In this document: positions 1 to 64,000 of the stretch, one piece after another
How positions within the stretch are numbered: position 1 is the stretch's first letter
Layout of the letters: every line of letters starts with the position of its first letter
Origin: a phage
Sequence record: NC_100327.1
Direction: 5' to 3' (one strand)
Length of the DNA: 64,000 nucleotides
Notes under the pieces: generated by a model
The model's database searches: none
Seen by the model: the letters and a program-made list of their open reading frames with translations, nothing else
What the model was told of the DNA's origin: nothing
Made by a program: the position numbers and the translations under genes

Positions 1-127
1 GGCGGACGAAATGGGAATACTTCTCATTCTTATAACAATTCTCAAATATCAAGGCAGTGAGGCAAATTAATAGGCTAGGCCGTTCACACAGTGGCACAAC
101 ATTTGCAACCTATCTTGTGGGAGTGAA

Positions 128-161
128 TGAGAATACCTATCATTGTGAGAATAGTTATCAT
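128..161. repeat. Two tandem copies of a 16-bp motif GAGAAY-N3-TATCATT
   Basis: gagaatacctatcatt at 128-143 and gagaatagttatcatt at 146-161; the same motif recurs at 11440-11455 and 11576-11591. Confidence 0.5.
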
Positions 162-494
162 TACGGGCAATTTAACATAATACCCATTATGCGCACCACT
201 GGCGATACATACAGGGATTGATAACATGGGTTACTGTTTACGCACATAACAATTATATTTCTTATTATTTGTGGGGGATATAGTTAGCAGCCAATAGATT
301 AGATATTGACCTGCAGACTTCTGACCGTCCAGACGTCTAAACGCCCACACAACAAGGATTATACATACAACACTGAATGTAAACAGGACCGCAAAAATGC
401 TACCATACAAGCTTGTAAATTTTTCATGCAGCACTTGACAAAGAGGAGAAAAACTTGTCTGACATAATGTGACCTAACTGACACAACATGACAC

Positions 495-590
495 TTTTAC
501 ACACCTATTAGTTTACACACTGGATTGTTTACATTCCTGATTGTTCACATGCTAACCATTTACATGATTGACTGTTTACACACCGATAAT
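495..590. repeat. Array of six direct repeats, core TTTACA(C/T)A, about 16-bp period (iteron-like; resembles DnaA-box 9-mer TTWTNCACA)
   Basis: Cores read at about 495, 512, 528, 544, 559 and 575; lies in a non-coding region. Confidence 0.5.
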
Positions 591-591
591 C

Positions 592-845
592 AGCCATGCC
601 ATTCGTTTGCATGACAATAATTATACATGACAATAATCGCACTGATTATAATTAGCATGACATAATATAAAAGCAGGGCAACTATTAGCAGATCTATAGT
701 TGCCTTGCTTGTTATGTCATAATTAACTAAATACAAGGCAACTATGATCTGATTAATAGTTTGCAGACAAACTATCACGGGGGTGATGGTTACTGCTTTT
801 ATATTATGTCGCGACTCCGTCGCGCCATGCCATTCGTTTGCATAG
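592..845. repeat. Pair of 20-bp direct repeats flanking a palindrome-rich segment
   Basis: gccatgccattcgtttgcat at 592-611 and 826-845; between them ggcaactat...atagttgcc palindromes and catgacaataat repeats. Confidence 0.5.
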
Positions 846-1449
846 TTGCCTTATTGTTACGAATAAAACAATTGCATTGTTAATGATTTCTTATCTTTCT
901 CTTAGTCATCTAATGATTCCAGTCAGTATAGTAATGTACAGTAAACATTAGACGACTAAAGATTTCTCTGTTTATTATAACTCACCGTTATAATTTCGAG
1001 CTGTTTACGAAAAATGTTGACATCCTAGCCGATTTATGTTATGCAGTTTACACGAATAATTATTTTATGCAGGTATTGACTATTCCGTTATTCTATGGTT
1101 GGAATAAATACTTAGCAGGCTATAGACTGGTGAGCGTACGTAAATTCTGAGATCTGGCGGCTATAGTTATACTCGATTTTTCACGTAGAACACGCTTTTG
1201 TGGTTATGTAAGTGCATGACTTATAAAGATTTTTAGTTGTTGACAAGATATTGGAGATGTGCATCAGGTTAAAATTTGTGCAATAGCGGCATTACGTGCA
1301 ATTTTGGAAGGTAAAACGGGTAAAAATGGCCTTGCTACCACACAATGAAAAATTATGCAATAGTTATTTTCCATGTATATTTGTACAGTGTGTGGGATTG
1401 ATGGCTCGTCAATTATTCCACTTGCCAGGTAGGGCCGTTTATGGTAGGA

Positions 1450-1486
1450 AAAGAGAAGACAAAAAGAAAGGGGCTTTAAGCCCCTG
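1450..1486 (-). terminator. Rho-independent terminator ending the early gene block
   Basis: Minus-strand hairpin aggggcttaaagcccct followed by TTTCTTTTTGTCTT, directly after the 1505-1768 stop. Confidence 0.6.
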
Positions 1487-1504
1487 ACCGTTCATCTTGT
1501 TGTA

Positions 1505-1768
1505 TTATTTGTTGCTCATCCAGTTTTCCCAAGCTGCCTGATAATCTGCCTCACTACGGCGGATCTCTTCTTGTTCTTCAAGTCGGATCTCTTCTTCCAG
1601 GTACCCCAAGATGTCAGCCTTTTTGGTCTGGCGTAGCATCCAGTCATCTTTTTTGCGGGTAAAGATCTTATAAGCTTTCTCGCAAACCTCTTTTTTGCTA
1701 CCTTTCTGGACTTCCAGAACACGATAAGCCATATATTGAACTAGTTTGAGCTGGTCAAGACGTTTCAT
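1505..1768 (-). CDS. hypothetical early protein (87 aa)
   Basis: ORF-track ORF; RBS AAGAGGAAAAACATC before the ATG; terminator downstream. Confidence 0.5.
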   Translation of the reverse strand: MKRLDQLKLVQYMAYRVLEVQKGSKKEVCEKAYKIFTRKKDDWMLRQTKKADILGYLEEEIRLEEQEEIRRSEADYQAAWENWMSNK

Positions 1769-1830
1769 GATGTTTTTCCTCTTTATGTGGTTTTTGTTTA
1801 GTGGGCCTTTTGGCCCGTGTCATTATCTTA

Positions 1831-2103
1831 TTACTTACGGCGGCAGAATTCAAGCGTTTTTAATTGATAATCTTCCTCAGCCTGGAGTACAACCGCCTCG
1901 ATCATTTCGTTGGCATTGTTGAAGCCATACCATTTAGCGAACTCATCCGCACCACCTTCGTGATCATGTTCTGCGTTCATCGCTTCCACGAAATGGAATT
2001 CAAGATTATTGAGATAAGGGCTTGATGTTCCGTCCTCTTTTTCGATGAGATCCCAAATAGCATTAAAACGTGATTCGACTTCTTGATTAATCCAGCTTGA
2101 CAT
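1831..2103 (-). CDS. hypothetical early protein (90 aa)
   Basis: ORF-track ORF; RBS AGAGAGGAAAACATT; promoter plus GC-rich leader element upstream. Confidence 0.5.
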   Translation of the reverse strand: MSSWINQEVESRFNAIWDLIEKEDGTSSPYLNNLEFHFVEAMNAEHDHEGGADEFAKWYGFNNANEMIEAVVLQAEEDYQLKTLEFCRRK

Positions 2104-2212
2104 AATGTTTTCCTCTCTTCTGGTTGTTGTGTGGGCACTTTTGCCCCTTCAAGATAAATGTTACCCCACCACCTGGCAGATGTCAACGGTTTTTATAGTT
2201 CTTATATGACAG

Positions 2213-2250
2213 GCAGGCCCGGTGATTGTCTCCCCCGTCGCCAGGTGCCT
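2213..2250 (-). promoter_or_regulatory. Conserved GC-rich promoter-proximal element, copy A (GGCAGGCACC..GACGGGGGAGACAATCACCGGGCCTGCC)
   Basis: Lies just downstream of the promoter at 2262-2289; near-identical copies at 11383-11420 and 11527-11568, each just downstream of a promoter. Confidence 0.5.
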
Positions 2251-2261
2251 GCCGTGTAATA

Positions 2262-2289
2262 AGTATAACAAAAAACAGGACCATTGCAA
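2262..2289 (-). promoter_or_regulatory. sigma70-type promoter (TTGCAA, 16 bp, TATACT)
   Basis: Hexamers read on the minus strand upstream of 1831-2103. Confidence 0.45.
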
Positions 2290-2313
2290 GCCCTGTTTTC
2301 TAGTTAATAAGGA

Positions 2314-2505
2314 TTATATTTTTTCGCCTATGTAGTCCGGTCGGTTTTTCTCTGTCATGCGCTTTAGCAATTCTTGCATGTTACTTATGGCTTGTAGTGT
2401 ATCCTCTTCCAGACTTGAATCAACATAATCAGGATCGTCTATGACCTTTCTATGATTATGATAACGCAGTACCGCCAATACCTTTCTAACTTGTTCAACA
2501 TTCAT
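2314..2505 (-). CDS. hypothetical protein (63 aa)
   Basis: ORF-track ORF tiling the minus-strand early block. Confidence 0.4.
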   Translation of the reverse strand: MNVEQVRKVLAVLRYHNHRKVIDDPDYVDSSLEEDTLQAISNMQELLKRMTEKNRPDYIGEKI

Positions 2506-2517
2506 TTTTATCGCTCT

Positions 2518-2652
2518 TTAAAACAAGGTGCCAACCGTTTCTAGTAGATCACTGACCACCAGGACAATACTGATCAGCACATATCTAACCATAAGGGGAA
2601 AGAGCGCCAGCGATCCCGCCACAATCCCCAAGGTAATGATTATCTTTTTCAC
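2518..2652 (-). CDS. small hydrophobic membrane peptide (44 aa, GTG start overlapping upstream stop as GTGA)
   Basis: Hand translation VKKIIITLGIVAGSLALFPLMVRYVLISIVLVVSDLLETVGTLF; two hydrophobic segments; fills the gap between 2505 and 2649; not in ORF track. Confidence 0.35.
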   Translation of the reverse strand: MKKIIITLGIVAGSLALFPLMVRYVLISIVLVVSDLLETVGTLF

Positions 2653-2939
2653 GGTTGACGGTTAACGTAAGCTTTACCGTTCACGGTTATGGGTAGATCC
2701 TCCAGGTCTGGATCTTCCTTAAGGTCGCGAGCAAGCTCACCGCACCGGATACCCTCGAATCCGTAGTACTCTGTTGTACCGTCATTAAAAGTTTTAGCGG
2801 CAAGGCATAAGCGATAAGTAACCCCGATTTGATTGACGGCATGGATATCCGTTAGATCAACCTCTTTTGCCAGCTCTTTAGCCATTACAGGCGCATTAAG
2901 TCCAACAACCAGGGCAACTACTGCGATCATCTTTTTCAT
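2649..2939 (-). CDS. small secreted/periplasmic protein with N-terminal signal peptide
   Basis: N-terminus MKKMIAVVALVVGLNAPVMA-KE is a typical Sec signal with an AxA cleavage site. Confidence 0.55.
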   Translation of the reverse strand: MKKMIAVVALVVGLNAPVMAKELAKEVDLTDIHAVNQIGVTYRLCLAAKTFNDGTTEYYGFEGIRCGELARDLKEDPDLEDLPITVNGKAYVNRQP

Positions 2940-3030
2940 TGTGTCTATCCTCTTTCTGCTACGTTTAAGGCGGCGGTAACCGCCTGTTTATGATTTATTG
3001 GTTAATTTTCAGGTATCGCTATAAATTAAA

Positions 3031-3255
3031 CTATGCTGTACGCTCAACTATAACAACGGTTTGAGGGATCTCACCTTCCACCACTATCAAGGCCTTTTTC
3101 TGCGTGATGGATATCTTTACCCGTTGCAGCGTGGCGGTGAAGTCTTTCATTTCGTCACGTGGTGTTTTAGTGCAATGCCAGATCTCAGGCTTACCTATTT
3201 GCAAGCCGCGTAAAAATTCTGTTTTACCTGTCTTATTCGTGATCATTTGATTCAC
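3031..3255 (-). CDS. hypothetical protein (74 aa)
   Basis: ORF-track ORF tiling the early block. Confidence 0.4.
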   Translation of the reverse strand: MNQMITNKTGKTEFLRGLQIGKPEIWHCTKTPRDEMKDFTATLQRVKISITQKKALIVVEGEIPQTVVIVERTA

Positions 3256-3256
3256 C

Positions 3257-3460
3257 TTAACCGATACCGTGGGAAGATAGGATCATGTTAGCCATAGTTG
3301 CAACCACTCCAACCGATAATGCCAGGCCAACTACTACAACCGTGAAAATTTTCTCTAACATGATTCTACCCTCATTAATGGGCGTTGCCTTATTGCCCCG
3401 CCCTACGAAATACAGTCTATCAAGTAATAAACTATTGTCAAGATTTATTTTACTTCCCAA
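3257..3460 (-). CDS. hypothetical small membrane protein; true start probably the internal ATG near 3361
   Basis: Track start is TTG; an ATG with RBS GAGGG (aatgagggtagaatcATG) would give a 34-aa hydrophobic peptide MLEKIFTVVVVGLALSVGVV... Confidence 0.35.
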   Translation of the reverse strand: MGSKINLDNSLLLDRLYFVGRGNKATPINEGRIMLEKIFTVVVVGLALSVGVVATMANMILSSHGIG

Positions 3461-3919
3461 ACGGAAAATTCACTACCTGGCGGAATCATCTTTTTAATCT
3501 TGTTTGCTGCTGCTACCAGATCCACGGCTTGTACTGTAATAATATAACCAATTGTCGAGGCTGTTGCGTTGAAAGTTTTCATTAAATTACCCTCATTAAT
3601 GGCGGGAAGTATTCCCGCGCTATGTAGTACACTTTACCAGATTGTTGACTGTTGTCAAACTATTTTAACGATAATCATCATATGCTTTATTGACCTGGCG
3701 AATATAACATTCAAAAGCTAGATCAATAGATTTATATTCACGGATATATTCACCATAGGAAACCACATACATTTCTATAGCTTCCTCATATGCGAGGAGA
3801 ATAGAATCTAAGCCTACGATCTCAGTCTTTGCAATAATAGCCATGATTTTTATCCTCTTTGTGGTTGGTGGGGCTTGTTGCCCCCTTTGATTTATATTCT
3901 ACAGTCTTATAAGGTCATG

Positions 3920-4153
3920 TCAACTATTTTCAAAAAATTTTTCTGCTGTAATATTTTTCCCGGTAGGGTTCGCTACTTTCAAAATTTTATCATGCACCGG
4001 ACGCCCGAAAGAATAAGATCCGTATACAGTAAACCAATAATTGCCGTCAGGCTGTACTATTACCGCCGCATGTGGTACGCCTTTTTCGTTTTTGCTGACA
4101 AAATAGATCACATTGCCATTAATAGCCTCGGCGCGTTTAATTTGTTCCATCAT
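3920..4153 (-). CDS. hypothetical protein (77 aa)
   Basis: ORF-track ORF; RBS TAGGTGA upstream; GC hairpin in 5' UTR. Confidence 0.45.
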   Translation of the reverse strand: MMEQIKRAEAINGNVIYFVSKNEKGVPHAAVIVQPDGNYWFTVYGSYSFGRPVHDKILKVANPTGKNITAEKFFENS

Positions 4154-4215
4154 GATGATTCACCTATCTTTATTTTTCATAGTTTCAGGAGGGGGCCTTT
4201 TCGGCCCCGCCAGGT

Positions 4216-4500
4216 TTATTTATTGATAGCGTGCAGCGGGAAAGGTACGCCAGGTTGATAGATAACCTTTACAACCTCATCAGGACAAAAGAAATTGCAG
4301 AACTCACCGCAATAGGCCTCATCCTCTTTCAACTCTTCATCAACATACTCAAAAAAGTAGTCGATGCTTGGATAATCTTGCCCTGGGTTATAGTCAACCA
4401 TTGTCAGGACTAGTTCAAGATCGTTGCGTAGGATATGCATACCCGCTTTTAAGTATTTTGCTTCCATTTTCACTACATCGCCAACGGTAACAATAGCCAT
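4216..4500 (-). CDS. hypothetical protein (94 aa)
   Basis: ORF-track ORF; RBS ATAGGAG before the ATG; promoter at 4561-4590. Confidence 0.5.
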   Translation of the reverse strand: MAIVTVGDVVKMEAKYLKAGMHILRNDLELVLTMVDYNPGQDYPSIDYFFEYVDEELKEDEAYCGEFCNFFCPDEVVKVIYQPGVPFPLHAINK

Positions 4501-4560
4501 GGTTTTAACTCCTATCTATCCGGTTAATGATTGGAGGCCTCGCCGCCCCCCCGACACCCT

Positions 4561-4590
4561 TTATTATCCATATTGTAGGACTTGATGCAA
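4561..4590 (-). promoter_or_regulatory. sigma70-type promoter (TTGCAT ... ATAATA) with AT-rich upstream region
   Basis: Read on the minus strand upstream of 4216-4500, downstream of the terminator at 4636-4673. Confidence 0.4.
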
Positions 4591-4635
4591 GTACTTCTTT
4601 AAAAATTTTTTAAGCGCCTTGGGGGCCGCTGTAAC

Positions 4636-4673
4636 GCCAAAATAATAAAGGCTATGCGGTTGCATAGCCTTTA
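4636..4673 (-). terminator. Rho-independent terminator
   Basis: Minus-strand hairpin aaaggctatgcaaccgcatagccttt followed by ATTATTTTGG, just after the 4708-5058 stop. Confidence 0.6.
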
Positions 4674-4707
4674 TGTGATTATATCGCTGCAGGCCCTGCC
4701 AGGGGCC

Positions 4708-5058
4708 TTATTTTGCATTCTTTCCTATATTGCCGCTACGGTACCAGCGTTTACGGTGAAAATGGTAATAATCACCATCGGCATTAAACATCAGATGATT
4801 TTCAATAACCAGCTTACGAAGGTGGGCCGGATCTTGTTCCATTCTTGCCAGATTCTGGCGGCTGTTACGTAAGCGGATAAATTCTATATTCAGGCCGTTG
4901 ATTGCAGCATGGATGTCAAAGTAACCACCTTTGAGACGTTCACGCATGGCGTTAAGCTCAACACAATATACAGATTTCTCACAAATCAAGGTATTAGCCA
5001 GGGCGCGGACCTGGGCAAGGGGGTTAAGCTCATTAAGGTAATATAGTTTTACTTTCAT
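4708..5058 (-). CDS. hypothetical protein (116 aa)
   Basis: ORF-track ORF; probably co-transcribed with 5076-5396. Confidence 0.5.
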   Translation of the reverse strand: MKVKLYYLNELNPLAQVRALANTLICEKSVYCVELNAMRERLKGGYFDIHAAINGLNIEFIRLRNSRQNLARMEQDPAHLRKLVIENHLMFNADGDYYHFHRKRWYRSGNIGKNAK

Positions 5059-5075
5059 AAAATCACCTGCTGAAA

Positions 5076-5396
5076 TTAGTTTGAGAAAACATCGTTCACA
5101 ATAGCGATCACAATGCCGCCCACCTTGTCACGGTCAACAATGCACAAATCACCATAGATCATGTGGTAGTCTGGATGATCTTTGACGGAATAGTCGATAA
5201 GTGTTTTCTTGTCATCCAGCTTACTAACTTCCATTCTCATAACGATATGAGAATCATCAAAGGCATTATTCCGAAAAGTCATAACCTGACCGCCAGGGCA
5301 CCCGGTGATTTCCACCTCCACGCCGTCTACGATCTGACCATCAAAGAAATAAAGATTATTAGCCTGGATAAACATGATCATTACTCCTTTTTGCAC
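5076..5396 (-). CDS. hypothetical protein; likely start is the ATG at 5375 (MFIQANN...)
   Basis: RBS AAGGAG lies 8 nt before the ATG at 5375; the track start is an upstream GTG. Confidence 0.5.
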   Translation of the reverse strand: MQKGVMIMFIQANNLYFFDGQIVDGVEVEITGCPGGQVMTFRNNAFDDSHIVMRMEVSKLDDKKTLIDYSVKDHPDYHMIYGDLCIVDRDKVGGIVIAIVNDVFSN

Positions 5397-5417
5397 TGAT
5401 TATTTTAACAGGGTTTA

Positions 5418-5447
5418 AATTTACTTTATTGATGGCCCTGGAGTCAA
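5418..5447 (-). promoter_or_regulatory. sigma70-type promoter (TTGACT ... TAAATT) inside a palindromic element
   Basis: -35 sits in the palindrome gatggccctggagtcaaggccatc; part of a repeated 45-bp element also at 9155-9200 and 9776-9820. Confidence 0.45.
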
Positions 5448-5466
5448 GGCCATCTAAAAATAAATT

Positions 5467-5667
5467 TTACAGGCCTACAATCTCTTTAATTCGTTTTACT
5501 GCTGCCTCAGCGCCTTGAGGGTAAAAATTATGGTAACCAATCACGCGAGTGATACTAATCGCCGTTTGATGATCTTCATAATCACCTTTAAAGATTTCTT
5601 GACCGTCAATCAGCACGGCAATTTTTTCTTCTTTTTTGAAGTTAATAACGCGGATATTGTTGCTCAT
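5467..5667 (-). CDS. hypothetical protein (66 aa)
   Basis: ORF-track ORF; RBS AAAGGAG; 5' hairpin ggggagacactcccc; promoter at 5727-5755. Confidence 0.45.
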   Translation of the reverse strand: MSNNIRVINFKKEEKIAVLIDGQEIFKGDYEDHQTAISITRVIGYHNFYPQGAEAAVKRIKEIVGL

Positions 5668-5726
5668 TTTGTTTCTCCTTTTGGAACTTTGTCTATGCGG
5701 TGGGGAGTGTCTCCCCGTTGATTGTT

Positions 5727-5755
5727 ATTATCCACATTCCGGGACCGGATTGCAA
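5727..5755 (-). promoter_or_regulatory. sigma70-type promoter (TTGCAA, 17 bp, GATAAT)
   Basis: Read on the minus strand; followed by a 5' hairpin and RBS of 5467-5667. Confidence 0.45.
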
Positions 5756-5954
5756 CACCCCGGAAGAATTTTTTTTTTTTTTAAAGATAGGCCCCCATGA
5801 TCGGGGGGCCGTTCTTAGTTACTTACAGCGATAAAGTACATCCCTACCCCTAACAATATTTCAAGGGCGATGATCTCAAGCCATACCATAACACGGCGCG
5901 CCTTATCGGTGCGGGGCTTATCCTTGGGTGTCATCGTCTCCCCCTTTCCCCCTG

Positions 5955-6194
5955 TTAGTAGTGACGTGGTTTACAATGGCCCCCAGGAGTACCATCACTA
6001 CGCACACCACAAGAAAAATTATCTCTGTCGTTGTTCGATCCATTGTTATAAAATTCCTCAAGATCAGGCTTGAAAATAAAGCGTTCGTTATTGAATCCAT
6101 CACGCCAGGCGGCTGGCTTCAAATCTTCACTAAAGGGATTAATTAACGTGGCATTATTTAAACGGTTGGCCCACATATTTTCTATTCCTCTCAA
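5955..6194 (-). CDS. hypothetical protein (79 aa)
   Basis: ORF-track ORF; same-strand tiling. Confidence 0.4.
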   Translation of the reverse strand: MRGIENMWANRLNNATLINPFSEDLKPAAWRDGFNNERFIFKPDLEEFYNNGSNNDRDNFSCGVRSDGTPGGHCKPRHY

Positions 6195-6525
6195 ATAGGC
6201 GATCCGCCTCAGTTAAACATATCTCATGGGCTTGATCTCTGGTTTTAGCCTCATCGAAAACTTGTTGTGCCAGGCTGCAGCGTAGGGAGACTGGAAGATC
6301 ACTATAATAGGCGTTGACAAACGTTTGAGCGTCGTACAGGTCTGAAAATACTTTACCCTTTCTATTATTCCCCTTGTCAACAATTGCAAGGATAACAAGT
6401 ACAATAGTTGCAACCACCCCCAGGAAAATAGATATAATAAACCATAAAAAGGCGGATCTACCCATCTTGCCAGCGATCCAGGCGTTGAACAAGGCAACTA
6501 CTACAGCCAAAATAATAAATTCCAT
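6154..6525 (-). CDS. membrane protein with two N-terminal transmembrane helices; start ATG at 6525 (MEFIILAVVV...)
   Basis: RBS AAAGAGG before the ATG at 6525; hydrophobic stretches EFIILAVVVALFNAWIA and FLWFIISIFLGVVATIVLVILAIV. Confidence 0.5.
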   Translation of the reverse strand: MEFIILAVVVALFNAWIAGKMGRSAFLWFIISIFLGVVATIVLVILAIVDKGNNRKGKVFSDLYDAQTFVNAYYSDLPVSLRCSLAQQVFDEAKTRDQAHEICLTEADRLFERNRKYVGQPFK

Positions 6526-6589
6526 TCTATGTACCTCTTTTGCAGTTCTGTTTAACAATAAGGCGGCAAATATGCCGCCTGTTACCTGA

Positions 6590-6970
6590 TTAAAAATTAT
6601 CGCCGTAAATCTTTCCGCTTTCTGCCCACACCACCACGCGGGGCATGTTATCCCATACGTCTTGTTTTAGATTGAGCGCGTGCAATTCTTCGGTGGTGCC
6701 CATACCGGGCACGGGCTGATTGTATACTGCAAAACGACCACCCGCATAGTCATAGGCCAGGGTTAAATCACACTGGATCATCTTTTTGATCATGGCGTTG
6801 AGCATAGCGTTAGCCGCATACTGGTCACGTTTTAGGGGCAACTCTTTGATTAGTTTGCGATAGTTTTCAATGTGATCGCACACTGTTTCACGTGGAAGAT
6901 CTTTCATATCTTCACGGAATGTAACCAGGTTAAACATAACGGTGTCAATAGCCTTGGTAGTGTTTTTCAT
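6590..6970 (-). CDS. hypothetical protein (126 aa)
   Basis: ORF-track ORF; promoter at 7024-7051 and 5' hairpin at 6995-7014. Confidence 0.5.
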   Translation of the reverse strand: MKNTTKAIDTVMFNLVTFREDMKDLPRETVCDHIENYRKLIKELPLKRDQYAANAMLNAMIKKMIQCDLTLAYDYAGGRFAVYNQPVPGMGTTEELHALNLKQDVWDNMPRVVVWAESGKIYGDNF

Positions 6971-7023
6971 AATGTTTTCCTCTTTGTTTTGTGTGGGGCA
7001 AACGTCTTGCCCCCTTGAGTTTT

Positions 7024-7051
7024 AATATAGCAGGTTTTTAGGTTATTGCAA
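7024..7051 (-). promoter_or_regulatory. sigma70-type promoter (TTGCAA, 16 bp, TATATT)
   Basis: Read on the minus strand; transcript would start just before the hairpin ggggcaaacgtcttgcccc. Confidence 0.4.
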
Positions 7052-7059
7052 CACTTTAT

Positions 7060-7683
7060 TTATGAAAAAGTCATCTCGCCATATTCATCCACATCAAACC
7101 GCCAATCATTGGCCTCAATAAGGCCGATCAGGTTTTCGGTAGTAAACTGTTCAAGATAGGCCTCCTCCAGGTCTACGTAAACCTTGCGGGATAGCTCCCG
7201 TACCGTCTCGGTGATCAGCTCTTCCAGGTCTTCCACTTTGTTTTCTTGTTTGGCGGTCAGATCTAGCCAGGCGGTATCAATGTATCCGCTTACAGTGTTT
7301 TCGTGACTATAGCGGCTATATGGATCACGCTCAACACTGGCTGATAACTCGCCATCGTGCATTGTGCCGAACAAGTGACGAATTGATCGGAACTTGGTCA
7401 GGGCCCTTACTTTACGCAAAAATTTTTCTAAATCCACGTTTTCAGCACTGATTGACGCGCCGTCACCCTGGCACCAAAAGCCTGACCAATGTACTTCGGT
7501 ATCTTCAAGGCCATACTCTGGAAAAACATATTCTTTATAGTATTCAATTACACTTTCTGCAAAAAAGTTATCCCCGCTGTGTTCTTCTCTTTCGCGGACC
7601 ATTTCAACGGCTTTTTCTTTTTGTTCGTCGGTCAGCACGTCGAAAGATAAATTGTAACCTGCGGTAATGTTAACGGTGGTCAT
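7060..7683 (-). CDS. hypothetical protein (207 aa)
   Basis: ORF-track ORF; RBS AGGAGAAAATATC before the ATG; promoter and 5' hairpin upstream. Confidence 0.55.
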   Translation of the reverse strand: MTTVNITAGYNLSFDVLTDEQKEKAVEMVREREEHSGDNFFAESVIEYYKEYVFPEYGLEDTEVHWSGFWCQGDGASISAENVDLEKFLRKVRALTKFRSIRHLFGTMHDGELSASVERDPYSRYSHENTVSGYIDTAWLDLTAKQENKVEDLEELITETVRELSRKVYVDLEEAYLEQFTTENLIGLIEANDWRFDVDEYGEMTFS

Positions 7684-7739
7684 GATATTTTCTCCTATTT
7701 TCTTTGTTAGTGGCGGGAAGTTTTCCCGCCTGTGTGTTT

Positions 7740-7767
7740 AAGTATACTTATTGAGGCTTACTTGTCA
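7740..7767 (-). promoter_or_regulatory. sigma70-type promoter (TTGACA, 16 bp, TATACT)
   Basis: Read on the minus strand; followed by 5' hairpin ggcgggaaaacttcccgcc (7712-7730) and RBS. Confidence 0.5.
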
Positions 7768-8018
7768 ACACTATTTTTTAAATTATTGTGGCGTAAAATG
7801 TTTAGAATCTCTTCAACGTCATCAACACGGCGGCAATTTTTAAACGCTACCAATTGCCCCCGGATCTTAATCACTGGGCGGCCTTGCCAGTGCCCCTGGA
7901 GAAAGCGCGCTTTAACTTTATCGGTGGAACTATCACGCCACCAAACGGCCTTATTATTGCAGTAGTAAAAATTATTCAGGACAACATCGACTTTATCAAA
8001 ATTTTTTAATTTACGCAT
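7758..8018 (-). CDS. hypothetical protein (86 aa)
   Basis: ORF-track ORF; RBS AAAGGGG; promoter at 8054-8082. Confidence 0.5.
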   Translation of the reverse strand: MRKLKNFDKVDVVLNNFYYCNNKAVWWRDSSTDKVKARFLQGHWQGRPVIKIRGQLVAFKNCRRVDDVEEILNILRHNNLKNSVDK

Positions 8019-8053
8019 GGCGTTTACCCCTTTCTTCTTGCTTTGATGTGGTT

Positions 8054-8082
8054 AGTATATCCAGGCGATTCCAAGGTGTCAA
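8054..8082 (-). promoter_or_regulatory. sigma70-type promoter (TTGACA, 17 bp, TATACT)
   Basis: Both hexamers read on the minus strand upstream of 7758-8018. Confidence 0.5.
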
Positions 8083-8252
8083 GCTTTAAATAAAAGATAT
8101 TTTTAACACCATAAAACGGTCCTGGGTGATGTTTTCAGGCTAAGAAAGGGGATTGCATAGGTAGGGGCTTTTGTGGCGTTTGTGGTGCCAACCAGGGGCG
8201 CTATTCGTAGGATAGAAATAAAAAGCCCCGCACAATGGCGGGGCGTTGGTTG

Positions 8253-8474
8253 TTATTTGCCTTTGTGGCGGTATCGTTCCGCCTGTCGTTCACGTTCCAA
8301 AAGCAGGCCCGGTAATTTGCGATCATAGTGATTCCTCCAGATCTTCCCGAACCTTTTCGGTTTATTCAGTTTATTGTTACGCTGGCGGCGTTCCGGCAGC
8401 TCTTCGGAATCGTGGGGGCGCTTTACAATTTTTTCGAAATTAATTTTCATAAATTTCCCCTTTACTAATTTCAA
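8253..8474 (-). CDS. hypothetical basic protein (73 aa)
   Basis: ORF-track ORF; Lys/Arg-rich. Confidence 0.4.
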   Translation of the reverse strand: MKLVKGKFMKINFEKIVKRPHDSEELPERRQRNNKLNKPKRFGKIWRNHYDRKLPGLLLERERQAERYRHKGK

Positions 8475-8793
8475 TATTTGCCTGAATCGCCCGGATACGA
8501 CGTTTTATGACCTCCTGATCCTTGCAATCATATCCCCAAAAGTCTACGATCTTTGCGCCTCCGGCCTTTAGGCGGTATAGTGTTTCCTGCATCTTGTAAG
8601 CTGGGATCGGTCGCGGTGTTACCTGGTCGCCTCTCTCATCTTTGTACTTGATTATGTAGTCTTCGTTGTCGTTGAATACCCAAAATGGGTATTCTGTGAG
8701 CGCGTTGCTATCTTTTTCGTTTTTAGATTGGATCTTGTTTACAATTAAAGCCGTAGCAATAGCGCCAATAATAAAACTAGCCCCGCTGATCAT
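8440..8793 (-). CDS. membrane-anchored protein; start ATG at 8793 (MISGASFIIGAIATALIV...)
   Basis: RBS AAAGGAGAAAG before the ATG at 8793; N-terminal transmembrane helix. Confidence 0.5.
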   Translation of the reverse strand: MISGASFIIGAIATALIVNKIQSKNEKDSNALTEYPFWVFNDNEDYIIKYKDERGDQVTPRPIPAYKMQETLYRLKAGGAKIVDFWGYDCKDQEVIKRRIRAIQANIEISKGEIYEN

Positions 8794-8867
8794 GTACTTT
8801 CTCCTTTCATGGTGTTGATAAATTATCTTTATAGATGGCCCTGCAGCCAGGACCACCGAAAAAATAA

Positions 8868-9113
8868 CTATTTCACAATGCCTACAAAACAGATCCCGCC
8901 TTCACCTATATAAGCAATATCGGTCACTTTATAACTTGTCAAGATCTGCTTATTTAGTTCATTAATAAAATCGGTCATTGCGTTGGTGTAGTTGTCTTCC
9001 GTGTCTAAGGCATAATCCCAGGTGTACACCTTTTTACGTCCGAAGCCTTTTACCATGATACGGGCGCTTTTGGTGTTGGTAGGGGCATAATATTTGGTGA
9101 TTAGTGCTGCCAT
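8868..9113 (-). CDS. hypothetical protein (81 aa)
   Basis: ORF-track ORF; RBS TAGGAG; promoter at 9155-9184. Confidence 0.45.
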   Translation of the reverse strand: MAALITKYYAPTNTKSARIMVKGFGRKKVYTWDYALDTEDNYTNAMTDFINELNKQILTSYKVTDIAYIGEGGICFVGIVK

Positions 9114-9154
9114 GGTTTTAACTCCTATGCATTAGTTCAGTGTTAACAGTATAA

Positions 9155-9184
9155 AGTTTACTTTATTGATGGCCCTGGTGTCAA
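9155..9184 (-). promoter_or_regulatory. sigma70-type promoter (TTGACA ... TAAACT) inside palindrome gatggccctggtgtcaaggccatc
   Basis: Second copy of the 45-bp palindromic promoter element. Confidence 0.45.
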
Positions 9185-9202
9185 GGCCATCTAAAAATAA
9201 GC

Positions 9203-9544
9203 TTACTCGTTTTCTTCCAGCTCCGCAAGCTCTTCTTTTGCTTCTTCTAACTCTGTCTGTAATTCCTGGTATTCTTCATCGTCCTCAATATCCAGGCTGT
9301 CGATGTAGTCGCTAAATCCGCAGCGGTAAGCGATAGGATCTAGCTCCTTGAGGATACGCGACGGAAGAAAAGAAATGTTTCCGATCATAATTTCGCCGTA
9401 GATCTCGTCTAACCATTCATCATAGTTTTCGTCGTACTTGTCCTCGTCGATTTCAAAGTTATCGATCTTATTCTCAAGGTCTGCGATCTGTTTTTTCAGT
9501 TCAGCGATCTGCATAGCTTTTTCTGAGGCGGTCATAGTAGTCAT
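9203..9544 (-). CDS. highly acidic coiled-coil protein (113 aa)
   Basis: ORF-track ORF; very Asp/Glu-rich; RBS AAAAGGAGAAAAAC; promoter at 9596-9623. Confidence 0.5.
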   Translation of the reverse strand: MTTMTASEKAMQIAELKKQIADLENKIDNFEIDEDKYDENYDEWLDEIYGEIMIGNISFLPSRILKELDPIAYRCGFSDYIDSLDIEDDEEYQELQTELEEAKEELAELEENE

Positions 9545-9595
9545 GGTGTTTTTCTCCTTTTGTGTGTTCTGGGAAGTTTTCCCGTTTATGTGCTT

Positions 9596-9623
9596 ATTAT
9601 ATCGATTTAAGTTAGCTTGTCAA
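9596..9623 (-). promoter_or_regulatory. sigma70-type promoter (TTGACA, 16 bp, TATAAT)
   Basis: Consensus hexamers on the minus strand; 5' hairpin then RBS of 9203-9544. Confidence 0.55.
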
Positions 9624-9626
9624 TTA

Positions 9627-9743
9627 AAAGTTTAAGAAAAATTTTGCGACACCGTTGGCGCTACCCATCAACATTTGCGCCAGGATGTACCCAATGATGC
9701 AAACGATGATGGTTACCTTTGTGTGCTGGCGTGTAGTGCTCAT
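9627..9743 (-). CDS. small hydrophobic membrane peptide (39 aa)
   Basis: Hand translation MSTTRQHTKVTIIVCIIGYILAQMLMGSANGVAKFFLNF; RBS GGAGG; own promoter at 9776-9805; not in ORF track. Confidence 0.35.
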
Positions 9744-9775
9744 CTTTAAGCCTCCTTTTCCGCTCAACTGTGGTT

Positions 9776-9805
9776 AGTTTACTTTATTGATGGCCCTGGT
9801 GTCAA
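9776..9805 (-). promoter_or_regulatory. sigma70-type promoter (TTGACA ... TAAACT) inside palindrome gatggccctggtgtcaaggccatc
   Basis: Third copy of the 45-bp palindromic promoter element. Confidence 0.45.
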
Positions 9806-9823
9806 GGCCATCTAAAAATAAAC

Positions 9824-10219
9824 TCAATAAGTTTTTAGTACTTTCCCGTCCAATCTGTCAAGCTGGATCTCGATAGCTGCAGAAAACCTATTGTAAACCA
9901 CATCGCCCAGGGAGTCCAGCCAATCTATGACGTTATATACCTGCTCTTTATTCTTGCAAGTCCGGATCCGTTTCATTACGTAAGACGGATCAATATTAGC
10001 GCTCTCGTTGTTGTGGTCCTGCGCCTGGCCTGCTGCGCTAGTTATAGATTTTACAACCACCTGAAAGGGCTTTAAGGTGCCTTTTGCGTTCATCTCACGC
10101 GCTTTTGCGGCGCGGTTGTTATATGTTACACAACGGCGGCAAATGTTGACCAAATGCATATCAATAATTTTTTCATCGTTTGCCAGTTCGTTCATGATGC
10201 GGCGTACGTTCTTATTCAT
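9824..10219 (-). CDS. hypothetical protein (131 aa)
   Basis: ORF-track ORF; promoter at 10268-10297 and 5' hairpin gcgggaaacattcccgcc. Confidence 0.5.
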   Translation of the reverse strand: MNKNVRRIMNELANDEKIIDMHLVNICRRCVTYNNRAAKAREMNAKGTLKPFQVVVKSITSAAGQAQDHNNESANIDPSYVMKRIRTCKNKEQVYNVIDWLDSLGDVVYNRFSAAIEIQLDRLDGKVLKTY

Positions 10220-10267
10220 GATCTTTTTCCTTTGTGCTGGCGGGAAACATTCCCGCCTTTTGTGTCT

Positions 10268-10297
10268 AGTTTACTTAAATTTTGCAGCGTGTCAATG
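10268..10297 (-). promoter_or_regulatory. sigma70-type promoter (TTGACA ... TAAACT)
   Basis: Read on the minus strand upstream of 9824-10219. Confidence 0.45.
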
Positions 10298-10301
10298 ATT
10301 T

Positions 10302-10700
10302 TTATTCGTGGGCGCATGTTACAATGTGTTTTTTATAGCCCAGGTGGTCAGCAAGTGCCGACAAAAACTTTTCTTCGTAGATCCAGCCGTCGGCAGTGAT
10401 CCCCATAGCATTTAATGCGCTCTCAAGTGCTGCGTTAGCTTTATCGTAACCGTGACCGCTCGCCTTGCCGCCAGTATAACCGTACTTATTGTTCTTGTTG
10501 TCGTGAATCCAAAACACGCAGTAGTGAGTGTTCCCGCTGGCGGCGGCATAATACCGGATCTCAGCTACTTCGTGCAAATTATTGTCATCGTCCAGGCCCA
10601 CCAGATTATAAGCCTTGTAAAATCCACGATCACGGCGGCAGTTCTTGACATCAGAAAAAGAAAAGTCCGCATTATCAAAATTAAAGGTAGTGGTTTTCAT
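10302..10700 (-). CDS. hypothetical protein (132 aa)
   Basis: ORF-track ORF; RBS AAGAGGATAAAATC; promoter at 10733-10761. Confidence 0.5.
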   Translation of the reverse strand: MKTTTFNFDNADFSFSDVKNCRRDRGFYKAYNLVGLDDDNNLHEVAEIRYYAAASGNTHYCVFWIHDNKNNKYGYTGGKASGHGYDKANAALESALNAMGITADGWIYEEKFLSALADHLGYKKHIVTCAHE

Positions 10701-10732
10701 GATTTTATCCTCTTAGTGTCTTTTGTGCTTTT

Positions 10733-10761
10733 AGTGTATTTGGTGTCGGACTATATGTCAA
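10733..10761 (-). promoter_or_regulatory. sigma70-type promoter (TTGACA, 17 bp, TACACT)
   Basis: Read on the minus strand upstream of 10302-10700. Confidence 0.45.
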
Positions 10762-10764
10762 TAC

Positions 10765-10962
10765 TTATTTTTTATTAAACCAGTGGTTGATCTGTCCTTT
10801 TGTCAGGGCGCAACGATTAAGCTGTTGCCGGGTATAGCTCTGACCGCGACGGAATTTATAAAGGCCTTGCCCGTTGTTGATGGTTACGTCCACCTGGCAA
10901 ACCATTTGATCGGTGACCACCTGGCGAGTGTTGCGACGTACTTTGATCCCGTATGCGTTCAT
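10765..10962 (-). CDS. hypothetical basic protein; start ATG at 10962 (MNAYGIKVRR...)
   Basis: RBS AAAGAGGA before the ATG; the track start lies inside promoter 11013-11040, so the true start is downstream. Confidence 0.45.
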   Translation of the reverse strand: MNAYGIKVRRNTRQVVTDQMVCQVDVTINNGQGLYKFRRGQSYTRQQLNRCALTKGQINHWFNKK

Positions 10963-11012
10963 AAATTTATCCTCTTTACTGGTTAGTGCGGTGTTGTTCA
11001 CCTTGTAGGGTA

Positions 11013-11040
11013 ATAATACCATGATTAACCTTGTTGTCAA
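11013..11040 (-). promoter_or_regulatory. sigma70-type promoter (TTGACA, 16 bp, TATTAT)
   Basis: Read on the minus strand upstream of 10765-10962. Confidence 0.5.
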
Positions 11041-11339
11041 CGATTATTTTAAATTATTTTTATGATAGAATCCACCTGCCGCCCCCGCCAGGTTAACCAC
11101 CATTTTTTCGTACTCTTCTTTATGTTCCCGCGCTTCTGTATCATTAATCACTACATTTCCAGGTGAGTAGCATTACCTTTCATTTTTGTACCTCCTCTTC
11201 AATTGTTTACCCTACAGCATGGGCCTACCAGGTTTGCAAGATTTCACCCTCTCCCACCTGGTCAGTTAGGTCCTGCCAGGCTGGCCCCGCCAGGTTGCAG
11301 CGGTTAGCGCATCAGGTTAGAAAAATTTTTTGAAAAGTG

Positions 11340-11368
11340 TTGACAGCGGCCCCGACAGGTGGCACAAT
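11340..11368 (+). promoter_or_regulatory. sigma70-type promoter (TTGACA, 17 bp, CACAAT) reading into the non-coding region
   Basis: Plus-strand hexamers; GC-rich element copy B begins about 15 nt downstream. Confidence 0.4.
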
Positions 11369-11382
11369 ATACCTATCGAAAG

Positions 11383-11420
11383 GACGGCAGGCACCGGTGA
11401 CGGGGGAGACAACCACCAGG
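11383..11420 (+). promoter_or_regulatory. Conserved GC-rich promoter-proximal element, copy B
   Basis: ggacggcaggcaccggtgacgggggagacaaccaccagg; followed at 11440-11455 by GAGAACGGTTATCATT. Confidence 0.5.
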
Positions 11421-11483
11421 GATGAGCGCTGCATAAAATGAGAACGGTTATCATTATCATTTAAAAATTTATGCAAAAAATCC

Positions 11484-11511
11484 TTGCTTTCTTTGTCCTG
11501 TGTGATACTAT
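11484..11511 (+). promoter_or_regulatory. candidate sigma70-type promoter (TTGCTT, 16 bp, TACTAT; overlapping TATAAT)
   Basis: Plus-strand hexamers just upstream of GC-rich element copy C. Confidence 0.35.
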
Positions 11512-11526
11512 AATAACAAGCCGGGG

Positions 11527-11568
11527 CAACAGGGGCCGGGAGACAATCACCGGGCCTGCCCGTTATTC
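11527..11568 (+). promoter_or_regulatory. Conserved GC-rich promoter-proximal element, copy C
   Basis: caacaggggccgggagacaatcaccgggcctgcc; followed at 11576-11591 by GAGAATGATTATCATT. Confidence 0.5.
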
Positions 11569-11707
11569 TGCAAACGAGAATGATTATCATTCAAGATTCT
11601 AAATGAGAACTCCTCGCATTTAATAAATTTAATTAGCACGCTAATTACCCTCCGTAACAATTTACTATAAAATAGTATCCACTAAAATATTCCCATATAG
11701 AAATTTT

Positions 11708-11884
11708 AAAAATCCATTTCTGAAAACGAAAAATCGATTTCGTCCCCAAAAATTTCAGGTTGAGAGCCGGAACGATTTCCAGAAAATCCGATTCAGAAAA
11801 CGAAAAACAGATCGAGTACTGAGAAATTTATCGAGAAAAATTTTCAGAAAATCCAAGCCCTGAAATGAAAAGTAGATCGAGTAC
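11708..11884. repeat. Iteron-like array of three about 40-bp direct repeats (core GAAAATCC..GAAAACGAAAAA..GATCGAGTAC)
   Basis: Units at about 11708-11742, 11781-11819 and 11845-11884; related partial copies near 12059-12100 and 12140-12160. Confidence 0.5.
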
Positions 11885-12196
11885 CTGGAAAGCTGCACCG
11901 CAACTTCAAGATAGCGGTTAGATTGTTACCATAGAAGGTCAAGGGTAAGTGGAGGAAGTTCTAGTAGAGGGAGGTTAGCATGTGTGGGAAATCTATAATG
12001 GTGGCCTGGAATATGGTGCAAACGATAGAATGAGTTATTCAGCTTGTCGCGCCTACTCTGAAAAATCCATTTTAGTTTTCGATCCATTTTCTGATTTTCT
12101 AAGAATTTTAAAATATCCAGCCCGGTGAAATATCAAAAGGAGGAAATCCATTTTAGAAATCCCCCTTATACTTGATATGCCAGGAATTTTCAAGTA

Positions 12197-12526
12197 TCAG
12201 TTGTCTTTGTTTTTAGGTTTGTACATGCGCAGAGGTATGGTCTTTGTAACATTCCATTTCCTCAACCCTTCCCAGCTCCAGTTGTGGGCGTGGTATCCGG
12301 TTATGCATGCACTACTGGAGTGATCGTAAGCATAAGAGAACGCTAAGCGCACCAGGTGGGGCCAGTCCTTCCATGGTTGTGGACCGTAAGCTTTTCTCCA
12401 ACACCGACACAAACTAAATGTCTCAAGGATAGGAAGGATAACAAATCCATACACCGCCACCAGAATAGCCAGCGCAATGATTGTCAGGAATACATACCCT
12501 GCAGTTGAAATGATGATCTCTGTCAT
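12197..12526 (-). CDS. membrane protein (109 aa)
   Basis: ORF-track ORF; hydrophobic N-terminal segment. Confidence 0.45.
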   Translation of the reverse strand: MTEIIISTAGYVFLTIIALAILVAVYGFVILPILETFSLCRCWRKAYGPQPWKDWPHLVRLAFSYAYDHSSSACITGYHAHNWSWEGLRKWNVTKTIPLRMYKPKNKDN

Positions 12527-12720
12527 TTGTCCTCCCCTTTCTTACGAATATAGATGTGAGAGCCTGCCTGTATATAAATTTCTCGACCATCTTCTGCAAA
12601 GATATGAAATACACGATCACCTTCGTACTCGATACGAGATATTTTCATAATGGTCTTTCCACCTGGGATACGGATCTCGTCCCCCACAGCGATGTTCCAT
12701 GCAGATTTAAGCTTAAACAT
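12523..12720 (-). CDS. hypothetical protein; likely start ATG at 12720 (MFKLKSAW...)
   Basis: RBS AAGGAAGG before the internal ATG; the track start would overlap the upstream gene by 74 nt. Confidence 0.4.
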   Translation of the reverse strand: MFKLKSAWNIAVGDEIRIPGGKTIMKISRIEYEGDRVFHIFAEDGREIYIQAGSHIYIRKKGEDK

Positions 12721-12958
12721 CTGCACCTTCCTTTGGGAGCTCGAACTCTGGCATAGCCATATACGCCACAACAGGGTTGTAATCAAAGTAGAAATGACCG
12801 TTAATTATCCCAGTTTTGTGAGCATAGTCACCAGATCCTGCAAGAACAACCTCGCAAACTCCGAAATCAACCTTGCCATTCTCATCTGCCATGGCTACAA
12901 TATACTTTCCTAGAGGCATGTTTTTAACGCCGTCTACAAATGTCCACCCTTTGTTCAT
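12713..12958 (-). CDS. hypothetical protein (81 aa)
   Basis: ORF-track ORF. Confidence 0.45.
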   Translation of the reverse strand: MNKGWTFVDGVKNMPLGKYIVAMADENGKVDFGVCEVVLAGSGDYAHKTGIINGHFYFDYNPVVAYMAMPEFELPKEGADV

Positions 12959-12979
12959 AACTTTATCTCCTGGACTTTC

Positions 12980-13312
12980 TTAAGGTAACCAGTAAACAAT
13001 TTCGCCTTTCAGTTCCATGTCGTTACCGACATAGATTTTCCAGCCATCCATTTTAGCCACTGCAGGAGTGAAGTCCGAAGAACCACTAACCTCTTTCCAA
13101 GTCCCGTAGTCAGGTTGCCAGATATAGAATCCACCTTCCTTGTCCCATGCTCCATATACCACATCGAGCAGGTTGCCCATTGCAACAATAGTAGGCCGTG
13201 GGAATAATACATCTACAGATGCACCACAATTTCGGGTAGATTTTAAATTACAATCCCAAAAGATGTCTGCCAGTGTGGCGGCAATAGCTTTACGTCTTTC
13301 CAATGTTACCAT
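12980..13312 (-). CDS. hypothetical protein (110 aa)
   Basis: ORF-track ORF. Confidence 0.45.
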   Translation of the reverse strand: MVTLERRKAIAATLADIFWDCNLKSTRNCGASVDVLFPRPTIVAMGNLLDVVYGAWDKEGGFYIWQPDYGTWKEVSGSSDFTPAVAKMDGWKIYVGNDMELKGEIVYWLP

Positions 13313-13322
13313 GGCACGATAC

Positions 13323-13514
13323 TCACTTGTTGTTAAGAAGTTCTAAAACTTTCTGTTTTACTTTGTCAAGGTCTGTGGATTCAAAAACTGTACGATATCC
13401 CCAACTTTGCCCATAGGAGTGACTGCAATCCCCGTAGCACCATTGCTCAATTTGATAGTATTCAAGGAACGGGTGCTGTCTAACTATGATACCATCCCGG
13501 TTAAAAATTACCAT
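13323..13514 (-). CDS. hypothetical protein (63 aa)
   Basis: ORF-track ORF. Confidence 0.4.
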   Translation of the reverse strand: MVIFNRDGIIVRQHPFLEYYQIEQWCYGDCSHSYGQSWGYRTVFESTDLDKVKQKVLELLNNK

Positions 13515-13577
13515 AATACATCACCCTCTGTTAGTTTATGCGTATATTATACACTGCAGTTTTCAGATGTCAACCTC

Positions 13578-13829
13578 TTACAGATTGCTCCAGTACAATC
13601 GGCATTTACATTTTGGGCAATGAGGTTCTTTTATGTAGTAACCGTCAGTCTTTGGAACACTTTTTGGTGCAGTTTTAAGATTGTACCTGGTAAAACATCG
13701 GAAGCAGGTTACCTCTCCCACCTGTTGATCGTTGATCCACTCACCGGAGTAAAGTTCTTTCTTGTTTCTCATAATTCTCTCCCAAATCCTCTGCAATCTT
13801 ATACCAAAATCTCCAGCCAGAAAGCACAA
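13578..13829 (-). CDS. small zinc-ribbon-like protein (CxxC ... CxxC)
   Basis: Two Cys pairs (CFRC and CPKC); true start may be the internal ATG (MRNKKELYSGEW...). Confidence 0.45.
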   Translation of the reverse strand: MCFLAGDFGIRLQRIWERIMRNKKELYSGEWINDQQVGEVTCFRCFTRYNLKTAPKSVPKTDGYYIKEPHCPKCKCRLYWSNL

Positions 13830-14023
13830 GGGAACACTTTGAGGATTGAATCTTTACTTGGCTCGGAAGTTCTTTTTCCGTATGGTAGGTAGAAATACCC
13901 TCCTGCAGATTCGAATATAGCTCCTTCGGTTGTATCTACCACAGCAAGAATTAAGATTTTAGTCTCCACAGTGCTCTCCTCTCTTAGTTGTCGTGGAAAC
14001 TATATCACCTCAGAAGATGGTCG

Positions 14024-14482
14024 TCAACACTTTTTGTACTCCACCACGACAATATCTATGTCGAAAGTGGCAAGGTTAATAACGTCCTCTACGTGTTCCC
14101 ACTTCAAACCGCCTATGCCGCACCCGATCTTAGGGATGTAGAATGGTAAAGTCGATCCGCTGAATACTTCATTGACTAGCTCAAAGCCTTTCAGGATTGA
14201 GAAATACTCAGCATTAGGTCCTGGGTAGAACTGGGTATATAGATTGATTCCGTAGACAATACCTATCGGAGATAAGTGCTCCCATCGGGAGAACGCACCC
14301 AGTTTACTTAGGCAACCGTATCTAGTCTCTTTGTCGGCTGACAGTGCTTGAGGAAACTCACGGGCAATCTGTTTTGCTATACCCTTGCCCATTGTGTGGA
14401 AGCAGTTACAACCGTGGATCAGGTGACCAGCACCGCTCTTAAAAAGGGAGATTAAATCTCCCTCTACAGTATCAATAATCAC
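14024..14482 (-). CDS. macro-domain protein (ADP-ribose binding/processing); probable GTG start at 14482
   Basis: N-terminal block GDLISLF...HLIHGCNCFHTMGKGIAKQI and C-terminal IPKIGCGIGGL match the macro-domain pattern; RBS GAGGAG lies 10 nt before the GTG; the track start at 14563 would overlap the upstream gene. Confidence 0.55.
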   Translation of the reverse strand: MIIDTVEGDLISLFKSGAGHLIHGCNCFHTMGKGIAKQIAREFPQALSADKETRYGCLSKLGAFSRWEHLSPIGIVYGINLYTQFYPGPNAEYFSILKGFELVNEVFSGSTLPFYIPKIGCGIGGLKWEHVEDVINLATFDIDIVVVEYKKC

Positions 14483-14897
14483 GGTAAGCCAGCTCCTCTT
14501 CCGCAATTTCAAAAAACTCAGTCCAGCACTGTGGCATATTGGAGTTACCGAAGTGGCTTTCATAGTAAAGGTTCTTACCGCTAGGAAGGTAGAAATCTGT
14601 TACCTCATAAAATCCACAATCGTCGCACTCACCTTCTTCAAACTTGGCCTTAACCTTAATACCGAGGAAGGTGAAAAGTTTATGGACATCTTCAGTTTCG
14701 AACTCCCAGGGAATGTTGTTTTCCGCATCGGTGTAGAACTGGATCAGCAGACCATTGTCCAGTTTACCAAAATACTCTGTGAAGTAACTTCCTTCCCAGA
14801 AATCTTTATGACAAATAATATCCATGCGTTTGCCCATAATAATGGTGTGAGCGTTTTGGGCATCGTCACGAATCAGTTTTGGCATTTCATAGATCAT
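14472..14897 (-). CDS. hypothetical protein (141 aa)
   Basis: ORF-track ORF. Confidence 0.5.
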   Translation of the reverse strand: MIYEMPKLIRDDAQNAHTIIMGKRMDIICHKDFWEGSYFTEYFGKLDNGLLIQFYTDAENNIPWEFETEDVHKLFTFLGIKVKAKFEEGECDDCGFYEVTDFYLPSGKNLYYESHFGNSNMPQCWTEFFEIAEEELAYRDY

Positions 14898-14965
14898 CTT
14901 AGTTCTCCTGGTTCAACAGGTGGTGGCGCTACAGGAAGATCATAAAACATAGCTATCACAGTCTC

Positions 14966-15163
14966 TTACACAGGAATTGCTTCAAACAGGCCGTTATCTA
15001 TACCGTCCTTCAGATAGAGATTATATTCTATGTCGGTATCTGTGTAAAGGGCAGCATCCAGCATTCTATCTGTGAGTCCATCCATTGGGTGGATAAACCA
15101 CCACCCACGCCAGTCAAAGTAACAGCCTGGTGCATCTTCTCTTACACGGATTCGATAAATCAT
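14966..15163 (-). CDS. hypothetical protein (65 aa)
   Basis: ORF-track ORF. Confidence 0.4.
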   Translation of the reverse strand: MIYRIRVREDAPGCYFDWRGWWFIHPMDGLTDRMLDAALYTDTDIEYNLYLKDGIDNGLFEAIPV

Positions 15164-15259
15164 GGGCAGTGGCCTCCTGTTAGTTATACATCCCAGTTTT
15201 CTTCGTTCATCACGTCCTCCCGTTCTATGAAGTTATAATTGCACACCTTTCAATCTGTG

Positions 15260-15676
15260 TCAACAGAAAACTTCAACAAACTCTTCCACAGTTTTAATGT
15301 CGTGGGAAAAAGGTTTACGGCTATAACGGGCAATAGCACTATCAACCACCGCCCGGTACTCTAAATCTTCAGAGTATTTCATGAAGCATTGTAGCGTCTC
15401 TGGACAGATAGCTAAATAGCTCCACCACCCTTCTTCAGATTGGTAGTCGAATCCCATACTCTCCAACCATGAAGCATATACTCCTGCACCCTCAAGCCAG
15501 TGAGTATTTTCATCCAGAAACTTGTTAATAGACATGTGAGCTTCTAAGCATTTATCTAGCTCTTTTCCGTTAACCAGCCACGCACTGACCGTGGCGCATC
15601 CAAGGTCTACAGATTGAGTTGACAGGTTGTATTGGTCATAGTTCTCAGGTTTAACAATGATATCTTCTAATGTCAT
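15260..15676 (-). CDS. hypothetical protein (138 aa)
   Basis: ORF-track ORF; RBS AAGGAG after the terminator at 15690-15725. Confidence 0.5.
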   Translation of the reverse strand: MTLEDIIVKPENYDQYNLSTQSVDLGCATVSAWLVNGKELDKCLEAHMSINKFLDENTHWLEGAGVYASWLESMGFDYQSEEGWWSYLAICPETLQCFMKYSEDLEYRAVVDSAIARYSRKPFSHDIKTVEEFVEVFC

Positions 15677-15689
15677 TTTTCAGATCTCC

Positions 15690-15725
15690 TTATACAAAAA
15701 TGCCCCACCCTTTCGGGCAGGGGCT
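15690..15725 (-). terminator. Rho-independent terminator after the SSB-like gene
   Basis: GC-rich hairpin (plus-strand tgccccaccctttcgggcagggg) followed by a U-run on the minus strand; near-identical copy at 26570-26602. Confidence 0.5.
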
Positions 15726-15739
15726 ATGTTAACTAATTG

Positions 15740-16966
15740 TTAAAAAGGGATGTCATCATCAAAGGAGTACTGTGCTGGATTCTGATCCATTGGGTCATCT
15801 TCCTCATCATTTACAGGAGGAGCGTCTACAGTGTTTTGCTGTGGAGCTGCTTCCTGTTTGGTAGCCTGAGGTTCTTGATGGTCAGTTGACCCAGCACCGT
15901 TCTTGATCCAATCGTACAACGGCTCAGCCAGATTAGTCAAGACATCTTTTGCTTCTGCAGTAATTGCCGCTGCAAAATCATCAACTTTCGTTTTCTTGTC
16001 AATACGGCGACAAGCGTTCAACACCGCATTACCGACACTGGCACCTACTTCATCTTCAGTTCGGTTGGTGGCCTGAGCATACTCTTTCTTAAGCTCAATG
16101 GTGACTACGTGCAGTGTTTTAGCCACGCCCAGTGGGTCGTCTACCTTAAACCCGCGATCCAGGATGATCTGCAACGCATTGATGCTATGCCCCGTTTCCA
16201 CACCGATAGGGTCGTAAGAGGATTTACGCTTGCCACCGGAGCCTTGAGTGCCGTTCTCTGCCTTAGGGGGGTAGGCTTTGAAACCACTGATAATGTTTCC
16301 GGTGTCTTTGTCAACAATGGCTGCAACACGACCACCTACCACCAGATCTTTAAGCTGCTCATCGGTGACAACCATAGCACCTTCGCCAATCTTGTGGTCA
16401 TTGACAGTAACCACGTTGCCAACAATCTGAGTCACATCGCCATAGATGCGTAAAACGTCCTGATTGGCATTCTGCTGAGGTTTCTGCTTCTGGCCTTGTG
16501 ATTGTGCACCTTGTTGCTGTTTTTGCTGCTGAGTCGCTGCTGGAGCCTCTCCTGCACCCAGCTTGACCATCTTAGCCAGTGAGCCTTTGTAATAGGTCTT
16601 ACCGTTATGCTCGTTTGCCTTCAAAGGGATATTTACGATCCATCCCGGCGTTACGGTTTCCCACTTGTCATCAATTTTAACAGAGACAGAGTCTTGATGA
16701 CCAGGTTTAAGCAGCTTATCACCCATGCTGATCCAAACTTCTTCACCACCTTGAAGCAGGTTATCAGAGGAATCCAGTTCAGAAATCAGTAAAGAGATGG
16801 TGTGGCTGGATTCAATTTTCTTACCTTGCCACACAGTGGTTTTAATACCTGTTGTAGGATCAGCACCTTTGATAGGCTTGATGCTGACACGTTTAATCAT
16901 GCCGTGAGCCAGTAAAACAGTTTCACGCGGATTCATCGGGTTAGCGAATTGTTGAATAACGCTCAT
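15740..16966 (-). CDS. putative ssDNA-binding/recombination protein with SSB-type acidic C-terminal tail
   Basis: Ends in DDDIPF, matching the E. coli SSB C-terminal tip; Gln-rich linker; sits next to the replication module. Confidence 0.5.
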   Translation of the reverse strand: MSVIQQFANPMNPRETVLLAHGMIKRVSIKPIKGADPTTGIKTTVWQGKKIESSHTISLLISELDSSDNLLQGGEEVWISMGDKLLKPGHQDSVSVKIDDKWETVTPGWIVNIPLKANEHNGKTYYKGSLAKMVKLGAGEAPAATQQQKQQQGAQSQGQKQKPQQNANQDVLRIYGDVTQIVGNVVTVNDHKIGEGAMVVTDEQLKDLVVGGRVAAIVDKDTGNIISGFKAYPPKAENGTQGSGGKRKSSYDPIGVETGHSINALQIILDRGFKVDDPLGVAKTLHVVTIELKKEYAQATNRTEDEVGASVGNAVLNACRRIDKKTKVDDFAAAITAEAKDVLTNLAEPLYDWIKNGAGSTDHQEPQATKQEAAPQQNTVDAPPVNDEEDDPMDQNPAQYSFDDDIPF

Positions 16967-17331
16967 TATTTGTCTCCTTGTTCTTCGTTAGTGTTTGCCG
17001 TGTGTGCAAACCCTGCTTGAATTAATTTGTCCTGAACTTGAGCCAACAGCCCCATTGCAAAACTTGTGGTCCCAGAGAGGGCCATCAGCATATCTCGTTG
17101 TTGAGCTACCCAACCTAAGGCATAGTCCAAACGACGATATTTTTCTTCTTCACGCAGAGCTTGAAATAATTGTTCAGCCTCTGGTTGTTGTGTTAGCTCC
17201 TGAAGTCTTCCCATGAAAGAAGAAAGCACTAGCAAAAGAGACACTTGATCTTTACTTAACCCTAAGAAAAATTCTTGAGGTTGTTCTTGCTCGTTCATCG
17301 CAACCGACTCTTGATCGTTCATTTGTTCCAT
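16966..17331 (-). CDS. hypothetical acidic protein (121 aa)
   Basis: ORF-track ORF; start overlaps the upstream stop. Confidence 0.45.
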   Translation of the reverse strand: MEQMNDQESVAMNEQEQPQEFFLGLSKDQVSLLLVLSSFMGRLQELTQQPEAEQLFQALREEEKYRRLDYALGWVAQQRDMLMALSGTTSFAMGLLAQVQDKLIQAGFAHTANTNEEQGDK

Positions 17332-17414
17332 TATGGAATCTCCGATTTTATTTGAACAACATAGAAGGAGACACTATTTTAGCATCCCCTTCTGTAAATT
17401 ACAATAGGTATTTG

Positions 17415-17660
17415 TTAGCCAATCACTTCGAAAGTTCCCCAATTCCCGTCCAGCAGGCAGGTGATCGGATCCCCATCGTCGTCAAAGATTTCAAAGTTTT
17501 CAGCATCCAGGATGTGGCCCTCGAACACAATACTTTCGTCGCCACCACCAGAGATAACAGCGTATTCCTTACCTTGAGTCAAGTTTTGACACCCTTTGCC
17601 ACCAAAACCTACTTCAACACAACGTACTTTCTGTCCTGCGCGAGCAACTACTTCAGTCAT
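17415..17660 (-). CDS. hypothetical protein (81 aa)
   Basis: ORF-track ORF. Confidence 0.45.
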   Translation of the reverse strand: MTEVVARAGQKVRCVEVGFGGKGCQNLTQGKEYAVISGGGDESIVFEGHILDAENFEIFDDDGDPITCLLDGNWGTFEVIG

Positions 17661-17677
17661 CTTAAGGTCTCCTGATA

Positions 17678-17998
17678 TTAATCGTCAAGTTCAAAATAGA
17701 TTTTAACAGCTTCATCGAAGATTGGAATCCCGATGTTGTTGATAAGCTGCCAAACTACCATATCTTTACCTGGATCTGGGAGAATGTCAACCTTTCTCCA
17801 TGCGCTGTATACCCAGTTCGGACCGCCTTCTGCACTAACTGGCAGATTTTCACCAGCCTCCTGTAGATACTTATACAGCAAAAGATATTCTGGATACTCC
17901 AGAACACTGTCCTCTGTAGTATATAGCAGTTCACGGTATACTTTTAAGAACCCTGCTGGGGTGATGTTTTCAGTCTTCATTTGCTGCTTCTCCTGCAT
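17678..17998 (-). CDS. hypothetical protein (106 aa)
   Basis: ORF-track ORF. Confidence 0.45.
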   Translation of the reverse strand: MQEKQQMKTENITPAGFLKVYRELLYTTEDSVLEYPEYLLLYKYLQEAGENLPVSAEGGPNWVYSAWRKVDILPDPGKDMVVWQLINNIGIPIFDEAVKIYFELDD

Positions 17999-18359
17999 TC
18001 ATCAGATCTGCCATAGCGTCACCCACGAAGAGAACAACCACATCGTTTACCGCGTCAGCATCATCTTTGTTGACGTTGCTGAATTTAGGACACACAGCAA
18101 TAATCATATAGACACCGTTACCCACCTGAACTGTCCGTGTGGTGCACATCATGGCGGTATTTGTGCCTTCTTTGAAGGCGAAGCCTTGAAGACGCTCCTC
18201 TAGAGTGTTACCGGTAGACTTCAGAAGCGCCAGCTCGTCCAAGGCATAGATGATATCTCCGGAAGTTAGTGTTGCCTTGCCATCAGACACCATAATCACT
18301 CCATCAGCACCGTCAAGCTTAGAGGCTTCAAAGATATCAATATCCCAAATATTTTTCAT
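17970..18359 (-). CDS. hypothetical protein (129 aa)
   Basis: ORF-track ORF. Confidence 0.45.
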   Translation of the reverse strand: MKNIWDIDIFEASKLDGADGVIMVSDGKATLTSGDIIYALDELALLKSTGNTLEERLQGFAFKEGTNTAMMCTTRTVQVGNGVYMIIAVCPKFSNVNKDDADAVNDVVVLFVGDAMADLMNAGEAANED

Positions 18360-18691
18360 TACGCTTCCTCGTCATCTAAGTAATCATCAAGAGAGGTGAA
18401 GATTTCACCGAAGTATTCTAAGATTTCTAGCTCCCGTGTGGTGCAGCAAACATAATCGCCTTGGTCGTCCTTAATAGTGGCCTCTTTACCAAGAATATCT
18501 ACTTCAAGTTCATCGTTCAGCAGGACGGCCCCTGTGTAAACTTTGTCAGCTGTGCAGTCCCGAAAAGCAGAGTCCTTCTCCAGATAGTCTGGCTTAACCT
18601 TGGCTTTAATTCGTTGGTATTGTTTGGTCATTGTTGTGGTCCCCTTTCGTTTTGATAGGACCATTGTATTAGGTCCTATCGCTGTTGTCAA
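18359..18691 (-). CDS. hypothetical protein, paralog of 18695-18949
   Basis: Shares DSAFRDCT...GD.V.CT..E pattern with the neighbouring gene. Confidence 0.5.
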   Translation of the reverse strand: MTTAIGPNTMVLSKRKGTTTMTKQYQRIKAKVKPDYLEKDSAFRDCTADKVYTGAVLLNDELEVDILGKEATIKDDQGDYVCCTTRELEILEYFGEIFTSLDDYLDDEEA

Positions 18692-18694
18692 GTA

Positions 18695-18949
18695 TTAATG
18701 TTCAGGTTTTACAAAAACGACTTCATTAACAGTGCACCAGACAGAGTCTCCTTCATCATCTTTAAAGGTAAGGCACTGTGCTGAGTTTTCCAGCTCATCG
18801 ATCTCTTCTTGTGATAAAGGGGCCCCTTCTTCCAGAAGGGCTTTTACCAGAGGGTTCTCACAAAACTCTGCTTCATAAATTGCACCGACTGTGCAATCTT
18901 TAAAAGCTCGGTCATTTGCAACGCATTCTGGCTTCAAAGTAATTTTCAT
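18695..18949 (-). CDS. hypothetical protein, paralog of 18359-18691
   Basis: DRAFKDCT ... EGDSVWCTVNE aligns with the neighbour. Confidence 0.5.
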   Translation of the reverse strand: MKITLKPECVANDRAFKDCTVGAIYEAEFCENPLVKALLEEGAPLSQEEIDELENSAQCLTFKDDEGDSVWCTVNEVVFVKPEH

Positions 18950-19025
18950 CTTGGCAGTCTCCTTAGTTATTTAAAAATCAACGCTCTGTTTGTGTGAAGC
19001 ATCTTATATCTAATCTTACTTCTTG

Positions 19026-19424
19026 TCAATGGCTATTTTCAATCAGCCACACAGGGTCGAGGTAAATTTGTTGGCGTGTTGCCCAATGACAAACTTCATT
19101 GTACATCTGAATCTCTTTGTCTGTCAATTCACGAATAGGCTCATCTATACCCTCATTTTTGTGGTAATCCCAGTCGGCATCGATTTCCCACAGCCATGAC
19201 TTGTTGTCACCACGCTTACGCACACAAAAGTCACCTGGACGGCCTGCCAATGCATTTAAGAACTCGTTCTCCGCTCGCTCTTGGAGAATACTAAGGAGCA
19301 AAACGTTAGAACATGACCGTAGAATATGCTTCAGCTCACAATCATCAATCTCAACTTCAATACGTTGTTTGACTGTGTGGGTACCTTTTACTAACATCCT
19401 ACCTCCTCTAAACGAACTCTGCAA
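19026..19424 (-). CDS. hypothetical protein (132 aa; start uncertain)
   Basis: ORF-track ORF. Confidence 0.45.
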   Translation of the reverse strand: MQSSFRGGRMLVKGTHTVKQRIEVEIDDCELKHILRSCSNVLLLSILQERAENEFLNALAGRPGDFCVRKRGDNKSWLWEIDADWDYHKNEGIDEPIRELTDKEIQMYNEVCHWATRQQIYLDPVWLIENSH

Positions 19425-19602
19425 GAGTTGTGTTGTTCACTGCACCGCAGTAAATGGAGTATCCCAGCCCATTAGAGTGCAGAAACCACGGCGTTCCGAA
19501 ATTATCTTTCACGTAGACATCGCCGTTGCTTGTAAAGGGCCAATATTCTTCGCCAAGGGTAAAATACCTACTCATACCTTCAGCAAGATACTTTACTTTC
19601 AT
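19408..19602 (-). CDS. small protein, member of a three-gene tandem paralog family
   Basis: Shares F..G..Y.V....D..G..WF pattern with 19599-19826 and 19823-20197. Confidence 0.45.
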   Translation of the reverse strand: MKVKYLAEGMSRYFTLGEEYWPFTSNGDVYVKDNFGTPWFLHSNGLGYSIYCGAVNNTTLAEFV

Positions 19603-19826
19603 AGGTCCTCTTCTACAGCTACAAACTTGGCAAGCAGGGTGGTTCCGTAGATATGATACTCACCGTTTGCCAGATGGGAGATAAACCAGGCAATCCCTTC
19701 CTCGTCTTTAATCATCTTGTTTGCACGATTTTTATCGTAATAAACCTCGTAGGTCTTTCCTTCTTTAAAGAATGACAGGTCTGTCATCTTTTCTTCTACA
19801 AAGGTAGCTTTAACCAAAGTCGTCAT
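19599..19826 (-). CDS. small protein, tandem paralog family member
   Basis: FFKEGKTYEVYYD...IKDEEGIAWF pattern; start/stop overlap with neighbours. Confidence 0.45.
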   Translation of the reverse strand: MTTLVKATFVEEKMTDLSFFKEGKTYEVYYDKNRANKMIKDEEGIAWFISHLANGEYHIYGTTLLAKFVAVEEDL

Positions 19827-20197
19827 TGATCGGTCTCCTTCTTGTTAAGTCTGAATACTGCAATAATAGCATTCCCAAGGTGCAGTGTCAAGTCATTTCC
19901 AAGATACCACAGCATCCCACGGTCATCTTTAATGAAAGGGTAACAATCTGGTGCCTTCCAGACATTGTACACTTTCCCAACCTGAAAGAAATCAGGCCCT
20001 GTTGGGATTTTGGTGCCAGGCCACACTTGAGATACCTGAACACACTCCACCTGCATAATAACAGGAATGGTCATGGATGTAAATGTTTTTGTTGGCTCTA
20101 CTACCATAAAAGTCTCCTCTTTGCTCAACAACACTTCCATGTGTTGATAGTTTACATTAGTGACAATCACCCCAATTACGACCACACAAGTATTCAC
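19823..20197 (-). CDS. small protein, tandem paralog family member (start probably downstream of the track start)
   Basis: FFQVGKVYNVWK...IKDDRGMLWY pattern; the track start overlaps the polymerase 3' end. Confidence 0.45.
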   Translation of the reverse strand: MNTCVVVIGVIVTNVNYQHMEVLLSKEETFMVVEPTKTFTSMTIPVIMQVECVQVSQVWPGTKIPTGPDFFQVGKVYNVWKAPDCYPFIKDDRGMLWYLGNDLTLHLGNAIIAVFRLNKKETDQ

Positions 20198-22934
20198 CTG
20201 TGATCTGGAACGGGACTCCCATCATTTTAGAAGCTTGCCAGAAGCAATGTACCACCATTTCGCCCACAGGACTCCAGATAAGTTCAAGCTTTCCGTCATC
20301 GTTCAAGATAGGATCGTACACCGTGTTTCCGTCTCTGTCAACCACTTCGTTTCCGTTTTCATCCTTGCGTGCCTTTTTGTACTTATGACCGTCGAACACA
20401 TGAAGTTTGGCCTCCTGCTCTGCCTTAAATGCTTCCAATTCTTCAATTGTGTCGAAGGTGTACACAGTCTTATACTTCGGTGTGTCAGGTACTTGAAGCT
20501 GATATTCGTCATGGTAATAGATAATACGACGAACACCTTCATCGTACCACCCACGCTTCACCATTTGGTGGTGCATAAGTATCCCAACCAAGTCACACAG
20601 CGATGCACCACCATTCTGTTGGTATGCATTAAGTAAAGAGTGTTTAGATCGGGTCCAGATGGCATGACCATCAAAAGAGTAGATAAACTTCTTACCCGTT
20701 GCTTCCCAGAATTTCTCCAGATCCTCTTTGCGCCCCTTAAGACCGGGGTTGGCATCCCAAAGTGCATCGATCACCCTTTGCCCCAACTCTGGGGAGATAT
20801 CCAGCATATCTGCAACTTTATCTTTTTGTGCCCCGTACATAACCCCATACGTGATAGGTTTACCGTCGTTACGAGACACCTCTCTGCCTGCTACTTTTGT
20901 ATATGCCTCAGCATTGTTTTGGTGTGCGTCCCCGTTACTTACAACATCATAGTACAAGCCGTTGTCGAACTCAAAGGCACCCCAAGCCCCGATAAGCTGC
21001 TCTAAGTTGGACCCGTCAATACCGATCTCAAAGTATCCAGGAGGAACACCCCACAAGCTACGCATCTCTTTACCCATAACCACTTTAGGAGATGGTTTAG
21101 GCATGTTTGCACAAATACTGTGTTTCTGTCGGGAAGTGTTTGTTAATCCAGAGCTTTTAGCAGGAAGCTTATGGTCAATCTTCAAACGTGGGTGATTAAG
21201 AAGACCAGTATCAACCTTATCCTCCTTGATTGGATCAAGGACCGATCTGCGGTTTCGCAATGATAACCACAAGACGATATCTTTAGCCATCTCTCCGTTC
21301 AATTTTTCAAGATTCGGACATAGGTGTCCAAACGTATCTTTCAGTTGCGGAGAAGTAATAAGTGCCCTGGCTTTTCTGCGTATTTTCCCGAACACTTCCT
21401 TTTTAATCCTTTCGGAGTTAGGAAAGCTTCGGAACTTGTGCACTGTTGTCTGAAACTTAGCATCAGTTTTGTTCCAGAAGTTGATAATTAGGTCACAATA
21501 CTCTGACTCTAAAAGCTCGTCCATGTATGCATATACTCGTGCATCAACATCTGCATCAGGTAGAGCTTTCTTCTTGCTGTCCTTAGTTACATCCTTAGTT
21601 CTCCACATTGTCGGAAGCCAACCAGCACTGATCAGGTATCGCTTAATGTCGTCCTGATTGCTGATTTTCATAGGTATCTTGCAATCAGGCATTCGCTTCT
21701 GCTGCAGATCACTTATTGCCTGATCCATCAGCTCTTTAGGTAAAGGTTGTGGTGTGGAGGTGCCCTTAATATAACCTCTCAAGAAATCAGCCATCTTGTC
21801 GGGGTCTTTGCAGCCCATCTCTTCGCACCATTTTATCCCCATCTTGCTGACATCTCCTGTGGAGGTAAATGCTCGCTTAGGCGGGGCTTTGAATTCTAAA
21901 GCGCTCATGTCTACAGGATAGCCAAGCTTATCTTTTAACCATTTCCAACCATTATTGGAGATTGTCCCATCTTGGTTAAACGGCTTTTCAGGGAACTTGG
22001 GCCGCTGAGACATTGACAACTCTTTTAAAGGAAGTTGTGGTTCAACACGATCAGCGATCTCTTTCATCCACGCATCGCAGCGGTCACGTAAAGCAATAGC
22101 CCCATCTATGTCGAAATACACACCCTGTCGAGCCTGCAGCTCCATCAGGAAATGCTGCAGCATGCCTCGGCGTAATGCATTCTTCCAGGTAATCTTCTTG
22201 AATCCTTTAGGCTTCTCTTTGGCAGGGTCATACATAAAGTTCTGCATGTCAGATTTGCCGTAGAATACACCTTTTGATTCCGCTACCAACTCTTTCCAGA
22301 GCAACTCCTGGATGATAACGTCCTCGAACACACGATCCACATATTTCCACAGCGGAAGATCGCGCCAGTCATCAATTTGAACTTTCTGGTTACCAAGGGC
22401 GTAGCCCCATGCCATAAGGCCGTGAGGACCAACAGGTTGCATTTTCTTAGTAACCGGGTTGAATACAGCGTCCGGACAACCTTTTGGTAAAGGGCGATCA
22501 GGCCACAAGATTCGGCTCATAGCCAACGTATCAAACAGGTTAACCTGGTGGTCGTTGATAGTCCCCATGCATTTAGGATCACGGAACATATCAAAATGAA
22601 TACCGGATAATCTTTCCATTAGCATAAAGTCATAACTGTAGCAGTTATGGCAGTTCAAAGCTGTTGGTGACCAGTCAGAATTGCCTGTAAGCCAACCTTC
22701 CAACTCCGAAAAATCTGCTATGCGAACTTCAAAATCTTTATAAAGAGTTTTCTTTGCCAGAATGAAGTTCTTAGCCTTTTCTATATCCTCCTCGGAGTAG
22801 TGTGTGCGGTCATTTAGAGGAAGGAACAGCATAAAACGGTTCTTATTCAGCTCTTTAAACAGACCGCAGTGATAATAAAGATCTGGGTCTTCCAAAAGCC
22901 CTGAGGCCTCCAGATCGAAGCACCAATTACTCAT
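20157..22934 (-). CDS. DNA polymerase, family A (T7-like), with N-terminal 3'-5' exonuclease
   Basis: Exo I motif FDLEASG at residues 6-12; motif A GIDGSNLEQL; motif B RNDGKPITYGVMYGA; motif C YYHDEYQLQV. Confidence 0.85.
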   Translation of the reverse strand: MSNWCFDLEASGLLEDPDLYYHCGLFKELNKNRFMLFLPLNDRTHYSEEDIEKAKNFILAKKTLYKDFEVRIADFSELEGWLTGNSDWSPTALNCHNCYSYDFMLMERLSGIHFDMFRDPKCMGTINDHQVNLFDTLAMSRILWPDRPLPKGCPDAVFNPVTKKMQPVGPHGLMAWGYALGNQKVQIDDWRDLPLWKYVDRVFEDVIIQELLWKELVAESKGVFYGKSDMQNFMYDPAKEKPKGFKKITWKNALRRGMLQHFLMELQARQGVYFDIDGAIALRDRCDAWMKEIADRVEPQLPLKELSMSQRPKFPEKPFNQDGTISNNGWKWLKDKLGYPVDMSALEFKAPPKRAFTSTGDVSKMGIKWCEEMGCKDPDKMADFLRGYIKGTSTPQPLPKELMDQAISDLQQKRMPDCKIPMKISNQDDIKRYLISAGWLPTMWRTKDVTKDSKKKALPDADVDARVYAYMDELLESEYCDLIINFWNKTDAKFQTTVHKFRSFPNSERIKKEVFGKIRRKARALITSPQLKDTFGHLCPNLEKLNGEMAKDIVLWLSLRNRRSVLDPIKEDKVDTGLLNHPRLKIDHKLPAKSSGLTNTSRQKHSICANMPKPSPKVVMGKEMRSLWGVPPGYFEIGIDGSNLEQLIGAWGAFEFDNGLYYDVVSNGDAHQNNAEAYTKVAGREVSRNDGKPITYGVMYGAQKDKVADMLDISPELGQRVIDALWDANPGLKGRKEDLEKFWEATGKKFIYSFDGHAIWTRSKHSLLNAYQQNGGASLCDLVGILMHHQMVKRGWYDEGVRRIIYYHDEYQLQVPDTPKYKTVYTFDTIEELEAFKAEQEAKLHVFDGHKYKKARKDENGNEVVDRDGNTVYDPILNDDGKLELIWSPVGEMVVHCFWQASKMMGVPFQITGEYLCGRNWGDCH

Positions 22935-23203
22935 ACTGTCTCCTCCTGTGTCTTCTCAGCATTCTTTCTTGCAGCTATTGCATCGTCCCTGTTCTTGAAG
23001 TATCCAAGGCATTTCCTTTTACCATCTACATAAATTCTGGCTACCCATCTTTCATGGGTTTTATCCCAATTCACCCCTGAGCAACCGCTGGTGTTATTAT
23101 ACTGCACGGCTCTTCCACTCTTGTGCGAAAAACCATTATCTTCGAAGAACTTTCTTGCCCACTCTGCCTCTTCAAAAGTTCTGTACTGGCCTAGCCAGAC
23201 CTT
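22931..23203 (-). pseudogene. Out-of-frame C-terminal AP2-domain extension of the HNH endonuclease gene
   Basis: The -1 frame after the HNH stop translates as KVWLGQYRTFEEAEWARKFFEDNGF ... GVNWDKTHERWVARIYVDGKRKCLGYFKNRDDAIAARKNAE, two AP2-type segments; its TGA overlaps the polymerase ATG as ATGA. Confidence 0.55.
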
Positions 23204-23664
23204 TCACCTACAGAGTCTGTGCCTTGAGCTACCCATGCCTCTCTTTCTTCAGAATAGTGCACCCCGACCCTGCCAGATTTGTTGTTGCTACGAGGTATCT
23301 TGCAACTTTTCTTTTTGTTATCTGTAGGTTCGAGTAGTTGCAAATTTTGAATACTGTTGTCAGCCACACCACCTGTTTCCCTTATCTCCTTGATGTGGTC
23401 AACCTCATACCCTTCCGGTACAGGACCGTTAAACATTTCCCAGATTATAACGTGGGCACCTTTAGTGCAATGCTTTCCTAGACTAACCACAGGCCTGCCA
23501 TCAGCATCTTGCCCCTTGTCAGCTCTGGAGCCTGCTGAAGTTTTAACATATCCTACACCGCTGCCTGCCAGAATGTCTATCTTCCAAAAAAGATTTTGAC
23601 CGTCATACTCCAATATTTCTGACCACAAGTGATTAGCTACACAGTGATCTCTGAACTCGTTCAT
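23191..23664 (-). CDS. HNH homing endonuclease with AP2-type DNA-binding domain start
   Basis: HNH-like block EVDHIKEIRETGGVADNSIQNLQLL; C-terminal SGRVGVHYSEEREAWVAQ begins an AP2 domain that continues out of frame. Confidence 0.7.
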   Translation of the reverse strand: MNEFRDHCVANHLWSEILEYDGQNLFWKIDILAGSGVGYVKTSAGSRADKGQDADGRPVVSLGKHCTKGAHVIIWEMFNGPVPEGYEVDHIKEIRETGGVADNSIQNLQLLEPTDNKKKSCKIPRSNNKSGRVGVHYSEEREAWVAQGTDSVGERSG

Positions 23665-23722
23665 AAAGTGTTCTCCTTAAAGGGGAGGCGGTTGTACTAC
23701 CCCTCCCACTCTTGGTTAAACA

Positions 23723-24838
23723 TTAAAAAGGCGTTTCATCATCCTCAAAACCAGGGACCTGGTCAGAGGATGGATCATCGTACTGGAGGTCTTCCTGCGT
23801 GTCAACAGGCTTAACAGTAGGAGTTACAACCTTATCAGCCACAACCTTGCCCATAGGTGTTTCTACAACTGCATGCTCCTGATCCTCAAACATAGCCTGA
23901 GGTCTCCAAACAACCTCCCCACCTTCTCCGTCTGTAAACATTTGCATTTCTTTGTCCCAGTACCAATTACTGGCATCATGGAACTTACCTGTGTGCGGGT
24001 CCATAACCAAAGTGTCAGCAATACCTAGAGTTTTTGCTGGACGGTTTTTAAGACCTACCAGACGGACACGTCCACGAGAACGATCCACCATTTCTTCGGC
24101 CTCGACACCTATGACTACCCAACTCAACTGTTCAAGCCCAGCCGATCCTCGCAAATTCTCTTTTCGCACAGGATACCAGAAAGGTAATGGGTTACCATCC
24201 TTGTCCTTAGGGGGCACAATCTCTGTACGTTTGAGGTGAGCGATCACCAAGATAAACACGTTAAACTGCTTACAAAACGCAGCCAGTTGGGTCATAGCCA
24301 TGTCCAGTTCTTTTCGCTCATCCTTAACATTAAGCCCTGAAATTACCATGGACAGGTGATCCAGCACAATATAACGACAATGGTACAGGCAAACCATTTG
24401 CTTAAGCTTGGTAATCAACTCGTCCACTGGAATAGACCCGAAATGTTTGAACACTTTGATTTTTCCAGCTTTTGCCCATGATTGGTGAATCTCTGCGTGT
24501 TCTTGATCAGTTAAAAACTGGCTAGGATCTTCAACAAACTCTTTAACATCAAACCCTAACTGGTTTGCATACAAGGAGTTAATTGCTTCCTCTGGGCCCT
24601 CCTCAAGATGAATCATGCATAGACGATCATCCTCTTCGTAATCATCAGCCTTTGGACATGTCGGGTCCATTAGGTATCTTGCAATACAGTGTTCCAGTTT
24701 TTTAGCTACAGTTGTTTTACCGCCTCCTGATGGACCTGTAAGCATTACGAGTGTCCCTTTGTGCAAGCCTTTTAGCATTTTTTGCAGTTTTGGGAACTCT
24801 GCGCTGATATCTACCCCGTTGGAAGTCTTTTTCCGCAA
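23723..24838 (-). CDS. replicative DNA helicase (DnaB/T7 gp4 helicase-domain type) with acidic C-terminal tail
   Basis: Walker A LTGPSGGGKTT; YIVLDHLSMV block; ends DDETPF. Confidence 0.8.
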   Translation of the reverse strand: MRKKTSNGVDISAEFPKLQKMLKGLHKGTLVMLTGPSGGGKTTVAKKLEHCIARYLMDPTCPKADDYEEDDRLCMIHLEEGPEEAINSLYANQLGFDVKEFVEDPSQFLTDQEHAEIHQSWAKAGKIKVFKHFGSIPVDELITKLKQMVCLYHCRYIVLDHLSMVISGLNVKDERKELDMAMTQLAAFCKQFNVFILVIAHLKRTEIVPPKDKDGNPLPFWYPVRKENLRGSAGLEQLSWVVIGVEAEEMVDRSRGRVRLVGLKNRPAKTLGIADTLVMDPHTGKFHDASNWYWDKEMQMFTDGEGGEVVWRPQAMFEDQEHAVVETPMGKVVADKVVTPTVKPVDTQEDLQYDDPSSDQVPGFEDDETPF

Positions 24839-24858
24839 AGATTCGATAGAGAAGTCTT

Positions 24859-25701
24859 CTAAATCCGATACAGCATCCGGTACATACTTACAGGATGCCG
24901 GAACATGTTTACAATATCTTCCAGCTTTTTAGCCTTCAGCATGTCACGGATATCTTTTACACCGTCAGGATCGTTTACTTCACCAGGGTACTCTACGTGG
25001 TAAACGTTATCAGCCATCAAAAATGCTGCGATATTGTGCGTAGCCTCAACACCTTTAATGACGTGTTTTTGCTTCTCTACCTCGTTAGCTGCATCGTTAT
25101 CCATTGCCAGCACAACTGTTCCATAGCTACGGATAAACTTCTCATTGTTTGCAAAAGTATCTACTGCGTTTGCACATCCGCAGTTAATTCCAACAAAAGG
25201 TAGGCAGGGTTTTCCTGCCAGATCACCACCGTTGATAACTGCATCGATCCCGTCCTGTACCTCTTTAGCCCACTGCTTCACCTTTGCCGGGGCTTTAGCG
25301 TTGGTGAGAATCCCTTTTACTTGTATCTGATATGCAGCCTGCCATGCTGCAATAACATCACCTTCTCCCTCGCAAACGTTAATCTGCTTACGGTTGTTGG
25401 AAGATGCACACAGCTTTTGACCAAACATCTGGGAGTTAGCCTTTACGATGCCAACAACGGAGAAATGGCCCCTTTGCTCTTTAGGAATCGTCCAGTCGCG
25501 CTTTTTGAAACCGGACAGATTTCCGTAGCGGTCGTAATATGGGAAATATGTTGCAGTGACTGTCACACCGTCTTCTTGGGACAATGCTGATCGCACACCA
25601 AAATATTGTGCAGCCATCAGACCGATATTTTGTTGTGGGACAGGGACAATTTTAGTATTTTCTAAAACAGTCTCTACAGTTTCAAACTTCTTTTTCATCA
25701 C
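24859..25701 (-). CDS. DNA primase (TOPRIM domain, T7 gp4 primase-like)
   Basis: TOPRIM motifs NVCEGEGD and VLAMDNDAAN; directly upstream of the helicase; no zinc-binding domain seen. Confidence 0.75.
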   Translation of the reverse strand: MMKKKFETVETVLENTKIVPVPQQNIGLMAAQYFGVRSALSQEDGVTVTATYFPYYDRYGNLSGFKKRDWTIPKEQRGHFSVVGIVKANSQMFGQKLCASSNNRKQINVCEGEGDVIAAWQAAYQIQVKGILTNAKAPAKVKQWAKEVQDGIDAVINGGDLAGKPCLPFVGINCGCANAVDTFANNEKFIRSYGTVVLAMDNDAANEVEKQKHVIKGVEATHNIAAFLMADNVYHVEYPGEVNDPDGVKDIRDMLKAKKLEDIVNMFRHPVSMYRMLYRI

Positions 25702-25790
25702 GATAGTCTCGTTTCACACTTCCCCCACTTTTATACTTAGTTGCTTTCGGGTTTGGCTCACCGAAACGGTTGTATGCAGATGCCATAAAT

Positions 25791-26585
25791 TTACTTCCCA
25801 TTAATTCTGCTCCTTACTACAGGCTCGTTTGCTAAGAATACAGCTTTTGCCCAGCCACGTGGTGTGAGGCTTCGGATCATCTTCGTTCTTGCACTCTTCC
25901 CACCCAGCTTGGCGTGTTGCATGGAATACCCGCTAACCGCGTCAACTATTTGCGGGACAGGTTTTGTGGCCGGGATTATAAATCCATTACCTATCCAGCC
26001 GCAAGTTATTTTTGGATAGGCATCACGTGGAGCTATAAATTCAGGAAACCAGGGGTTTACATCATCCTCCGGTAAATACCCGCCATAGTCAGAAGGATGA
26101 AAACGGTAATCAGGTTTGCGCCACAGTGTGGACATAACACCAACAGGATTCTCTACATGCCACGGGCAATCGTAAATCTCTCCCAGCTCTTCCGCAACCC
26201 GAGCATCCTTTACAGCATTAATTTGGATCAAAGGATCCTTAGCCAGCTTTTTCTTAAAATGTGCAGCACCTGATACCGCTAAATGCGTGCACGGAGGAAA
26301 TGCAAGAATAAAGTCTGGAGCTGGATACATGCAAAAAGTTTCCTGAGGGAACCATGGGTCAATCCAATAATCCACATAGTGAATGTTAGGATGATCGGTT
26401 ATCACCTCTGCATAACTGCCGTGGTCAGCACCTTCTGCATTAAAGCACAGGCACAGGTACCCAGCTTTTGCCCAGTCAATAACTGCACCACCAGACCCGT
26501 CAAATAGACTCCACACAACACCTTTGTGGTAGTGTTCTTTGTAGATGAATTTCAATTTGCTGTCTCCTAATGCAAAAAGCCCCAC
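25791..26585 (-). CDS. DNA cytosine-C5 methyltransferase-like protein (short, non-canonical; start uncertain)
   Basis: Motif I LFDGSGG, motif IV FPPCT (PCQ-like), motif VI HVENPVG; only about 264 aa; an RBS AGGAGA plus TTG at about 26557 is an alternative start. Confidence 0.55.
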   Translation of the reverse strand: MGLFALGDSKLKFIYKEHYHKGVVWSLFDGSGGAVIDWAKAGYLCLCFNAEGADHGSYAEVITDHPNIHYVDYWIDPWFPQETFCMYPAPDFILAFPPCTHLAVSGAAHFKKKLAKDPLIQINAVKDARVAEELGEIYDCPWHVENPVGVMSTLWRKPDYRFHPSDYGGYLPEDDVNPWFPEFIAPRDAYPKITCGWIGNGFIIPATKPVPQIVDAVSGYSMQHAKLGGKSARTKMIRSLTPRGWAKAVFLANEPVVRSRINGK

Positions 26586-27090
26586 CCTTTCGGGCAGGGC
26601 CTAGTGTTAAACCCGGATACCTATTGTTATACTCGGTGGATACCAATGTCAAATCTAAATTTAAAATTTCTTGCATCTCATAATATGCGTCCAGGGTTAG
26701 ATACATTTCCCCATCCTTTTCTACATACTTGTCCAAGTGCTTGAGGCATTTCGGATAACTATCAAGTGCAGCTTTCAGGCACTCAAACTCTGTGCTGTTG
26801 ATGAATCCTTCCATCTTGGCTACCCGTTCTGGGGTAATGATAGCACTGTAGTGAGATTTAGCTTCCTGAATGCAATGGGTCCAAGCATCAACCTTCTCTT
26901 CGAAAAGTCCAAAGAACTTCTTTTTGGTGAGCTTCAGATTCTTTAAGTGCTTAAGCACTCGGTTGCCGATTACAGCCACATCACGAAACTTAAGAATCAC
27001 TTTGTCGATATCCTCGCGACCTATTTTCACAAAACAGGCCTTACACATTTCAGGGGAGGAATAACCAACTTTCCACATAAAATCTGACAT
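26500..27090 (-). CDS. hypothetical protein (196 aa; 3' end overlaps the terminator hairpin)
   Basis: ORF-track ORF; the C-terminal tail looks low-quality, so the true stop may differ. Confidence 0.45.
   Translation of the reverse strand: MSDFMWKVGYSSPEMCKACFVKIGREDIDKVILKFRDVAVIGNRVLKHLKNLKLTKKKFFGLFEEKVDAWTHCIQEAKSHYSAIITPERVAKMEGFINSTEFECLKAALDSYPKCLKHLDKYVEKDGEMYLTLDAYYEMQEILNLDLTLVSTEYNNRYPGLTLGPARKGGAFCIRRQQIEIHLQRTLPQRCCVESI
26570..26602 (-). terminator. Terminator-like hairpin, near-identical copy of 15690-15725
   Basis: Plus-strand gccccaccctttcgggcaggg; U-run then RBS AGGAGA on the minus strand. Confidence 0.4.
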
Positions 27091-27102
27091 ACCACCTTCT
27101 CC

Positions 27103-27498
27103 TTATTCCTTAAAAGCTATGATATCATAGGAACTTGCAGATGATTCTGGTGAAGAATGACTCCAGTCCAGGTCATCAGAATAGTCAGCGTACTGTGCGC
27201 CACTACGCAGTTTGTATTTTACCCACTTACCTGGTGCAGGGTTTTCACCACCTTCCCATACTTCCCAGCCTTCTGGCAGGCCGTCCTGAGCGTAGTCATC
27301 CACCTCACTAATGATCTTAGGGTTTGGCACCAAGATCCCCGCAGGCTCTTCCTTCCGGATAAGTGTCCACACAGCGTATGTGTCTGAGCAGGCGCATGAT
27401 AGCAAAGTATATCCACTATTCAGAACTTCTGCAAGCTCTTTTTCAGCATCTTCCAATTTGGTTAAGTGGTATTGGATAATCTTCACACCTGTAATCAT
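27103..27498 (-). CDS. hypothetical protein (131 aa)
   Basis: ORF-track ORF. Confidence 0.45.
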   Translation of the reverse strand: MITGVKIIQYHLTKLEDAEKELAEVLNSGYTLLSCACSDTYAVWTLIRKEEPAGILVPNPKIISEVDDYAQDGLPEGWEVWEGGENPAPGKWVKYKLRSGAQYADYSDDLDWSHSSPESSASSYDIIAFKE

Positions 27499-27803
27499 CA
27501 GAAACCTCCCACTTCTTCAGCAAATGCAGCTGCTGTCGTCGCTGCATCCAGATAGGACTCTAGTTCACGGGCTGCACGTTTGTAAATTGAGTGGCGCATA
27601 TCGTTTGGCAGTTGGTGGGAGTCCACCTCTTCACCGTTGTGGTAAACATGCACATCGGTGATTTGTCTAAATCCGTAACAGTCAACATCAGAATCCCGGC
27701 ACTCCGGATCTGGCAACTGAACAACTGCCTGAGCTTCCACAGTAAACATATCGTCAAGTTCGAAATCGATTTCAAAAGTGTATGGTTTATAACGTTTCAT
27801 CAT
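27498..27803 (-). CDS. hypothetical protein (101 aa)
   Basis: ORF-track ORF. Confidence 0.45.
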   Translation of the reverse strand: MMKRYKPYTFEIDFELDDMFTVEAQAVVQLPDPECRDSDVDCYGFRQITDVHVYHNGEEVDSHQLPNDMRHSIYKRAARELESYLDAATTAAAFAEEVGGF

Positions 27804-27816
27804 TTGATTGTACTCT

Positions 27817-29142
27817 TTATTGATCAGAATTATCTTTCGTAATTAAGGTCTGGGTAAGTTTGTAATAGCGGAAGCCACCGCCACCTTGCCAGCTTGCAGA
27901 CTTAGAAATACCACCTTGATCTTCACCATCAATCACTTTTTGCAAGCGAGGGATAATATGGGTATGACAATGATCACCCAGTTCGATCAAGATCCAACGT
28001 CTTTTCATCTTGTGGGCTACAGCAGCAGTAGTTCCCGAACCGCCGAATGAATCCAATACCAAATCACCTTCTCGCGTACACATTTCGAGAATCCGCTTCA
28101 AAAGCGCTTCTGGTTTTTTTCCATTTTTGAAACTAACGCCGCCTTCATTTGCTATCCCATTCCAACTAATGTCTGTCCAAACATCAGTTATTAGTTCCGC
28201 AGGTTGCATCTCACCGTCAATTTCCAAAAGCCTGTTGGAGTAAAAGACCATTTGCCTACCATTTGCGATATAAAATCCTTCAACATCCTCATTCGGATGT
28301 ACATAAACCTTATCCCTATCTTTCTTTGACTTCTCGATAGTTTCTTTTCTCTTTATTTTAGCGCCACCACCAATTGCAACAGATTGAAATACACGTTCTG
28401 CATTATCAATTGCGAATTGTGCTAATTCATCATCGAATGTGTCAGGCAGTTTTTTCTTAGCTTCTTTTGCATCTTTATAGCCATTGGCCTTTGCAAACGC
28501 ATCGGCAATACCGCACCACGTCCAATTTTTATAATGGTCATCCGGGTTTAATAGGTATTTGTTATATCCTGTATCATACCCTTTAGTTATATAGATTTTG
28601 TTAAGCGGTTTCTGGTTGCGATCTTTTGCATATACAAGCAAAAAGTTTGCTGTGGAGAAAACTGTGGCTCCTGTTGCCTTAAATCCCGAAGGGGAATTTG
28701 TGGTCATCGATATGGTATTTAACTGATTTGCACGACCAAAAATCTCGTCCATCAAAACTTTTAAATACGCCATTTCGCAACCATCTAAGTGAACGAATAT
28801 TACCCCATCATCACTCAGAAGATTACGAATTATTTCTAACCTATCCCTCATTAAGCCCAGCCAAATGGAATGCTCCAGACTATCATCGTAGTGCTCAAAA
28901 GCCCTTCCGGTATTGAATGGTGGGTCTATGTAAACACACTTCACTTTGCCTGCATACTCTTGCTCTAGCGCCTTCAATGCTAATAAGTTATCTCCAAAAA
29001 TCAGCTTATTATCAAAAATATCGTTTTCGGTAACTTTCTGGCTGTGGTAAGACTTGCTCGAATCTTCTAACAAAGTGTGCGGCTCTAGCTTTTTGCGCTC
29101 GTTTTTACCTATCCAGGTGAGTTCTAATTTGGTTTTGCTCAT
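27817..29142 (-). CDS. DNA methyltransferase, beta-class amino-MTase (probably N6-adenine; type III Mod-like)
   Basis: Motif IV VYIDPPFNTG near the N-terminus and motif I VLDSFGGSGTT near the C-terminus; no restriction partner seen. Confidence 0.8.
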   Translation of the reverse strand: MSKTKLELTWIGKNERKKLEPHTLLEDSSKSYHSQKVTENDIFDNKLIFGDNLLALKALEQEYAGKVKCVYIDPPFNTGRAFEHYDDSLEHSIWLGLMRDRLEIIRNLLSDDGVIFVHLDGCEMAYLKVLMDEIFGRANQLNTISMTTNSPSGFKATGATVFSTANFLLVYAKDRNQKPLNKIYITKGYDTGYNKYLLNPDDHYKNWTWCGIADAFAKANGYKDAKEAKKKLPDTFDDELAQFAIDNAERVFQSVAIGGGAKIKRKETIEKSKKDRDKVYVHPNEDVEGFYIANGRQMVFYSNRLLEIDGEMQPAELITDVWTDISWNGIANEGGVSFKNGKKPEALLKRILEMCTREGDLVLDSFGGSGTTAAVAHKMKRRWILIELGDHCHTHIIPRLQKVIDGEDQGGISKSASWQGGGGFRYYKLTQTLITKDNSDQ

Positions 29143-29203
29143 AGTTTGGTGCTCTCCTTAGTTTTTGTGGGGAGGAGTGCCTCCCCTTTAGACTCACATC
29201 TTA

Positions 29204-29545
29204 CTACTGAAGGTCTTCACAGTCAAGCTCAAAAAGAATCAAACTGTGCATGCCTGCAGAGAGATCGACACACCCTGCAACAATAAGGGTCTGATAGTAA
29301 GGTTCAGCACCCTCGATGTCTTCGTTAAAATCCACAACAAGATAGTCACCTTTGTTAAAGGTGTATTTGTCCGATGTAAACGCAAAACCTGCCCAGTCCC
29401 CTACTGCAGGATCTTTATCAGTCACCTTTGTCAGCAGTAGATCTTTTTCACGAGATCTTTTAGTAAAATCGTGAATCACAACATCCTTCTCTTCAGGAGT
29501 TGGATTGCCACACACGTAGTTAACTATATTTCTCCACAAACTCAT
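29204..29545 (-). CDS. hypothetical protein (113 aa)
   Basis: ORF-track ORF. Confidence 0.45.
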   Translation of the reverse strand: MSLWRNIVNYVCGNPTPEEKDVVIHDFTKRSREKDLLLTKVTDKDPAVGDWAGFAFTSDKYTFNKGDYLVVDFNEDIEGAEPYYQTLIVAGCVDLSAGMHSLILFELDCEDLQ

Positions 29546-30912
29546 ACGTCCCCCTCTTCTGCTCTGGTTTCAAAATCTTTCCTGACAATTTTGTCTAAGT
29601 CAGGAAAGGTTGTATTGTAAAACTCTACTACTCGCGGGTCAACAATAATGTCAACTTCTCTTAGTGGACGCAACAAGTTTATTCCTTGTATTGTCTTAAC
29701 TCGACTCAAAGCAACATACGTCATCCCAGGAGAGAAAGCTCCGTTCTTTCCAAGGTCCAGGTTGTAACAATCTAGCGTAAGTCCTTGACTTTTATGAGAT
29801 GTTACGGCGTACCCAGATTTCAGAGGGAGTTGCTTGTATGATCCAATCACTACCCTCTCTATAAACTTCTCCATCTTCCTTTCTGCAATGTTGTATCTTT
29901 GAGATGGCTTATACTCGTTATTCTCCCACAACCTTTGTTCTATGTCAACCTGTGTTCCATCTTCAAGCTCCACCACCACCGCCTTGTTCTTAAATTTAAC
30001 AATTGTGGCACGTGTTCCGTTAACATAATAAGGTACTTTGTGCGTCGGGTCAACATCGTTGGCGGTTATCATAACTTTCATGCCAATTTTCAACTTCATC
30101 TCCTGCTCAACTGGCAAGGTGGAGGGAAACTTACCCTTCATTTCACCAGTGTATACCTTCTCTGGGGCGTTGATGGCATCATAGAACCTTCTGTTTACTT
30201 CCTCTGCTTGTTTGTTGGTGGCGCAAATTGTGAGAGCATCTGTTGGTACACCACCTTTGTAACAGCGAGCATTAAGTTCTGCTACAACCTCTTTTATGCG
30301 ACGACCCTCACGAACACAGTTGAGCATTGTGGCAAATCGAATAGACTCCTGTCGGAACTGATCTATTAGGGCTATGTTGTGGAGGTCAAGCTCTTTCCAA
30401 GATTCGGTGTAGCAACACAGGTCCGTATGGTAGAAGTTGAAGTAGGCTTCCTTCTCCATAGAAGAGACAACAGGAGGTGCCTGGTAAAAATCGCCAAACA
30501 ATATGACCTGTATGCCTCCGAAAGGTTTGTCATTTTTTCGAAGGAAGCGGAGTTTCCTATCCATCTCTATAAACTTATCAGCACGGATCATAGAGATTTC
30601 ATCGATAATTAGGATGGTAAATGCCTTGCTTTTCAAAGGCTTTGCTGTTTTTGCCCTTATTGCGGTCCAGTCCGACTCCATGCTCACACCTGCTGCAAGA
30701 TCGAATGTTCGGTGTGCTGTTGCTCCATTAACGTTTAAAGCGGCTACCCCTGTCGGGGCAACCGTTATGCAAGAGTCTCCATACATTGACTGGATCATGT
30801 TGATGAGATACGTCTTCCCACAACCTGCAGGTCCTGAAACGAAGACATTCTCACCACTCATGATTGCAATGAGGGCAGCATCTGTGCCTACGTCATACTG
30901 CCCTTTTTCCAT
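29542..30912 (-). CDS. SF1B DNA helicase (Dda/RecD/Pif1-like)
   Basis: Walker A VFVSGPAGCGKTY; Walker B ILIIDEISM; C-terminal YVALSRVK block. Confidence 0.75.
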   Translation of the reverse strand: MEKGQYDVGTDAALIAIMSGENVFVSGPAGCGKTYLINMIQSMYGDSCITVAPTGVAALNVNGATAHRTFDLAAGVSMESDWTAIRAKTAKPLKSKAFTILIIDEISMIRADKFIEMDRKLRFLRKNDKPFGGIQVILFGDFYQAPPVVSSMEKEAYFNFYHTDLCCYTESWKELDLHNIALIDQFRQESIRFATMLNCVREGRRIKEVVAELNARCYKGGVPTDALTICATNKQAEEVNRRFYDAINAPEKVYTGEMKGKFPSTLPVEQEMKLKIGMKVMITANDVDPTHKVPYYVNGTRATIVKFKNKAVVVELEDGTQVDIEQRLWENNEYKPSQRYNIAERKMEKFIERVVIGSYKQLPLKSGYAVTSHKSQGLTLDCYNLDLGKNGAFSPGMTYVALSRVKTIQGINLLRPLREVDIIVDPRVVEFYNTTFPDLDKIVRKDFETRAEEGDV

Positions 30913-32117
30913 TACGCCTCCTCGTAGATAATGTCGATGATGTTACCATCACGGTCAACTACGTATTCAATCGGATCGCCATCTTTGCGTGATTCCGGTG
31001 CTGCTACGATTTCGTAGCGGCATGCACGGCACTTAGCACTGTTGTGTTGGTATGGCACACTAACCACATCCGCAGGGTCAACCATAACCATCATTACAGT
31101 GCCATAGCCCGCTGCATACTCTTTGCTGGCGCAGTGCAGGCCATAAGAACACGCAGCTTCCGGATCATCTTCTACAAAGTTACGAGGCATGGACACAAAA
31201 GCACCCTGGTATTGTGGAACTTTACCGCTGTGCCAATCCACCCACCTGCTCCCGTTAAACTGAACCCCCTTATAGCAAATGATTCGACCATCTTCTGCAA
31301 CCTGGATGTCATTAGCCTGCATGAAATCGTAGAGCATGTTCACAGATTTTGCAGACGGGTTGCGTAGCAGACGGACAAGGAATTTAACATATCGGTCGTC
31401 CAGTGTTCCATCTACATAATCTTCCTCAATTTTCTTTGCAATGGTGGATCGCATCTCTACACCGTAGTAGTAGAGCTTACCATCTTTCATGATCAGGTTG
31501 TCTGCAAGTGTGGTGAACTCATTCTTGCGTTCCAGCCAGACAAGGATTTCACCAATTGCCTCATCATATTCCTGAACAGAAATATGGTCGAAGACTTTCT
31601 GGTAAACTTCCTCACTTTCGCTGCGGCGAATTTCAAAAATGCCTTCGTTGCAGGTGATCTGGAGGAGTTCCCCGCAAATAACTACCAAAGGCTCGATGCT
31701 TCGAGACTGTTGCTGAGACACACTGCTCACCACTTCCAGCACCGGATCTTTGACTTCTACTAAAGGTTCTTCTGACTTGATTGCTACCCCAGTGACCCCC
31801 ACACCGTGAACAACACACAGTGGGTATACCACGCCCCAACGTTTAACGGAACCTTCACCTGAATCTAAGATCATGGCGTACTTACCGTTGTCTTCCAGTC
31901 CGTAGCGGAATAAACGGGCCTCTTCGCGGGTTTCAAAATCCTCACGGGTATAGCAGACACTGTCTCGGTCAGGATCAAACAGCTCTGGGGCACCTACTGC
32001 CAGTGTCCATGTTGTAGTACCTTTCTCAATAGCACATGTGAAACCCTTCTTCTCAAGTTCTGCACGGCGGTCGCGTGCTTCTTTACGAGTTTTGAAATGT
32101 TCGTAGATGAAAATCAT
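30912..32117 (-). CDS. rIIB: rIIB-like protein (assigned by position after rIIA-like gene)
   Basis: 401-aa ORF immediately downstream of, and coupled to, the rIIA-like gene; no motif read independently. Confidence 0.4.
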   Translation of the reverse strand: MIFIYEHFKTRKEARDRRAELEKKGFTCAIEKGTTTWTLAVGAPELFDPDRDSVCYTREDFETREEARLFRYGLEDNGKYAMILDSGEGSVKRWGVVYPLCVVHGVGVTGVAIKSEEPLVEVKDPVLEVVSSVSQQQSRSIEPLVVICGELLQITCNEGIFEIRRSESEEVYQKVFDHISVQEYDEAIGEILVWLERKNEFTTLADNLIMKDGKLYYYGVEMRSTIAKKIEEDYVDGTLDDRYVKFLVRLLRNPSAKSVNMLYDFMQANDIQVAEDGRIICYKGVQFNGSRWVDWHSGKVPQYQGAFVSMPRNFVEDDPEAACSYGLHCASKEYAAGYGTVMMVMVDPADVVSVPYQHNSAKCRACRYEIVAAPESRKDGDPIEYVVDRDGNIIDIIYEEA

Positions 32118-32127
32118 AGCTGTCTCC

Positions 32128-34110
32128 TTATTTGGTGTTATTCTTTGCGTCGATCAGTTCACGGTATTCAATCATAGCAGGAGTGTCCCAATATTTCAAG
32201 CCCACATGCTTCAAAAGTGGATATTTCTTTTCCAATCTTGCAATATAGGCCTTCCCGCACTTGACTCGGTTGGCGATTAAGATTTTGGCACGATGATTTA
32301 GCTCACTGTGCTTCCACGCGGTGTTACCTTCCCACTTGTGGAAATGTGGCCGATAATTTCCAAAATCTTGCATGGGGATAATTTTCCCTAATTGTCTATA
32401 CAGGCTGTCATATGAAGTTTCATTTGCTGCGCGAGTCAGTAAGAATTTCCAGGCGTCCTCTTTCAACAAATGTTCCACATTTTTCTCTGTAACATACTGG
32501 CAATCAGGATCAGTCCAAAGCAGACGAGATTCTGATACCAGGTACAGATCTTCCCCTTCAGGAATCTGGAGTGCCGCACGCACACGGTCATAATTTTGCT
32601 GGTAGATGTTACTTAGCTGTCCCAGCCAACAACTTCCACGTTGGATATCACCCTCATAAGGAATGCAGTGCTTAATCTTCTTGAACTCTGCCTTAGTAAT
32701 ACGCTCACGACGGAAGTAACCATCTTTCTCAAGTTTTTTAACCCAATACCCTGGCTCATAGTGAGTTTTTGTTTCACCTTTCTTTACAGGACGGCGAGGG
32801 AGCTCTGATAACAATTTGACCGTATCTGCAAAGAACGGGTGGTGTGCCGCTTCTTTAAACTCTTCCATCAGATCCGTGTTACGGCAATAGAAAACGTTGC
32901 GTCCGGTGATCTCGCTTAAGTAGTTACACTTATTTCGGTTATATTTGCCGTCTCCGTCGTTAAATACAAGGTATACACCTCGTAAGAACTCCGACTTTCC
33001 GTAACGAGCATAGCCTATGCGGCCTTTATTTAAGCCGCCAGCGAAAATTTCACAATCGCCTAAGTCGCCAAGCCCTGTTTCTTCCCAACGGTTCCACATA
33101 AAGTTTTTGCCGAAGATGTGTCCGAACACTCCACTGTTCTTCATCATCTCACGTGCTTCTGAGGATGTTTTTGCTGTCTCCAATTCCGCAACAACTTCTG
33201 CCCCACGAAGACGTATACCTTCTTTGACAAAGGCCTCCAGGCGATCCTGGAATCCACCATCGTCGTGCCCCTCTATGGTCCATTCGCGCCCAGGGTTAAT
33301 ATTGCAATCCCCGATAGGGATCTCTACACAGATTGCAGGGTAGTCTGTCAATGTTTCCAGAAACTTAGAGCGGTAAGGTTGGTGTCCCATCACCACACGG
33401 CTCTCATCAGAGCTGGTATAACCTTTCAGGATAGTCATTTTCCAACCATCTTTCTCGTAGCGATACTGCGCCTCAACCTTGTCACCTTCCAGCATCTTAC
33501 TGGTCATAGGGTCGGTAACGGTAAACGGAAACTTTGCATAGCGTAGGCATGACGCAATAGCAGTGCGATATTTCAGAACATGCTCTTTCTTAACATGGAA
33601 CTGAACTTTTACCCCGTTGTGCTCTTCAGTCTTTCGCTCGCGGATCTTGGTAACGTTTGGGATACCCTGATCCAAGAACAATAGATATGTGCTTTCAACA
33701 CCATTGTGCACACTGATAACATCGAAAGTGTCCACCATACTGAACGGAGCCTTTGAACCAACACCTTTATTACCTACCAGAGCGTTGCTGTTGCGCTTGG
33801 TTGACTCCCCGAGATTCATGAAAGTGTTGCGGACCATCTCTTCTGACATGCCCAATCCAACGTCCTGCACAAAGAAGTATGGTTCAAGGTCTGTAGGAGA
33901 GTGAATGATGATCGGTACATCACCCCGTCCAGACTCAACATGGGAGTCCACAGCATTGAAGATTGGTTCACGGCAGCTTGCCAGCACCTTATCTTCGTAA
34001 ATCCCTTTAATGATTAGCCCAAAAGTCTCTTTGTTCAGAGAAATTGAGCCCCTGGTGACCTCCATATTTCCGGTTAGTACTGCTTTAGTTTCATTACTGT
34101 TTACAATCAT
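32128..34110 (-). CDS. rIIA: rIIA-like protein with N-terminal GHKL/HATPase domain
   Basis: N box FNAVDSH, G1 box VQDVGLGM, G2 box GNKGVGSKA; 660 aa. Confidence 0.65.
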   Translation of the reverse strand: MIVNSNETKAVLTGNMEVTRGSISLNKETFGLIIKGIYEDKVLASCREPIFNAVDSHVESGRGDVPIIIHSPTDLEPYFFVQDVGLGMSEEMVRNTFMNLGESTKRNSNALVGNKGVGSKAPFSMVDTFDVISVHNGVESTYLLFLDQGIPNVTKIRERKTEEHNGVKVQFHVKKEHVLKYRTAIASCLRYAKFPFTVTDPMTSKMLEGDKVEAQYRYEKDGWKMTILKGYTSSDESRVVMGHQPYRSKFLETLTDYPAICVEIPIGDCNINPGREWTIEGHDDGGFQDRLEAFVKEGIRLRGAEVVAELETAKTSSEAREMMKNSGVFGHIFGKNFMWNRWEETGLGDLGDCEIFAGGLNKGRIGYARYGKSEFLRGVYLVFNDGDGKYNRNKCNYLSEITGRNVFYCRNTDLMEEFKEAAHHPFFADTVKLLSELPRRPVKKGETKTHYEPGYWVKKLEKDGYFRRERITKAEFKKIKHCIPYEGDIQRGSCWLGQLSNIYQQNYDRVRAALQIPEGEDLYLVSESRLLWTDPDCQYVTEKNVEHLLKEDAWKFLLTRAANETSYDSLYRQLGKIIPMQDFGNYRPHFHKWEGNTAWKHSELNHRAKILIANRVKCGKAYIARLEKKYPLLKHVGLKYWDTPAMIEYRELIDAKNNTK

Positions 34111-34607
34111 TTATTGCGCTCCTTGTAGTAGATATGACTCCCGAATTGAGCTGTCCTCTGCATCTTTTTTGCCCATTTCGGTCGTACTTTGGTTGTATGG
34201 TAGTGTGTTGCTCCACCTGTTATGTCCATAGCCATGTATGCAACATGGTTGTTATTATAGACCTTTAGAAGCATCTTTGCAAGACTTTTAGCGTGATCCC
34301 ATGAATCTTTTTCTGTCACCTTAAAAGTTTTGCCGTGGTTTGTCCACGAAAACTGGTTAGGTTGGTAGACAATCTTTCTTATAGTGTCTGGGTATTTGGG
34401 GTGAGATTTCCTGTTTAGTGTGGCAAACCCTGATGCCAGCATACCCATCGTGCCATCCCCTCTAGCCTCCCTGTAGATATTGCATGCCAGAATGTTTTCC
34501 TTAGTATCTGAGGGCTTGCAAGTATGATATACTTTTTGTTTTGGTGCTGCAACAACAGGCAGCGATAAAAGTGCGCTCAAAATAATAGCAAAGATCTTAA
34601 TTTTCAC
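34107..34607 (-). CDS. cell wall hydrolase, SleB family, with N-terminal signal peptide
   Basis: Signal MKIKIFAIILSALLSLPVVAA; NIYREARGD, ATLNRK and VYQPNQFSW blocks; GTG start overlapping the rIIA start region. Confidence 0.7.
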   Translation of the reverse strand: MKIKIFAIILSALLSLPVVAAPKQKVYHTCKPSDTKENILACNIYREARGDGTMGMLASGFATLNRKSHPKYPDTIRKIVYQPNQFSWTNHGKTFKVTEKDSWDHAKSLAKMLLKVYNNNHVAYMAMDITGGATHYHTTKVRPKWAKKMQRTAQFGSHIYYKERNK

Positions 34608-34614
34608 AATGACT

Positions 34615-34645
34615 CCAAATAGAAAATCCCCGCCGAAGCGGGGGA
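34615..34645 (-). terminator. Rho-independent terminator
   Basis: Hairpin ccccgccgaagcggggg followed by ATTTTCTATTT on the minus strand; same hairpin core as 61045-61076. Confidence 0.5.
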
Positions 34646-34656
34646 GGTCTTAGAAA

Positions 34657-35037
34657 TTAATCGTAGTGTGCCAAAATCTCTCCATCGTTGCAAGTTCCCT
34701 CTACAAAGTTATGAAGATTCATGCACTCATCTTGATAGAAGAATTTACCGCTTTTCAGCCGTAGGCCAAACAACTCCGCATCTCCACGATGGCAAGCCTC
34801 TACAAGTTCATAGATTTCATACGGCAACTCTCCGTCGTCATGGAAGAATCCAGCCTTATCGTTGACATAAATGAAGAAATAATCACTGCTATCGCAAGCG
34901 TCCAATATTTTAAACCAGATTTCATCTACATCTTTTTCTCGGATATCGATCACGCAAGTGGAGCTGCATTCGTACTCCTTCTCCGGCTCCTCGGTCAATA
35001 CCACCAGGTAGTTTCCCCGCTTACCTACTTTAGCCAT
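34657..35037 (-). CDS. hypothetical protein; start ATG at 35037 (MAKVGKRGNYLVV...)
   Basis: RBS AAGGGGGG before the ATG; this start avoids overlap with the AAA ATPase gene. Confidence 0.5.
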   Translation of the reverse strand: MAKVGKRGNYLVVLTEEPEKEYECSSTCVIDIREKDVDEIWFKILDACDSSDYFFIYVNDKAGFFHDDGELPYEIYELVEACHRGDAELFGLRLKSGKFFYQDECMNLHNFVEGTCNDGEILAHYD

Positions 35038-35047
35038 ACAACCCCCC

Positions 35048-36232
35048 TTAAGCTTTAGCCAAAATGGCGCTAAACTCTTCACCAAACTCTTTTACAATCT
35101 TCATCAGGTTTGGGTATGCTTTGATCAGCTGAGCAACAATCTTGTCACGCCCTTTACCGATAAGCAAGGCATTTCCTAAGGCATTAGGTTTCATCATCGC
35201 CATAAAGACTGAGAATACAAAATCTCGGTTCTCGTCCTTGAAGTTTTCCCAAAGGAAATCGAGGAAGTTTGCCACACAGCTGACAAGATCTTCGTCTGAG
35301 ATACTTGCATTTTCCATCATATTACGAATAGCGATACAACCTTCAGATCCAAGAATCCACAAAATGTCTGGCTGCTTAGGACCTACGTATTCTTTGCAGC
35401 CACCTGCCATAATCCGACCGATTTCCGGTAAATTGCGTTTCTTGGTGTGGTATGTCCAGATCTCTACCGCTGCAGTGTGACCAATAGCACCTTGCAGAAG
35501 AACACGGGCCATAGCGTCAGAAATAATACCGCTGTCAAAATCGTGCAAGATGTCAGATGCAGCAACCCAAGATCGTGGTGTGGCAAAAGATGGACAATTA
35601 ATCTCAGCCATAGCCTCATAATTATCAATAGCTGATGGAACTCTTTTCAGATACCCAATTACAGAGGAGTGAACCCCGTTGAGGAATGCGTAGTCCTCAA
35701 TAAACACCTCTGCATTGCTTGTAACCTCTACAATGATAAAACGGTTAGCCAGAGGGGCTTCGAGCGCCGAAAGAACCGCACCATCTGTAGAACGGTTACC
35801 CGCAGCCACAAAAACAGAACCCTTAGGGAATGCATAGGTGCCGCACTTGTGGTCAAGCATAATTTGCATTGCAACCTTTTGCAGGTAGTTATCTGCATGA
35901 GTGAGCTCATCCAGAAAGATAATTCCGCTCCAGTCAGGATCCGCAGGCCAAAATTCTGGAATTGCAAACACTGTACGTGTAGTTCCATCCGCTTCTACAG
36001 GGATAGGTAGCCCAGATAAGTCGGCAGGATCTTTATCTGACAGTCGCACGTCAACAAGGTTGTCATCTCGCTCACCGAACATATTATCAGCGATCTGCTT
36101 CATCACCTGGCTTTTACCCACACCCATTGGTCCCAAAATTAGGACAGATCGGCTATGACGTTGGGCAAACTGAATAATAGCTGGCAACTCACGGACAGTG
36201 ATTTGACCACTTTCGAATACGTTTCTTGACAT
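35048..36232 (-). CDS. AAA+ ATPase, MoxR/CbbQ-like
   Basis: Walker A VLILGPMGVGKSQ; Walker B IIFLDELTHA. Confidence 0.7.
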   Translation of the reverse strand: MSRNVFESGQITVRELPAIIQFAQRHSRSVLILGPMGVGKSQVMKQIADNMFGERDDNLVDVRLSDKDPADLSGLPIPVEADGTTRTVFAIPEFWPADPDWSGIIFLDELTHADNYLQKVAMQIMLDHKCGTYAFPKGSVFVAAGNRSTDGAVLSALEAPLANRFIIVEVTSNAEVFIEDYAFLNGVHSSVIGYLKRVPSAIDNYEAMAEINCPSFATPRSWVAASDILHDFDSGIISDAMARVLLQGAIGHTAAVEIWTYHTKKRNLPEIGRIMAGGCKEYVGPKQPDILWILGSEGCIAIRNMMENASISDEDLVSCVANFLDFLWENFKDENRDFVFSVFMAMMKPNALGNALLIGKGRDKIVAQLIKAYPNLMKIVKEFGEEFSAILAKA

Positions 36233-36501
36233 TAGTAAAAGTCCTCTACTTGTGTGTAAGTGTTTTCAAAGTTTTCCAAAACAGATATCACATCGAATCT
36301 GTCAATATCATACGTGACTCTCCAGTTGTACGCAACCCTTTCTGCTGTTGCCTCTTCTGGCGCTAGTCGTCTGCTGGCATAAAAGAGTGTTGGAGTACAC
36401 TTTCTTGCTTGCCCTCTAACTTTCCCATAATAATATCTGTGAATATCTTTGTCAAAATTTAACTCTTTTTCTGCACGAAGTTCATATTGCTGGTATAACA
36501 T
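36232..36501 (-). CDS. hypothetical protein (89 aa)
   Basis: ORF-track ORF. Confidence 0.45.
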   Translation of the reverse strand: MLYQQYELRAEKELNFDKDIHRYYYGKVRGQARKCTPTLFYASRRLAPEEATAERVAYNWRVTYDIDRFDVISVLENFENTYTQVEDFY

Positions 36502-36545
36502 CTCTACTACTCCTTAAGCAGCATCCTTGCCGCCATTCCTGCCCA

Positions 36546-36926
36546 CTAAAATGCAGTCCGAATCCAGACAAGGTTCTTATCTGCCCAATCATAGAGGCAA
36601 GTCATTGCACTATTGAATTGCTCACACGGAGGATAATCTTCTTCCATCTGGCGCATAGCAGAGCCTTGTGGGTAAAGCTCCCGTGCTGCAAACCACGCGT
36701 CGTAGTCATCAACGGTGTCGAAGTAGTATACAACATCCTCTAACTCAGGATCGAACTTTGAACTATCAGGATCCAGTTGTTCAGGGAACTTGGAGCGTAA
36801 CTTGCCAGCCACAATACTTGCCAACTCGCTAACATGCTTATTGTCCCACTCCACTAGCTTCCCATCTTCAGTGATGCGTCCTAACCACTGATCATGAAGG
36901 TCAACTGTTGTCTTCCACTGAGCCAT
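36546..36926 (-). CDS. hypothetical protein (126 aa)
   Basis: ORF-track ORF. Confidence 0.45.
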   Translation of the reverse strand: MAQWKTTVDLHDQWLGRITEDGKLVEWDNKHVSELASIVAGKLRSKFPEQLDPDSSKFDPELEDVVYYFDTVDDYDAWFAARELYPQGSAMRQMEEDYPPCEQFNSAMTCLYDWADKNLVWIRTAF

Positions 36927-36928
36927 TA

Positions 36929-37186
36929 TCAGTCCACCTCTTCTTCTCGTTGTAGTTCAAGATACCCGTAGGTCTGGACATCTTGAAGGGTGTGGAACTC
37001 CCCCTCTGCCGCTAAGGCACGAACAACTTGGCACAAAACCTTATGAGGAACTTCATCCAAACCTAGATTCAGTGCAGGAAACACCTTATCTAAGTCAACA
37101 AAATAAACGAACTGTAGCTCACCAGCTTCAAAAGGTGTATCTTCAATAAACATCTTCTCGGCATTAGTCAAGATCTGCACTTTCAT
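36929..37186 (-). CDS. hypothetical protein (85 aa)
   Basis: ORF-track ORF. Confidence 0.45.
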   Translation of the reverse strand: MKVQILTNAEKMFIEDTPFEAGELQFVYFVDLDKVFPALNLGLDEVPHKVLCQVVRALAAEGEFHTLQDVQTYGYLELQREEEVD

Positions 37187-37542
37187 TATTCTACCTCCTC
37201 TTCTTTTTCTTCGGCATTAGTTTCATGGCTACCCCACTCGGGAGTTTCCACCTCGATAGTAAACTCACGCACTACACGGTAATTGCCCATGAAGCGCTCT
37301 ACTTCGTCAAGGCTTATGGAGAGGCCATTGGCAACCAGGTCTGCAGCACCCTCTTCTACCAGGTAGTCCAGATTGGCTTCCAGAGCCTCAGGTTCAAACC
37401 CTGTCAATGCAATCAGATAACCTTCCCCTTCATCAGGGAGGACAATACAGCCCAATTGATTTTCTTTAAAAAGGCAGTGACCATCATTATTGATTGGGTG
37501 TTCATTGCAGTAAATAGCTGCACGATAAGTAACTTTAGACAT
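37186..37542 (-). CDS. hypothetical acidic protein; start ATG at 37542 (MSKVTYRA...) inside a 29-bp inverted repeat
   Basis: RBS TAAGGAG lies 9 nt before the ATG; the first 8 codons sit within repeat 37519-37547. Confidence 0.45.
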   Translation of the reverse strand: MSKVTYRAAIYCNEHPINNDGHCLFKENQLGCIVLPDEGEGYLIALTGFEPEALEANLDYLVEEGAADLVANGLSISLDEVERFMGNYRVVREFTIEVETPEWGSHETNAEEKEEEVE

Positions 37543-37547
37543 CGGTA
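37519..37547. repeat. 29-bp perfect inverted repeat, left copy
   Basis: Reverse complement of 39381-39409 (taccgatgtctaaagttacttatcgtgca); flanking bases differ. Confidence 0.7.
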
Positions 37548-37555
37548 AGGTCTCC

Positions 37556-37834
37556 TTAGGCAATTGTCATTTTACATTCTTGAAATTTTAACACAAGACG
37601 GTGATTGTGTCTAGTGTCTAAAAAGATTTTTTCAACCATCAGGCACACGGTATAACCGTCCATCTTGTTGACAACAAAATCTCCAGGATGAGGGAGGATG
37701 TCTCCCGGATTGGGGAAACATAGTCCACTCAGAAAGGCATCGTCAGTGGTGGACTTAATAGATTTCCACACACTGTCTGCCTGAACATGTTCACCGACGT
37801 AATATACATTACCACATGCCTTCATCATAGTCAA
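37556..37834 (-). CDS. hypothetical protein (92 aa)
   Basis: ORF-track ORF. Confidence 0.4.
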   Translation of the reverse strand: MTMMKACGNVYYVGEHVQADSVWKSIKSTTDDAFLSGLCFPNPGDILPHPGDFVVNKMDGYTVCLMVEKIFLDTRHNHRLVLKFQECKMTIA

Positions 37835-38730
37835 ACCCTCGCATAAATTAAACTTGTATCAGTATACTTCTTTAATGGGTAAATATCCTGTCCATAGATG
37901 CAATCATTAAACACCTCATCTACCCAAAGGCTACACTTATATCCCATCATTTCTAAAACACCCATCTCTTCTTCGGTAAACTTATCACCGCTCTTGCAAG
38001 ATGTCAATACCTCATTCTGAACTCTTGCTACCTCGAAGCGGTTATTGGCAATATCGCTATTGGCGATCAAATACTCACCTAGAGGGTGTGCGGCATTAAA
38101 GATGCACAGTGGACGGCTGACGTAATAGTCTCCAGGTGTATAAAAATTGTTGAGGTCTTTCACTAGAACATTCTTATCAGTCACTTCATTTATAACATCA
38201 TGCATATCGCACATCTTTATATGTTTGAGGATTCCATCCCCCATCACAAAATAAAAACTTGCTGAAACACTTTCGGCATAGATCTTACTAGATCCGTTGT
38301 AGTTGTATTTTACTCGGATGCTAACGGGGGTTTTTCCTGTCGCGTTAGCCATCATCCAAAGAAATGGCAGCTCATACTTCTCCTCTGAGGAAACAAAAGG
38401 TGAGGTAGCCAGAGATCGAAAACCTCCAGAGAAGTTGAAAGTTACAGAACCGCTCCGGCGGTATGATACCGCGTATTCTACTTTTATATCGACATACCCA
38501 TTGGAATAGGTGTGTCCTTCATTATCTAAATATGTCCACTTATCAGACCCAGATACCAATCTACGCTCAATAACCTTCATCACTATAGGAATTAATGGGT
38601 TGGTACAAACCGCTTTTGAAGTAGCTTTATCATCTAAAGCCTCGTAAATTGCAGAAAGGATGTCCCCAGCTGAAAGATTGGTTGTTATGTCCTGTTTCCA
38701 CCGCGTACTAAAACTGTTAAGATTTGCCAT
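37831..38730 (-). CDS. hypothetical protein (299 aa) in an AT-rich segment
   Basis: ORF-track ORF; RBS AGGAG; own promoter at 38771-38799. Confidence 0.5.
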   Translation of the reverse strand: MANLNSFSTRWKQDITTNLSAGDILSAIYEALDDKATSKAVCTNPLIPIVMKVIERRLVSGSDKWTYLDNEGHTYSNGYVDIKVEYAVSYRRSGSVTFNFSGGFRSLATSPFVSSEEKYELPFLWMMANATGKTPVSIRVKYNYNGSSKIYAESVSASFYFVMGDGILKHIKMCDMHDVINEVTDKNVLVKDLNNFYTPGDYYVSRPLCIFNAAHPLGEYLIANSDIANNRFEVARVQNEVLTSCKSGDKFTEEEMGVLEMMGYKCSLWVDEVFNDCIYGQDIYPLKKYTDTSLIYARV

Positions 38731-38770
38731 AAGTAAGTGCTCCTATGTTAGTTTTCTTTCGAATGGGTGC

Positions 38771-38799
38771 ACTATATTGTGGAGTTAGAGTAAAGTCAA
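38771..38799 (-). promoter_or_regulatory. sigma70-type promoter (TTGACT, 17 bp, TATAGT), divergent partner
   Basis: Read on the minus strand upstream of 37831-38730. Confidence 0.5.
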
Positions 38800-38812
38800 C
38801 ACGTTTTTGATG

Positions 38813-38841
38813 TTGACATCTGTTGAGACAATTGATAAGAT
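38813..38841 (+). promoter_or_regulatory. sigma70-type promoter (TTGACA, 17 bp, TAAGAT) for the plus-strand accessory block
   Basis: Plus-strand hexamers back-to-back with the minus-strand promoter. Confidence 0.45.
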
Positions 38842-38872
38842 TTCTTCACTTACAGAGCACGAGAGACGACTC

Positions 38873-39850
38873 ATGAATCTTGAAAAATATTATACACCAG
38901 AAGAGTTAGAGCGCTTGCTCAAAAAATATAGACGCAAACAGAATAACGCACGGAAACGAGATATAGAGTTCGACCTGTCATGGGAAGAATACCTCCTATT
39001 TGGTAAAAAACTTTTAGGAGATGGAGTATGCGACTATACCCTTATACCTTTTGACATGCACACAGATGAAAACGGGCTGGGGAATCCTTTCTACCCATCC
39101 CTGGAGCGGATAGATGATGAAGGTCCTTATGCGGTTGATAACTGTTGTGTGGTGGGATTGAGATGCAACTCTCTAAAGGACTGTCTGGTAGATAAAAAGA
39201 CTGCAGTCTTGATTAAAGACGAAACTGATCGAAAAATTGTCCAGCAGATGATGCTCCACCTGAGCGAAGAGCGTATGGAGAAATTGAAAGGTGATTATAC
39301 TTTTGAAGATTTCATCTTGCAATATGGAACGGAAGAGGATAAACTAGCACTCTTTGACGAAGAAGAGGAGGAAGATATGCTACCGATGTCTAAAGTTACT
39401 TATCGTGCACCCAAGAAGCACATTTCCGACATTGTAAACGAGCCTATCACAGAAGAGATTGAAGAAATGACGCAACAGGTGCATGAAGAGGAAAAAGAGA
39501 CTCAGGAGGTCGAAGAGGAGCTTACAGAAGAGGTTCCTGCACTACCTGATGATGTTGAGATTGCCAAAGCTTACACTTTCTATTGTCAAACGTTCTACGA
39601 TGTAGGTATGAAAGTTGATCTGTCGTTCAGCCAATTTAAGAGTTCGTATATTCGCAAATGCTGTGCTTTAACTGGTGAACGTCTTGGAGCTGGACTTAAA
39701 CCCCTGTTGGTGACCGACTGGAATAAAGGTTTCACTAAAGGAAACTTTATGGTAGTATCTCCGATTATGGAGAAAGCTATGACAGATCTTATGAAGACCA
39801 CCCGCATGACAATGACCGAGTTGGCAGGTATTTTCAAACACGTTAAATAA
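38873..39850 (+). CDS. hypothetical protein; the track ORF starts at 38807 but the ATG at 38873 is more likely
   Basis: The track N-terminus overlaps promoter hexamers; Cys cluster C..CC..C in the N-terminal half; internal MSKVTYRA coincides with the inverted repeat. Confidence 0.45.
   Translation: MNLEKYYTPEELERLLKKYRRKQNNARKRDIEFDLSWEEYLLFGKKLLGDGVCDYTLIPFDMHTDENGLGNPFYPSLERIDDEGPYAVDNCCVVGLRCNSLKDCLVDKKTAVLIKDETDRKIVQQMMLHLSEERMEKLKGDYTFEDFILQYGTEEDKLALFDEEEEEDMLPMSKVTYRAPKKHISDIVNEPITEEIEEMTQQVHEEEKETQEVEEELTEEVPALPDDVEIAKAYTFYCQTFYDVGMKVDLSFSQFKSSYIRKCCALTGERLGAGLKPLLVTDWNKGFTKGNFMVVSPIMEKAMTDLMKTTRMTMTELAGIFKHVK
39381..39409. repeat. 29-bp perfect inverted repeat, right copy
   Basis: Exact reverse complement of 37519-37547. 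Confidence 0.7.
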
Positions 39851-39862
39851 TGACAGGGGCCA

Positions 39863-41344
39863 ATGGCCCCTTCTGGAGTTTTAATGGATAGCAGAAGTTC
39901 AGAAATCATTGCCTCGCAGAAAGATGATGCCCTGAGAATGTTGCAGGCTGCACGTATGTATCTCCTTGAAAAGCTGCCGTTTTATGGCACACTACTGTCA
40001 GGGTTGCAGTTCGTAGAAAACCACACATGGTGCTCCACCATGGCAACCGACCATAAACGCATCTATTACAGTCCTGAGTTCATTATGGGATTGGCTGATG
40101 AACGCAAGGCTATTCTTAAGGCTTCTCTAACTGACGAGCAGTTTGAGATGGCTGAAGTTTTCTATTCCCCAAAATCTGTGAAAGAGGTGGCCTTCCTTCT
40201 GTCACATGAGGTGGGGCATATTATCTGTGATCACCTAGTCCGTGGTAAAAGCTTTGAGCCGGAACTGTTCAATATTGCTTGTGATCACGTTATCAACACA
40301 GGCCTTGTGGTTGACTTTAGCAAACCTCCTTGTGTTTTCTTCCCGAAGGGGAAAAGCACTACGTTCCTGAAAGGTAAGCCTTTTGGCTTCTTAGCCAGCT
40401 GCTACTGCGACATGAAGTTTCATGGATGGATTGCTGAGAACGTTTATGCAGTTCTTGATAAGCAAAGAGATCAGAATAACGGTAAAAGTAAGAACGGTAA
40501 AGGTGAGAACTCTCAAAGTGATAAGCGACAAACCGATGATCGCATGAGTGGGAACGGTGGCACCAGTGATAATCTTGGAAAGGCTATGGGGTATGATCAG
40601 CCACAACCTGTAATCAGCCAATCTGATAAAGATCAGGCCATGCAGGACTCTGGTGATATGCTGGAGGCAGCAATGCAAGCGTCCGGAGGCCGTTGCCCTG
40701 AGGCGGTGCGTGAGTTTGTCAAGAACAGAGGTAAGCCTGTAATCAACTATATAGACATCATTAAGCAACGTATGTTGTCTAAAAGAAAGGCCGAACTGAC
40801 CTACAGAAAACCTGGTCGCCGATCTGGGTCTTTGACCAGCACAATGCGAAAAGTTGGGGCTATAAACAAGAACCAGCACGTTATTGTTCCTGGTCGTAAT
40901 CCGGAAAACACTATAGATATTGTGGTGGCTTTAGACGTTTCTGGCTCGATCTCTCAAAGAACTTTAAAGAAAATGTTCAATGAAATCACCGGATTGTGCA
41001 ATCTGTATAAAGAGTTTAAGGTTACAATGTTCTGTTGGTCAACTGAGGTTGGAGAGGTTAAAGTATACACTCGCGGCAACATAGACGAGATGGTCAACTA
41101 TGAGGTCCACTCAACATGGGGCACAACAGCTGCTTGCGTGTTCGAGTATCTGGATGCCAACATACCTAATGCAAAAGATGTCATCGTCCTGACCGACCTA
41201 TACTTTGAGCATAACTTTGAACAAAAGGTTGTTGACAACAAGTGGAAAAAGTACGATACTCTATGGGTCCTCACTGAGGGGTATAATAAAAATTATATCC
41301 CGAGCTTTGGGAAAACTGTGGAATTAATCGAGTACGCTAAGTAA
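39863..41344 (+). CDS. putative zinc metallopeptidase (HExxH) with C-terminal von Willebrand factor A domain
   Basis: HEVGH in the N-terminal half; MIDAS-like DVSGSIS in the C-terminal half. Confidence 0.6.
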   Translation: MAPSGVLMDSRSSEIIASQKDDALRMLQAARMYLLEKLPFYGTLLSGLQFVENHTWCSTMATDHKRIYYSPEFIMGLADERKAILKASLTDEQFEMAEVFYSPKSVKEVAFLLSHEVGHIICDHLVRGKSFEPELFNIACDHVINTGLVVDFSKPPCVFFPKGKSTTFLKGKPFGFLASCYCDMKFHGWIAENVYAVLDKQRDQNNGKSKNGKGENSQSDKRQTDDRMSGNGGTSDNLGKAMGYDQPQPVISQSDKDQAMQDSGDMLEAAMQASGGRCPEAVREFVKNRGKPVINYIDIIKQRMLSKRKAELTYRKPGRRSGSLTSTMRKVGAINKNQHVIVPGRNPENTIDIVVALDVSGSISQRTLKKMFNEITGLCNLYKEFKVTMFCWSTEVGEVKVYTRGNIDEMVNYEVHSTWGTTAACVFEYLDANIPNAKDVIVLTDLYFEHNFEQKVVDNKWKKYDTLWVLTEGYNKNYIPSFGKTVELIEYAK

Positions 41345-41359
41345 GAGAGGAGGTTATTT

Positions 41360-41623
41360 ATGGCAACAGAGTTAAAATTTGCATCAAACCGTAAAACTAA
41401 GAAGTATCTGTCCTCAGTAGCTCCAGGCACTGTGGTGATGTTTGTTGATGAACTTGGGGATGTGAATACAGCACTTGTTGTAAAATCACATCCTGCAAAC
41501 ATATATGTTGGGGTATTTGACCTGTTCAGAAAGGTGTTTGTAGAACTGCCTCACAGTTTGGTTGTTACAGAAATGGATGCCTGCATAGAAATTCTTGGCG
41601 AAGTTATGGTGGAGGAACAATAA
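41360..41623 (+). CDS. small protein (87 aa), tandem paralog 1 of 4
   Basis: Aligns with the next gene (MAT..F.S..K.KK....GTVV....FDL....VTE.D..I.ILGE); stop/start overlap TAATG. Confidence 0.5.
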   Translation: MATELKFASNRKTKKYLSSVAPGTVVMFVDELGDVNTALVVKSHPANIYVGVFDLFRKVFVELPHSLVVTEMDACIEILGEVMVEEQ

Positions 41624-41886
41624 TGGCTACCAGCATTGTATTCAATTCTAAGGTGAAGAACAAAAAGCGTGCAGACAGTTTTCCGTGTGGGACCGTGGTA
41701 AGTTGCGACGGAGACGGCATTCAAAACATAGTTATGATTGTCAAAACAGGAGAACATTGTGTGTGGGGGTTCGATTTAGAAAATAATGAGTTGTACGATC
41801 TGCCGCCAAACATGAAAGTTACAGAGCTTGACACCAAAATTACCATCCTTGGAGAGACAAGCTATTCAAAAGAAGGAGGAGAATAA
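41623..41886 (+). CDS. small protein (87 aa), tandem paralog 2 of 4
   Basis: Same length and conserved blocks as paralog 1; translationally coupled. Confidence 0.5.
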   Translation: MATSIVFNSKVKNKKRADSFPCGTVVSCDGDGIQNIVMIVKTGEHCVWGFDLENNELYDLPPNMKVTELDTKITILGETSYSKEGGE

Positions 41887-42149
41887 TGACCACAAAAATC
41901 ACTATCGCAGAACCGAAAGCTAACACTCAGCCTATCGAAAAGTTTAAGTGCGGTGAGGTGGTAACATTCACACCAGATAATGAAGATGCTAAGATTTTCG
42001 CAATGGTCACAGCTGAGTGGATGTGTGACAACACCACACAGGTTCTGCGTTTTGACACCTATCTTACCGATGAAATCAGGAACGACAAGATTGTGACTGG
42101 TGTGGATACTGAGATTGTTTTCTACAAGAGCTTTTTAGAGGGTTTCTGA
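41886..42149 (+). CDS. small protein (87 aa), tandem paralog 3 of 4 (more divergent)
   Basis: Same length; CGEVV block; coupled start. Confidence 0.45.
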   Translation: MTTKITIAEPKANTQPIEKFKCGEVVTFTPDNEDAKIFAMVTAEWMCDNTTQVLRFDTYLTDEIRNDKIVTGVDTEIVFYKSFLEGF

Positions 42150-42150
42150 T

Positions 42151-42384
42151 ATGGCAAAAATTAGAAAATTATCTAGCAATCAGGTTGTGAAAGACTTCGA
42201 ATCTGGAGAGATTCTTTATGTTCGTGATGCAGATGACGAAGGTGAAGATCTCGTTATGTTGGTGGGGCACGCTGAGGACGGATGCATCCAAGCTGTTTTT
42301 CTTGAAACAGCTATGGTGCACTGGATAGAGCTGGACCTGAAAGCACGAAAACCTAAAGCAGAAATCCTGATTTACGAAGATTAA
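42151..42384 (+). CDS. small acidic protein (77 aa), probable divergent paralog 4
   Basis: Similar size and GEIL/LVMLV blocks; adjacent. Confidence 0.4.
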   Translation: MAKIRKLSSNQVVKDFESGEILYVRDADDEGEDLVMLVGHAEDGCIQAVFLETAMVHWIELDLKARKPKAEILIYED

Positions 42385-42400
42385 CAAAAAGGAGATAGCC

Positions 42401-42850
42401 GTGTTGAGCAAACGTGAATGCGACAGCATTAGCCTGAATTCTTATAAGAAACAATGGTTTGGGGTGGAAGTTTGCCGACTGCGGCTAGGCTCCTACCTGA
42501 ACTTCGTTTATTATGAGAGTGACAGTCGTATCGTTTCTTATGAAGTGTTCTACACTAAGAACACATTCGAACTGCGCCGTAAAGTAGATGGCGGGAGAAC
42601 TACCACCCAGAATAATTGGGAAACTATTCTGCCTCCAGATGTTATAGGAAGTCCCCTGAATGTATCTGAAGATGAAAATCTTATGGTTCATGCTATGATG
42701 GGACTTGACAGCTTAGAGCTGGCAATCTATGATATGTCCATCGAAGCAGTTAAGCTGGACTACATCGAAAACACTTTAGAGGAAGGTATCAAGAAGTTTC
42801 TCAGTGAGAAATTAAAAGACCACTTTCATAAGGAGCTATATCTGTTATGA
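42401..42850 (+). CDS. hypothetical protein (149 aa)
   Basis: ORF-track ORF. Confidence 0.45.
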   Translation: MLSKRECDSISLNSYKKQWFGVEVCRLRLGSYLNFVYYESDSRIVSYEVFYTKNTFELRRKVDGGRTTTQNNWETILPPDVIGSPLNVSEDENLMVHAMMGLDSLELAIYDMSIEAVKLDYIENTLEEGIKKFLSEKLKDHFHKELYLL

Positions 42851-43092
42851 AGACCCGTAAAGAACGTAACAAAATTTTACCTGGAGCTCTCGAACACCTG
42901 ATGAAGTGCAGATCTATTTGGCACTCTGCCAAGGAAGGGCAGAAGGTGGTTGTGGTTAGTGACAATACCAACCCGTTTGGAGATTATACCACCATGATGG
43001 CCCCATATGTCCGTGATGGCGTTGTAGAAGTGGTCCCTTACAACGGTTTGCATGAACGGCACTTTGAAAGCGCTTTGCTAGTGGAGCTATAG
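42847..43092 (+). CDS. hypothetical protein (81 aa)
   Basis: ORF-track ORF. Confidence 0.45.
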   Translation: MKTRKERNKILPGALEHLMKCRSIWHSAKEGQKVVVVSDNTNPFGDYTTMMAPYVRDGVVEVVPYNGLHERHFESALLVEL

Positions 43093-43094
43093 TC

Positions 43095-43661
43095 ATGGCG
43101 GTCAATGTGGCTTACAACACAGGAAAGCTTGACAGAGACATTGGGTGTCTTGTCCTTTCAGATACAGAAGAGTATTGGGGTTATGGGTTGCTGTCAGACC
43201 CACACCCGAGCAACCTTGTATCAACAGTGCTATACCGCTACGACCCTGTGCCAACGGTACACGACAAAGACATTCACGACCTTCGGATCAAGTGTCTGGA
43301 AGATCTGCTGAACAATGGTTGCAACGATCTGCGGGTAGCCAAGGAGAAGCTTACAAACATTCACAAAGAGGAAGTGATGAGTACCCTCAGTAAAAGATCA
43401 GTGCACAAAAAGATGATGCTGAACTTTGCAATGGGTATCTACATGGATGGGTATAAGGGAGGGGATCCGATCCTCAAGCTTCGCTGCCCGACACTGTGGG
43501 AAAGAGTGGTTGACAGTAAGGACGGTACTGCCCTGCTCGAACTCCACACTGCAGGTTGGATTTGGCGGTATGTAGACGGATACCCTCTGTGGGCATGTGG
43601 ACCTGGGGAATTTGTTGACAGACCTAGCGCGGTGGTGGACTTACTATTGCAGTTTGAATAA
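43095..43661 (+). CDS. hypothetical protein (188 aa)
   Basis: ORF-track ORF. Confidence 0.45.
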   Translation: MAVNVAYNTGKLDRDIGCLVLSDTEEYWGYGLLSDPHPSNLVSTVLYRYDPVPTVHDKDIHDLRIKCLEDLLNNGCNDLRVAKEKLTNIHKEEVMSTLSKRSVHKKMMLNFAMGIYMDGYKGGDPILKLRCPTLWERVVDSKDGTALLELHTAGWIWRYVDGYPLWACGPGEFVDRPSAVVDLLLQFE

Positions 43662-43718
43662 AAAGGTGAGTTATAAGGTATTCATACACCTACCAACAAT
43701 ACAACAGGAGAGACTAAG

Positions 43719-43994
43719 ATGACGAAAGAAGAGGCCGACGTATTAGATTTTGCACTAGAGGCTACGCAGGAGGCTTTGGTGTTAGCTTGGAAAATGAACC
43801 AGCGTGCTGCAGAATGCAACCGCCGCATCAATGAGATCTTGGGCATGTCTATGTATGATTTCACCATGTATGCCGGAGAGATTCCTGAATTAACTGCCGA
43901 GATGAATGATCTTGACGATAAAATTAATATCATTCTGAAGACAGCAGAAACAACTCACCAAACCGCCCGTAAATTTATCAACGAGAAGGTGTGA
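43719..43994 (+). CDS. hypothetical coiled-coil protein (91 aa)
   Basis: ORF-track ORF; RBS AGGAGAGA. Confidence 0.45.
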   Translation: MTKEEADVLDFALEATQEALVLAWKMNQRAAECNRRINEILGMSMYDFTMYAGEIPELTAEMNDLDDKINIILKTAETTHQTARKFINEKV

Positions 43995-44461
43995 ATATGG
44001 ACTACAGCTACTGCGGGGAAGAAGTCCCTTTTAATTACAGCAATCTTACCACGAGCAATCCATATGAGACTCGCCACGGCACGCACATCATTGCCATCGA
44101 CTTTGATGGAACGTTTAATGCGAGCCCTTTCATCTTCTCCAGCCTGATCAGGGATCTGAAGAAGGAGGGGTGGACAGTCTACCTTGTGACTTTCCGATTC
44201 ATTACTCAAGACAATGTAGACATTGAGTATTGGCGCAAGGAGCTCGATGTTGGTGTGTTCTACACAGGTGGTGTTCAGAAGGCAGCCTACCTGGCGCAGT
44301 TTGATATCTACCCAGATATCTGGATTGATGATTCTCCGGCATGTATTCCGGCTAAGAATCAGTTAGAGTTTGCAATGAAGGAGATTGAGTATAAGTCTGA
44401 GGCTAAGCGGAACGGATGGCCCTTTATTATTGAAGATTACCCAGATCCTGAACCGGAGTAA
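43991..44461 (+). CDS. HAD-superfamily phosphatase (putative nucleotidase)
   Basis: Motif I IIAIDFDGTF; later DIWIDDSP block. Confidence 0.55.
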   Translation: MNMDYSYCGEEVPFNYSNLTTSNPYETRHGTHIIAIDFDGTFNASPFIFSSLIRDLKKEGWTVYLVTFRFITQDNVDIEYWRKELDVGVFYTGGVQKAAYLAQFDIYPDIWIDDSPACIPAKNQLEFAMKEIEYKSEAKRNGWPFIIEDYPDPEPE

Positions 44462-44687
44462 GAGCCATGAGGCGAAGATATCATTACCTGATGTGGAAGT
44501 TATATCAAAATGCTGCCAAAGCCTATCATATCATGTTTGGCAATGACGATCACTACATCATGTTACATCTCACCGCTATTGAGCATCACAATGAGTGGAT
44601 TCATGCAATCGTGGCAGGTGATAAAGACTTTAAGTAAAGTATACCTCAAAAACGTATAGTGCGGCTTTCTAGACGGAGACTGATTAA

Positions 44688-45068
44688 ATGTGCAAGTGTA
44701 AATCCTATAATTGGAAAGTGAAAGGTGCCAAGCATCCAAATGTTATCGTTGATGTGCCTAAAAATCTTCGTGACGGCAAAAAACGTGTGTGCCTTGATAA
44801 GTGTATGGCTAAGCCTATCATGAGTTTGTGGGCAGCAGGTTTGAAAACGCTAAACTGCTGCTGTGGTCATAACAAAGATATTCCAAGCATCATTATCCCA
44901 GAAGATGCAGATCCTAAAGCTTATGCCAAAATACTGACCCGCTATCCCAGCACCTTCCTGATCGGAAAATGGTGTCACGATGAACTCCAATGGTGGATAG
45001 CCTATGGTAGTATAGGCACTACTTTTGGCTTCCCAGCTTTGTCAGAGCGCTATGTCAAAGTGTCATAA
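44688..45068 (+). CDS. Cys-rich hypothetical protein (126 aa)
   Basis: ORF-track ORF; CKCK and NCCCGH clusters suggest metal binding. Confidence 0.45.
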   Translation: MCKCKSYNWKVKGAKHPNVIVDVPKNLRDGKKRVCLDKCMAKPIMSLWAAGLKTLNCCCGHNKDIPSIIIPEDADPKAYAKILTRYPSTFLIGKWCHDELQWWIAYGSIGTTFGFPALSERYVKVS

Positions 45069-45172
45069 TAGAATTTAAGGCCTCAAACGAGGCCTGTGCC
45101 TTCATAAATTTCTCCACCCTGTGCGATTGCCTTCCTGAATAAAATACCCTCTCAGATCTCTTAAAATTAAGC

Positions 45173-45637
45173 TTGACACCACCACCAGATCTATATATAA
45201 TTCTCACCAACCAAACAGAGGAGATCGTCATGGATAATCTTGCAGATGTAAATGTCGAAATTGTTAAACTAAAGTTCTTGGGCTTTCGAGACCCTTATTC
45301 TTTAACAGCCATACTAATGGATACTCACTTCACACCAGGTAAAGAGTACACTGCCTTCCGTTATATTTGCGGAGATCACGAATCAGCTTACAGTGTGAAT
45401 ACAAACCTCGGAGAGGGATATTTCATCAGAGATATCACAGATCACTTGTGGGGTATGTGGGAGTTGGTGGAGGAAGAGAATAAATCCCTTCCTAAAGAGA
45501 TTTGGGTGCACACCTTCCACACAGGTAAGTTTGGAGGTACGGAACATAAGTCTATCCACTATGATGAAGAAAGTGCCATCAAACAACAAGCTGTGCTTGG
45601 TGGATCTATAGAAAAATTTGTTAAATGCGAGGACTGA
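45173..45637 (+). CDS. hypothetical protein (154 aa; start possibly the ATG at 45231)
   Basis: ORF-track ORF. Confidence 0.45.
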   Translation: MTPPPDLYIILTNQTEEIVMDNLADVNVEIVKLKFLGFRDPYSLTAILMDTHFTPGKEYTAFRYICGDHESAYSVNTNLGEGYFIRDITDHLWGMWELVEEENKSLPKEIWVHTFHTGKFGGTEHKSIHYDEESAIKQQAVLGGSIEKFVKCED

Positions 45638-45640
45638 GAA

Positions 45641-45841
45641 ATGGCTGATTTTTGTAAAGATTGCTCTGAAGAGTTGTTTGGCTTTGACTGCAAAGATTTG
45701 GAAGGTCTGATCACTGAGGATCAGTGGAAGGAAGGCTATGCAGCACCTGTTATTTGTGAAGGTTGTGGCTATACCTATGTTGACCATAAAGGTAAGCGCG
45801 TCAAGCCGTCTGAAGATGGGGCATGTTGGGAGTATTACTAA
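45641..45841 (+). CDS. small zinc-ribbon protein (66 aa)
   Basis: CKDC ... CEGC Cys pairs. Confidence 0.45.
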   Translation: MADFCKDCSEELFGFDCKDLEGLITEDQWKEGYAAPVICEGCGYTYVDHKGKRVKPSEDGACWEYY

Positions 45842-45846
45842 CTATA

Positions 45847-45880
45847 AAAAGAAAGGGGCCGTTTGGCCCCTTTTTATTTA
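45847..45880. terminator. Bidirectional rho-independent terminator between convergent blocks
   Basis: Hairpin aaaggggccgtttggcccctttttattt with U-runs on both strands. Confidence 0.7.
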
Positions 45881-45888
45881 CCCCCTTG

Positions 45889-48800
45889 TTAACGAGAAAA
45901 GGTTGCGTAGGCTTCTAGACGATACTGCTGGTCACCAGGGAACATAACACCTATAGAGGCTGTCCCTAGAATCCTGCCTTCCTTTCCAGACTCCATTCTG
46001 AACCCTACCCATCCTGAACTCCTTGCAGCCTCGATGTTGTCGCTATACCCGAAAGTGGCAAGATCGTCAACACCAGCCCCAAACAGCAACTGAAGCTGAC
46101 TTCTCGGAAGCCCTATAATTTCAGGAATATACGCACCAAAGTACACCATCTGCCCTACCTTAGGACCGCTGCCGTACTCCATCGGTTTGCTTGTAGAGAA
46201 AGTCTTCATACCAGAAGTACCTGCCGGATTAGGGTATGCCCCATTTGTTGCTGTACCTATCCACATTCTCCACTGTGGTGCCATCTGTTTGACAGTAAAA
46301 GATGTTGAAGACGTTTTGCGCCCTGCATCATCAGTAACTACAAACTTTATGGTGACATTCCCAGTAGCTTTAAATGTTACCAGCCCTGTGGCAGCATCCA
46401 CTGTTGCAATGTTGGTATTACTACTTTCCCAAGTCTTTCTAATACCGGATACGTTGGAAGGGGTAATAGAAGGTTCCTGCATCTGCAGTTTACCACCCAC
46501 AATCCCTATGCCGTTACCTGGATTATACAGCACACCAACCTCGTCTACAATGTTCCCTGCTTTGAGACTATACTTCCTTGAGAAGTTGTAGGTTCCGTTA
46601 TAAGTGTGTGTCCCTGAGAAGGTGACATCTGCCTTCCCGTAAGAGATGCAAACCAAAGCATACTTCCTGTCAGGCAACGTTTCTCCAGTCTCTGGGTGAG
46701 TTTTACCCACCTGGAACACGCTCGGGTCAGTAGAGTCGTGACTATCGCTAATGGAGCTTGGACCTCCCATCAACTGTGACAAACAATTCCTTACCCATGT
46801 CCAGTTATTATCACTGGAGAAGTCCACAGTCAAATCAAACACAACCCACTCATTCGGCTTCCACACAGGTGTTGCAATGGACTTGCCTACACCACCTCCT
46901 TGGAGTGTTGCCGACTGTTCGGTGATCAGGGCCGCATAGGCCAGAGTCCCTAAACTCAGAGTCTGGCTTGCTGTCCTCACTACCTTAGAATCAGCATCTG
47001 TGAAGTTGTTGATGATTTGGAATGTGCCATAAGTGTTTTTACAGGTAATTCTGGCGTTCAGCGTGTCAATCTTCCTCACATCTGCCATAGCAGTGTTAGA
47101 CACAGAGAAGTCAGAAGCTTTAGCTGAGTTTGCCGCAACAGCAGGATCAACGTTAAGAGTTGCGTTGAACTGACAGGCAGGGGTAACCAGCAGCTTGTTA
47201 TCACCTATTTGCTTCCATGAAATACTTTGGACAGGTAGATTCCATTTAATACCTGAGAAAACTTTAGCAACCCTTGGCCCCAAAGCTCCAGTCCTGTTGT
47301 CTTTACAGCACATAGACATGGTGATCGTTGACGGAGTTGCCTGACCGAACAATTCCTGTGCTTTTGCAGAGGACATAGTGTAGAAATTGTCCTTAACAAA
47401 CTCATCAGCGGCTAAAGATCCGTCAGCCCTCCACCACTGCACCTGGTACCCGGTCTTATCCCAGCCACCGACCTGCTTCAGGTCTTCCCAGGAGATTTCC
47501 AGATCCCCAGTGGTAGGGTTGATTGCAGCAGCCCCTGGTGTTCCAGAGGACCATAATGGGATATCGAACCACGCTGGTTTAGCAGACTGCACTGCGCTGG
47601 GACCTATTGCGGCAGCAAGTTGCTGGCCCATCAATACGCGAGCATCTTTCACCAGACCCCACTCGATCATAGACCCAGAGTAACCTTCTTTCTTGTAGGC
47701 TGAGGATCCGTTCAAATGGATGAGTCGGCTTGTGCCAAAGTTATGTGCTCCACCACCGTTGTCGTCTGCAAAATTGGTTATGATTCTATCCCTGATATTT
47801 TTCCATGCCCTGCCCCCAATCTCATAGTCATGGTCATAACATCTTTGCAGTGTTGTCCAGCAAATGATCGCCATCCTTCTACCATCGCTGAATCCAAAGG
47901 CCTGATCGTTAAGCTCTCTCCACAAGTAGCAGTTAGTGGTCCACATGGCCCTATGAATGTTAAACCAGTTTATAGATTTGGCTGAGTTGTCCCACTGAGT
48001 CCCAGGTAATTCAGGCCATACTGCATTAACCAGCATGTCTTCTGTTCCTGCATCAACCAAGAACCCTCTTACCTTCTTACCCATGCCTACCCTATCTTTT
48101 GCAATCCAACTGCCAAACAATCTCAGTTTTGGACCATAGACAACATCTTCCGGATGCTCAAAAGAAATATATTTTAGGTATATTGTAGGGTCACCATAGG
48201 TGCCATCACAAACAGCTTTGTGCATGTTCTCGCCAAGGTCTAGACGAAGTCCTGTTACAACTTTAGATGTGTCGGTGAATTTGTCTGTTAAATCAAACTC
48301 ATACCACCACCAACCTGCACCCAACAATACTTTCTTACAACGCTGTGCATCTGTATCAGATATTCTCTTATCACCTGCAAAAGGCGAGTCAGCAAACTGA
48401 TAGTGCAGAGCAATCTCAAAAGGATGTGTGGATGTCCCGTTTTCTGCAAGAACTTGTTTACCTATTAAGTCGCACTTAATGATCATCACAACACGTTTGT
48501 ACCCGTTTGTTACCGGAATTTGCATAGACATGGATGTCCCGTCCATGTTTGATCTCAGTGCAGTCATGATGATATAAGGGTCAACGGCATTGCCCAGAGT
48601 CTCAGGACCGGGGATTATCTTATACTTCTTGACCTGCCCCATGATGTAGTCACTTGCGTAAGTTGCCGCATTCAAGCAAGATCCCCCACCAGGTAACTCA
48701 CCAGGTCCCCAGAAAAATGCGCCGTAACAGTTGTAGAACCACTTGTTAGGATCGTATTTATTCTTGAAGGTCTGAACCTCGTTGGCCTGTTTTGTCAAGA

Positions 48801-51525
48801 AAACCTGCGTGTCTGTGAAGATTGCAGGGTTTACTCTCGCCTGTCTTGGAGGGTAACCTGTAGTTTGGTTAAACCACAAATTACAAGAGTAATCCCTCAT
48901 ATAGTCATAATCAGAGTATTTGTTTACATCTTCGTTCCAACACATGTTTAGGTTGGTACCGCCCATGCATACAATATATTCTGCGACATACTTATCACTT
49001 CTGGTAGGAATACCTATGAACCATCTGTTAACAGGCTCATCCCAAGCTGTGCGCTCATCTTTAACGCAGATAGCAATCCAGTCATGTGTTCCTGTTTTCT
49101 TGCACACATCTCGCTTCATACCATAGTAGAACTCTTTAGTATCCGGCTCAGGTGCATTTATCAGGTAACTCCATGCCTGATTTGCATAAGTTCCATTGGT
49201 GCGTGGATCATGATCAAAGGCATACATGATGATCCTTTCCCCACCAAGATGTTCGCCAAGAGTAACTTTGACATTCACATCGCCGTAACCGTTGCGAACA
49301 ACATCCATATTATCAATAGAGATACCTCTGGGCGTGTAGGCAATTTTCAGCGAGTTATCTTCACTAGTGCCGCCAAGTGTAATCCCTATGTTGTTTGTTG
49401 TCCCGTCGACATATCTTACTGTAGCTTCCCAGCGTATTCCGAAATATCCTGCATCATGGCTGACAATTTTCAGTGTACGAGCCCCAGAGCTAGGTTTTCC
49501 AGGATCAGGCCAAGGATCTGGATGTTCATGGACAGTCAACGATGTTCCGTTTTGCTCGTTGACCTGCAACATTTTACCGCCTCTGCCGTTAGGGTTGAAC
49601 TCCCACAAGGCTTGTGTTTTCACAACATTGTCATACGTGGTACGTCTCTGATCGTAGATCTCTTGAGTCACATCGTAGGTTACAGACCCGGCATCCATTC
49701 TATGGAGTCGTACCATATACGATGTATCGCCTTCTACAACAGGTTGAGCTGCGTTAAGCCCGAAGTATACAGTATCGTTGACATGGAACTGTTTGTTTCT
49801 ACCGACAGTATGCCACTTGCCGTTGGACGGATACGCAGGAACTATGGTGTTCCAGTTCAAAGTTCTTGTCGTATGGGTTCTGCCTGTGCCATGCTTGTCA
49901 TGATAGGTTATTTTTACAGAGTACAGGCCACGTCTGTTAACATTTCTGTTATACTGGGTAACAACAACTTCGTTGGCCCCACCGTGGTTCCAGTTGGTGG
50001 AGAATTGGTAATTTGCATCTGTAACAACCGTACCTGCAGCATTTACCAACTCAATCTTGTCAATAATGAACGTAGCCCCCTCTGGCTGAGGCTTCAATTT
50101 CATCTTGACCGTGTCACCAATGTAGATATTGCTAACACTACTAACACCATTAACGTCGAAAATATCATCAACGCCCCAACTGTCTACTGGGACATTTTTA
50201 TACCAATTCTCAGGAACCTCTGTGAACCCCTGACTATTAAGTCTGCCGCCAAACAGGTTATTAGAGCCTGCAAAACTTCCCCTTGGGATGCCTGACCACC
50301 AAAGTTTGCCATTAACAACAGTAAAGGTCCCTAAGAAACCTTCTCTGTGGATACCCTGGAAATAAACACTTTCTGTCCAGCTTACTGGCATCCGTTGCTC
50401 GACGTATTTAGCCGTAGCCAGAGCCTGATAGTGAATAAAATTAGCCCTAGGACTGTTGTTTGCAGATTGTGCACCAATATCATTGCACAGATTGCGAGAG
50501 AAGCCACGATACTGTTTGGTGCCATTATTGAAGAAAATGCCACTTGTGCCGTATCCACGAGCCATTATCACCTCATGGGTGTAGGTGATATTTAAGGAAC
50601 GCCATGTGTCATCTCCCCAGACGTCTTGCCCGTAGAATACGTTAACAAGCTGTTGGTCATCAGGTTTGTGCATCCTTTCTGTGGCTATAATTGCACCATT
50701 AGGTCCACACATGAACCCTTTCCATGTCTCGCCCACCGGGATGCCTTTAAACTGGTCAAGAGTCACATGCTCGGCTGGATAAACTAGTGTGTTTTTGCTG
50801 TTATTTCTTAAGAAATCGTAACCTGCAATCCAGAATCCGTTAGGACCACCAAAAATAACCGAGTTGTCATGAACTTCACAATTAATTCTTGGATTTTTCC
50901 AAGGACCTGTCTCTGGACTTTCAGATGTTTCACCGATCTTAACTGGAGTAGCGTGTTGACTTTTGTCAACATGAAGAGAGCCGTAAGTATTATTGCCAGA
51001 GCCGTACAGGTGAAGCATACCATCAGCCTCTGGTGCAGCAATTACCCACACTGTATTGTTTACGCCACCCATTACTTCAACAAGTCTCTCAGGATGGGTG
51101 TCCAAATGCAACCCTGTTACGATCTGTTCCGGCAAAGGTGTCCACTCTCTGACACAAACATCGTTTCCACCTGCTGCCTCCGATCCGATAAGACCAGCTG
51201 TGCAACCAATATAGAAAAATTTATTATCGAATGTGCGGATTACAAATGCACGGTCAGCTCTCCAAACATGGTCTACGTTCCAAGCTGCCTCATTAGGATA
51301 GTTTATTGTATCAAGATCTCCAGTCCGACACTCTCCGAACCTATTATAGCCAGTAATATTAAGCTGACCATCATCAAAAAGTATAGCTAAGCTATTTACA
51401 TAGGATACTGTGTTGCTTGTACCATCACTGTTGTCTATTGGGTATGACAGAACAGCAAGTTCCTTAATTCCACCCCTCTTATCGAGGAAATGACGACCAA
51501 GTTTTAGCAAAGGGATTGGAAGCAT
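45889..51525 (-). CDS. very large virion protein (1878 aa), putative tail fibre/host-specificity protein with Ig-like domain
   Basis: Single long ORF; Big_2-like segment near the C-terminus (ATVDAATGLVTFKATGNVTIKFVVTDDAGR); in the structural block. Confidence 0.55.
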   Translation of the reverse strand: MLPIPLLKLGRHFLDKRGGIKELAVLSYPIDNSDGTSNTVSYVNSLAILFDDGQLNITGYNRFGECRTGDLDTINYPNEAAWNVDHVWRADRAFVIRTFDNKFFYIGCTAGLIGSEAAGGNDVCVREWTPLPEQIVTGLHLDTHPERLVEVMGGVNNTVWVIAAPEADGMLHLYGSGNNTYGSLHVDKSQHATPVKIGETSESPETGPWKNPRINCEVHDNSVIFGGPNGFWIAGYDFLRNNSKNTLVYPAEHVTLDQFKGIPVGETWKGFMCGPNGAIIATERMHKPDDQQLVNVFYGQDVWGDDTWRSLNITYTHEVIMARGYGTSGIFFNNGTKQYRGFSRNLCNDIGAQSANNSPRANFIHYQALATAKYVEQRMPVSWTESVYFQGIHREGFLGTFTVVNGKLWWSGIPRGSFAGSNNLFGGRLNSQGFTEVPENWYKNVPVDSWGVDDIFDVNGVSSVSNIYIGDTVKMKLKPQPEGATFIIDKIELVNAAGTVVTDANYQFSTNWNHGGANEVVVTQYNRNVNRRGLYSVKITYHDKHGTGRTHTTRTLNWNTIVPAYPSNGKWHTVGRNKQFHVNDTVYFGLNAAQPVVEGDTSYMVRLHRMDAGSVTYDVTQEIYDQRRTTYDNVVKTQALWEFNPNGRGGKMLQVNEQNGTSLTVHEHPDPWPDPGKPSSGARTLKIVSHDAGYFGIRWEATVRYVDGTTNNIGITLGGTSEDNSLKIAYTPRGISIDNMDVVRNGYGDVNVKVTLGEHLGGERIIMYAFDHDPRTNGTYANQAWSYLINAPEPDTKEFYYGMKRDVCKKTGTHDWIAICVKDERTAWDEPVNRWFIGIPTRSDKYVAEYIVCMGGTNLNMCWNEDVNKYSDYDYMRDYSCNLWFNQTTGYPPRQARVNPAIFTDTQVFLTKQANEVQTFKNKYDPNKWFYNCYGAFFWGPGELPGGGSCLNAATYASDYIMGQVKKYKIIPGPETLGNAVDPYIIMTALRSNMDGTSMSMQIPVTNGYKRVVMIIKCDLIGKQVLAENGTSTHPFEIALHYQFADSPFAGDKRISDTDAQRCKKVLLGAGWWWYEFDLTDKFTDTSKVVTGLRLDLGENMHKAVCDGTYGDPTIYLKYISFEHPEDVVYGPKLRLFGSWIAKDRVGMGKKVRGFLVDAGTEDMLVNAVWPELPGTQWDNSAKSINWFNIHRAMWTTNCYLWRELNDQAFGFSDGRRMAIICWTTLQRCYDHDYEIGGRAWKNIRDRIITNFADDNGGGAHNFGTSRLIHLNGSSAYKKEGYSGSMIEWGLVKDARVLMGQQLAAAIGPSAVQSAKPAWFDIPLWSSGTPGAAAINPTTGDLEISWEDLKQVGGWDKTGYQVQWWRADGSLAADEFVKDNFYTMSSAKAQELFGQATPSTITMSMCCKDNRTGALGPRVAKVFSGIKWNLPVQSISWKQIGDNKLLVTPACQFNATLNVDPAVAANSAKASDFSVSNTAMADVRKIDTLNARITCKNTYGTFQIINNFTDADSKVVRTASQTLSLGTLAYAALITEQSATLQGGGVGKSIATPVWKPNEWVVFDLTVDFSSDNNWTWVRNCLSQLMGGPSSISDSHDSTDPSVFQVGKTHPETGETLPDRKYALVCISYGKADVTFSGTHTYNGTYNFSRKYSLKAGNIVDEVGVLYNPGNGIGIVGGKLQMQEPSITPSNVSGIRKTWESSNTNIATVDAATGLVTFKATGNVTIKFVVTDDAGRKTSSTSFTVKQMAPQWRMWIGTATNGAYPNPAGTSGMKTFSTSKPMEYGSGPKVGQMVYFGAYIPEIIGLPRSQLQLLFGAGVDDLATFGYSDNIEAARSSGWVGFRMESGKEGRILGTASIGVMFPGDQQYRLEAYATFSR

Positions 51526-51537
51526 TGTGTTCTCCAG

Positions 51538-51566
51538 ATAAGAAAACCGCCCCGTCAGGAGCGGTT
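51538..51566 (-). terminator. Terminator-like hairpin
   Basis: Minus-strand hairpin ccgctcctgacggggcgg followed by TTTTCTTAT. Confidence 0.4.
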
Positions 51567-51573
51567 AGATATA

Positions 51574-53319
51574 TTAACGTTGTGCAATTACTACGTCTAC
51601 AATATCACCAACACCACAATACGTTAATTGCAGCAAGGTAACACTGTTAGCCTTGTTGTTAATAACAGGTGTTGCCGACAGGATAGCATACTTATCGTGC
51701 AAAGTCACGTTGTGACCTACAGCATCCTGAATGACATAGATAACTGCAGTGAATGGATAAGGTTTATCTTCCGCTGATGTCCCAGGCCACTGTCCTATTG
51801 TAAAATCCCCTTTCGCGTGGACAACATACATGCTGGCCTGCCCGTTAGGTGTCCATGTCCCACTGGACGCGTCAACCTCCTCTAAGTCAAAATCTACCTT
51901 TCCTGCGTGGAAAGTAGGGGCAGTAATGGTTTTACCCGCCTCAATTTCTTGAGAGGTGGTTATCTTACCACTGGAGTTAATGCCATTACAGACAAAGTTG
52001 ACATTAGAGAAGTCTGGCAGCCACCCGGTCACTGTGCCGGATATTTCAAGGTTGTGAAGGTAGGTGGTGCCAGTCCCTGCGGCGTTTAAACTAACATCTC
52101 CATTTACCTGCAAGTTTCTGGTAATGTTGCAGTTTTCAGAGTTTGCAGTTGTTGCAGTTAAAGTGGTGGTGGTTAGCTCGGTAATTGTACCTTTATTGGC
52201 TGTAAGCCCTTCTCCTTCAAAAGTTGCACGCTCATTGACTCTTAGAGTATTCAGAGCTATATTTTGGATAGAGGCTGTACCTCGAATAACTACAGACCCG
52301 CCAACCTCCAAATCGCCATTTATCAATGCATCACCCGTGCTTTCAATATAGCTAGGGTAGATCATGGTGCCATCGACAGAGTATGTTATCCCTGTAACGG
52401 TACCTGTCACCTCAAGGTTCTTAACCCTGGTGGTCCCATCGACCTGCAATGTCGGTTCGGTTGCTGCCTTCATGGCATTACCACGAATGTACACGTAGTC
52501 AAAAAAGTTATTACCCAGACCATCAAAATGCACATCGTTATTATTGGCCACTGGTTTCCCAGAAGTTATAGTGTCAGCTATAACCCTGTGGGTGGACACT
52601 TCATGAGGTTGCAGCTCTGTACTTCTCCAGTCTGCATGCTTAGGATCGCTCCACGCAAAAGTAAGTGTAGAAGTATTTGCCGTGAGGATTAGATTCCTAA
52701 AGCGTGCAGTAGAATCTGCCCCATTAACAGGTCCATGTAAGGTAAGGGTGCCACCAACTATAGTGTTAGCGAGTTCTGTAAGACCTTTTACCACCAAAGA
52801 CCCTACAGTAACTTTCATCCCCTCCATGGCTTTAAATATGCTATCAACATAGTCAACAACAAACTCTGTGTTTGCTATGGACTCTGACTTATCGTCCATT
52901 GGAGGTGTAGGTACTCGTGGGTCACCTTCGAACCTCGGGCTGTTAAGTTTTGCGTAGTATTTTGCCATTACTGCAGAGTCGGTATATAATCTCCAGTTTG
53001 GAGATTGTGAAGGATCTGCTGGCATTCTAACCGGGTTAGATTTTGATGCTGCGGGAGCGTACCACCACTGAGGGCCTGTGTCCCCTTTAAACTCGTACAG
53101 CTGGTTAAAAACTGTTGTGGATGCACCATACGCCCAAGGGATCGGTGGCGTTTTAAAATAAAGGTTGTCAAGCATGGCTTTTCGTACCGTAGGGATGGTG
53201 GTCCCATCCTCTACGACAACTTCATCCACAGCGTTACCGTTGACAACCAAGTGCAAACGTTCAGAATCAACAATTACTTGATCTACCGCCTGCTCAAAGC
53301 TTGTCATGTCTTGCGCCAT
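51574..53319 (-). CDS. putative tail fibre/tailspike protein (581 aa)
   Basis: Repetitive beta-rich segments (LEVTGTVTG, LQVNGDVSL, LEISGTVTG); structural-block context. Confidence 0.45.
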   Translation of the reverse strand: MAQDMTSFEQAVDQVIVDSERLHLVVNGNAVDEVVVEDGTTIPTVRKAMLDNLYFKTPPIPWAYGASTTVFNQLYEFKGDTGPQWWYAPAASKSNPVRMPADPSQSPNWRLYTDSAVMAKYYAKLNSPRFEGDPRVPTPPMDDKSESIANTEFVVDYVDSIFKAMEGMKVTVGSLVVKGLTELANTIVGGTLTLHGPVNGADSTARFRNLILTANTSTLTFAWSDPKHADWRSTELQPHEVSTHRVIADTITSGKPVANNNDVHFDGLGNNFFDYVYIRGNAMKAATEPTLQVDGTTRVKNLEVTGTVTGITYSVDGTMIYPSYIESTGDALINGDLEVGGSVVIRGTASIQNIALNTLRVNERATFEGEGLTANKGTITELTTTTLTATTANSENCNITRNLQVNGDVSLNAAGTGTTYLHNLEISGTVTGWLPDFSNVNFVCNGINSSGKITTSQEIEAGKTITAPTFHAGKVDFDLEEVDASSGTWTPNGQASMYVVHAKGDFTIGQWPGTSAEDKPYPFTAVIYVIQDAVGHNVTLHDKYAILSATPVINNKANSVTLLQLTYCGVGDIVDVVIAQR

Positions 53320-53328
53320 GATTTCTCC

Positions 53329-53595
53329 TTAAGCTTTTTGCTCTTCGTTTTTAACGTGGTCAGGGTGCTGGCAACCCCACCGGAGCGAGATGAATTTGCT
53401 AATAAGCTGGGGGCAAGCTACTGAAGGCGCGTATATCCACGCATACCATTCAGGAAGCGTATCATTATACCCCATATGAATAAACACCCCAGTCATCACC
53501 GCCATGCCTATGTTCGACCATAGCTTAGTTTGGGACACTTTCGTAGGGTCATCAGATGCCGCAACCAGTCCCCATAAAAACTGAGTTAGTTTCAT
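53329..53595 (-). CDS. small membrane protein (88 aa)
   Basis: Hydrophobic segment NIGMAVMTGVFIHMGY; follows the fibre paralog. Confidence 0.35.
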   Translation of the reverse strand: MKLTQFLWGLVAASDDPTKVSQTKLWSNIGMAVMTGVFIHMGYNDTLPEWYAWIYAPSVACPQLISKFISLRWGCQHPDHVKNEEQKA

Positions 53596-53606
53596 TTACC
53601 CTCTTT

Positions 53607-54650
53607 TTAAGCATAAGATATAGTGATCCATTGACCATTTACAAGTTTTTGGATAGCACCTGTCCAGTAGTCACCTTGATAAGGGTGTTTATAAGCGTAG
53701 TTACCAGAGCACATCACATGCCCAGGGTAGACTCTTGACTCTCTGTAGGTGGTTTTGAAACGGTTTGCTATCCTTACATCATCAACCCCTCTGCTAGGCA
53801 TAGGAATAGTAAGGTTACCACTACTGTCTGCGCCGTTACCATTTACCCTGCGGACCACGTTTCTTCCACCAACTGTTGCGTATTGGCCCCTGACGGTTTC
53901 ATCGTTACAATCAACTCTTCCACCTATTTGAGCGCTTCCGCAGGATTGTTGTCCATTAATAGTGGCTCTTGGTATCGTGACCGCATTGGCATTTGCAGAG
54001 GAACTTTTTGCATCGTTGCATTCAAGATTCCCTTGGATAGCCAGTCTTGCACGGTTGGCAGTTATAGCATTGAGCTTCATAGCCGAAAACACAGGCTGCC
54101 CACCAGAAGGTTGAAATCTCCAACGGAACCCGTCTATTTGGTGAGAAGGATCATCAAGGTCTGTGCCGTCAGCACCACCGATGTTGTCCATAATCCAGAA
54201 ATCCATCGTCGTCTTGTCTGGAGTTATGGTGGTATATATTGCCGCATTGTCTGTTGACGCAGATGCAAACTCGATTCTTTGAAGACCTAAAGTTTGAGTC
54301 TGAGTCATTATGTCTCCAGACTTGTCAATATATAGATCGTCCATTTCTTCAGGCGAGTATACATTGAGAACTTGACGTGCAGCAGCTTTGTCTGGAACGT
54401 CTGCTAGATTATTAGTGACCCTTAAGAATCTATTATCCCATCCTGGGACAACATCTTCTGTTAGATGCTTTAACCACGCAGAAAGCATGTGAAGTTCAAA
54501 GTTAACAACTTCACATGCCACTCTTTGTGTCATATCCCAACCTTTCAATCTCTCTTCTTTTTTTGGTTGAGACTTATTCAACTCTCCCGTATTTTCAAGC
54601 ACAACATCCTGATTGGCCCAAATATCAAGAGGGATAACTGGTTTAGTCAT
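53607..54650 (-). CDS. tail fibre protein, paralog of 55665-56705
   Basis: Shared N-terminus (IPLDIWA) and C-terminus (QKLVNGQWITISYA) with a divergent middle. Confidence 0.5.
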   Translation of the reverse strand: MTKPVIPLDIWANQDVVLENTGELNKSQPKKEERLKGWDMTQRVACEVVNFELHMLSAWLKHLTEDVVPGWDNRFLRVTNNLADVPDKAAARQVLNVYSPEEMDDLYIDKSGDIMTQTQTLGLQRIEFASASTDNAAIYTTITPDKTTMDFWIMDNIGGADGTDLDDPSHQIDGFRWRFQPSGGQPVFSAMKLNAITANRARLAIQGNLECNDAKSSSANANAVTIPRATINGQQSCGSAQIGGRVDCNDETVRGQYATVGGRNVVRRVNGNGADSSGNLTIPMPSRGVDDVRIANRFKTTYRESRVYPGHVMCSGNYAYKHPYQGDYWTGAIQKLVNGQWITISYA

Positions 54651-54739
54651 CGCGTTCTCCTGAGAAAATTCCTTAGGACTATTTTAACACTTTAGAGAAC
54701 AAAATGCAAGAACGGAGTCCTTTCCGTTCTGACCTTTGT

Positions 54740-55054
54740 TTACCTTTTACTATGCTCTACGAGCATGTGCAAAATCTTTTGTACATCAGCTCGGATACCG
54801 GAGACATCTGTCCTGACATCCTGCTTAAGGTCGTTAATATCGGCCTCTAGCTTGCTTAACCGGGTCTCGATAACGGAATCAAGTTTATCTTTTGTAACCA
54901 TACTGTTTTTCACTAAGATGAGGTCTTTCTCCAGTTCATCCAACCTCTTGGAAATGCCTTTCCATTTGGTGTGCCACTGGTTGAAAGCCCATACACAGAT
55001 CGGGACAACGGTACCCATGCAGATACCGTACAATGCCGCCAAATCCAACTCCAC
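54740..55054 (-). CDS. small membrane/coiled-coil protein (104 aa)
   Basis: N-terminal transmembrane segment ALYGICMGTVVPICVWAF, then a coiled-coil. Confidence 0.35.
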   Translation of the reverse strand: MELDLAALYGICMGTVVPICVWAFNQWHTKWKGISKRLDELEKDLILVKNSMVTKDKLDSVIETRLSKLEADINDLKQDVRTDVSGIRADVQKILHMLVEHSKR

Positions 55055-55065
55055 AACACCTCCTC

Positions 55066-55650
55066 TTAGAGGGTAGGTCGCTCCGGGAAGAAAATGTCAG
55101 GGGCTTTAGATGTATCTATTTCAAGAAGTTTTACCCTGTACATTTTCAAATCTCTGATGTTACGTTTCTGGTCATCAGTAAGATCATATTCAAGGTCAAT
55201 CATGTCTTGATAGGCACCAATTCTAGCAGTAGCCCAAGCAAGTTCTGTCTCTATGACACCCTCTGCCTGTTGAACAAAGAATTCATTGTCTGTGACAAAT
55301 TCATCACCAACTAAACGCAAAGCGTCGTGGTGAAGCATAATGTTTTCTGGTACCTCTTCTTTTTTGGCGATAACCACACGAAGACCTGGAGCAGGCCATA
55401 AGGCATCAGGTTCTTCTGTAGATGTCTTAAGAATTCCCTTTTCGTCAACAAGTAGGAAGATACAACCCGGATTTTCTTGTCGTAATGTTCTTGACTGCAC
55501 ATACCAATCGCCATCATCATTACGTAAAAAATACCCAGTGTATGCGGTGTAGTCCTCAACCTCTTGAGGGGTCAGCTCTTTGGTTTCCTTGTTGGCGTGG
55601 TATTCGCCAGATCCCGGTTGGTAAAGTTTAAACTCTTGGAGTATTTTCAT
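55066..55650 (-). CDS. tail fibre assembly protein (Tfa-type chaperone)
   Basis: C-terminus LKMYRVKLLEIDTSKAPDIFFPERP matches the Tfa family signature; directly downstream of a fibre gene. Confidence 0.7.
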   Translation of the reverse strand: MKILQEFKLYQPGSGEYHANKETKELTPQEVEDYTAYTGYFLRNDDGDWYVQSRTLRQENPGCIFLLVDEKGILKTSTEEPDALWPAPGLRVVIAKKEEVPENIMLHHDALRLVGDEFVTDNEFFVQQAEGVIETELAWATARIGAYQDMIDLEYDLTDDQKRNIRDLKMYRVKLLEIDTSKAPDIFFPERPTL

Positions 55651-55664
55651 GCTAGTCCTCCGAT

Positions 55665-56705
55665 CTATGCATAATTAACAGTGATCCATTGACCATTTAC
55701 AAGTTTTTGTAAAGGTCCTGCCCAGTAAGTTGAACCACGCATCTCTTTTTTGTCACCGAAATGCCAGCCTGTGACAACGTAGCCATTGCGGATTGGAGAC
55801 TCAGAAACGCCGTCCACAAGTCTTGCACCGATTCTGATGTCTTGCACACCTGTCTGCGGGATAGTGATCGTTACATCACCGTTACCGTTAGCCGTCACCC
55901 CGTTCACAGAGCGCACCACATTTCTGTTACCGACAACACAGTGCTGGCTTCTTACAACCATACTGTCACAACTTGCACCACCATTAACATATACTGACCC
56001 AGCCGTCAACTGACTAGCCACATTACAGTTGGTGAATGTTGCGGTATTGCTGATAGTAAGGTTATTGCACCTCATGTTATCGACAACTTCAACATTGCCT
56101 ACCACTTTCAACAGCGCACGGTTAGCCGTGATCGCGTTAAGGTACATCAAAGTGAACTCCGGATTAATATCCGGTTGAGTTGGCTGGAATCTCCAACGAA
56201 ACGCATCTATTGTAGATGTGCCACCATCATCAAACGCCCCAGTATTATCACTTAACCCAAAGTCGAGAGTTGTCTTATCTGGGCCAATAGTTGTCTCTAT
56301 CCAAGCCTTATCTGTCTCGGCAGCTTTAAAGTTGATACGTTGCAAACCCAATGGGCCTGTCATTGTATCACCTGTAACTTTTACATACCTGGCGTCTGCC
56401 TCTTCCTTAGTAATAATCCCAAGGTTTCTACGGGCAACAGGAATGTTCAAAAGATCACTCAAGTTATTATCACGTACCAGATAACGGCCTTCTTGAGCGG
56501 GGATCTGCTCGTCAGCAATGTATTTTGCCCAAGTTCCGAGCATATTGAAAATATAGTTAAGTTCTTCACATGAGGGCTTTTGACCAAGATCCCAACCTTT
56601 TCTCCACAAATCATCAATCGGGCGTAGCCTGTTCTGTCTGTGGGTGTTAGGCAGAACCTGATCCTCCTCTGCCCAAATCTCTAATGGAAAACTAGGTTTT
56701 GACAT
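55665..56705 (-). CDS. tail fibre protein (346 aa)
   Basis: N-terminus FPLEIWAEED, C-terminus QKLVNGQWITVNYA; followed by the Tfa gene. Confidence 0.55.
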   Translation of the reverse strand: MSKPSFPLEIWAEEDQVLPNTHRQNRLRPIDDLWRKGWDLGQKPSCEELNYIFNMLGTWAKYIADEQIPAQEGRYLVRDNNLSDLLNIPVARRNLGIITKEEADARYVKVTGDTMTGPLGLQRINFKAAETDKAWIETTIGPDKTTLDFGLSDNTGAFDDGGTSTIDAFRWRFQPTQPDINPEFTLMYLNAITANRALLKVVGNVEVVDNMRCNNLTISNTATFTNCNVASQLTAGSVYVNGGASCDSMVVRSQHCVVGNRNVVRSVNGVTANGNGDVTITIPQTGVQDIRIGARLVDGVSESPIRNGYVVTGWHFGDKKEMRGSTYWAGPLQKLVNGQWITVNYA

Positions 56706-56717
56706 TTTATCTCCTGA

Positions 56718-58790
56718 TTATGAGAAGTCTGGCGGGACAACATCTTCTACATACCCTTTCAGAGCAACCTGCCCCATATGAAGCACGGTAGAATCTCTAG
56801 CGGTAACAGTGATGCTGTCAGACATTACTTGCGGGTATGCCCACACATACTGTTTTACCTCAGGGTATCTATACTCTATAGTTGCCATGTTTCCGCAAAT
56901 ACATCTCCATAAAAATTCTTGGTAATTCCTAGTTGGGTCGTAACCATATACCGGAGCAAGCTCTTTACTAGGAACGAACCCTGTAAGGTATTGTATTTCA
57001 GACGGTTGCCAACCTAACTTAACGATAGGTATGTTTACAGACTCTTTTGCCTTTTCAATACCTCCCTGCATCACCCAATCGTAGCACTCGGTGCAGAAGA
57101 AATCAAGAGCACCTGCTTCCTTTTTATATTGGTCAGCAAGGTTAAGCTTTTGCGTAAGCTCGGTTTCCATAATGGTTGGGAAAAACAGCAGAGCTGTCAT
57201 CTGAGCTGATGCAGCGTGTGCCTTTATTGCCTTTGAAATAGCAGCAATACGAGCGCCAAGCTTACCACGACAAAATGCTACATACTTATCGTAAACACCG
57301 CCAGTTTTAGGATCGTCAATAGTCCCAATATCTAATGCATACTCGCCTGTCTCATCATAAAACGCCTGTTTTGTAGGGTAATCATAAATACAAGGTCTAC
57401 GAGTATCGGTATTGTACCACCACCACGGTTCACCAACCTGCATAATCACTGGCAGGTTGTTTCTCATAGCGGCTGATGCAAAATTCTTAAATACTGCAGT
57501 AAGGAAATTCATACCCTCTTCAATGGTTGGAGACAGGAGGTAGCTACAAGGTGTATACCCTGTTTTAGCGTAGTTATCGTTCCAGTCTCTTTGGGTCCAT
57601 TCCAACGGGCAGGCATCGCTGAAAAGCTCAAAACTTACAGATTGCATAACGTCGAAGTTATGTCGTTTGGCATTGTACATAAAATCATCATGCCATTTAT
57701 AAGCTGCAGCGTTTAGCGCTCCTGTTCTGTTTATAGACCATTGGGTTCCTGACCATGTGTAGTCATAATAATGACTCATACCAACATAATGGTTTATGGT
57801 TCCGGTATAGCCCAGACGCTTGATATTGTTCAACACCCTTAAAGGGGACACGTTCCACATATCGTCATATGCGGTGCAGATCCCAACGTCGTGCTCTCTC
57901 ACCTGGATATTATTAAGTTGCATCATTTTCCAGCCTGTGTCTGGCTGAAGCAGATCTAGGCGCAACTCACACTCTACATTTTCCGTTCTTGGATCTGTGC
58001 TATTACTTACCCAGTCTTTAGGCATAAGTGGTATTAAAATCCTTCTCACCTGCCGAGGATCAACACCCATCATGTTGTTGTTCTGGTCCATCCCGACGCA
58101 GTCCTCAAAATCAATATGAATTTCTGCAACATTTTTATCCTCTGAGATGCTGACAGCATATTGAGCTAAAGGAACATAGATGATTGTGCCATCAACAAGG
58201 TCTACAGTCATAATCATCTTTTCAGGAGTGGAGAAGTTGCTGGCGTTGGTTATTGACATTCTGAACCAAAGCTTGGTGTTTCTCATCTCATAGTGATCAT
58301 CAAACCCAATACCGAAATGGTCATACTTGTCAACTGTTTCCCAAATGCACCCAGCCATACCTCCATATGTTCTTGACACTAAACGGTTAATACAACAGTT
58401 GTTATCTGCAACAATACAGGTACTTTCAGTCTGCTGAGTGGTTGTAACCCAATATCTTGGGTGAAACATTCTCTCCTCAACAGTATCCCAAGATATCCTG
58501 TCAAGATTCTCATCTGAAACTATTGTACATTTCGCCCTTTGTGTTCCAATCATCACTCCTTGAGATTTTGATGAAAACTCCATAAAGAAGCTTCTTGGCA
58601 ACCTGTTGGGTAATTTGTCAACAATTTCCACTGGGATCTCAATACTGGTTGCCCCAACTGGGATAGTTACATCGCCCTCAACATGATCATAATCTCTACC
58701 AGGAACGGCAGTATCCTGAACTGTGCGGTAATGAAACTGTGCAGCCATTGTAGAGTAATCACGGTAAGGTTTAAAAACAGCTGTTGCCAT
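56718..58790 (-). CDS. putative tail/baseplate-associated structural protein (690 aa)
   Basis: Long ORF in the structural operon; aromatic-rich. Confidence 0.4.
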   Translation of the reverse strand: MATAVFKPYRDYSTMAAQFHYRTVQDTAVPGRDYDHVEGDVTIPVGATSIEIPVEIVDKLPNRLPRSFFMEFSSKSQGVMIGTQRAKCTIVSDENLDRISWDTVEERMFHPRYWVTTTQQTESTCIVADNNCCINRLVSRTYGGMAGCIWETVDKYDHFGIGFDDHYEMRNTKLWFRMSITNASNFSTPEKMIMTVDLVDGTIIYVPLAQYAVSISEDKNVAEIHIDFEDCVGMDQNNNMMGVDPRQVRRILIPLMPKDWVSNSTDPRTENVECELRLDLLQPDTGWKMMQLNNIQVREHDVGICTAYDDMWNVSPLRVLNNIKRLGYTGTINHYVGMSHYYDYTWSGTQWSINRTGALNAAAYKWHDDFMYNAKRHNFDVMQSVSFELFSDACPLEWTQRDWNDNYAKTGYTPCSYLLSPTIEEGMNFLTAVFKNFASAAMRNNLPVIMQVGEPWWWYNTDTRRPCIYDYPTKQAFYDETGEYALDIGTIDDPKTGGVYDKYVAFCRGKLGARIAAISKAIKAHAASAQMTALLFFPTIMETELTQKLNLADQYKKEAGALDFFCTECYDWVMQGGIEKAKESVNIPIVKLGWQPSEIQYLTGFVPSKELAPVYGYDPTRNYQEFLWRCICGNMATIEYRYPEVKQYVWAYPQVMSDSITVTARDSTVLHMGQVALKGYVEDVVPPDFS

Positions 58791-59476
58791 TAACCCTCCT
58801 GTCTAGTTGCGTTTACTGTAATACTTTCACAATAAATGGTTGTGGTGTCCCAATCAGGTCTTACGTCAGGAACATATAGCAAAGTAGCCAGCCCACCAAC
58901 TCCGAATTGGTTTTCTTCCCACACTGATCCGAAGCCCAGAGCTGTAGAGTCCCCTTCAAAACCAAAAGCTTGCCCTTGCGATTCTGTAAGACGCAAATGA
59001 CAAGGCAATGGTAGCATATCTAAGATCTGATCGATAGACTGCAATATGTCAAAGCAAGTTTTTCTAATATTTATGTCAAACCTGAAGTTGTCTCCTTTCC
59101 ACGTATCGAAATTGTCTCTTCCGAACAATTGTCGCAAGGTGGAGATGACATCTTCGCGAGTCCCGCCCCTTGATGCTGCGGCCTGCTGAATAATTAGTGT
59201 GGCACGAAAATCAGCATCTGAAAGTCCATTCCTAAGAATACCAAGTTGATTACCAACTTCGTCAAGGTATCTTCCGCTGGCATTGTTAAGCAATCTTCCT
59301 TCAGCCAAACCTACCAGCATCTTATCAACATCCTCCAACCTTTTAAGGTATACGGTTAAGAATGTGACTAAATTAACCTTCTCAGCCAGAAAATCTCCAG
59401 GTAGGTAGTCAAGACCTCCCTGAACAAAATCTGGCAGAGTGTGGATGTGGTTAACATCCGACTTAATCTCTGCCAT
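58790..59476 (-). CDS. putative baseplate protein (228 aa)
   Basis: Coupled to flanking structural genes. Confidence 0.4.
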   Translation of the reverse strand: MAEIKSDVNHIHTLPDFVQGGLDYLPGDFLAEKVNLVTFLTVYLKRLEDVDKMLVGLAEGRLLNNASGRYLDEVGNQLGILRNGLSDADFRATLIIQQAAASRGGTREDVISTLRQLFGRDNFDTWKGDNFRFDINIRKTCFDILQSIDQILDMLPLPCHLRLTESQGQAFGFEGDSTALGFGSVWEENQFGVGGLATLLYVPDVRPDWDTTTIYCESITVNATRQEG

Positions 59477-59487
59477 ATCTCGACGCC

Positions 59488-60978
59488 TTAAATAGTTTGT
59501 TGGAAAGTTATATTACTTTCGTCGAGGTCAAACACCTCGGTCATGTTCGCAACAATATCGTTTGTAGTGTAAGCTTCATCAGAAGCTCCTACGGATTTAA
59601 CTTGAATTACCAGTCTATTAAATCTGCCTATTGACACAGCAGCGGATGCAGCACCGACCAATTGGATATTGTATAACGTATCTGCAACATCCAGTCCGTT
59701 AACAACCTGCAAAAGAGCCTCTACAATGGCATCTTTTTCGGTTGTGGAAAGCGCAGCACCGGAGTAGGTAATTCTTACATCCAAGCGGTAGGTATTTGCC
59801 TTGGAGTAATAAATTCTTTCAGTTTGACCGTCAGATGTAGTGACATCGTAGAAAATATTACCATAAGTCCTGTTCGTACAGGCTATAGTTTGGTAAAGTG
59901 CTTGGCAAATGTCCTCCGTTGCACCACCAAACACAACCACTTGGAACTTGTAAGGAGGTATACCTTTAGCATCAGTTTTATCAGTGTTGTTGGAGAACAC
60001 TCTCACTTTCTCAACACCTTTCACCTCGCTTACAGCGCTAAGGATTGCAGGACGGGTAGCCTTCGATGTTAACTGTTTTGTGCTGGAAGCTCTTAAGCGA
60101 TACTCTGAGTCTTTCTCAACATCCCTGCCCTCATTGAATCTTTCTCTGTTGGTAAGCTTGATAAATCCACTGGGAGTAGGTGACATTGTTGTCACGGTTT
60201 CTGCCTCTCTTGACAGCTCACCAGCCTCGTTAGCGATAACATCTAGGGTGATAGTTCTTTCCCCTACAATCGGAGATACTCTGAAATCTACCCTACTATT
60301 AAGTCCAACTTGATCAAGATTCGAATTGTACCCTATCCACAACGTTCCTGTCAACATATCGATCTGAATCAAATCGTCGTTCAACAGGGTTGTATTATCG
60401 ACAATGAACTGCTTAATCTCTCCGTAAAAGCTTGGCAGATCAGAGGAGTCCAGAGACTTATCTGTTAAAACCAGACTTTTTGTTTTGATACTTCCATCTG
60501 TCTGGTTGGTGATTTGAAAGTTGTATTTACCAATCCTTAGGTCTGGAGCATTTATTCTGTGGGCAATAAGATTCCCTGCCACCTGCACATCATTGCTAAG
60601 AACAAAGTTGCCACTATCCAGCGTATAAGTTTTGGAATCATAAATCATATTGTACGGCACAGTTGTGTTGATTGTCAACTGGCAGGTACCTGATGATTTA
60701 GAACGGCCTCTTCGGTAAATACCCTGTCTTCCAAGAAGCTCATCCAGGTAAATACCTTCTGCCCCATACAGCGTCTGTGATGCGTATACAGATGCTGCCA
60801 TAAGAATAAGTTGATACTCTCGCTCGTTGAAGATAGTGGTCAGCTTATCTGCAACGGAGTTACTCTGTACGTTGAAGTTTTCGCCAAAAGCACGGATCAG
60901 GCTTTGCTTAGTTTCAACGATTAGGTCATTTAGGGTTGGTATAACGAAACCAGCCTCTGTCAATCCATACTTAGCCAC
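59488..60978 (-). CDS. putative baseplate protein (496 aa, J-like by position)
   Basis: Lies between the hub/central-fibre gene and the fibre genes. Confidence 0.4.
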   Translation of the reverse strand: MAKYGLTEAGFVIPTLNDLIVETKQSLIRAFGENFNVQSNSVADKLTTIFNEREYQLILMAASVYASQTLYGAEGIYLDELLGRQGIYRRGRSKSSGTCQLTINTTVPYNMIYDSKTYTLDSGNFVLSNDVQVAGNLIAHRINAPDLRIGKYNFQITNQTDGSIKTKSLVLTDKSLDSSDLPSFYGEIKQFIVDNTTLLNDDLIQIDMLTGTLWIGYNSNLDQVGLNSRVDFRVSPIVGERTITLDVIANEAGELSREAETVTTMSPTPSGFIKLTNRERFNEGRDVEKDSEYRLRASSTKQLTSKATRPAILSAVSEVKGVEKVRVFSNNTDKTDAKGIPPYKFQVVVFGGATEDICQALYQTIACTNRTYGNIFYDVTTSDGQTERIYYSKANTYRLDVRITYSGAALSTTEKDAIVEALLQVVNGLDVADTLYNIQLVGAASAAVSIGRFNRLVIQVKSVGASDEAYTTNDIVANMTEVFDLDESNITFQQTI

Positions 60979-61044
60979 GTCACTCCTCCGGTATGAAAAT
61001 CTCTACAAGGTATTTTACCAAATTTTGTAACAATAGTCAATCTG

Positions 61045-61076
61045 AGCATAAAAATAAACCCCGCCGAAGCGGGGCT
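61045..61076 (-). terminator. Rho-independent terminator-like hairpin
   Basis: Hairpin ccccgccgaagcgggg followed by TTTATTTTTATG on the minus strand. Confidence 0.45.
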
Positions 61077-61083
61077 TTAAAGG

Positions 61084-64000
61084 TTAGTCGTGAGACTCGT
61101 TCCAAGGTCCCTGGAAGCTAGAGTTTGAACGACTTACTATCACAGTAGGACAGGAAATTGTGACACCTGTCACGCTCGACGTTGACCACGGTGTGTAAAT
61201 CTCGATAACAATGTCTATAGTTTGTTCACCAAGACCTGTTATCCCTACCGCACACATGCCGTTGTTGTCGTTAAAATACTTCTTGCCAGCAAGGATCTGA
61301 TGACCAGCTATCCATGCATTCAGTTGGGAGCTGGCAAGAGTACCATTCAGTTTAAAGAAGAATGTTACGTTCTTACCCTGACCTGAAACGTTATCTACGT
61401 ATCTCCACCTCCAACGGCAAACCCTTTGCTGGGAGTTATATACTGGAGCACAATCCCCGTAAGTCCTGTGTGCAACAATTGCACCTTCGAACTGGTTAGC
61501 ACGGATAACAGAAGCTTCTACACGACCACGGAAGGTACCTCCGGTTGCATCTATGGTGCCCCTAAAGCTACCATTATTGGCATAAACATCCCCACGGAAG
61601 GTACCACTAGTGGCGTTAACTGCCCCTGTGAAGTTACCAGAACTAGCGTTGATGTTGCCTTTCACCCACACATCCATAAATTGGGCGTGCCCGTTCTTGT
61701 TAATATACCAACCGTATTTATGGTACCCGTTGCCATCGTAGTTGTTTGACGAAATTTCTTGTGCAATCTTAGCAGAGGAGATCGTGCCATTCTCTATAAA
61801 AGCGTCTTTCAAGAACGCTTGGTTGTTCTTGATTGCGAAAGCAAGGGTTGCTGTTCCATTGCCAGGGTTGTATACCGCAAAATTGTTTGCGCTAACCATG
61901 AAGTAGGATTGAACTTGGCCTCCAGACCCTTCCATCCCCAACTGAATACCTGCAACATATTTATTCCCTGCGGAGTCTACCTGTATTTTTGTGCCCCATT
62001 GAGCATTTACTTTACCCTCTAAGTCGGTTACAGCCTTAGATGTTGTAGCTACTGCAGCCCTGATCTCAGACACATCCCCAACATCATCAATGATCTCCTG
62101 CTTAGCAACAGCAAGTTCTTGACGAATAGCTGACGCTGTGCCGTTGATAAGGTCCACAGTGGCTTTATTGGTATCGGAAATTGTAGCATCCAGCGCTGTT
62201 TTTGTGGAGGTCAGTTTTCCATCCAAAGCATCAATCGCTTGCTTGTTGGTAGAAATCTCCCCACGTGCAGAAGTTATCTGCTCTGACAGTGCAGATGTTT
62301 TCTGATTCAACAAGTCAGTGGTGGCCTTGTTGGTATTGGCAATCAAGGTGTTGAGGTCAGTTTTTGCGGTAGTTATCTTGCCGTCAAGGGTGGTATAGTT
62401 TTTAGATACCGTCGCGTTTGTCTGACTAATCTTTTGATCCAGAGTTTCAGATGTCCTGTTCAAAAGATCCACAGTGGCCTGGTTAGTGCTCAAGATGCTT
62501 GCGTCAAGTTCTGTTCTCTGAGTATTGATCTTACCATCCAGAGTTTTATCTCCGGCTAAATACCCGCTCTCAACTCCCTCTATCTGCTCTACCAGCTCAC
62601 CTTTGGCGGCAACCAATTTCTCATCTAAAGCCTCTGTCTTTTTGTTCAGAAGATCAGTAGTTGCTTTATTGGTTGTCTCAATCAGGGATGCCAATCTTCC
62701 ACTTTCAGTGTTCAGATCGTTGGTGAACTTGTTCTGTGCAGCAACAAGTTTCCTATCCAGCGCTGTGATATTGCCATTGACATCCTCAAACTTCTGAGTT
62801 GTCTCTGTAACTACCGCACCTATTCTGTCTCCAAGTTGCTGGAATGCCTCATCTACCCTACCATCCATGTACCTGTTAAGTTCTGTGACACGATTTTCAA
62901 CCTCTTCAATAGAGGAATCCAAAGTGCTCATCAACTCTTTATAAGTTTCTGTCTTTTTGAATTCAGCATCTATCTGAGGCATCAAATCCTCAATAGAGGT
63001 GTAGCAGCGTGCAGCGCATTCTACAAACTGAGAACTACCAAAAGCGTTTGTGGTTCGAATATACCAATAATAAACCTTATCGTTCTGCAGACCTTCAGAT
63101 GTCCAAGTTGAACCAACACCCATACGGGTGGCGTTTGAAGTAACGGTTGCATCACTGGTGTCGGGCAACCTTGTCATACCGGATGTCCAAAAGTCATACT
63201 GGGTGCTAACACTTGCTAAATCCCTACTATGCGGAATCAAGGTGATAGCAAAGTATCCTTGCTTAACCTCTACAGAAACCGGAGCTTCAGGTGCCTGAAT
63301 GTTAAACTCACAATACGCTTCTGGAGATACACCACCTTTATAAGATGTTGCAACAACAGTGGCTGTGTAGGAACCTTTAGTCAGACCTTCAACACGGACA
63401 AACTGCTCAACTGTCTGTGCTGTCCAAACAATCTCTCCGTTCTTTCTTACCTGCACAATATTTTGAGCGTAAGTCCCAACGTTGTCCCAGGCCAAAACAC
63501 CGTGAGTTACTTCCCCAGCTTGGAGAACGGAGTATCTGAAGTTTTGCGGCTGAGCTACACCGGACGGGGATATCGGAATATCTACATCGCCGGAATCCGG
63601 AAGTTGCCCTGTGGCATCATTCCACTCTTTAGCATCTTGACGAAGTTTTACCTTGACACCGCCCTTTTTGGTGAACTCCCATTCAAGAACCCTCATTTCT
63701 TGGCCCACGATACCAATACTTGGGAGGTCCATTGTAACATAACGGCCAGGCTTAAATTTAAAACCTCGCATATTGCAGGTGACTTCAATAATCCTGCCAG
63801 CTCTAGCACGTCTTAGGAAGATTGCAGAAACACGCTGAGCTTGATAAGGACTGGTAACAAAGCGATAATCTATATCGATTATCTTTCTTTCTCCATCCTT
63901 CTCTACCCACTCTGGGACAAATACTGATGGAAAATCTGTTTCAGAATACCCTTTAGTCGGACTGGTGAATCTGCCAGTTATTGTGTTGGATCTTTTGTCA
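61084..64000 (-). CDS. central tail fibre/host-specificity (J-like) protein, 5' end beyond the window
   Basis: The frame stays open upstream of the track ATG at 63771 to the window edge; FN3-like segment (YYWYIRTTNAFGSSQF) then coiled-coil repeats with recurring TDLLN. Confidence 0.55.
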   Translation of the reverse strand, partial: DKRSNTITGRFTSPTKGYSETDFPSVFVPEWVEKDGERKIIDIDYRFVTSPYQAQRVSAIFLRRARAGRIIEVTCNMRGFKFKPGRYVTMDLPSIGIVGQEMRVLEWEFTKKGGVKVKLRQDAKEWNDATGQLPDSGDVDIPISPSGVAQPQNFRYSVLQAGEVTHGVLAWDNVGTYAQNIVQVRKNGEIVWTAQTVEQFVRVEGLTKGSYTATVVATSYKGGVSPEAYCEFNIQAPEAPVSVEVKQGYFAITLIPHSRDLASVSTQYDFWTSGMTRLPDTSDATVTSNATRMGVGSTWTSEGLQNDKVYYWYIRTTNAFGSSQFVECAARCYTSIEDLMPQIDAEFKKTETYKELMSTLDSSIEEVENRVTELNRYMDGRVDEAFQQLGDRIGAVVTETTQKFEDVNGNITALDRKLVAAQNKFTNDLNTESGRLASLIETTNKATTDLLNKKTEALDEKLVAAKGELVEQIEGVESGYLAGDKTLDGKINTQRTELDASILSTNQATVDLLNRTSETLDQKISQTNATVSKNYTTLDGKITTAKTDLNTLIANTNKATTDLLNQKTSALSEQITSARGEISTNKQAIDALDGKLTSTKTALDATISDTNKATVDLINGTASAIRQELAVAKQEIIDDVGDVSEIRAAVATTSKAVTDLEGKVNAQWGTKIQVDSAGNKYVAGIQLGMEGSGGQVQSYFMVSANNFAVYNPGNGTATLAFAIKNNQAFLKDAFIENGTISSAKIAQEISSNNYDGNGYHKYGWYINKNGHAQFMDVWVKGNINASSGNFTGAVNATSGTFRGDVYANNGSFRGTIDATGGTFRGRVEASVIRANQFEGAIVAHRTYGDCAPVYNSQQRVCRWRWRYVDNVSGQGKNVTFFFKLNGTLASSQLNAWIAGHQILAGKKYFNDNNGMCAVGITGLGEQTIDIVIEIYTPWSTSSVTGVTISCPTVIVSRSNSSFQGPWNESHD

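Follow-up and report, generated by a model that had tools for sequence, protein, structure and literature searches.

Why does a phage keep two related short tail-fibre genes in one locus, with different genes behind each, and do the two fibres address two receptors? The locus lies in a 64,000-nucleotide stretch of phage DNA (NC_100327.1; hereafter the window), and a sequence-only reading had described it as a duplicated tail-fibre module with different downstream partners, suggesting two receptor specificities. At the DNA level the window is 99.8% identical to rV5_ev168 and 98.4% identical to phage V5, and about 106 of the 121 matched records are at least 95% identical to it. Given the match to rV5_ev168, the two fibre ORFs are rV5 gp33 (copy A) and gp30 (copy B); gene numbers and lengths from gp28 to gp34 agree with rV5 Table S3, and annotated relatives show the matching layout. 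The region carries the short tail fibres of an rV5-like coliphage in the genus Vequintavirus.

Both the gp30/gp33 paralogy and the two-receptor idea are already published. Kropinski et al. 2013 (PMC3606486) reported the two proteins to be 42-43% identical and proposed two LPS chemotypes, and Maffei et al. 2021 (PMC8594841, S5D Fig) described two paralogous short tail fibres together with a chaperone, homologous to Mu GpS/GpU. The present finding therefore brings no new concept. It does add detail: copy B occupies an insertion slot between gp31 and gp29, gp30 has an altered predicted docking domain, the 3' ends show gene conversion, and gp30 is preceded by a hairpin and a promoter-like motif. 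The sections below document what this locus is, that its two fibres are paralogs, how the locus came about, the pattern of selection and the gene conversion.

Two fibre paralogs and one chaperone gene

Both fibre genes are on the minus strand and were found exactly where the sequence-only reading had placed them. Copy A (55665..56705) encodes 346 aa and copy B (53607..54650) 347 aa, and each matches PHROG 4465 ('tail fiber protein') over the whole profile (positions 1-342 of 342), with E values of ~2e-171 and ~7e-166 respectively. As had been proposed, the two are paralogs, related over their full length at 43% identity (BLASTP E 2e-94). The further claim that the copies share their ends and differ in the centre stands for the ends, with residues 1-20 and the last ~21 conserved, but not for the centre, where residues 106-220 form the best-conserved block (50-70% identity). 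Every one of the 12 residues up to W59 that are invariant in the family is retained in both copies. Divergence is greatest in residues 46-105, 205-245 (20% identity) and 291-325, and long stretches, with indels, are at 20-37% identity.

In PDB phmmer searches, residues 1-108 of copy A matched the phiTE short tail fibre (PDB 9CUY, E 1e-19) and residues 286-343 matched the Mu fibre S (PDB 5YVQ, E 2e-6); in Foldseek the sole significant match of its model, which has a low pLDDT, was again 5yvq_A (E 5e-6). Copy B matched 9CUY over residues 1-83 (E 2e-8), and for its tip the PDB phmmer search returned no match to Mu S or 5YVQ at E up to 1. The AlphaFold2 monomer models of the two fibres were poor (pLDDT 63 and 60) and the copy B model (pLDDT 60) had no significant fold match, so that what is said below of tips and docking draws on sequence alone. 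Mean identity of copy A to 26 other homologues is 42%, and 60% across residues 1-70; the corresponding values for copy B against other homologues are 34% and 40%. Eighteen of 89 conserved columns are altered in copy B, 10 of them in residues 9-62, and the B-specific substitutions are themselves kept between lineages. The copy A tip is 55-60% identical to the phi92 gp147 tip and 55-56% to Seunavirus tips, and the motifs GVSES and TGW.FG.KKE.RG, common to copy A, phi92 and NINP13076, are missing from copy B, whose tip shows at most 36-44% identity to the tips of copy A (44%), phi92 or Seunavirus. Judged by these comparisons, it is copy A that represents the ancestral type, orthologous to phi92 gp147 (fibre III) and belonging to the Mu S type.

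The gene for rV5 gp32 (55066..55650, minus strand; 194 aa) starts 14 nt past the copy A stop codon, and its assignment as a Tfa-type tail-fibre assembly chaperone is borne out: residues 121-192 match Pfam PF02413 (Caudo_TAP) at 45.8 bits against a cut-off of 22.1, the protein matches PHROG 136 (E 2e-36), and it is 31-32% identical to phi92 gp148 and the NINP13076 Tfa protein. No second chaperone gene was found among the nine locus ORFs scanned, and none follows copy B; it is the fibre gene alone, not a module, that has been duplicated. The role of Tfa in the folding and trimerisation of fibre tips is known mechanistically for Mu and Pam3. We expect gp32 to aid the folding of the adjacent copy A, and presumably it serves both fibres.

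History of the slot between gp31 and gp29

Between the fibre genes lies gp31 (54740..55054, minus strand), of 104 aa, a member of PHROG 5345 (unknown function; E 1e-48). The small membrane/coiled-coil protein anticipated in this position is indeed present, since gp31 has one N-terminal hydrophobic helix (residues 5-23, Kyte-Doolittle 1.91; '1 TMD' in rV5 Table S3) and a charged, helical, coiled-coil-like tail. The small membrane protein expected after the second fibre is a more qualified case. The 88-aa ORF is there (gp29, 53329..53595, minus strand), but its product is weakly hydrophobic, with a best 19-aa Kyte-Doolittle window of 1.05, no convincing transmembrane helix by hydropathy and no transmembrane domain in the rV5 annotation table; the label comes from PHROG 1322 ('membrane protein', E 1e-32) and from more hydrophobic orthologues.

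The layout could be taken to mean two complete modules, each with its own accessory, Tfa for copy A and gp29 and/or gp31 as a chaperone or partner for copy B. The genes are adjacent in the window, and copy B lacks its own Tfa gene. However, orthologues of gp31 and gp29 occur in the same order in Mydovirus KpS8, in Seunavirus EC152 and NINP13076 and in the metagenomic lineage L010, which have one short fibre each, and in L010 the two genes abut directly. The gp31 orthologues (104-107 aa) hold the same position in single-fibre phages, where the gp29 orthologues are 53-61% identical to gp29, and the gene order in these relatives is fibre, Tfa, 104 aa, a gene of 157 aa or nothing, ~90 aa, and a gp28-like fibre. 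In KpS8, EC152, NINP13076 and L010 alike, the gp29-type gene stands immediately upstream of the gp28-type fibre gene. Searches of Pfam, PHROGs and NCBIfam gave no chaperone-family signal in either protein; in NCBIfam gp29 matched nothing, and the matches of gp31 were at chance level (E 0.025-0.067), far below cut-off. Homologues of the two in phage records (tblastn) are labelled 'hypothetical', 'membrane' or 'structural' and nothing else, and the small-protein homologues are not among the detected virion proteins of phage W70. We therefore hold two complete modules to be highly improbable, a reading that synteny, as far as gene order can tell, largely refutes. On the same grounds gp31 and gp29 are best read as a conserved gene pair split by the insertion of copy B and as partners of neither fibre, so that the notion of different downstream partners falls.

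The slot between gp31 and gp29 is variable: it holds copy B here, is empty in one lineage and contains a 157-aa membrane-protein gene in others. The latter gene is absent from Vequintavirus, and we rejected it as a remnant of a fibre copy, its product having several predicted transmembrane helices and no fibre similarity. Two fibre places per record were seen in Vequintavirus only, plus a sister lineage (L007-L009) with the same layout. As an account of the whole locus we consider it very probable that an ancestral-type copy A stands with its Tfa, that copy B is an old paralog with a diverged tip, apparently inserted between gp31 and gp29 in a variable slot, and that the small genes are no partners of the fibres.

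The flanks of the gp31 helix, with an acidic N-terminus and basic residues after the helix, suggest an N-out, C-in orientation, the reverse of an i-spanin. Database searches on the two small proteins gave hints that were no more than weak: coiled-coil matches, a match of gp31 to XhlA (E 0.016) and one of its phi92 homologue to an Rz-like PHROG (E 9e-4). A lysis role for gp31 or gp29 was considered and found no support. The genes lie within the fibre operon in all relatives examined, without endolysin linkage; in rV5 the endolysin is gp89, encoded in another part of the genome (Kropinski 2013, PMC3606486).

The gap between gp31 and copy B measures 89 nt and contains a hairpin and a late-promoter-like motif. 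Just past the gp31 stop, a terminator-like hairpin is followed by a T-rich run (54709..54730, minus strand; 8-bp stem, then TGCATTTTGT), with an RNA fold z-score of -3.05; in the sister lineage L007 the hairpin sequence differs and is followed by the same CTTGCATTTT run. Thirty nucleotides upstream of the copy B start codon, TGTTAAAATA (54680..54689, minus strand) differs at one position from TggTAaAAtA, which Kropinski 2013 (PMC3606486) gave as the late-gene motif of rV5, and is retained as TGCTAAAATA in L007. The four occurrences of TGNTAAAATA in the window are all on the minus strand, outside that strand's listed ORFs and just upstream of a gene start, one of them (61011-61020) before the wedge gene. 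At the level of consensus, then, copy B likely has a separate promoter, and a terminator is predicted before it.

Selection and gene conversion in the two copies

Copy B might be a decaying or non-structural duplicate that is unused in the virion. Between the two available lineages it has evolved faster than copy A (dN 0.161 vs 0.094), 36 records reach 99% identity or more to it as against 93 for copy A, and it is missing from the rV5 supplementary mass-spectrometry table, as is copy A; none of gp29 to gp33 is among the 19 proteins of that table. Yet an intact, full-length ORF for it is present in the sister lineage and in every one of the ~116 Vequintavirus records (copy A is also intact in about 116 Vequintavirus records), the substitutions specific to it are conserved between lineages, and the late-promoter-like motif lies upstream. 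Since dS is saturated between the two lineages, dN and the bound dN << dS are what can be reported, and a low dN (0.16 for copy B) with saturated dS makes copy B look constrained. It looks to have been retained under purifying selection, and we find decay hardly credible. The rV5 main text (Kropinski 2013, PMC3606486), in contrast to that table, reports gp30, gp32 and gp33 as detected, and a search of other candidate literature found no Vequintavirus virion proteomics. We infer that both fibres are on the virion.

At their 3' ends the two copies share an identical 30-nt block that encodes QKLVNGQWIT (55680..55709 in copy A and 53622..53651 in copy B, both minus strand). Where the two proteins have identical residues, the same codon is used at 11 of 13 positions within the last 21 codons and at 42 of 129 elsewhere, and in the lineage L007/L009 the blocks of both copies bear the same three synonymous differences. 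Because the identical block co-varies within genomes, it indicates that the last ~10 codons of the two copies are kept identical by gene conversion. The block was also considered as a wider recombination site and rejected, since the loci of phi92, Mydovirus and Seunavirus lack it even with up to 8 mismatches allowed.

The near-identical, DNA-level homogenised last ~21 residues would also suit co-assembly, in which mixed trimers of A and B, nucleated at the common C-terminal strand with the single Tfa, form one composite fibre. The ratio of one chaperone gene to two fibre genes also fits, as does the same predicted secondary-structure pattern in A and B, taken from the poor monomer models. Mixed trimers nevertheless seem improbable to us: the stretches that must intertwine in the trimer are 20-37% identical, with indels, a terminator-like hairpin and a promoter-like motif of its own precede copy B, and our literature search turned up no precedent.

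Docking, receptors and known systems

The short fibre probably docks onto rV5 gp36, a baseplate wedge protein of the Baseplate_J type (59488..60978, minus strand; Pfam Baseplate_J E 4e-9, PHROG 6), by analogy with phi92, in which cryo-EM shows fibre III (gp147) attached beneath the C-terminal domain of gp145 (PMC13450770). The first ~90 residues of copy A would dock onto the wedge, and its Mu-S-like tip would bind the LPS core and so bring about irreversible adsorption. In copy B the putative docking domain is altered at positions conserved among other homologues, and it is from these positions that we infer where it docks: since 10 of them are changed and the changes are lineage-conserved, copy B may attach at a second site, in which case the virion would carry two full short-fibre sets. 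The divergence of its tip makes recognition of a different LPS-core epitope or variant most likely. We put forward as a tentative possibility the full picture, in which copy B attaches at a second site and does not compete for the wedge, the two full short-fibre sets have different LPS-core specificities, and gene conversion keeps both compatible with Tfa.

That the two fibres bind different receptors is plausible on sequence grounds, since the distal parts of A and B differ and both genes are intact and constrained. Vequintavirus phages require waaG, waaF and waaY, and both paralogs might instead bind one LPS-core sugar, the duplication raising avidity or filling a second set of baseplate sites. 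Maffei 2021 (PMC8594841) saw hardly any allelic variation in the two paralogs and favoured one shared terminal receptor, with all tested Vequintavirinae depending on the same core sugars via waaC and waaG, and four of the four Vequintavirus phages of another study had a common receptor profile. Against a common receptor stand the 44% identity of the tips, the loss of both tip motifs from copy B and the 20% identity of distal residues 205-245, and divergence held under purifying selection better fits different ligands. We regard a single shared receptor as rather doubtful. In the literature searched we found no work separating the function of gp30 from that of gp33.

Further fibre genes flank the locus on the minus strand. 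Upstream, gp34 (56718..58790; 690 aa) has Calx-beta and NCTSP TIM-barrel domains (PF23845 E 9e-80, PF23844 E 8e-13); NCTSP here stands for non-contractile-tail-sheath, and BASEL phages carry the matching annotation. The gp34-type fibre of relatives is of the deacetylase type and has been linked in the literature to the N4 glycan receptor, and a gp34-type gene is also found in L010, which has a single short fibre. Downstream, gp28 (51574..53319; 581 aa) is a phiTE gp241-type fibre (PHROG 4549, E 5e-252) whose orthologue carries PF26208 and PF26209 and which is 41-44% identical to fibres of 586-602 aa in KpS8, EC152 and NINP13076.

Few coliphages are isolated as often as those of the genus Vequintavirus, and their ability to bypass the O-antigen makes them candidates for therapy and biocontrol. 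Establishing whether the fibre pair confers two terminal-receptor specificities would help to predict routes of resistance through LPS-core mutation and guide host-range engineering. The insertion slot, the altered gp30 docking domain, the 3' gene conversion and the likely promoter of copy B offer concrete starting points for experiment.

Among known systems, gp30, gp33 and gp32 of rV5 are the same locus, and the object itself shows no difference from it. T4 gp12 is a functional analogue: a fibre of the baseplate, it mediates irreversible adsorption by binding the LPS core. HHpred similarity of gp30 and gp33 to gp12 was reported by Kropinski 2013 (PMC3606486); in PDB phmmer at E up to 1 neither copy returned a gp12 chain, and there was no Pfam match. 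T4 gp12 differs in using gp57A instead of Tfa and in being folded beneath the baseplate until triggering. The phiTE short fibre (9CUY; Certrevirus) has an N-terminal docking domain homologous to those of both copies, which forms a globular joint on wedge protein 1, but this 554-aa fibre is present in a single copy, has Ig-like domains distal to a coiled-coil shaft, and has been proposed to bind flagella.

Phage phi92 (Justusliebigvirus) has the orthologous short fibre gp147 and Tfa gp148 downstream of its wedge genes; six trimers of gp147 (fibre III) sit under the wedge protein gp145, and irreversible adsorption has been proposed as their role (PMC13450770). It differs in having a single short-fibre copy, without a counterpart of copy B, and its gp29-type gene, gp144, is upstream of the wedge gene. 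For phage Mu (S and U; 5YVQ), the match to the copy A tip covers S residues 440-501 (E 2e-6), and in both systems a Tfa-type chaperone gene, its C-terminal domain conserved, comes after the fibre gene. Mu obtains its second specificity by inversion of the G segment, which swaps alternative S-tip and U genes, whereas in the rV5-like locus two full-length fibre genes coexist with one chaperone gene.

Two short tail fibre genes at one locus

The interval 53607-56705 comprises four minus-strand ORFs: copy A of the short tail fibre gene (55665-56705, 346 aa), the gene for the Tfa-type chaperone gp32 (55066-55650, 194 aa), gp31 (54740-55054, 104 aa) and copy B (53607-54650, 347 aa), with the 88-aa ORF for gp29 (53329-53595) lying directly after copy B. 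The genes of the locus agree in length, order and coordinates with gp34 (690 aa), gp33, gp32, gp31, gp30, gp29 and gp28 (581 aa) of phage rV5, copy A being gp33 and copy B gp30. Over the 8.5 kb around the locus, the window shares 99.8% identity with Escherichia phage rV5_ev168. Of 121 records that match this region, about 106 do so at 95% identity or more, and most of those for which taxonomy is recorded are Vequintavirus. The matches also include 16 records under the name "Campylobacter phage" (MG065635, MG065654, MG065666 and others), 15 of which give C. jejuni as host; seven of the 16, among the matches listed, are 98-99% identical to the locus. They are probably coliphages with a mislabelled host or present as contaminants.

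Aligned over their full length, the two fibres are 43% identical (E 2e-94); each is covered from end to end by a match to PHROG 4465 ("tail fiber protein"), and gp32 reaches 45.8 bits on Pfam Caudo_TAP, whose cut-off is 22.1. The core of the sequence-only reading, two fibre paralogs with a Tfa chaperone after the first, is therefore real and far beyond chance. The small membrane/coiled-coil protein that it placed between the fibres is gp31, which is listed with "1 TMD" in the rV5 table. A small membrane protein was also proposed after copy B; gp29 is indeed found there, but its hydrophobicity is weak (best 19-aa window 1.05) and it has no transmembrane domain entry in the rV5 table. What was described as a duplicated module proved to be duplication of the fibre gene alone, with a single chaperone gene. 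Nor do the copies share their ends and differ in the middle: the most conserved block is central (residues 106-220, 50-70% identity), similarity is weakest at residues 46-105, 205-245 (20%) and 291-325, and conservation at the ends is limited to some 20 residues at the N-terminus and 21 at the C-terminus. Elsewhere in the window, a block transcribed divergently, on the plus strand, contains four small ORFs in tandem (41360-42384; 87, 87, 87 and 77 aa). The first and second share 39% identity (E 1e-12), which makes this a small tandem paralog array.

Kropinski et al. 2013 (PMC3606486) reported 42.3% identity between gp30 and gp33 and the resemblance of both to short tail fibres, and Maffei et al. 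2021 (PMC8594841) described a single copy in phi92-like phages and Phapecoctavirus and little allelic variation in either paralog. Both the finding and its interpretation are thus already published, and the two-fibre locus is a real, correctly placed and already known feature. Genetic data show that Vequintavirus requires N4 glycan receptor genes together with the LPS core genes waaG, waaF and waaY. We found no experiment separating gp30 from gp33 in the literature searched, and two receptor specificities for copies A and B are plausible but unproven. According to the main text of PMC3606486, virion proteomics detected gp30, gp32 and gp33; the mass-spectrometry table of that paper (Additional file 5) has 19 proteins, and gp29 to gp33 are not among them. 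Virion proteomics of Septuagintavirus W70 detected the short fibre, the gp28-type fibre and the wedge protein, but not the homologues of Tfa and the small proteins.

The slot between gp31 and gp29

We rejected on synteny the proposal that the two fibres have different downstream partners, since gp31- and gp29-type genes keep their order in relatives with a single short fibre. Mydovirus KpS8 and Seunavirus EC152 and NINP13076 have one short fibre and retain the gene order: wedge, baseplate protein, fibre, Tfa, a 104-aa protein, a 157-aa protein, a protein of ∼90 aa and a 586-602-aa fibre. Identity to gp31 is 32-33% for the 104-aa proteins, and identity to gp29 is 53-59% for those of ∼90 aa. The 157-aa protein, predicted to contain several transmembrane helices and not related to the fibres, is encoded in 107 phage records, with no Vequintavirus among them, and its gene fills the gp31/gp29 slot in Mydovirus, Seunavirus and Certrevirus (the stretch concerned is 5536-6609 in L004). 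The metagenomic lineage L010 has a gp34-like fibre and a single short fibre, and here, in the stretch 7706-8400, the gp31-like gene (107 aa) immediately abuts the gp29-like gene (124 aa); the L010 gp29-type protein is extended at its C-terminus by a segment rich in Tyr, Ser and Asp. The synteny of these single-fibre relatives identifies gp31 and gp29 as a conserved gene pair with a variable slot between them: nothing lies there in L010, several genera have the 157-aa gene in it, and in Vequintavirus it is occupied by copy B.

Junctions within the locus are at most 15 nt, with the exception of an 89-nt gap (54651-54739) preceding copy B. On the minus strand this gap contains a terminator-like hairpin followed by a T-rich run (54730-54709; RNA fold z-score -3.05) and then a late-promoter-like motif, TGTTAAAATA (54689-54680), with one mismatch to the rV5 late-gene motif TggTAaAAtA. 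In L007, a contig of the sister lineage that has both fibre copies, the hairpin sequence of the gap differs and the T-rich run is identical. The window contains four instances of the pattern TGNTAAAATA. Each is a minus-strand site that lies shortly before a gene start and falls in none of the ORFs listed for that strand; the one at 61011-61020 precedes the wedge gene (59488-60978) by 33 nt. Given the hairpin and the late-motif match, copy B probably starts its own late transcript, predicted also to cover gp29 and gp28. Between gp28 and the 1878-aa gp27 gene there is a strong terminator-like hairpin (51545-51566; 9 bp, 6 of 9 GC) followed by TTCTTATCTG.

Divergence of the docking domain

Mean identity to a set of 26 other homologues is 42% for copy A and 34% for copy B, and becomes 60% and 40%, respectively, when residues 1-70 are compared. 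At the 89 columns with at least 85% conservation in the other homologues, B-type sequences are altered at 18, ten of which fall within residues 9-62, and A-type sequences at 9, none before residue 88. By these comparisons copy A is the ancestral-like copy. Residues 1-90 are the counterpart of the wedge-joint domain in the phiTE structure (9CUY), and they correspond to the segment of phi92 gp147 that the cryo-EM study (PMC13450770) placed in the density of fibre III, beneath the wedge protein gp145.

The sister lineage (L007-L009) has the same seven-gene layout, with 87% identity to the window for copy A and 78% for copy B. The B-specific substitutions are conserved in this lineage, and the docking interface of copy B looks altered yet maintained rather than decaying. 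Comparison of the window with L007 gave dN values of 0.094 (copy A), 0.161 (copy B) and 0.149 (Tfa), with synonymous sites saturated, and from this both fibre copies appear to be under purifying selection. Copy B has evolved about 1.7 times faster than copy A, and dN peaks at residues 206-290 in both. Downstream of gp28, the large distal fibre gene (9124-13044 in L007, compared with L008 and L009) differs between the sister-lineage contigs, with ORFs of 475, 183 and 1209 aa on one and a single ORF of ∼1876 aa on another, which fits the known allelic variation of large lateral fibres.

Gene conversion, fibre tips and the chaperone

Copies A and B have in common an exact 30-nt block (55680-55709 and 53622-53651, respectively) encoding QKLVNGQWIT. 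Within the last 21 codons the same codon is used at 11 of 13 identical residues, as against 42 of 129 elsewhere. The counterparts of the block in L007 lie at about 4934-4962 and 6999-7027. In both L007 and L009 the two copies differ from the window by the same three synonymous codons (CTG, GTC and CAG); copy A shows single-base departures in L002 and L008. The block was not found in the phi92, Mydovirus and Seunavirus loci. This co-variation of the 3' blocks within genomes indicates gene conversion between the fibre paralogs, which are about 2 kb apart.

At its tip, taken as the last ∼60 aa, copy A has a match to fibre S of Mu (E 2e-6) and shares 55-56% identity with the tips of phi92 gp147 and of the NINP13076 fibre. 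The copy B tip is 36-44% identical to these two and to copy A, and is without the motifs common to them. Structure prediction for copy A gave a poor model, whose sole match was the Mu fibre-chaperone complex 5YVQ. It may be that gp30 occupies a second docking site, and the chaperone interface may be common to both fibres and held identical by gene conversion. In the Tfa proteins of Mu and Pam3 the fibre tip is bound by a variable N-terminal domain and trimerisation is driven by a conserved C-terminal domain; the Pfam match of gp32, on residues 121-192, fits this arrangement.
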